This document shows positions 1-26,875 of a stretch of 26,875 nt of DNA, one piece after another. Position 1 is the stretch's first letter. Each line of letters starts with the position of its first letter. A program made the position numbers and the translations under genes. Source of the DNA: a virus (lineage: Duplodnaviria > Caudoviricetes); IMG/VR virus record IMGVR_UViG_3300033513_000042, positions 1 to 26,875 of that record, one strand, 5' to 3'. Under the pieces are notes generated by a model. The model ran no database searches. It worked only from the letters and a program-made list of their open reading frames with translations, and had not been told where the DNA came from.

Positions 1-18
1 CCATATCGCCCCCTAACG

Positions 19-46
19 AAAAACCGGGGCCACTAAGGGGCCCCGC
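19..46 (-). terminator. Rho-independent terminator after the capsid gene cluster
   Basis: Minus strand reads CGGGGCC-ccttagt-GGCCCCG followed by GTTTTT, just after the stop of 61..390. Confidence 0.7.
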
Positions 47-60
47 TTCCAAGTTCCGGC

Positions 61-390
61 TTACTTGCCGATATTGCGCGGGCTCGGCATCCACCCGTCG
101 CCAGGGTACGATTCAGCCGTCAGCTTACGCATGGGCATCTCGTTAATCTCTGCGAGCGCTTGGTTGTCAATCTCCATGCCGGGCGGCATGAAGTTAAACT
201 TCGCTGCCTCGCCGTACGGAGTGCCCTTTTTGTCGATGTACCCTGATGTCTGGAACCCAGACTGCTCGCCAATATCATTGTGCAAGCCGCCAAGACCAGA
301 AACACCAGGCGTCACCATAGTCATGGGACTGCCGAAGGGCTCCGGTGCCACTCCGCGCATCTGACCCTTATCAACTGCTCCTTTAGCCAT
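61..390 (-). CDS. Hypothetical protein, probably virion or head-associated
   Basis: ATG with AAGGAG RBS; co-directional and directly downstream of the capsid genes. Confidence 0.75.
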   Translation of the reverse strand: MAKGAVDKGQMRGVAPEPFGSPMTMVTPGVSGLGGLHNDIGEQSGFQTSGYIDKKGTPYGEAAKFNFMPPGMEIDNQALAEINEMPMRKLTAESYPGDGWMPSPRNIGK

Positions 391-400
391 GATTATCTCC

Positions 401-799
401 TTAGACAGTCGGGTTAGCCGACGGTTGAACCACGTACTCGATCATGCCGACATAGGTGCCGGTAGCATCAGTACCCTTCTGCACGTAGAAAGAGTCGCCC
501 TGAGACAGGGAGACCTGACTGGTAGCAGCCGTGGGCGTGATGCTGGTGCCGGTGGTGGCACCAGAACCGAACGTGCCGTAGGCCGTGGTGGTGGTCGTAG
601 TACCGCTGATACTTACGACATTGACCACGTCCGCCGACGTGTTCGCCGTGGTGGGTTTCAGTGTGACTGCCTTGATCTTCATATCAAGGAACGCCGCGAA
701 CTTGGTACTTGTACCCGCGTTACCGTTGATCTGCCCAGTGGGGAGACCTTGAACGGTAAGGTACGTCGGGTTGTCGTACGCCAATTGCTTCTGAGACAT
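401..799 (-). CDS. Putative capsid decoration/cement protein
   Basis: 132 aa, Thr/Gly/Ser-rich and beta-like, AAGGAG RBS, immediately after the MCP. Function inferred from position only. Confidence 0.55.
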   Translation of the reverse strand: MSQKQLAYDNPTYLTVQGLPTGQINGNAGTSTKFAAFLDMKIKAVTLKPTTANTSADVVNVVSISGTTTTTTAYGTFGSGATTGTSITPTAATSQVSLSQGDSFYVQKGTDATGTYVGMIEYVVQPSANPTV

Positions 800-826
800 G
801 ATTTAACTCCTTTGTTCAGTGTACGA

Positions 827-1798
827 TTAGGCTTGGCTATCCCACTTCACAATACGGGCATTTGCAGCCAGCGTGTGAACGATGCCAAAGCCGCCCAGGT
901 AGTACCACGCGACGCCCTTGCTGCGGCCGTAGTCCGACGGAATCTTACCGCGCATTTCTTCAGGCACCGCGATGGCCTCCGCCACAGTGTCGTTACCGAA
1001 GAAGAAGATCCAGTCCGACTTGGCGTTAGTCCACGTAGTCTGGGTGATGCCGTCAGTGCCAGTGCCCTTGGCGATGTTGGTCTGCTCGACGTAGCGGACG
1101 TTCTCGTAGCGCCCAATTTCGCCGTTCATGATCAACTTGAAGCCGGTGTCACTGTACTGGTGAATGGTCTCAAGATTGTTCTTGAAGCCACGCAGGGTGG
1201 TCGGCCATGCCAGAGCGTAGTAGTCGTCGCCCAGATAGGCAGGGATGTTGCGCTCCTTCATCGCATCAACAATGGACTTGGCGTGAGCATTGCTGTATGC
1301 GATGTTGTTGGTGCCCGTTACCGTACCGTTGGTGTACAGAGTGACAGCAGCCGTGTCAGTACCGCCGGTGGGGATTGCACGCAACACAGTTTGGTTGAAC
1401 TGAGTCCAAGCCAGACGGTCGAAAGTCTTCACTGCGTCGTTCTTCAGCACCTTCTGAATCAGTTCCATAACCGGGAACTTGGACAGGTTGTCCAACTTAC
1501 CAGAATACGGCACACTGTTGCCAGCTTCAGTGATAGTCAGGGTGCCCTGAGTAATCGTGAAGTTGGTTTCAGGCATGGTGTTGGTTTCCGTCAGCACGCC
1601 ACCGGGGGTGACCACGTCCGAAAACACGTCCCAGGTGAAGAGGTCGCCCTTCTTCTTGCCTTGTTGGCTGGCGTCGCGAACGTCAGCGAACTGACGGAAC
1701 TTCACCAGCGGTTGCACTGCCATACGCAGCACGTTGGAAAGTTGGCGGCTGTACATGAAGCCACCGAGCGAATTAACCGCCCACACTTGTCCTGCCAT
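827..1798 (-). CDS. Major capsid protein (HK97 fold, N4-gp56-like family)
   Basis: 323 aa; motifs KFRQFAD, EAGNSVPYSGKL, GEIGRYENVRYVE, DYGRSKGVAWY; strong codon bias; follows the scaffold gene. Confidence 0.85.
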   Translation of the reverse strand: MAGQVWAVNSLGGFMYSRQLSNVLRMAVQPLVKFRQFADVRDASQQGKKKGDLFTWDVFSDVVTPGGVLTETNTMPETNFTITQGTLTITEAGNSVPYSGKLDNLSKFPVMELIQKVLKNDAVKTFDRLAWTQFNQTVLRAIPTGGTDTAAVTLYTNGTVTGTNNIAYSNAHAKSIVDAMKERNIPAYLGDDYYALAWPTTLRGFKNNLETIHQYSDTGFKLIMNGEIGRYENVRYVEQTNIAKGTGTDGITQTTWTNAKSDWIFFFGNDTVAEAIAVPEEMRGKIPSDYGRSKGVAWYYLGGFGIVHTLAANARIVKWDSQA

Positions 1799-1815
1799 TT
1801 TGCTCTCTCCTTACG

Positions 1816-2856
1816 TTAGTTGCGCATCCACTGCGGACCACCACGGCTCTTTGCCATGTTGGCTATCACATTGGATGGGCTTTCATCACTATCATCATCC
1901 TCACGCGGCGCAGGCTTGGCCTTGGCGGATGCCGCAGCGGGAGCCTTCGGCGCAGAGGCCTTACGTTCCTCCTTAGATTGCTCTCCCTCACCACCCTGTT
2001 GACTTACAACAGACTTGACAATGGATGCTTTCCAAGTTCGGATCTCTTCACCAATCGCAGCGTAGCGTTCACCATAGGGTCGGGCATCTCCAGCCTTCAG
2101 CAAATCAGCATCCCTGCGGAATGCCAAATCTTTCAAGACTGGATCAGTCCAGATATCCTGGTAGTCAACACTAAACTTGTCGATAGCGGTGTTGAATGCA
2201 AGGCGTTCGTCGATAGTGCGGCTAACGTCGTCCCTGTTAAGGGATGGACGAGCACTACTTGCCTGCTCACGAATCTTACGAATCGCTGCAGCAGCCTCCT
2301 CTTCAGTGCCCATTTGTATTGCGCGGACAAGGCGCAAGTCCTCCTCTTCCTGTTGGCGTCGGAGTTCTTCCGGAGTGGGGCCTTTCGGCTCCTCCTCGGT
2401 TTTCGTAGTCTGCTTTTTGGCTTCTGCAGCCTCTCGCAGATACTCGTCCGCAGCTTCAACCTTCTGAGCGCGGGCGATCAATTCTTCTTCAGTTAGTTCA
2501 ATCTCACGGCCATTGACCTTGAGCTTGAACTTCTTTGTTTCTTCGTGCGCTGTATCATCTTTCTTCTCAGCGCCTTCATCACCTTCAGGCTTCTCATCAC
2601 CTTCAGGCTTCTCAACCTTGAATGGCTCCGTAGTATCGTCATCATTGACGTGTGCAAGCTCCTCAGCGCGATTTTCATCGTTGCCGTCTGCTATCTGATT
2701 GAGCATGGCAATCCTAGCATCATTGCCAGTGCCAACAGCCTCATTGCCAGCACCAGCACCAGCACCAGCGTCAGAGGCACCCCCACCGCCATCTTCCACA
2801 ATGTGGGGCATGCCGATGTACAGGCCAGCCAGCAGACTTTTCAAGAGCTTACTCAT
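1816..2856 (-). CDS. Capsid scaffolding protein
   Basis: Acidic and charged helical protein with KLKVNGREIELTEEEL motif, between portal and MCP. Exact start uncertain (2856 vs 2859). Confidence 0.75.
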   Translation of the reverse strand: MSKLLKSLLAGLYIGMPHIVEDGGGGASDAGAGAGAGNEAVGTGNDARIAMLNQIADGNDENRAEELAHVNDDDTTEPFKVEKPEGDEKPEGDEGAEKKDDTAHEETKKFKLKVNGREIELTEEELIARAQKVEAADEYLREAAEAKKQTTKTEEEPKGPTPEELRRQQEEEDLRLVRAIQMGTEEEAAAAIRKIREQASSARPSLNRDDVSRTIDERLAFNTAIDKFSVDYQDIWTDPVLKDLAFRRDADLLKAGDARPYGERYAAIGEEIRTWKASIVKSVVSQQGGEGEQSKEERKASAPKAPAAASAKAKPAPREDDDSDESPSNVIANMAKSRGGPQWMRN

Positions 2857-3154
2857 CACTACGTTCCTCTTCTAAGATTTGAAGTGCAGTCAATCCATTC
2901 TTCACGGCCTGATCAATCCACAATTCAACATGCTCCCCTATCCAAACCTTGTTCTGGGCATTCAGAACTGCACGGTAATCCGTGGCGTCTACAGACTTCA
3001 GTTCCTCAATGCCCGCATTATAGTACTCATTTGCCCTGGCTTGCAAGTATTGCCCTACACGGCTACCCCAAAAAAGTTCTACTTCCTTACCAAGAGCTGC
3101 ATACTGCAGCAAATCATCCCCGGTAACATCAGATTCACTCGGTACTTGATCCAC
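2849..3154 (-). CDS. Small hypothetical protein between portal and scaffold
   Basis: 101 aa ORF overlapping both neighbours, in a position typical of podovirus head modules. Confidence 0.7.
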   Translation of the reverse strand: MDQVPSESDVTGDDLLQYAALGKEVELFWGSRVGQYLQARANEYYNAGIEELKSVDATDYRAVLNAQNKVWIGEHVELWIDQAVKNGLTALQILEEERSDE

Positions 3155-5081
3155 GCTTGTCTCCTTGTTGTGCCTGCCTTGTGCTCAGTGCGGTCCAGTG
3201 AGTAGCGATAGCACGCTTATTCTCGTTGTGCTCCTGCAGTACCGCAATATTCTCTTTACTCTTGTTGGTTTCCCTGGTTTTCTGCAGGCTTATAACCTGA
3301 GATGACATCTTCTCTTTGAGCTTACCCTGCAGTTGCTGAACCATAACCATAGCTTGACGAAGCTGCATCTGCAGTTGCGTGACTTGTGGGTTGTCAGTGG
3401 TAAAGAATCTACTGCCATCTTGATACCCAAGATGACCAAATATTTCTTTCCCCACCTCGACGAGATTAAGCCCCGGCGTAGGATTCTTAGCCATGTTGCT
3501 GTACATGGTCATGCCAGTGAGGAACTTATTAAGTTTCTGCATCGGGTCCGTGGCGCCCATGCCCACGCTCACACTCAATGTGATTTCTTGTCTGAGTAAC
3601 TCATCGGTAACCTCATCAATGCCAAACCGCTGATATAGCTGCGCCTGCTTAGCTGCCAAGCCCAGCACCACGCGGTCAGTCTCGTACTCCTGTTCCAACA
3701 ACACAAGCTGGCGCAGCACTGGCTGTACCCAAGTCTCTACGAATGTACGAATCAAGTACTCTACCAGCGTTCCGTTACTCTGGTTAAGCATTGTCATATT
3801 GCGGGCGGGCGCGTTACTGGCACCGGCCATCATAATTGCAGCGGGATTGAAGTTACCAAGCAGCTCATCGGTCAGCATATCAATTCCCTGCTGCTCCATG
3901 TAGGCACTCTGCGTAACGTCAGGCCATGTTATTTCTCGTACATCGTTTACGGGGTCATTCATCATCACCACGCCACCGGGCACGTTGCGCACAAGACCAG
4001 ATAAGTCAACCTCAGCGCCACGTTTGGCGAACCACTTCTTGTTCAACGCAAACTTCACATTGTCAATGCGCTGGTTTGCTATCTCATTAACCTCATCCGC
4101 AAGGCCACGGGCCAGTGTGGGCACGCTGCTAGGGGCGGTCTTATGCGTCTCTATGACGCATGAGCCTATCACATACGGGCGCTTGCCATGGAACACTACC
4201 TGCTCCAACGGAACTGGGTCCGTTAGCATGGCGTAGTCCCCAAGGGTGTAAAAGTGCCAATCACGCCCATCACGCCTGTGAATGTGGCGCTGTACCCACG
4301 CAATGTCGTAGTCGTCTAACGCACGATTATCTGAAGACTGCGGATCTTCCTTGTTCACATTCCGTGCAATGCGCGTACTGTCCGGCGCACCGGCAGTGGC
4401 GCGACTCACCGGGTGATCAATCCACTCACCGCTGGCCATCTTCGCCTTGACATCCATGGCGTACATGGGGATGAGTTCAATGAGGTACGGGCTGGTTTCG
4501 GCGATGTTGTGCCACTTGGCGCTAGGATCCCAGCGCATATTTTCTATAGGTATTAGCTCAATGCACGGCTTATCAATACCATGCTCATCGTCATACTCCC
4601 AGTACTGGTGGCTGCACACCAGTCCAGTTGTCTGAGCGTCCTGGATGCCGCCGAGTACCGTCAAAAACCAAGGGATGCTCTTAGCTAGTCGATACTGAAT
4701 GAGACGCTTCATCACCTCAGCACTGGCAAGTTGCGCCTTGTCTGTTTGATCGGACGCGGTAGTGCTGACCGTCTCCATATTGGAGAAAAATGCTGCAGCA
4801 GCGGCTGCTTCATTCTTGCGAATGATAGCTCTGATCTTGGGGCGGTACAGCTTACTTCGCTTATCGTACGCAGGCTGGTTGTACTTGCTATCGCTGGGGT
4901 GCTGGTTGTTAAATGCGCGTATCGCATCCTCCAACTGTTTGCGCAGATTACTGTCGAAGTACGCAGTGCTAGTGCGGAATGCACTGCGGGCACGGGCCAG
5001 CCAATTGTCCTCTCCGCCCTGTTCTGACGGGTCCTCGGTCTGTGCAGTGGGTGGGCGATTGCGATTATCAGGCTGCATCAT
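3135..5081 (-). CDS. Portal protein (P22/N4-like)
   Basis: 648 aa; LYRPKIRAII, NEIANQRIDNV and NVPGGVVMM segments; Gln-rich C-terminal coiled coil; between TerL and scaffold. Confidence 0.85.
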   Translation of the reverse strand: MMQPDNRNRPPTAQTEDPSEQGGEDNWLARARSAFRTSTAYFDSNLRKQLEDAIRAFNNQHPSDSKYNQPAYDKRSKLYRPKIRAIIRKNEAAAAAAFFSNMETVSTTASDQTDKAQLASAEVMKRLIQYRLAKSIPWFLTVLGGIQDAQTTGLVCSHQYWEYDDEHGIDKPCIELIPIENMRWDPSAKWHNIAETSPYLIELIPMYAMDVKAKMASGEWIDHPVSRATAGAPDSTRIARNVNKEDPQSSDNRALDDYDIAWVQRHIHRRDGRDWHFYTLGDYAMLTDPVPLEQVVFHGKRPYVIGSCVIETHKTAPSSVPTLARGLADEVNEIANQRIDNVKFALNKKWFAKRGAEVDLSGLVRNVPGGVVMMNDPVNDVREITWPDVTQSAYMEQQGIDMLTDELLGNFNPAAIMMAGASNAPARNMTMLNQSNGTLVEYLIRTFVETWVQPVLRQLVLLEQEYETDRVVLGLAAKQAQLYQRFGIDEVTDELLRQEITLSVSVGMGATDPMQKLNKFLTGMTMYSNMAKNPTPGLNLVEVGKEIFGHLGYQDGSRFFTTDNPQVTQLQMQLRQAMVMVQQLQGKLKEKMSSQVISLQKTRETNKSKENIAVLQEHNENKRAIATHWTALSTRQAQQGDKRGSSTE

Positions 5082-5431
5082 TTCTCCCAGACTTGTTTCT
5101 CATGCTCGGGATGGGTCTCACCCATGTTGCGCTTGACCTGCACTGCTCTATCGTCGTAGAGCGCCTGCATGCGATGGTCCTTCACGTTCGTAATCTGCAG
5201 CACCTCGCCCAGGTGCTCCTTCATCCAACGACGGATGGCGGGGTGCGGCTTGCGTGCGGTGAACAGCCGTACATCTCTACCCTCTTGCCGCCAACGCCGT
5301 ACCCTCTTCACCATCTCATCCACGGGGGCACCCACGTGATCGTCTCCACGGTAATGGTCATAGTGGGCCAGCGTACCGTCCAGGTCTACGCCAATCCATC
5401 CATTGCCCTGCTTACGTGGGTCAGTAGCCAC
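5078..5431 (-). CDS. HAD-superfamily phosphatase (PNK 3'-phosphatase-like)
   Basis: HAD motif I IGVDLDGTL, motif II FTAR, Lys of motif III (TNVK), motif IV YDDR; ATGA overlap with the portal start. Confidence 0.8.
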   Translation of the reverse strand: MATDPRKQGNGWIGVDLDGTLAHYDHYRGDDHVGAPVDEMVKRVRRWRQEGRDVRLFTARKPHPAIRRWMKEHLGEVLQITNVKDHRMQALYDDRAVQVKRNMGETHPEHEKQVWEK

Positions 5432-5437
5432 TACACG

Positions 5438-5788
5438 TCACCCCTTGTCCACCAGCGTTAGCATTTCCCCATTCCACGCCCCACGGGGTACGCCACAGCG
5501 CTCCAGCAGCTCGCCCCCACCCATCACCACGGCGTGCTCAAGCTCACTGGTGGTGGCGGCGCGTGCGGCGTCCACCGTATAGCCGTATCTGCCATCGTCG
5601 ATAGACATCAACTTAATCACCAACGTCATGCCCGGTGCCCAGCCCACCATCCATAGGTGATTGGGGTAGTGCAGTGTCAGCTTCTGCGCTGCTAGCTTAG
5701 CTATCAACTCCATCTGGCTGTTCTCAGCATCAGGCGTGGAGTCCACTGTCTGAATGTCTGCAGTCGAGTCCGTGATCAGATCACTCAT
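5438..5788 (-). CDS. Hypothetical protein
   Basis: ATG with AGGAG RBS, in operon; HYPNHLWMV...GGELLERCGVPRG segment. Confidence 0.75.
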   Translation of the reverse strand: MSDLITDSTADIQTVDSTPDAENSQMELIAKLAAQKLTLHYPNHLWMVGWAPGMTLVIKLMSIDDGRYGYTVDAARAATTSELEHAVVMGGGELLERCGVPRGAWNGEMLTLVDKG

Positions 5789-5803
5789 CTTGTCTCCTAA
5801 TTA

Positions 5804-6013
5804 TCAGGGTGGGGTGCGGCTCGGTGTGCCAAGCGTGCCGGTGTAGATGCCTGTCTGCCCCCGGTCAGTGCTGTCGAACTTGCGGTTGTTGCTGAACTCG
5901 TAGACGCCGTGGTCAGGCGCGTTGAATTCACTGCCCCATGCTCGCATGGCAAGGTCCAGAATATTTGTCTCACGGGTGGAGACCTTGTACCCAAGGTTAT
6001 TCAGGTTCGTCAT
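5804..6013 (-). CDS. Hypothetical protein, possibly leaderless
   Basis: ATG at 6013 lies about 7 nt after a TATAGT -10 box; YEFSNNRKFDS segment. Confidence 0.6.
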   Translation of the reverse strand: MTNLNNLGYKVSTRETNILDLAMRAWGSEFNAPDHGVYEFSNNRKFDSTDRGQTGIYTGTLGTPSRTPP

Positions 6014-6020
6014 GGACCGC

Positions 6021-6049
6021 ACTATAGCACGCCCCGGCGTGGCGTGCAA
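6021..6049 (-). promoter_or_regulatory. Sigma70-like promoter re-initiating the head operon after the endonuclease gene
   Basis: TTGCAC-17 nt-TATAGT with TGn extension. Confidence 0.6.
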
Positions 6050-6052
6050 GTA

Positions 6053-6631
6053 TTATAGCAATGATACTGGGCGTCCATTCCGAAGCGCCCCCGCCAGAGA
6101 CTTTGCCGATGCTATCTTTCCACGCTCGTATATTGACTTTTCTCTACCAATTTGTGATACTCGCTGCCTCTCATGACCTTCCGGCGTCCTCTTGTTGCCT
6201 TTGGCTCTGGTATTGCCAAGCATAATTGTTCTTAGTTTCTCTAGCCCCTCTGGCGTGTGCTTGCATCCAGTAGCACGAGAATTTCCAACTAAGTCTGCAG
6301 ATCGCTGTGCTCTTTGCTCTGCTGTCCACTTGAGGCCCGCAGACCCATCACCACCATCTGTCATGTTGTAGCCATGCGGCACCTTAGTATTGAGGTGTTT
6401 AATGTGCGCTCTCTCCATTGCGCAAAGTTCAGACCAGTCATCTGACTGTACCAGTTCTGTTATTACCACATTCTCTGCGTCGTACTTGGCAATCGCGTTC
6501 CCAACCACTTTGGTGCTGCCGTGCCGTACGGATTCTTCAATGTGACCTACAAAGCGCTCAGCAGCAGTGCGCGAAGTAATGCCAACGTAGAGCTTACCAT
6601 TAGGAAATGTCAGCGTGTATAAACAGCCCAT
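6053..6631 (-). mobile_element. Free-standing GIY-YIG homing endonuclease with NUMOD3-like repeats
   Basis: CLYTLTFPNGKLYVGIT (GIY-YIG), R..H, ERAHIK...GYN.TDGGDG, then repeated HTPE/RTPE-type NUMOD3 motifs. Confidence 0.85.
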
Positions 6632-6682
6632 GCGCAATTATTACACATACACCGGACCACCACAAGCCTGTATTTACCTGCC

Positions 6683-9286
6683 TCACACGAAGTCTGGCTC
6701 TAGGTAAGTTGGTTCTTGGAAGTTCGGAGCTCTCGGCTCAAGGTCATAGATGCGGGACACGGCGTCCACTAAGTCCTTCATCCCCCCGAATGGGAAGAAG
6801 TGTATCTGCATCTTCAGCTCAGCACTGAGGTCGTAGATCTGATTATTCTCGTCCTTACGCTTGATGGGCTGAGCAATTCGGTAGTTGTACCCGGTGTTCA
6901 CCATGTTGCGCTGTTGCTTGGTGTACGCCTTGGGGTCGGTGTCGTAGGGCAGAAACAGACGGTGCGCCCGCAGGTCAGGCCCCAGGCGCTGCACGCGGTC
7001 CACCTTACTGCCCTCACTGTCACGAGGCCACATCAACTCCTCAATTATGAAGTGCCCACCCTGATTCGGCGCGGCCATCTGTTCCTTAAAATAGTCCAGA
7101 TCGGCCTGAGCGCCGAATGCTTCGTACCCCACCTTAATGTTCTGCACACCGGGGGCTCGCTTCCAGCGGTGGTACATCTGCGCAGTGCGCACCCAGCGCT
7201 CTCGCAGGTCCATCTTGTGGTTGAATCCATCCAGCAGATACTTGTTCATGGCATAGTCCACACCAATGACTGCGATGGCTGTCTTGGCGCTGCCCTTCTT
7301 CTTGCTACGGGCGGGGTCAACCATGATGTAGACGTTCAGTGTCTCTGGGCGAATCTCGTACGTCTGCAGGTCCTCAACGTTAAACATCCGCTGCTGGCCA
7401 GCCAGCGGATTCTGCAGCATCTGGCAGGATATGGTGGCCTCGCCTTGATCACGCACCTTGCGCGCCCACACATCCGGTGGCATCAGCACGGGGGAGCCTG
7501 TGATGGTTCCATCGTCAGTGGCGGGGTACAGCCGCACCTTCACCGCGCCGCGCTTAATCATCGCCTCGTAAGTGTCAGCGTAGGAGTATCTAGTGCCGAC
7601 GTGCCACTTCACGCCACTCACGGCGCCGAGGTTATCGCTCAGCTCCCAGGCCTCAGTGGTCTTCGCTATCTGCTCAGGAGTGGACACTGATTCCTTAGTA
7701 ACCACGTCGTCGTACAGCAAAAGTCCAAAGTGCCTGGACGTAGGCTGGCCGTCCACCAGCCCGTGGGCCTCAATGGTGGCCTCCCTGCTGTTAGATGTGC
7801 GCCGCACGGTTATGCCGTTATCCAAGCTCCAGCTCGGTGCCTCGCGCTCTGGGTTCTCCCAGAATATATCTGGGAACAGGGCGCGCAGGTCCTCATTATT
7901 CTCAAACTCCCGCTGTATCTGTCGCAGAAACGCTTTAGCGATCGGCTTTGTGTGGCTGAATATCCCGATCGTCACGTTCGGATCCTGCAGTACGCGCTGG
8001 ATACTACCTGCATATGTTATCACCGTGCTGTTGTGAGTTGTGACGCACTGCGTTCCACAAAGATATAATCCGTCACTCGCAGCAACCTGTATGCAGGACA
8101 CCGGTACTGTGCCCACACGCGTCACACCCCATACCCTGCGGTTGGCGCTACCCTGCCGTGTGCCGGTCTTGCATCGGGATAGCTTACGCGGTAGATAAAA
8201 TGGTGCATCAGCCGTGTACCCTTGAAATGTAACATAGAATACTAGGTCATCTTCAGGGCCAAACTTATTCAGCGCTGGCTTAAGGCCCAGCGTACAGGCC
8301 AACTTGAATACATCATACGCTAGGGCGGCGCACTTATTAACAAACACGCACGTTCCTCTGTCGTTGCAGGTGCCATCTGTGTCCATAAGCCCCTGCAATA
8401 ACGCCCGACGTTGCTCGATACTGCCCAGCATATACTCACGTGGAATGCGCTTATTATGTAGTAGCCCCATGTCCCGTAGCAGAGCAGACAGCCCATATAC
8501 TGTCGCGTTCTTACAGCGAGCAGTGTCATTAAGTGGTGTGTGCGTGTACCCATCTGCACGAATACGCTCGTAAATCTCAACGTCTCCGCATGTAATTCTA
8601 CCCGATGCGTTAGCACCATCACCAAGCCAAGCGCCCAGCGTGTACGGTGCTATGGGCAGCATAGCCGGTACTGTGTACACTGCTGGAGCTACAGGTATTC
8701 TAGCATCACCCTGCCAGAGCATAAGCTCTTTGGTGTCTACAGTCACCGTTCTCCAACCCCGGCGCTTATTGGTTCCAGGCACTCTACGTCTATCTGGTAT
8801 CTGCACGGTCCAAAGATGCTGCGCACTACATACTATACGAGTGCCATCGTCAAAATCTACAGCGTAGCACTCTGCGTCTGTAAACACCTCTGTACAGGCT
8901 ACAACCTGCGTAGGATTACCATCTGCGCCAAATACCCAGTCACCTGGGCGTAGCTCTCCGTGCAGCCTATACCCCGTAGGCGTAAGCACTGGGGTGTCTA
9001 GTGCCAGAGCCTTGAAGTGCTCGCGTGCCCACAGGTCCAGATATCCGTCGGGGTCCTGCTCCACCTCGCGGCAGCGGGCGTACACCCACGGGTGCACTGC
9101 GTACGTGGCGTGCAGCGTGCGGGTTAGGAGGTAGTACCTGTCGTGCTGGCTGAGCCAGCGCTTGCCGCTGGCGCCAAACTGCTGCTCAATGGCCTGCCAC
9201 AGCAGCGCCACCTTGCTGAATGGCGCGGCCATCAGTTGCTGCTTGATGCTATCAGGCAGGTTGATCTGTTGCGGCTGGAGTGACAT
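6683..9286 (-). CDS. terL: Terminase large subunit containing an intein
   Basis: Walker A WAREHFK|ST split by the intein, Walker B LLLYDD, RNase H-like nuclease motifs IMVDPA and KDLVDAVS; about 540 aa after splicing. Confidence 0.92.
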   Translation of the reverse strand: MSLQPQQINLPDSIKQQLMAAPFSKVALLWQAIEQQFGASGKRWLSQHDRYYLLTRTLHATYAVHPWVYARCREVEQDPDGYLDLWAREHFKALALDTPVLTPTGYRLHGELRPGDWVFGADGNPTQVVACTEVFTDAECYAVDFDDGTRIVCSAQHLWTVQIPDRRRVPGTNKRRGWRTVTVDTKELMLWQGDARIPVAPAVYTVPAMLPIAPYTLGAWLGDGANASGRITCGDVEIYERIRADGYTHTPLNDTARCKNATVYGLSALLRDMGLLHNKRIPREYMLGSIEQRRALLQGLMDTDGTCNDRGTCVFVNKCAALAYDVFKLACTLGLKPALNKFGPEDDLVFYVTFQGYTADAPFYLPRKLSRCKTGTRQGSANRRVWGVTRVGTVPVSCIQVAASDGLYLCGTQCVTTHNSTVITYAGSIQRVLQDPNVTIGIFSHTKPIAKAFLRQIQREFENNEDLRALFPDIFWENPEREAPSWSLDNGITVRRTSNSREATIEAHGLVDGQPTSRHFGLLLYDDVVTKESVSTPEQIAKTTEAWELSDNLGAVSGVKWHVGTRYSYADTYEAMIKRGAVKVRLYPATDDGTITGSPVLMPPDVWARKVRDQGEATISCQMLQNPLAGQQRMFNVEDLQTYEIRPETLNVYIMVDPARSKKKGSAKTAIAVIGVDYAMNKYLLDGFNHKMDLRERWVRTAQMYHRWKRAPGVQNIKVGYEAFGAQADLDYFKEQMAAPNQGGHFIIEELMWPRDSEGSKVDRVQRLGPDLRAHRLFLPYDTDPKAYTKQQRNMVNTGYNYRIAQPIKRKDENNQIYDLSAELKMQIHFFPFGGMKDLVDAVSRIYDLEPRAPNFQEPTYLEPDFV
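8030..9010 (-). mobile_element. 327-aa LAGLIDADG intein, Ala1 / class-3-type
   Basis: Starts ALALDTPVLTPTG, block B AQHLW, endonuclease blocks LGAWLGDG and LLQGLMDTDG, block F VSCIQV, ends TTHN followed by Ser+1. Confidence 0.9.
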
Positions 9287-9914
9287 CTACAACTACCTGT
9301 GCGGGGTGCTGATTCTGCAGCACGGATGCGAACTTGTTCACCAGCATGTCCAGCGCTGCGGCCTGCGGCGTCTGCGCCCCAGTATCGCCGTCCTCAGGGT
9401 CCTGCAGCACGGTGGTGATGCCCAGCGCCTGCCGCTCCAGCAGCACCAGCGTCTTCATGCTGGTGGACAGCTTGACCATGATATTAGCGCGGCGCTGCAA
9501 CTCCTCAAGCTCTGGCTCATCCTCCTCAGCCTGCGCGGTCAGCACCCGGTCCATCAGCGTGGTGCAGGCGGTACGGGCCGCGCTTATATCCTTGCGGTGC
9601 TTACTCAGCACCTCCGCCTGCATGGCGGCGTTCACCTTCTCTATCACCTCAAGCTCGGCGCGGCGGCGGGCGTTCATGGCCTCGGTGTTCGCCAGCAGCA
9701 GGGCGGCAGCTTGCGCGGTGGTGTTGCGGGCTCTGTCCCGCGTCCAGCCGCAGCGGCTGGCATGACTTATGAGTGCAGTGGGCTGCACTCCAATCTCAGC
9801 CGCAATAGTCGGCGCTGATTTGTCCGTACTCTCCCACTGGAGCTGGGCGTAGGCCCAGTCGTTCTTCCTACCCGGGGCTACGGCTATGGTGGATGGAGAT
9901 GGTACGTGAGACAT
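9252..9914 (-). CDS. terS: Putative terminase small subunit
   Basis: N-terminal HTH-like SAPTIAAEIGVQPTALISHASRCGWTR, helical body, directly upstream of and overlapping terL. Confidence 0.65.
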   Translation of the reverse strand: MSHVPSPSTIAVAPGRKNDWAYAQLQWESTDKSAPTIAAEIGVQPTALISHASRCGWTRDRARNTTAQAAALLLANTEAMNARRRAELEVIEKVNAAMQAEVLSKHRKDISAARTACTTLMDRVLTAQAEEDEPELEELQRRANIMVKLSTSMKTLVLLERQALGITTVLQDPEDGDTGAQTPQAAALDMLVNKFASVLQNQHPAQVVVDVTPAATDQPA

Positions 9915-10114
9915 TAACGTTTCTTGGCCTTTACTGAAGAACGCACCTTCTTTGACGGTGTCTTCTTCACCGCGGCGTTGGCTATGCGGATGGCCTTGCC
10001 TTCGTCGCCAGTCTTACCCAGCACCGCGTTCGCCACAGATGACCACTGACGCTTGGTGGCCTGCGTGGTGGCCTTGCCCGTGTGGCGGCTGGCGTCACTC
10101 ATTGCCCATGGCAT
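9914..10114 (-). CDS. Small basic ChaB-like protein
   Basis: MPW...QWSSVANAVL...GDEGKAIRIANAAVKK resembles the ChaB-like pattern; Lys-rich tail. Confidence 0.5.
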   Translation of the reverse strand: MPWAMSDASRHTGKATTQATKRQWSSVANAVLGKTGDEGKAIRIANAAVKKTPSKKVRSSVKAKKR

Positions 10115-10116
10115 GA

Positions 10117-10335
10117 TTAAGAATCCCCACTGTAATTGTGATACCCATTGTATCCAGTAAGGGGGCGGTAGCCGGGGTCGCCACAGTCAAGGTACATCTG
10201 TAGGCGTGCGGGTACATCCTTGTTGGGGTTGTGGTGAATTACCGCATCAAGCTCATAGCTGCCGGTAAGATTGGGGGTGTGCCTCCATTCCTCCGGAGCG
10301 CATTGATGGCAGGGGAAGCCCTTTGACATTTTCAT
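10117..10335 (-). CDS. Hypothetical protein, first gene of the late operon
   Basis: ATG with AAAGGAG RBS downstream of the promoter at 10384-10412; one CxxC. Confidence 0.6.
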   Translation of the reverse strand: MKMSKGFPCHQCAPEEWRHTPNLTGSYELDAVIHHNPNKDVPARLQMYLDCGDPGYRPLTGYNGYHNYSGDS

Positions 10336-10383
10336 GCCTGTACTCCTTTGATAAGGGTGTATAGTCCTTAAGACTACGTGCGC

Positions 10384-10412
10384 AGTATAGCCGGTTACCG
10401 GGGCGTGCGCAA
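10384..10412 (-). promoter_or_regulatory. Sigma70-like promoter for the packaging/head operon
   Basis: TTGCGC-17 nt-TATACT on the minus strand. Confidence 0.65.
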
Positions 10413-10805
10413 GTGCATCACCTGTGCCGGGAACTGAAAATAAAATTCTCGAACATCGACAGCCAGAATTTGGAGCGGGGTACTTAGCTCTCTATACAAG
10501 GTACTTAGAATCAAGCGCTCGGAGCTACGTGCATAGCGGTAGAGAACGACTCCGCCCTTTACCCCTCCCTGCCTCAATTCCGGTTCAGGCTAGTCAGTTC
10601 GTCGTCCGGGGGTCCCTACTTATATAAGCCATATACTAAGTGTGCAGTGCCTAACGCTAGTGTCCACTAACATAGTACTCAGCAGTGAGTACTAACTTCT
10701 TCGTACCAAGTGGTTTCAGTTAGTAAGCACTTACATCTTCCATCCTAGGGTAACCCCTTATACCTTGATAGTAAGCGCTAACATCATCTAAATTGTAACA
10801 AGGGC

Positions 10806-10833
10806 TTGTATCGCTGCGCAGTGGCGCTATCAT
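10806..10833 (+). promoter_or_regulatory. Sigma70-like promoter of the GA/TC-depleted gene
   Basis: TTGTAT-16 nt-TATCAT about 65 nt upstream of ATG 10897. Confidence 0.6.
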
Positions 10834-10896
10834 ACTTGCATGCTGCGCAGTGCAGTAAGCCACCCGGGGCCTTGTACCGGGCAAAGGTAATGCAAA

Positions 10897-11379
10897 ATGG
10901 CAAACACCACAGCCAAGGCCACCAAGGCCACCAAAGCCCCCAAGGCCACCACCAAGCAAGCCGCCCCCGGCTTTGTGCAGGGCGTAGGCTTTACCGCCCC
11001 CGCCGCACCGGCCAGCCCGTTGCCCACGGTGCAAACCCCCACGCTGCAAAGCGTGCCCGCCACCACGGTGCAGGTGCCCGCCCAGTACATGGGCTTGCCC
11101 TTTGACCAACTGACCAAAAGCCAACAAGCCTTTGCCACGGCCAAGCGCCCGGTGCAGGTAGCCCCCAAGCTGGCCCAGGCCGCGCTGCAGCTGGGCACGG
11201 TGGCCTACAAGGTGCGCAGCGGCAACAATGCCCACTGGTGGGCAGCGTGCCAAACCGCCATGCAGGCCAACAACGGCCAAGCCACGGCGGCGCAAATGGT
11301 AGCCGCTGGCGCCTGCCCCAAGTTTGTGGGCTACGCGGTCAACCGTAAGTGGCTGGCCGCAGCACCGGCCACGGCCTAA
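10897..11379 (+). CDS. Basic Ala/Thr/Gln/Lys-rich protein encoded by GA/TC-depleted DNA; candidate immediate-early protein
   Basis: 160 aa, AAAGGT RBS, own promoter and terminator; no Glu, no Ile, one Asp. Confidence 0.8.
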   Translation: MANTTAKATKATKAPKATTKQAAPGFVQGVGFTAPAAPASPLPTVQTPTLQSVPATTVQVPAQYMGLPFDQLTKSQQAFATAKRPVQVAPKLAQAALQLGTVAYKVRSGNNAHWWAACQTAMQANNGQATAAQMVAAGACPKFVGYAVNRKWLAAAPATA

Positions 11380-11405
11380 CGCCAGGGGCGCAAGCCCCTG
11401 CCCCC

Positions 11406-11431
11406 AAGCCCCGGGCGCTGCCCGGGGCTTT
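11406..11431 (+). terminator. Rho-independent terminator
   Basis: AAGCCCCGGGC-gct-GCCCGGGGCTT then TGT; a second hairpin CAGGGGC-gcaa-GCCCCTG lies just upstream. Confidence 0.75.
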
Positions 11432-11460
11432 GTCGCCTGCGATTTGAAGTAAGCGCTAAC

Positions 11461-11890
11461 TTCTCAATCCCTGATCTGCGATCCAAGAACTAAGACCGTC
11501 CAGCACAGCCTCTCAGTCCCCGATCCTTGACCTTTAGCACCAGCGCCAGCGCCCAGGCACTGCCAAGCACCGACGCCAGACCATCTAGCAGCGCGTAGGA
11601 CGCGCTCAGCCCCCAGTGCCTAGGCTACCCCACCAGCACGGGACGGCAATGCGTCGTATGCAGTTCTCAGTTCTAAGCTCTCAGTCCCTGATCAAAGACC
11701 AGAGTCGCTCAGCACTGAGTTCTCCGTTCGTAGTCTTCAGTTCCTAGGAATAAATTCTAAACTCGCGTGTGCGAGTGACTATGAGATTAGAATTGAGCGC
11801 TAAGAATCAAGTGTGTAGTGCTTAGGATTAAGATCTGCGGGACTGGTGGATGCGTCACAGTAGCACGCATTTGGTGCTCAGTTCGTAGCT
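11461..11890. repeat. Degenerate 7-bp-period repeat array
   Basis: TTCTCAA TCCCTGA TCTGCGA TCCAAGA ACTAAGA; TTCTCAG TTCTAAG CTCTCAG TCCCTGA TCAAAGA; TTCTCCG TTCGTAG TCTTCAG TTCCTAG. Confidence 0.65.
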
Positions 11891-11904
11891 TTTAAACCAC
11901 ATCT

Positions 11905-12129
11905 TGTAATGGTGTAATGCTGTAATGGCACCCCAAAACCTATATATATTACGCATACGGCACTTGAAACGACATACTAGCCATTATGGGGGTCGTATGG
12001 CGCAAATGAATCTAAACACTTTACACCCGCACACATATGCTTAATATTGCCATTACACCATTACACCATTACAAACCAAGCAAATAGCGTTTAAAACCAA
12101 GCACTTAGCCTGTAATGGTGCTGTAATGG
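11905..12129. repeat. Iteron-like TGTAATGG/CCATTACA repeats, putative replication origin
   Basis: Three copies at 11905-11928 (one TGTAATGC), three inverted copies at 12050-12073, two more at 12111 and 12122, with AT-rich spacer TATATATATT. Confidence 0.7.
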
Positions 12130-12160
12130 TGGACGCTTTTAAGCCCCCCACCCTTACAGT

Positions 12161-12583
12161 TTACGGACCCCGGCGCAGCCCAATGTACTTATTCTTGACC
12201 GGCGCACCGCCTCCACCAGTGTACCGATTCCCCCTATTCTCCTTCTTAGCCTTGAATGCTTTGCGCTTTATTTCGCTGTGCATGGTGTCTTCAGGTGGAG
12301 TTTTGCCAGTCAAGTGAGCAATGACCTCAACAAAGTCTTCATACTTCTCATGATCACGTACACTGTAGAGCCCGTAGCTCCTGCCCGCCCCAGGCCATGG
12401 AATTTGCACCTTAGCACCATCACGCAGCACTGGGCGTATAGCGCCAGCAGCCACTAGCGCTGCGCAGGCTTGCCGCATGTGAATCATCTGCACCTCACGT
12501 ACTCTAAGCCTGTACCGCATGCTGGCTATTTCACCGCTGGTGTATATGTCTCTGTGAGAGGGAAATGTGATCTCTTCTTTCAT
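12161..12583 (-). CDS. Stand-alone paralog of the primase-helicase C-terminal (winged-helix-like) domain
   Basis: AGGAG RBS; IYTSGEIASMRY...AL...G...EKYEDFVEVIAHL aligns by eye with LYTSKELASLHY...AL...G...EQWEDTEVVRRHL of 15575..17734. Confidence 0.75.
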   Translation of the reverse strand: MKEEITFPSHRDIYTSGEIASMRYRLRVREVQMIHMRQACAALVAAGAIRPVLRDGAKVQIPWPGAGRSYGLYSVRDHEKYEDFVEVIAHLTGKTPPEDTMHSEIKRKAFKAKKENRGNRYTGGGGAPVKNKYIGLRRGP

Positions 12584-12644
12584 CTTGCTCTCCTACGCTA
12601 ATTACTGGGCTTACCATGTTACCCCATCGCTCAGTTCTCAGTAC

Positions 12645-12688
12645 TAAGGGTTTACCCCTAAATATTCCCGTGCTGGATGCCCTATACT
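12645..12688 (+). promoter_or_regulatory. Box-type promoter (palindrome plus -10)
   Basis: TAAGGGTTTACCCCTA, 22 nt, TATACT. Confidence 0.7.
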
Positions 12689-12717
12689 GCCCCCATAGCA
12701 ACTACAGGCCACCTACC

Positions 12718-13056
12718 ATGCTAGTAGCCGCCAAGCACCGCATACTGACCGTGAGCACTGCGCTTGTGGATCAGACCAACTCGTTCCCAATTAACCTGAG
12801 GAGCAAGCACGCCACCGCGCTACTCAAGCAGCAGTACCCCACGGGGCTGCTCTGGTGTCTTCAGGTGCCAGACCCCACCAACCCCGCGCGTGAGGTCTAC
12901 ACCCAGGCCGACCTTGCCGAGCGCCGCCGCCTAGCGCTTACCCACCCCGTACAGCATGGCGAGACTGTAGAAGTCAACGGCCAACTCTACACCGTGCGCA
13001 TCATTGGCCCACATGAGATGTGCGCCGTGCTGGAACCTCAACTCCTGGAGGCTTGA
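12718..13056 (+). CDS. Hypothetical protein (start uncertain)
   Basis: ORF downstream of the box promoter; C-terminal HGETVEVNGQLYTVRIIG looks protein-like; weak RBS. Confidence 0.5.
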   Translation: MLVAAKHRILTVSTALVDQTNSFPINLRSKHATALLKQQYPTGLLWCLQVPDPTNPAREVYTQADLAERRRLALTHPVQHGETVEVNGQLYTVRIIGPHEMCAVLEPQLLEA

Positions 13057-13057
13057 C

Positions 13058-13387
13058 ATGATAACGCCCACCCCCACCAACGTACAGCCTACGCAACTGG
13101 CGTACGTCATAGCCCAGTCTGATGAGGAAGTTCTGCGTGGTCGGTTCGTCATCGTGGAGCGGCAGCTCACTGAGGCAGCAATCAACCACCCCACACAGGG
13201 TCTGCTGGTGCGTCACCCTTCACACGCAGTGACTTGGTGGTGCCGCGCCGCCACTGCGCAGCACCTGCTGCCCTGGCGGGGTGCGCAGGTGCTGCGCCGC
13301 CCCATTACCGACCGCGTGCTGCGCCCCGTGTCCGCACCCCCGCAGGCTGAGCACGCCACACCAACCTTCAAGGAGCTGACTGAATGA
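13058..13387 (+). CDS. Hypothetical protein, paralog A
   Basis: GGAGG RBS; shares AYV..LRGRFV.V.R, WWCRAATA and RPI.D..LRP with 13601..13933. Confidence 0.75.
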   Translation: MITPTPTNVQPTQLAYVIAQSDEEVLRGRFVIVERQLTEAAINHPTQGLLVRHPSHAVTWWCRAATAQHLLPWRGAQVLRRPITDRVLRPVSAPPQAEHATPTFKELTE

Positions 13388-13608
13388 CATCACCCATCCA
13401 CCCCCTGCTAGCTCTCGCCGTCCTGGTTCTGATAGTGCTGGCCGTGATGCTGGTACTCGGCGGCATACTCTTCATAGCTGAGCGGCTGGCCCAGCACCCC
13501 GCCCGCACCAACGGCCACCTTCAGTGCCAGCACGTCTACCAGATTTACACCCTGCACCCGCCGCGTGCCCGGTGCATACTGTGCGATAAGGAGTACGAGC
13601 ATGTCTAA
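13384..13608 (+). CDS. Small membrane protein with C-terminal CxH...CxxC
   Basis: Hydrophobic N-terminal stretch, CQH...CILC, ATGA overlap with upstream gene. Confidence 0.65.
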   Translation: MTSPIHPLLALAVLVLIVLAVMLVLGGILFIAERLAQHPARTNGHLQCQHVYQIYTLHPPRARCILCDKEYEHV

Positions 13609-13933
13609 CGTCCGCCCTGGGCAACCCGCCTACGTCACACAAAGCTGCAACGAGGCCGACTTGCGAGGCAGGTTCGTAGTCGTCGATCGTGCGTACGATG
13701 GAAAAGAATTTGTGGTGGACAAGGGACCACTGAGGCTGTTGATTGTCCCCCTTACAAAGGACCTGCAGTGGTGGTGCCGCGCCGCCACCGCTGGCGACAC
13801 CCTGCCCCTGCAGGGCTTCAACCTAAAGGAGCGCCCCATACCGGACGCCTACCTCCGCCCGCTGACTCCGCCCGACCAACCGGCTGAGACTACGGACACA
13901 TCCATCACCAACCACCAGGAGCTGACTGTATGA
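13601..13933 (+). CDS. Hypothetical protein, paralog B
   Basis: AAGGAG RBS; paralog of 13058..13387. Confidence 0.75.
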   Translation: MSNVRPGQPAYVTQSCNEADLRGRFVVVDRAYDGKEFVVDKGPLRLLIVPLTKDLQWWCRAATAGDTLPLQGFNLKERPIPDAYLRPLTPPDQPAETTDTSITNHQELTV

Positions 13934-14376
13934 AGACCATTACCATCCCCACCGCCCTGCGTGCCGTGGCCCGCGCCTACTACAACACCAATGACCCACG
14001 CTTGGACAAAGAGTTCGGCATCTGTCACGCTATGGTGCTGCTGTCTGGCACCGTGGGCTTCGGACTGAGCCTGCTGCTGGAGCGCGGGGGCTTCAAGCCA
14101 AGACGCGGCAGCCTGTACCTGTGCGCACCGGGCACCCGCTGGGGTCAGCGGGCTATGTTCTGCCTTGTATTCGCTGAGTACTTGGACTCTCTGACGCCGA
14201 AGCAGCGTGTACGGCTAGCCTACCCCCGGGCGGTGTGCCGTAGCAGAAAGATTTACGGGGGCGCCACCGCATCCTGGGCCGTGTATAGCACCGCTGGAGA
14301 TACGATACCTCTGGCTACTTCCACCCGCAGCGCTGACGACGCGTGGCTGCAGGCCACGCGCTACCGCATCAGCTAA
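13930..14376 (+). CDS. Hypothetical protein
   Basis: ATGA overlap and AGGAG RBS, in operon. Confidence 0.7.
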   Translation: MKTITIPTALRAVARAYYNTNDPRLDKEFGICHAMVLLSGTVGFGLSLLLERGGFKPRRGSLYLCAPGTRWGQRAMFCLVFAEYLDSLTPKQRVRLAYPRAVCRSRKIYGGATASWAVYSTAGDTIPLATSTRSADDAWLQATRYRIS

Positions 14377-14387
14377 GGAGACAGGGC

Positions 14388-14699
14388 ATGCAAACCAGAA
14401 AACAAATTGCAGAAGTGTTCCGCCAAGCCAAGCAGCACCTGCGCCCCGCTGGTGGCGTGCTATTCATATGCACCGCCATTTCCCGCACTGGCACCTCGCA
14501 CGCAGCCAAGCAAGCGGCACGCCGCATAGTTGAACAGCGCCTGCACCCCCACAACGTGCTTGAGTACTGGTTGGAGAATACAGGCAATGCATCGCTACAG
14601 GAGCTAGAGGCGGACCTACGTTCCGGCATGCACAGAATTCAAGCTACGCGGCATGCGTGGCTTGATAGTTTGATCGATGAATTTTCAAAGGAGAAATGA
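14388..14699 (+). CDS. Hypothetical protein
   Basis: AAGGAG RBS; FICTAI...LEYWL...RHAWLDSLI segments. Confidence 0.75.
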   Translation: MQTRKQIAEVFRQAKQHLRPAGGVLFICTAISRTGTSHAAKQAARRIVEQRLHPHNVLEYWLENTGNASLQELEADLRSGMHRIQATRHAWLDSLIDEFSKEK

Positions 14700-14700
14700 A

Positions 14701-15486
14701 ATGGAAGATTTGAACTGGGATGCACTGAACGCCGTGCATGACTACGCCTTGGCCCAGGCCAGGGTGGACGCACCCCCGCAGCTACTGCTACTGAGCACCT
14801 CACCTATGGGTGAAGTGCTGCACCGCGCAGAACTGCCGGCGGAAGTGATGCTGAAGTTCCTCAGCATGGGCGCTGCGGGCAAGTACGTGCTGGCCAAGCT
14901 CATGGCTGACGTGCTTACCGAGGGATCATTCCCCAGGTCCCTATTCCACAAGGAACATGGGTTCTACCCCAACGGGCTGGCCCAGGTCAACGAAGCTTGG
15001 GTGACCGAGCACCCCAAGGACGCAGACACCAGCAATCTGCCCTTACCGTCTGAGGACCCCAACCGGCGTGAGGTGCTGCTGGTCGTCGTGCATACAGCCG
15101 CCCGCAGCGTGCCAGCGTGGCACCCCATTGTGGAGCAGCCGCACCGCCATGTGGAGCCTGCGCCCTTCCCTAAGGAGGGGGATTTGGTCAACGTGAGCGG
15201 GCGGTTTACGGGCCAGCACACCAAGCAGGCCGCGCCGGTGTCGGTTGCGGAGTTTGCCGCCCGGTACCCCCAGGCGTACGCCTGCATGCTGAGCATGATT
15301 GAGCTCACCAAGAGCCCCGCCGGTAAGATTACTGAGCTGGTAGCCCACTGCATGTCCATCTTCGACGAGCGTGGCATGGCAAAGATGGAGGAAGCGTTTG
15401 AGCGTGTAGGCCCTGAGCGCGCGGCGGAGATTTTGCAGCGCGTGTACGCCGCCCACGGCAGCCCCACCGCCCCCACGGTGCACTAG
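14701..15486 (+). CDS. Hypothetical protein
   Basis: AAGGAG RBS; NEAW...PSEDPNRREVL segment; last gene before the terminator. Confidence 0.75.
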   Translation: MEDLNWDALNAVHDYALAQARVDAPPQLLLLSTSPMGEVLHRAELPAEVMLKFLSMGAAGKYVLAKLMADVLTEGSFPRSLFHKEHGFYPNGLAQVNEAWVTEHPKDADTSNLPLPSEDPNRREVLLVVVHTAARSVPAWHPIVEQPHRHVEPAPFPKEGDLVNVSGRFTGQHTKQAAPVSVAEFAARYPQAYACMLSMIELTKSPAGKITELVAHCMSIFDERGMAKMEEAFERVGPERAAEILQRVYAAHGSPTAPTVH

Positions 15487-15531
15487 GGGCCTCACGCGAG
15501 GGTCTAGCGCCGCTCACACGCGCTTAAAAGC

Positions 15532-15566
15532 AAAGCCCCGGGGGTAGGCACTACCCCCGGGGCTTT
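15532..15566. terminator. Bidirectional terminator between convergent genes
   Basis: Perfect 16-bp inverted repeat AAAGCCCCGGGGGTAG-gca-CTACCCCCGGGGCTTT. Confidence 0.85.
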
Positions 15567-15574
15567 ATTGCGGC

Positions 15575-17734
15575 CTACAGGCCCAGCGCCCGCAGGTGAC
15601 GGCGCACCACCTCTGTGTCCTCCCACTGCTCAGTCTTACGGCGGATAACCCAGAATACCGCTGGATTACCCCCGCTCACCGGGCGCACTTGCTTGCCGCC
15701 GTTCGCGGTTTTGAAGCCTCGGTTACGCAACGCATCGCCCATCGCCTTTATGCGGCCCGGGCTTAGCTCCACCTCGCTACACTGATAATGCAGGCTAGCA
15801 AGTTCCTTGCTGGTGTACAGCGCCTTGCCCACGCCGCCGAATAGGCCCAGCGTAGTGTCTGGATCTTGGTATAGATTATGGACGAAAAACTCCAGCGAGT
15901 TCATGCTGGCTTCCTTTACATCCTGCTTCCAGGATGTTTCTGGTGCCCATGCGGCGGGGTCGAACTTCGACGTGTCGTACTTTAACAAAAAGTCATACAG
16001 TGCGGCTGGCCCCACAGTATCAGCCCAGCGTACATACTTTAACCAGTAAGGTTGATCTCCCCTGCGGTCTACTCCCCCGGCCTCGGTAGCGTCCCACCGC
16101 ACAACGCACGCACGCCGGTCGTCTTGGTCGAGCTTGATACAGTCCCAGTAGTTGGAGGTAATGGCGAGGTTATTGTGGTTGTCAACTTCGTACTCGGGCT
16201 GGCCCTTGCGGTTGACGTTTATGGTTTCTGAAGTTACCAGAAACTTGATCTTTTGGCTGACAGCGTCTTCCTCACCCTTCGCTCTAGTCAATTCGTCAGC
16301 GTGTACAAATTGACGCTGCGCGTAAAGGCTGGTAAAAGTACTCTTTATGTTCTCATTTGTAACTATGATGCCGTTATGCCCATAGATGCCGTGGAAGGGT
16401 TTTAGGAATAGATTTTTCCCTGTGCCGCTGGGGCCGAACATGAGCAGGAAGCTATTCATCTTCTTGCCCAGGTTCTGTAGTGGATAGGCGCACCAGCTGA
16501 TGATCCAATCCCTTAACCAATCATCCTTGACGCTATTGGTCAGCAGTTCAAGCCATGGGTCTACATCTCCAAGTTCTGGTGCAGCACCCATGCCTCGCCA
16601 CAGGTTCAAATCCGGTAGACCAGTGTGCCCCTGCACTAGACGCGGCAAGCCTGGGCTGTAGACCAAGCTCTGCGCCACTACCCTATCTGGGCTCTGCAGC
16701 CACAGCTTGGGCACGTTCACACGCCTAACATCTTCTCCATCCTCAACATCGGCAACAAAGTGCGCATAGTTGACGTCAGTAAACACAGCCCGGGTCATCA
16801 AATCGCCAGTGTCCTGCATGGCGATGCGCCCCAGCTCCATGACTACGCACACTTCGTTAGATAGCTGCAGCATCATCTGGTGCAGTTCGCTAATGTCTGC
16901 AAGTGTGCCCTCTCGCTCCAGGAATCCCAGCGCCAGCGTATCACCTACGAAGCGCCTGTAGTCATCAAACCCCTGGTCTCCTTCTTCTGGCTTAGGTACG
17001 CGCAGAATTGTAGCGTGCCGCCCCGTAACCTCCATCAACTTAGCGGCGAGTGCTGACTCCGCAGCCTGTACCTGCCAATTGTCCCATGCGTTGGAATCGA
17101 ACACGATAACAGGCTCTAGCTGCAGAGCCTTCCACGGCAGATCACGTAACTCCTCAATCAACGCGATGTTGTGTTTGCGGCTGCGCCAGCCCCACACGCC
17201 GTTCAAGCCTATGCTGGCCTTGCCGAGCAGTGCACCGTTTATGGCCTTGATAGCAGACTCGTGGATGTACACGCGGTCTCCATGCTTCAGGGAGTTCCAA
17301 TCAAATATTGGTGGCAGGTATCCGTGCGGAGGTTCGTTGGGGGGACAGAACATCTTTCCCCATTTAGGGCTGCTTTCGGCCCTGGCGCTGGGGTCTACAA
17401 AGTCGCCAAAGCTGGCTACAAGACGCACGGCAGGGGGCGCGTCCGCAATGGGCACCAAGCGGCTGCTCCACCACTCTATTAAGTCATCACGCCGCCCCAG
17501 CTTATAGTGAGGGAAGACGACTGCCGCCCTACCATCCGCTGCATTGACTGCGGGTGACCTGCGGGCGGCTGCAATCAGTTCGATTGCTGGCATGATGTGG
17601 AGACCTAGCGCGTCAGCCGTGGCACGATCAATGCCACGCTCAGCTAGGTAGGTCCAAACTTTTTCAATTCCGGGAAGTTTCTTTTCGTCTCTGGCATTTG
17701 TGAATGACAGAGAAATTTCTTGCATGGTAAGCAA
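15575..17734 (-). CDS. Primase-helicase (Toprim/DUF3854-like N-terminus, SF3/D5-like helicase, C-terminal winged-helix-like domain)
   Basis: YIHESAIKA, GLNGVWGW, IVFDSN and QGFDDY Toprim-like motifs; Walker A GPSGTGKN, Walker B VHADE, motif C ITSN, DDRR; TTG start with GGAG RBS. Confidence 0.85.
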   Translation of the reverse strand: MLTMQEISLSFTNARDEKKLPGIEKVWTYLAERGIDRATADALGLHIMPAIELIAAARRSPAVNAADGRAAVVFPHYKLGRRDDLIEWWSSRLVPIADAPPAVRLVASFGDFVDPSARAESSPKWGKMFCPPNEPPHGYLPPIFDWNSLKHGDRVYIHESAIKAINGALLGKASIGLNGVWGWRSRKHNIALIEELRDLPWKALQLEPVIVFDSNAWDNWQVQAAESALAAKLMEVTGRHATILRVPKPEEGDQGFDDYRRFVGDTLALGFLEREGTLADISELHQMMLQLSNEVCVVMELGRIAMQDTGDLMTRAVFTDVNYAHFVADVEDGEDVRRVNVPKLWLQSPDRVVAQSLVYSPGLPRLVQGHTGLPDLNLWRGMGAAPELGDVDPWLELLTNSVKDDWLRDWIISWCAYPLQNLGKKMNSFLLMFGPSGTGKNLFLKPFHGIYGHNGIIVTNENIKSTFTSLYAQRQFVHADELTRAKGEEDAVSQKIKFLVTSETINVNRKGQPEYEVDNHNNLAITSNYWDCIKLDQDDRRACVVRWDATEAGGVDRRGDQPYWLKYVRWADTVGPAALYDFLLKYDTSKFDPAAWAPETSWKQDVKEASMNSLEFFVHNLYQDPDTTLGLFGGVGKALYTSKELASLHYQCSEVELSPGRIKAMGDALRNRGFKTANGGKQVRPVSGGNPAVFWVIRRKTEQWEDTEVVRRHLRALGL

Positions 17735-17739
17735 GGTGC

Positions 17740-17768
17740 TTGCTCCACTTTGGTGGACGTGCTATACT
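17740..17768 (+). promoter_or_regulatory. Sigma70 promoter of the candidate antisense RNA
   Basis: TTGCTC-17 nt-TATACT with TGn extension. Confidence 0.7.
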
Positions 17769-17774
17769 GGCAAA

Positions 17775-17865
17775 TACAGCAGTCCTAGGTTGTCTTTTCA
17801 TCCCTAATCTTGGCCGGTCAGGGGTCCAAAAGGGCTAGCATCCTCACGGGTGCTAGCCCTTTATT
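17775..17865 (+). ncRNA. Candidate ~90-nt antisense RNA to the primase-helicase leader
   Basis: Bounded by the promoter at 17740-17768 and hairpin AAAGGGCTAGCA...TGCTAGCCCTTT (17829-17862); no ORF. Confidence 0.55.
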
Positions 17866-17867
17866 AC

Positions 17868-17896
17868 ATTATGGCACGCAGCACCCAGCTTGCCAA
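17868..17896 (-). promoter_or_regulatory. Sigma70 promoter for the primase-helicase
   Basis: TTGGCA-17 nt-CATAAT with TGn extension on the minus strand. Confidence 0.65.
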
Positions 17897-17910
17897 GCTC
17901 AAGGCGGGGC

Positions 17911-17953
17911 TAGGGTAAACCCCTAGTAGGCTGACGTACGGAGGTGCTAAACT
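17911..17953 (+). promoter_or_regulatory. Box-type promoter for the tRNA
   Basis: TAGGGTAAACCCCTA, 22 nt, TAAACT. Confidence 0.7.
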
Positions 17954-17976
17954 GTACCCTGTGCTAGCAAGCATTC

Positions 17977-18053
17977 GCGTTCTTAGCTCAGTTGGTCAGA
18001 GCAGGGGACTCATAATCCCTTGGTCGCTGGTTCGAGCCCAGCAGAACGCACCA
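17977..18053 (+). tRNA. tRNA with CAT anticodon (Ile2-like; elongator Met not excluded)
   Basis: Acceptor stem GCGTTCT/AGAACGC, D arm, anticodon loop CTCATAA, TTCGAGC T-loop, encoded CCA; body resembles E. coli ileX. Confidence 0.93.
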
Positions 18054-18192
18054 GACAATCGCACAGGGTACACAGTATGAAGATGAGACACAGACGTGCA
18101 CGGCACGTTAAAGCGTACTTCAAAAGTGAATACGGGCCTTGGCTGCCGTTTCATTTGGGGGCATTCAAAAATCGGCAATTTAGGAGTTAGCT

Positions 18193-18711
18193 ATGAGCCT
18201 TTCAGTGTATGAGAGAGAAAGAGTTAAATTCACCAATGCGATCCGCGAGGAGCGTGAGCGCCACGAGCGCGCCATGAAGGGGCTGCGCAGCGAGCTAGAG
18301 CTTGCCGTCTCGAACGCCACGATTTGCGCCAACGGCATCGACGATTCGAAGGTGCTGCTTGCAGAGAATGTCATCTATGTGCACGGCAACTACGAGAAGG
18401 CAGGTGAGGATCGCATCGGATGCCGCGAGGATGCCCTTTCCGACATATTACAGGGCGGGAAAAAGATCAAGACCGAATACTTCGGCACCAAAAACTATGC
18501 TCATTGGCACGGCCAGCGATCTGATCACTCTTACGGCTGTGGTCCGAAGCACGGGTCTATTAATTTCCAAATCGGACTGATTCAGCCCATACGTGAGCGT
18601 GACGGACTGCTGACCGAGGAAGAAATCGAGGCTGCAGTCTATTACCTGCGCAATCTGAAACGCATACAAGCAGCTAAGGACGCGGCTGCCACGTATGCAG
18701 CCGCAGCCTAG
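18193..18711 (+). CDS. Hypothetical protein
   Basis: TAGGAG RBS; YFGTKNYAHWHGQRSDHSYGCGPKHGSINFQIGL segment. Confidence 0.8.
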   Translation: MSLSVYERERVKFTNAIREERERHERAMKGLRSELELAVSNATICANGIDDSKVLLAENVIYVHGNYEKAGEDRIGCREDALSDILQGGKKIKTEYFGTKNYAHWHGQRSDHSYGCGPKHGSINFQIGLIQPIRERDGLLTEEEIEAAVYYLRNLKRIQAAKDAAATYAAAA

Positions 18712-18751
18712 GGTAAACCCCTAGCACTCGCATACTTAGACGTGCTATATT
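18709..18751 (+). promoter_or_regulatory. Box-type promoter for the minigene/sRNA unit
   Basis: TAGGGTAAACCCCTA, 22 nt, TATATT with TGn. Confidence 0.7.
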
Positions 18752-18756
18752 GCAAG

Positions 18757-18870
18757 CGTGTGTGCAGCCAGTACGCACTTTCCTGGTTCAACCTTTGAAG
18801 GAGATGTGCATGAAGTGAACTACCACAGCAGCTCGTTCGGTCAACCCCGCCCTCAGTGGCGGGGTTTTTA
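18757..18870 (+). ncRNA. Short transcription unit: sRNA or Met-Lys-stop minigene
   Basis: AAGGAG-6 nt-ATG AAG TGA (18810-18818), followed by terminator AACCCCGCC-ctcagt-GGCGGGGTTTTT. Confidence 0.55.
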
Positions 18871-18885
18871 TTTGCTTGATCAACT

Positions 18886-18928
18886 TAGGGTAAACACCTA
18901 AAAATTCCCGTAGTCGATGGGCTACATT
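18886..18928 (+). promoter_or_regulatory. Box-type promoter for the AAA operon
   Basis: TAGGGTAAACACCTA, 22 nt, TACATT. Confidence 0.7.
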
Positions 18929-18982
18929 ATGGGCTGGCGGTGCACCCCGTACCGCCGCGTAACCAAACCAGGAGAATGTGAT

Positions 18983-19360
18983 ATGAACATTGAAGAACTG
19001 ATGGCCCAGGTGGCGGGCCAAGGCAAGCGCAGGCATCAGCCGCCCAAGCCCGCCACGCCGGACCAAGTGCGGCAATTCCTCGGCGGCGTGGAACGCTTCA
19101 GCGTTGGCGACATCGTCGTCTGGCGTGAGGGCTTGTGCGCGTCTGTTGCCCCCGCCCCCGGCGAGCAGTGCGTGGTGACCCAGGTGCTGGCCGAGCCTCT
19201 GCGCGGTGGTGACAACAACGTAGCGATGGCAGAGCGGCTGGACATTGCGCTGGCATTCCTCCACCACTGCGGCGAGGAAGACTGCGAGGCCGAAGACGCA
19301 GTGTTCGACGCCATGTTTGACAGCCGCCGCTTCACCAAGGTGGGCTCGATCTACGATTGA
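18983..19360 (+). CDS. Hypothetical protein (SH3/KOW-like N-terminal motif)
   Basis: CAGGAG RBS before ATG 18983; FSVGDIVVWREG and FDSRRF segments. Confidence 0.75.
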   Translation: MNIEELMAQVAGQGKRRHQPPKPATPDQVRQFLGGVERFSVGDIVVWREGLCASVAPAPGEQCVVTQVLAEPLRGGDNNVAMAERLDIALAFLHHCGEEDCEAEDAVFDAMFDSRRFTKVGSIYD

Positions 19361-19412
19361 ACCCACCTGACAACCACAACACCCATCAACCACTCAACAA
19401 CAGGAGCCAACA

Positions 19413-20861
19413 ATGGCTGCAAAAGACCTCAAAGACGCGGGCGAAGTCGCCCACATTGCTGACATCGTCTACCACGGTGACAAGCTCACGCTGCCCGAGG
19501 GCATGGAAATTCCGGATGCCATCACGCTGCTGAAGGACCGACAGGACTTCCTCGAAACCGACGTTGCCATGTCCGAGACTTTCAACGTGTTTCCCTGGGA
19601 CGGCGCCTACGCGCTGGACAAGGTGCTGACCAAGAAGTTCGGCTGGGCTGCGGCAACGGCTACGCCCGGGTTCTTCGGCCCCCGGCCACCGCAACTGGTG
19701 TCCATCGACATCGCCTACGGCCAGAAGAGCGAAGTGCCGTGGGGCTCGTTCTCCATCCCCAAGGCCAAGGGCCTGCTGGCCACCGCTGCGGCCTGGAGTG
19801 GCAACCGCGTGGCCTTCCAGTTGAACGCCAAGGTCAAGCGCAAAGACGAGGCCACCATCCGCGCCATCTTCGCCGAGGTGCGCGAGTTCCTCAAGGAGAA
19901 CAGCATCTACCGTGGCAAGGCCATCAAGCTGCGCTTCTGCGACGACGCCGGCAACGACCTGGACATGCCGGAGCCCAAGTTCCTCGAGACCGGCAAGCTG
20001 CGCCCCGAGCACCTGATCTACAGTGCCGATGTGCAGAACTCCATCGAGACCAACCTGTTTACCCCCATCAGCCGCGTGCGTGACTGCATCGACAACGACC
20101 TGTCCGTCAAGCGCGGCGTGCTGCTGGGTGGCCCCTACGGCACCGGCAAGACGCTGGCCGCAACGGTGGCGAGCACGCTGGCGGTGGAAGCAGGCGTAAC
20201 GTACATCTACGTGCCGCGTGCTGACGAGTTGGCCAAGGCCATCGAGTTCGCCAAGCAGTACCAGAGCCCGGCCTGCGTGGTCTTCTGCGAGGACATCGAC
20301 CGCGTGATGGACGGTGAGCGTGACGTGGAGATGGACGACATCCTGAACATCATCGACGGCATCGACACCAAGAACTCCAACATCATCACTGTGCTGACCA
20401 CCAACGCCATGCGCAGCATCAATCCGGCCATGCTCCGCCCGGGGCGCCTGGATGCTGTGATCGAGGTCACCCCGCCTGACGCTGAAGCGGTGCAACGCCT
20501 GCTGCGCCTGTACGGCGGCAGCAATGTGGCTGTGGACGCCGACCTCTCTGCCGTGGGCAGTGAGCTGGCGGGCTGCATCCCGGCGGTGATTGCCGAGGTG
20601 GTGAAGCGTGCCAAGCTCAGTCAGGTGCGGCTGAACGCTCCCGGCGAGCGGGTCAAGCTGCTGAGTAGCGACGCCCTGTTGGACGCCGCCAAGACCATGC
20701 GTGCGCAGGTGAAGCTGCTGGAGGAAACCAGTGCGCCCAAGGACCCGGCCATCACCGTGGACTCCACTCTGGCCGTGGTGATGGAGCGTGCGGTTGCCCC
20801 GCTGATGGACCGTATCTCCGACCTGGAGAAGGACATCTCTCACGTGAAGGACAGGATCTAA
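19413..20861 (+). CDS. AAA+ ATPase (classic AAA clade, no protease domain)
   Basis: RGVLLGGPYGTGKT Walker A, VFCEDID Walker B, LTTN sensor 1, AMLRPGRLD second region of homology; strong codon bias. Confidence 0.92.
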   Translation: MAAKDLKDAGEVAHIADIVYHGDKLTLPEGMEIPDAITLLKDRQDFLETDVAMSETFNVFPWDGAYALDKVLTKKFGWAAATATPGFFGPRPPQLVSIDIAYGQKSEVPWGSFSIPKAKGLLATAAAWSGNRVAFQLNAKVKRKDEATIRAIFAEVREFLKENSIYRGKAIKLRFCDDAGNDLDMPEPKFLETGKLRPEHLIYSADVQNSIETNLFTPISRVRDCIDNDLSVKRGVLLGGPYGTGKTLAATVASTLAVEAGVTYIYVPRADELAKAIEFAKQYQSPACVVFCEDIDRVMDGERDVEMDDILNIIDGIDTKNSNIITVLTTNAMRSINPAMLRPGRLDAVIEVTPPDAEAVQRLLRLYGGSNVAVDADLSAVGSELAGCIPAVIAEVVKRAKLSQVRLNAPGERVKLLSSDALLDAAKTMRAQVKLLEETSAPKDPAITVDSTLAVVMERAVAPLMDRISDLEKDISHVKDRI

Positions 20862-20887
20862 CCCCTACCGGGTAGATTAAGAACTGC

Positions 20888-20916
20888 AGCACCTCGCTCA
20901 CAAGGCGGGGTGCTTT
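20888..20916 (+). terminator. Possible terminator after the AAA gene
   Basis: AGCACC.CGC...GCGGGGTGCTTT imperfect hairpin with short U tract. Confidence 0.45.
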
Positions 20917-20942
20917 GGCCCCTAATTTGAAGGAGCTAAATC

Positions 20943-21440
20943 GTGCTAGAAAGATTTGACGTGTCATTCTTGTACGCGGATACAGGTGCATCTGCGTGGG
21001 AGCGCTACGGTCTACCGTGGACAGCCGGAGAGCGAGCCAAATTACTTTCCCTGTTTGACGCTGGTGATTCGTTGAGGTCACTGTGCATTGACTTGCAGCG
21101 TCCCCCAGCGGGTGTGGTGGCCAAGCTCATGGCCGCTGGCAGACTGAGGCACTACAGCAGCGGCACGCACTACAGAGCGCCTCAGGCGATTGAAATCAAT
21201 GATCAACCAACCAAGGAGAAAGACGTGAGTACGAACATCGAAGTTTCCACAAAAACCTACATTGGCACCGTGGATGCCAGCACGCTGTCGGACACTGAGA
21301 TCTTTGCCCTGATAGCAAAGAAGGAAGTAGAGGTGCGACAGTGGATGGCGATCACCAATCGCCCCAAGAAGTTGGAAGCCCTCATACAAAAAGCAGAGGA
21401 CGATATCCAGAAGCTGGTGGCTTACGTGGATGGGCGGTAG
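20943..21440 (+). CDS. Hypothetical protein (HTH-like N-terminus, helical C-terminus)
   Basis: AAGGAG RBS and GTG start; YGLPWTAGE..LL..F...L...LQR...V.A.L HTH-like pattern; internal AAGGAG/GTG at 21225. Confidence 0.7.
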   Translation: MLERFDVSFLYADTGASAWERYGLPWTAGERAKLLSLFDAGDSLRSLCIDLQRPPAGVVAKLMAAGRLRHYSSGTHYRAPQAIEINDQPTKEKDVSTNIEVSTKTYIGTVDASTLSDTEIFALIAKKEVEVRQWMAITNRPKKLEALIQKAEDDIQKLVAYVDGR

Positions 21441-21445
21441 GCATC

Positions 21446-21646
21446 ATGATCTACAACCCGAGTAAAGAGCGCGTTGCCGCCGTGTGTGGTAATGAAGTAC
21501 GAGTATTTGACGCAGTGCAGCAGAATGGCGTACGCCCGCTGCTGTACATCAGGCGCCTGCCCAACCACGGACAAGCCCGCCAGTGGGCCATTGATCACGA
21601 CGACCGCATTAAGGCGTCGTGCTCCAGGGCGGGGGTGCCTGGATGA
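21446..21646 (+). CDS. Hypothetical protein
   Basis: Fills the operon between tightly packed genes; ATGA overlap with the next gene. Confidence 0.55.
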   Translation: MIYNPSKERVAAVCGNEVRVFDAVQQNGVRPLLYIRRLPNHGQARQWAIDHDDRIKASCSRAGVPG

Positions 21647-21858
21647 TCATCAATGACATCGTGAATCTGACAGTGGTCAAAGAGGCGCTGGCAGCATACA
21701 TCGGCACCATGCGGCAAGAGATCGAGCGTAACCCCGATCCCAAGACAATTGCCGTGTACTCACAGGCCGGGGCGCTGCATGTTGAGGTGGTTGCAGAGAT
21801 CGAAAGGCTGAAAAATGAAGGTAACTCCGGAAATACGCAGGGTGTTAGAAGCCTTTAA
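21643..21858 (+). CDS. Hypothetical protein
   Basis: ATGA overlap; helical 71 aa. Confidence 0.6.
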   Translation: MIINDIVNLTVVKEALAAYIGTMRQEIERNPDPKTIAVYSQAGALHVEVVAEIERLKNEGNSGNTQGVRSL

Positions 21859-22165
21859 GGCGTCTGCAGAGCCGGTGGTGCCGCGTGCCATAGGTATGAA
21901 TGCACTTCAGCTTGAAATGCTGCTGGACGAGGGGCTGATCGAGGTGCACCGGCCTATCCCAGCAATGGGCAAGGCCAGCTACAAATTGACGGAGGAGGGT
22001 ACTATATTCGTGGACAGGCTCTATATCTTGATCCCCGCGCCTCCGCAGTACGACTGCATGCACTGCCCGCCCTACACCCCACCCGTAGATGCTCCGGCCC
22101 GTGCTGGCGCTATGGCCCACAAGGCGATAGCCAGCCACGGGGCGTGCGTCAGCACCAAGAAGTAG
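21815..22165 (+). CDS. Hypothetical protein (winged-helix-like N-terminus)
   Basis: LEMLLDEGLIEV...YKLTEEG; C-terminal ARAGAMAHKAIASHG motif. Confidence 0.65.
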   Translation: MKVTPEIRRVLEAFKASAEPVVPRAIGMNALQLEMLLDEGLIEVHRPIPAMGKASYKLTEEGTIFVDRLYILIPAPPQYDCMHCPPYTPPVDAPARAGAMAHKAIASHGACVSTKK

Positions 22166-22211
22166 CGGATCGTGGCGCTCCGCTCTTAGCGCCACACTTT
22201 AGGAGATCGGC

Positions 22212-23168
22212 ATGAATTTTCTCAATTGGTTTTACAAGGATGTTGTGCAGGAAGACCCCTACGGGCGAGACAAGACTCGTACTGTCAGGGTGCTGCAGCC
22301 CGTGCGAGTGGCCGTGGCGGGGGTGCTGCTCTTCATCACACTTATCATTCTGCTCTCTGCGTGGCCGTTCCATGTGGTGCCCACGGGCTACCGGGGTGTG
22401 GTGACTCAGTTCGGCGCCATAAAGGGCATTGAGCCCGAGGGTCTGGTGGTGCTACCGCCGTGGCAGAGCCTGAACAACTTCAACACCCGGGCAGAAGAAG
22501 CCAAGGTAGAGAACGCTGAGGGAGCCACGAGTGATACTCAACCAGTGAACGTTAGCATGGTGGTGCGCTACGCCATCAACACCGACAAAGTGGCCGAGGT
22601 GTTCGAGAAGTACAGCCGCAACGGGGACCTCTCCAGTTATGTGAACACCGCCACGCACGAGACGTTCAAAGCAGTCACTGCCAAGTACACCGCGCCTGAT
22701 TTGATTGCCAAGCGCACCGCAGTATCCGGTGATGTGTACTCCATGCTGAATGCAAAGCTCGGCATCTATGGTGCGCGGGTTATCAACATTGACATGACCA
22801 ACTTCGCGTTCCAGCCTGCGTACATGGCCGCGATCAACGAGAAGGTGACGCAAGAGCAGAAAAAGCTGGCGGCAGACAACCGGCTGAAGACCGTCGAATC
22901 TGAGCAGAAGCAGAAGGTTGCTGTGGCCGAGGCCGATGCCAGCGCAGTCAAGGCCAAGGCGGATGGCGACGCATACGCGCAGCTCACCGTAGCCAAGGCG
23001 CAGGCCGACGCACTGCGTCTGCAGAACGCCGCCATCCGTGAGAGCAAGGACGTACTCGAGCTCAAGCGCATCGAGGTGAGCAAGATCGAAGCCGAGCGCT
23101 GGAATGGTCAGCGCGTGCCCACCACACAACTCGTAGTCAGCCCCACGCCTATCGCGCAGGTGAAGTGA
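22212..23168 (+). CDS. SPFH/band-7 (prohibitin/HflC-like) membrane protein
   Basis: TM helix then VVPTGYRGVVTQFG, FKAVTAKYTAPDLIAKR, AAINEKV, AEA-rich coiled coil, RWNG. Confidence 0.92.
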   Translation: MNFLNWFYKDVVQEDPYGRDKTRTVRVLQPVRVAVAGVLLFITLIILLSAWPFHVVPTGYRGVVTQFGAIKGIEPEGLVVLPPWQSLNNFNTRAEEAKVENAEGATSDTQPVNVSMVVRYAINTDKVAEVFEKYSRNGDLSSYVNTATHETFKAVTAKYTAPDLIAKRTAVSGDVYSMLNAKLGIYGARVINIDMTNFAFQPAYMAAINEKVTQEQKKLAADNRLKTVESEQKQKVAVAEADASAVKAKADGDAYAQLTVAKAQADALRLQNAAIRESKDVLELKRIEVSKIEAERWNGQRVPTTQLVVSPTPIAQVK

Positions 23169-23170
23169 CC

Positions 23171-23447
23171 ATGCCTGCCGGGGCGCTGCGCTGCCCGGTG
23201 TGCCGCACGCGGCGCACCACACTAAAGGCGCTCAAAACGCATCAAAACGCATCAAGACGCAACGGGGCACAGTGCCCCGTGCACTTGCCCGGGCTACCAC
23301 CACCCGCACCGCCCGGGCAGCCCCCGATGATGGAGCAACCCACTGGCAGCATTCCACGCTAGTGGTAGTGACGACCTACTACAGTTTGAGGCGGACCGAG
23401 CTTGGGACGCCACCATGGGGTTAACCCCCACCCGCAAGATAGCTTAG
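23171..23447 (+). pseudogene. Disrupted zinc-finger gene (C2H2 plus CxCxGYHHPHRxGS)
   Basis: 10-bp duplication TCAAAACGCA at 23232-23251 shifts the frame; removing it gives CPVC...HQDATGH..PCTCPGYHHPHRPGSPR then in-frame TGA at 23328, with the frame open to TAG 23447. Confidence 0.65.
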
Positions 23448-23459
23448 ATTTGCTACACT
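23416..23459 (+). promoter_or_regulatory. Degenerate box-type promoter for the GHKL gene
   Basis: TGGGGTTAACCCCCA, 23 nt, TACACT with TGn. Confidence 0.6.
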
Positions 23460-23487
23460 GGGTGTAGCAGTACCATATAGGACAGAT

Positions 23488-24696
23488 ATGCCGTTTTACG
23501 TTTTTGAGAACCTTGGGGTTATGGACCCCCGCAGCATAACCACCTTCGGGGTAAGCTCCAAGGAGGGAGATTCACCTATCGGCTTCTTCGGCACTGGGCT
23601 GAAGTACGCCATAGCCGTGCTGCTACGCCTGGGGTGTCAGGTGCGTATCGTGTCTGGTGGGGTGTCTTACTTCTTTGGCACTACACTAGAGAAGATCCGC
23701 AATGACGAATTCCGCATTGTCACCATGTCGTACAATGGCGAAATCCACATGCTCGGGTTCACCACTGAGCTTGGTAAGACGTGGGAAGCGTGGCAGGCGT
23801 TCCGTGAATTGGCCTGCAACTGCGTGGACGAGCAGGGGGTGTACTACGAGTCAAATACTGCCCCTGCCACAGCACCAGATAAAACGTATGTGATTGTGAC
23901 AGGAGCAGCATTCGCCAAGGCGTGGGCAGAGCGTAACAGCATCATACTGCCAGAGGAATACATGAATTGCATCGCTCACAACGCCAATGTGAGCGCCTAC
24001 GTCGGTGGCAATGAATACGCATACTATCGGGGTGTGCGGGTGTACAAGCTGCGGAAGCCCGGCGTCTACACTTACAACCTCACAATTAAAATGGAGCTGA
24101 CAGAAGACAGGACGCTGAAGCAGCCATACATGCTTGATTACTACGCGGCTGGCATGGTTGCCGAGGCCACAGACCCGGAATTTCTGCGCATAGTATTGAC
24201 TGCGCACCCCGGCAGTTTCTGGGAGGGTAGCTCTCTAGCATTCAATATGAGCACCCCAGGGCCACAGTTCTGTGCTGTAACGTCCGCACTAGCACGGCAG
24301 TTCCACCCAACTCTCAACGAGACTGCACGCAAGCTGGTGGCCGAGCACGACATTTCCTCGTTCGTAAAAGATGAGGCAGTGGGCCTTGACGATATAGACA
24401 AAGAACGAATCCGCCGTGCCAACGAATTTCTGCTCAAATTTGGGTACGCCGTAACAGACTACCCAATTGTCGTCACCACGCACCTAGGTAATGAAGTGCT
24501 GGGGCGCGCTCACAAGGGGACGATATACGTCAGCCGCCGTGCGCTGATGATGGGTACTAAGATGCTCGCTGGCACCATACTGGAGGAATATCTGCACCTG
24601 CGCCACGGCCTTGTAGACGAAACCCGTGGAATGCAGAACTTTCTTATAGACGCGCTTATCAGTGCAGGTGAGCGCGTGACAAAGACCCCACTGTGA
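23488..24696 (+). CDS. GHKL-type (HATPase-like) ATPase with possible C-terminal zincin-like motif
   Basis: FENLG, SSK...IGFFGTGLKYAI and AFRELACNCVDE motifs; C-terminal LGRA...IYVS...TILEEYLH. Confidence 0.75.
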   Translation: MPFYVFENLGVMDPRSITTFGVSSKEGDSPIGFFGTGLKYAIAVLLRLGCQVRIVSGGVSYFFGTTLEKIRNDEFRIVTMSYNGEIHMLGFTTELGKTWEAWQAFRELACNCVDEQGVYYESNTAPATAPDKTYVIVTGAAFAKAWAERNSIILPEEYMNCIAHNANVSAYVGGNEYAYYRGVRVYKLRKPGVYTYNLTIKMELTEDRTLKQPYMLDYYAAGMVAEATDPEFLRIVLTAHPGSFWEGSSLAFNMSTPGPQFCAVTSALARQFHPTLNETARKLVAEHDISSFVKDEAVGLDDIDKERIRRANEFLLKFGYAVTDYPIVVTTHLGNEVLGRAHKGTIYVSRRALMMGTKMLAGTILEEYLHLRHGLVDETRGMQNFLIDALISAGERVTKTPL

Positions 24697-24706
24697 GCTT
24701 GCAGCC

Positions 24707-25042
24707 ATGCCCCAAGCCACCAACCCCCTGCCCAGCACCCAGCGCCGCCGTGTGCGCGCCGCTAGACGCCTTGGCGTGGCCGTGCTATACGTGGCGTGGT
24801 GGTGCGGCATGGTGGCGGGTGTGCTATACGCCATCTCAGTCAGTAGGATTCTGTACGCGCAGTATGACCTTGCACTAGCGGACCGCTTGGCCGCTACAGT
24901 GGCGCAAGCCAGGGAGCATAAGTTGCAGGAGTTGTGCGGAGGACAGAATGCAGCGCAGCAGACCCTGGCTGACGGGGGCATCCAATGCTACGATAAGCGG
25001 GGCAGAAAAACGACGCGCATTAGAAAGGATAGAAATGACTGA
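24707..25042 (+). CDS. Hypothetical membrane-anchored protein
   Basis: Basic N-terminus, one TM segment, C-terminal LCGGQNA...IQC. Confidence 0.6.
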   Translation: MPQATNPLPSTQRRRVRAARRLGVAVLYVAWWCGMVAGVLYAISVSRILYAQYDLALADRLAATVAQAREHKLQELCGGQNAAQQTLADGGIQCYDKRGRKTTRIRKDRND

Positions 25043-25256
25043 TTTACTTGGCGGTGTCCACATAGTAGGCGTGGTTGCTGTTCTTAAAGAAGACGCAGAT
25101 ATCGTGCGACTGGAGGTGCAGGTGTACCCCCTGCCGATGAGTGCGGTGAGTGGTCTAGCCGATAGGCTCACTAAGGAGGCGATTAAGTTCCTTAGTGAGG
25201 CGGGCATCACCAACGGAGACCCCATAGACATTACGCCGCGTGGGCCAATGAATTAA
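25035..25256 (+). CDS. Hypothetical protein
   Basis: AAGGA RBS before ATG 25035; overlaps the previous stop. Confidence 0.6.
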   Translation: MTDLLGGVHIVGVVAVLKEDADIVRLEVQVYPLPMSAVSGLADRLTKEAIKFLSEAGITNGDPIDITPRGPMN

Positions 25257-25273
25257 GATCTGTGTAACGGGTG

Positions 25274-25301
25274 TTGCGTGCCGTTGGGGATGGGCTATAG
25301 T
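25274..25301 (+). promoter_or_regulatory. Sigma70-like promoter for the DUF6745-like gene pair
   Basis: TTGCGT-16 nt-TATAGT about 100 nt upstream of ATG 25403. Confidence 0.5.
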
Positions 25302-25402
25302 GCATTTACACCGGGTGCCGGTACACGACTGACCACCTCGTAAGACAGCGCACCACCCAGACGACCTAAAACTTTCTCAACCACTCAAAAGGAGTTATCA
25401 CT

Positions 25403-25834
25403 ATGAAGCATCAACAAACTATCCAAATTCGCCAAGGCGATGTCTACCTGATACCTGTTGCCGCACTCCCTGAGGGCTGCAAGCCAATTCAGCCGGAAGC
25501 CGGTCGTCGATTCGTGCTAGCCCACGGCGAAGTAACTGGCCATGCTCACGCCATCTACGAGTTCACCCAGGATCAAGCCGCTGAAGCCGCAGCATCCGCC
25601 ATCAACATCGCCAAAGCCAGCGCAGAGGCCAAAGAAGTCATCGACCGCGCAATGAAGCTGCGCACCGTACAGATGTGGGCAGCACCGGATGGTGAATGGT
25701 ATCTTGAGGTCAAGACGCCTAGCATCATGAAGCACGAAGAGCATACCGCTCCGACTATCCCTAACGGAATCTATCATGCGCCCATCCAGGTAGAAGCTAA
25801 TTCTTCAAATATGCTACGCCGCGTGGCTGATTGA
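25403..25834 (+). CDS. His-rich conserved hypothetical protein, usual partner of DUF6745 genes
   Basis: RQGDV.L, LAHGEVTGHAH, HEEH, G.Y...Q.E and RVAD terminus; AAGGAG RBS. Confidence 0.85.
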   Translation: MKHQQTIQIRQGDVYLIPVAALPEGCKPIQPEAGRRFVLAHGEVTGHAHAIYEFTQDQAAEAAASAINIAKASAEAKEVIDRAMKLRTVQMWAAPDGEWYLEVKTPSIMKHEEHTAPTIPNGIYHAPIQVEANSSNMLRRVAD

Positions 25835-25836
25835 TC

Positions 25837-26875
25837 ATGAAGAAGATTGAGAAACTTACACCAGCGCAAGAACAAGATTTGCGCGATACCTATCAGCGCT
25901 GGCTTGCTGTTGGACGCAGCACGGCACCAATTGACCGACCTAAGGCTGAAGCCGTCATCTCGTCGATGTACCAGGCCATTGGCAAGAAAGCCCCAATCTT
26001 TCTGCATTTCACATCGCCACTGATTGCTATGATCGCAATTTCCGTTATGCGAACGGAAATGGAAAAAACGCAGCTCGGGGACCAGCTCGGGGGCCAGCTC
26101 GGGGACCAGCTCAGGGGCCAGCTCAGGGACCAGCTCGGGGGCCAGCTCGGGGACCAGCTCGGGGGCCAGCTCGGGGGCCAGCTCTGGGACCAGCTCGGGG
26201 ACCAGCTCAGGGGCCAGCTCAGGGGCCAGCTCAGGGACCAGCTCGGGGGCCAGCTCGGGGGCCAGCTCAGGGACCAGCTCGGGGGCCAGCTCGGGGACCA
26301 GCTCTGGGGCCAGCTCGGGGACCAGCTCAGGGGCCAGCTCTGGGGCCAGCTCGGGGACCAGCTCAGGGGCCAGCTCAGGGGCCAGCTCAGGGGCCAGCTC
26401 GGGGGCCAGCTCGGGGACCAGCGCGGGGACCAGCTCAGGGGCCAGCTCAGGGGCCAGCTCCGGGGCCAGCTCGGGGGCCAGCTCGGGGACCAGCTCGGGG
26501 ACCAGCTCAGGGGCCAGCTCAGGGGCCAGCTCGGGGGCCAGCTCGGGGGCCAGCTCGGGGGCCAGCTCAACTGGAACTATTTCGGCGGACAACACTGGTG
26601 CGCTTGGGAGGTTTTTTACGATTTTTGCAGCCGGGTTGGGGTTCAATACACGCCAGATCAACGTGCTAGGCTTGACCTTTGGCTTGAGCAATCAAACCAA
26701 TTGCAGTGGTGGTGGCCCATGAATGGTGTCTGCGTAATTGCGGAACGCCACTCGGTTCTGCACGTAGATGAGCGAGGACGATTGCACTGTGAAGATGGCC
26801 CGGCCTGTGCGTATACGGACGGCTACAAGCTCTTTGCAATCCATGGCATCTTTGTCAAAGAACAGATCGTAATGA
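25837..26875 (+). CDS. DUF6745-like protein with tetrapeptide repeat insert; runs off the window and is absent from the ORF track
   Basis: MKKIEKLTPAQEQ...RW...STAPIDR..AE...Y...P...FTSP, then (QL[G/R/W][G/D])n, then GGQHWCAW..FYDF...WWWP..GVCVIAER...DERGRLHCEDGPA..YTDG..LFAIHG. Confidence 0.85.
   Translation, partial: MKKIEKLTPAQEQDLRDTYQRWLAVGRSTAPIDRPKAEAVISSMYQAIGKKAPIFLHFTSPLIAMIAISVMRTEMEKTQLGDQLGGQLGDQLRGQLRDQLGGQLGDQLGGQLGGQLWDQLGDQLRGQLRGQLRDQLGGQLGGQLRDQLGGQLGDQLWGQLGDQLRGQLWGQLGDQLRGQLRGQLRGQLGGQLGDQRGDQLRGQLRGQLRGQLGGQLGDQLGDQLRGQLRGQLGGQLGGQLGGQLNWNYFGGQHWCAWEVFYDFCSRVGVQYTPDQRARLDLWLEQSNQLQWWWPMNGVCVIAERHSVLHVDERGRLHCEDGPACAYTDGYKLFAIHGIFVKEQIVM
26071..26568 (+). repeat. About 41.5 tandem copies of the 12-bp unit CAGCTCNGGGRC
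   Basis: In-frame minisatellite; variation almost confined to unit positions 7 and 11, plus one CAGCGC unit. Confidence 0.95.

Follow-up and report, generated by a model that had tools for sequence, protein, structure and literature searches.

A gene-sized island purged of GA and TC dinucleotides in a podovirus-like phage and its association with predicted thymidine hypermodification genes in relatives

Target-site avoidance in the phage DNA that enters the cell first is a feature of T5 and T7, and CAjan reportedly carries a dPreQ0 modification at GA. Hypermodification of thymidine via 5-hydroxymethyldeoxyuridine (5-hmdU) is described for M6/YuA, ViI, phiW-14, and SH-Ab 15599 (PMC8989533, PMC6449724, PMC13458397), with TG/TC as the known context of 5-hydroxymethyluracil (hmU) hypermodification (PMC6449724; PMC13458397); a phage T-dioxygenase is described as preferring NTC (PMC13229309). 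Base J and phage GT-A glycosyltransferases form a further group (bioRxiv 10.1101/2023.12.21.572611), heptose addition to phage DNA has a precedent on 5hmC, and phage JL001 (PhiJL001) has a cluster with a glucosyltransferase and an hmU synthase. The dPreQ0 system of phage iggy is specific for the GA dinucleotide, and a term search of the text of PMC10484667 found no mention of target avoidance. In the literature searched, mostly open-access papers and their main texts, we found no published account of GA/TC-free islands like the one described below and no description of a phage gene purged of the phage's own modification target, which agrees with an earlier note on this DNA that knew of no matching system.

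We analyzed a 26,875-nucleotide stretch of viral DNA (the window), a 26.9-kb fragment of a podovirus-like phage with capsid, portal, terminase, primase-helicase, and early genes. Its major capsid protein is 54% identical to those of the xuquatrovirus-like podoviruses PTXU04 and Bas95; Bas95 is described as restriction sensitive (PMC11990801), and it has neither the modification cluster nor the gene or island discussed here. The island spans 10832..11432 (a strandless feature) and holds three GA/TC sites in 601 bp by direct count: GA at 11104, GA at 11112, and TC at 11339, all within TGACC/GGTCA. It is bounded by a TC at 10830 upstream and a TC at 11433 downstream, and our recount between these positions agrees with the two GA and one TC, all in that context, that the earlier note had listed. 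The GA/TC-free gaps inside the island measure 274, 227, and 94 bp; outside it, such gaps in the window reach at most 121 bp.

The expectation of several tens of sites was borne out. Mononucleotide shuffles of 10832..11432 gave a mean of 63.7 GA/TC and a minimum of 41 (n = 20,000), and a protein-conditioned null, in which the 160-aa protein was re-encoded 20,000 times with the codon usage of the 26 other ORFs of the window, predicted 28.4 sites where 3 are observed; no run came out at 3 or fewer, and none was below 14. Amino acid composition, which the earlier note had named as a possible refutation, thus does not explain the depletion. Shuffling the gene's own synonymous codons yielded 11.1 GA expected versus 2 observed, indicating that GA is avoided at codon junctions as well. 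The codon choices and clean untranslated regions pointed out earlier are also real: all five Phe codons are TTT (window usage, 126 TTC to 61 TTT), all four Ser codons are AGC, CTC is absent, the protein has no Glu, no Ile, and one Asp, and both UTRs are free of GA and TC. The GC content of the island is ∼66%. The purge works on dinucleotides whatever the reading frame; since synonymous, junction, and noncoding sites comply and homologs repeat the pattern, we conclude, as had been proposed, that selection acts on the DNA and not on the protein. The purge of the island is a genuine, family-wide, strongly selected feature.

The gene itself (10897..11379, plus strand) encodes an Ala/Pro/Thr/Lys-rich N-terminal tail and a conserved C-terminal domain of ∼65 aa. 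A GA-free ribosome-binding site, AAAGGT (10883..10888, plus strand), lies 8 nt 5' of the ATG. Upstream, a candidate sigma70-type promoter, TTGTAT-16-TATCAT, can be read at 10806..10833 (plus strand), with the final upstream TC sites (10811 and 10830) inside its hexamers, and two copies of GCTGCGCAG (10813 and 10842; strandless, 10813..10850) flank the −10 box as candidate operators. Two GC-rich hairpins occupy 11380..11432 (plus strand), the second of which (11406 to 11430) is followed by a short U run, making it a candidate terminator. The promoter and terminator taken earlier as the ends of the unit are readable in the sequence, but a consensus scan of the window called neither and instead called TTGATA-18-TAAATT at 10765-10794 as a promoter; no sigma54 promoter in the window matched the generally known consensus at 11 or more of 12 positions. 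The statement that GA and TC return on both flanks holds downstream, where the noncoding flank (11433..11830, strandless) has a GA/TC density at least as high as the window's and contains CTCTCAGTCCC/GATC repeats. It does not hold for GA upstream: coding-strand GA stays rare for ∼200 bp beyond the island, with at most 3 over 754 bp. By dinucleotide counts, the upstream zone (10600..10830, plus strand) is poor in coding-strand GA and rich in TC (9 GA versus 65 TC per kb between −300 and −70), so the template strand is almost TC free beyond the island. A repeat, TAGTAAGCRCT(T/A)AC, is present on both sides of the island (10683-10788 and 11447-11466), and similar repeats flank the homologs in L233 and G065 (L numbers denote loci; G numbers, genome records).

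Elsewhere in the window, the terminase small- and large-subunit genes (6683..9914, minus strand) are divergent from the island gene. The large subunit (TerL; 867 aa, 6683-9286) is matched by relatives only over its C-terminal ∼450 aa, and the additional part, which matches profiles of other terminases and of primases, points to an intein; TerL is followed at 6053-6637 by a gene for a GIY-YIG homing endonuclease. At 11904-12131, TGTAATGG(TG) direct and inverted repeats surround an AT-rich core, with 27-nt arms that are 96% complementary and a 121-bp GA/TC-free gap, and this region is likely a replication origin. A 12-bp tandem array at 26071-26568 (41.5 copies, 90% match) is open in several frames, and the early genes include an AAA+ ATPase and a band-7/lipoprotein-like gene at 19413-20861 and 22212-23168.

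To follow the purge across the family, DNA was compared for 26 distinct homologous loci, a count that omits L004 (the window itself), L016 and L019 (on the same contigs as L007 and L008), and L020 to L022 (near copies of L011). Depletion was scored with the protein-conditioned null at a P value of <0.01, using window codon usage for 10 loci on short contigs; L066 was scored but assigned to another family, and L001, a 24-residue weak match without an island, was dropped. Both GA and TC are depleted in 14 of the 26 loci, only partly so in L046 and L072, and the homologs do not lack the bias, the other outcome that the earlier note had said would speak against its reading. Two loci are depleted of coding-strand GA alone (L229, 0 versus 8.0 expected; L233, 1 versus 12.1), with normal coding TC; L230, nearly of this GA-only class, has low GA and is enriched in coding TC (36 versus 22 expected). 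The remaining nine are relaxed for GA, six of them in one clade, and relaxed homologs of similar composition reach the expected GA/TC. GA/TC-free stretches extend to 884 bp in L010 and 660 bp in L012. Phylogenetically, the relaxed clade nests within purged relatives (support 100/99 inside 98/93) on a tree that is otherwise poorly resolved, suggesting that relaxation is probably derived. In this clade, that of L008, coding GA is back and coding TC is still low in three of six loci; this polarity, GA regained before TC, is opposite to that of a template-strand model.

The nature of the changes bears on their cause. Most of the changes that separate relaxed from purged alleles are other than G>A or C>T, a pattern that favors selection over deamination, and L005 has AA at only 5 of 132 sites (non-independent counts) where six relaxed relatives have GA. 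All eight GA/TC-containing trinucleotide classes are depleted ∼6- to 27-fold in a strict set of nine loci; the purged target is therefore not a longer motif. The weight formerly placed on the TGACC context does not generalize, since 3 of the 46 sites left in 12 purged loci are GGTCA, and we rejected a TGACC exemption as a family rule.

The purge of G065 and L006 continues for hundreds of base pairs into apparently noncoding DNA close to the terminase genes. L012 (9084-9390) and L072 (∼5000-5290) each have, downstream of the homolog, another small ORF or region that is nearly GA/TC free, and in L257 (7372-7635; G061), a second, unpurged paralog-like ORF lies directly 5' of the GA-free gene. Strand-polarized TC or GA tandem arrays (GGTCGTC, TATTCGGCTCGGCTCA, and GACGGACGAC) occur right after the terminator in L005 (1390-1440) and L010 (1017-1110) and downstream of L008, L013, and L015; these arrays are possibly heavily modified insulators. 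Sigma54-like motifs are present upstream of the gene in 7 of 27 loci, and three match the generally known consensus perfectly, so non-immediate expression is possible. Perfect or near-perfect matches to TGGCAC-N5-TTGCW were seen in L010, L023, L236, L009, L046, L229, and L233, and motifs on the opposite strand were seen in L014, L018, and G001; the motifs of relatives point at the island gene or the terminase genes. A literature search found nothing relevant on YuA sigma54 promoters.

The island protein has 31 close matches, including itself, and 113 profile matches. The close set contains 0.63% Glu, 0.48% Asp, and 0.76% Ile, the family is Ala rich (25%), and Glu plus Asp stays below 2% in 54 of 100 short distant matches; low acidic content is also found in some relaxed members. 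We regard the family as likely one of small winged-helix proteins nearly devoid of Glu, Asp, and Ile, with the fold as a lead: comparison with a structure atlas gave TM scores of 0.42 to 0.60 to PatA_N, DUF742, and PriA clusters, 11 of 104 family members have an AbiEi_4 match (best E value, 2.5e-4), and a single-sequence model of the 160-aa protein has a pLDDT of 43, too low for use. Searches for the protein gave no match in PHROG, none in PDB below an E value of 0.3, and a single weak match among annotated phages (E = 8). No match was found in the genome contig database, and hence no prophage or host link for the gene. Among 50 records searched with the A3 profile, three carriers of the gene turned up, all of them already known. 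Homology between the island protein and the NPKRxGS small protein of the modification cluster is unsupported (hhalign probability, 0.3%). In G007 (L066, 2130-2468), an NPKxxGS-type small gene divergent from the terminase small-subunit gene sits at the island's position, with partial GA depletion (8 versus 15.4). Where its context is visible, the island gene is a stand-alone unit adjoining the terminase genes, near the primase, in either orientation.

The first of two explanations offered earlier, that virion DNA is modified at TC/GA, gains support from the relatives, in which a 5-hmU hypermodification cluster is found in five of five near-complete gene-bearing genomes; the cluster is absent from the window contig. 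The closest long relatives are G001 (TerL, 80% identical) and G003 (TerL, 76%; capsid, 89%), and the window's primase-helicase (15575..17734, minus strand) is 67-68% identical to that of cluster-bearing G001. In both, PolA and an SNF2 helicase are followed by a pyrimidine-dimer-glycosylase fusion, a TAGT glycosyltransferase, an aGPT-Pplase, a ThyA homolog, a DUF3310-like gene, and ADP-heptose-like genes (PfkB, SIS, cytidylyltransferase, and HAD; L104, 9047-11366, in G001 and L109, 9524-11997, in G003). The four last-named genes, lying inside the DNA modification operon, resemble a complete ADP-heptose pathway, and the aGPT-Pplases of G001 and G003 have FSKW where others have KY or KYL. The G003 record does not span the island region.

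All five near-complete gene-bearing genomes carry a dUMP-hydroxymethylase-like gene, a TAGT glycosyltransferase, and an aGPT-Pplase. The ThyA-like gene is present in all five gene-bearing records that are at least 90% complete and in 6 of 10 overall, the four misses being records that are 31 to 44% complete. TAGT, HMUDK_hel, and ThyA occur together in G001, G062 to G065, and G067, and in the same six, PF20691 (JGT-like GT-A) adjoins ThyA, with a DDD motif in six of six and EDF in five of six by pattern. PF18723 (aGPT-Pplase/AADT) is found in relatives, with its catalytic Cys in a CE motif in the seven of seven examined. The ThyA motif PCN..RSND..WG..GAN of the relatives matches that of M6, YuA, JL001, and Ab18, and their ThyA-like enzyme carries the uracil-type Asn at the position that is Asp in the CMP enzyme MilA; Asn177 is named as the pyrimidine determinant in a reference listed by PMC13326640. 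The 5-hmU DNA kinase (PF18748) was found in none of four near-complete relatives (M6 control positive), the TGT family (PF01702) was found in none of five near-complete genomes with controls positive in 14 of 14, a model that a divergent DpdA could escape, and the genes common to both virion types include no unassigned DpdA-sized ORF. No RNA polymerase gene was found among the ORFs scanned in these genomes.

Compared with M6-type systems, the relatives have the same active-site motif in the ThyA-like enzyme and a conserved CE motif in the aGPT-Pplase/AADT, and their predicted target falls in the TG/TC context. They differ in lacking the kinase and carrying a TAGT glycosyltransferase instead, and the purged step here is TC only, whereas M6 is modified at TG/TC; M6, YuA, and Ab18 also have no island. 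Like base J and phage GT-A enzymes, the relatives carry GT-A DDD and EDF motifs, with the difference that hmU, formed ahead of replication, is the predicted acceptor here. JL001, with its comparable cluster, has no island. The pathway, as judged by its genes, thus resembles M6-type hypermodification minus the kinase and base J synthesis with a predicted product.

Across two virion types, the gene stays with the replication/modification module. G062 to G065 and G067 have a terminase and capsid unlike the window's, with the same PolA and modification module and without heptose genes, and a primase of the window type is found in G062, G063, and G065, weakly in G064, and not in the G067 fragment. 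In a panel of 35 records, several of them partial, scored by the lowest GA/TC count per 350-bp window, the gene is present in 11; all seven records with 10 or fewer GA/TC per 350 bp carry it, and the 24 without it have 12 or more. Among the cluster carriers, the count is 0 in G065, 6 in G067, and 10 in G064. Cluster-less capsid kin (G005, G006, G008, G009, G010, and Bas95) have neither gene nor island, with one match at an E value of 0.066 in G009. No island is present in nine TAGT-, AADT-, and ThyA-containing records without the gene or in M6, YuA, and Ab18 (the lowest count in any of these being 12 per 350 bp), and on this panel we reject the idea that hmU or TAGT phages generally have one. 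Low single-strand windows in six hmU/TAGT records proved to be one tandem repeat and otherwise one-strand bias or AT-rich intergenic DNA, with G057 mildly depleted; none is a comparable gene island. The presence of a cluster does not by itself impose an island, since the gene is relaxed in G001 and G063 and both retain the cluster, its TAGT and AADT motifs intact. Genome-wide junction GA/TC bias is mixed: it is 0.80/0.69 in the window, 0.71/0.63 in G001, and 0.81/0.75 in G065 but near or above 1 in G003 and G064, and cluster-less controls lie at 0.92 to 1.05 for GA and 0.81 to 1.10 for TC.

That the purge is real, acts on DNA, and recurs across the family is observed; that the island avoids the phage's own TC mark we consider probable. 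The cluster (ThyA-like, TAGT, aGPT-Pplase/AADT-like, and DUF3310) is present in relatives and presumed for the window's phage. Like its relatives, this phage would make 5-hydroxymethyluracil DNA and place a bulky sugar on T in 5'-TC-3', the product being a base-J-like glycosyl-hmU made without a kinase, with TC as its preferred context. Virion DNA would enter modified, and the unit would be transcribed from parental DNA by host RNA polymerase, which the sugar would hinder above all on the template strand; the island would have been rewritten to carry no modification target. Bulky groups are described as typically blocking bacterial RNA polymerase at promoters and template-strand modifications as inhibiting T7 RNA polymerase more than non-template ones; glucosyl-hmC DNA is still transcribed, so that a sugar need not block transcription (PMC11550810). 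The purge is strand symmetric because GA on one strand is TC on the other, and L229 and L233, which purge only coding-strand GA, that is, template TC, point to the template strand as the stricter constraint. At the weakest step, the small basic, putatively winged-helix protein may bind modified DNA or its promoters and make the remaining genome transcribable. We infer that the gene is expressed first and read by host RNA polymerase, and we lean slightly toward the entire chain, from a TC-specific sugar on hmU-derived T through a cassette kept clean for the host enzyme to a product that helps express the rest.

The same TC-specific modification could be avoided for another reason, and we hold it unlikely, yet deserving of weight, that the island escapes a host modification-dependent nuclease or glycosylase until an anti-defense factor or DNA coat is made or that it avoids a protein coating its own gene or a nearby origin or pac site. 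END nucleases are described as cutting hypermodified phages, some of which encode inhibitors (PMC12191111), and variation among lineages with intact clusters fits host-dependent pressure. The noncoding purge beside the terminase genes in G065 and L006, together with the second ORF in L012, fits protection of a protein-binding region as well as transcription. Yet both strands should then count, whereas L229, L233, and L230 keep or enrich coding-strand TC, and a nuclease would still find the remainder of the genome exposed. Those GA-only loci (L229 and L233) and the GA-free ribosome-binding site would suit evasion at the RNA level, in which GA is kept out of the mRNA as the site where a CmdT-like ADP-ribosyltransferase or a GA-specific RNase would attack transcripts; CmdT is described as modifying the A of GA in single-stranded RNA, including Shine-Dalgarno sequences (PMC11618068). 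We find this improbable, as in 14 of 26 loci the purge affects TC on the coding strand no less strongly than GA, upstream and noncoding DNA is purged too, and the tie to the DNA modification cluster is left unexplained.

A mark on a base other than T, whether the G of GA (as 7-deazaguanine in iggy and CAjan) or another, is very unlikely. The DpdA of iggy is described as having a strict GA motif (PMC10484667); here, unlike in iggy, the search described above, within the reach of its Pfam model, found no TGT/DpdA-like gene, and both the lack of a shared DpdA-sized ORF and the uracil-type Asn of the ThyA-like enzyme speak against it. The second of the earlier explanations, a host effector (DarT, a TC deaminase, or restriction enzymes) that selected or mutated sites away from unmodified DNA, is as poorly supported. 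Deaminases do act in a TC context, and TC forms part of DarT motifs, but every TC context is purged, the allelic differences are mostly not of the deamination type, AA rarely stands in for GA in L005, and the island is GC rich. A compositional artifact of an Ala/Pro/Thr/Gln-rich low-complexity protein, which the Ala-rich and acid-poor character of the family, some relaxed members included, might suggest, is in effect refuted by the protein-conditioned and synonymous-codon nulls, the compliant UTRs, and the relaxed homologs of similar composition.

If the island does avoid a TC mark made by the phage itself, as we prefer to read it, the chemistry would amount to a variant of known hypermodification; the purged island, for its part, has no counterpart in the literature searched. 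Like the motif-free leading regions of T5 and T7, possibly with their takeover gene, the island spares a unit; it differs from them in that what is avoided is a dinucleotide, which probably marks the phage's own modification, and in that avoidance prevails over amino acid choice. Strict, template-only, and relaxed alleles of one gene occur naturally in these islands, which predict the TC context of a kinase-free TAGT/AADT pathway from sequence alone, and reading islands could serve to infer modification motifs in uncultured phages. More tentatively, and with doubt prevailing, a base-J-like sugar at TC may silence the incoming genome, one mark-free cassette may switch on the modified rest, and strand-polarized TC arrays may act as chemical terminators. 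If this is true, gene regulation in these phages would be written in dinucleotide content, strongly enough to strip Glu, Asp, and Ile from a protein family.
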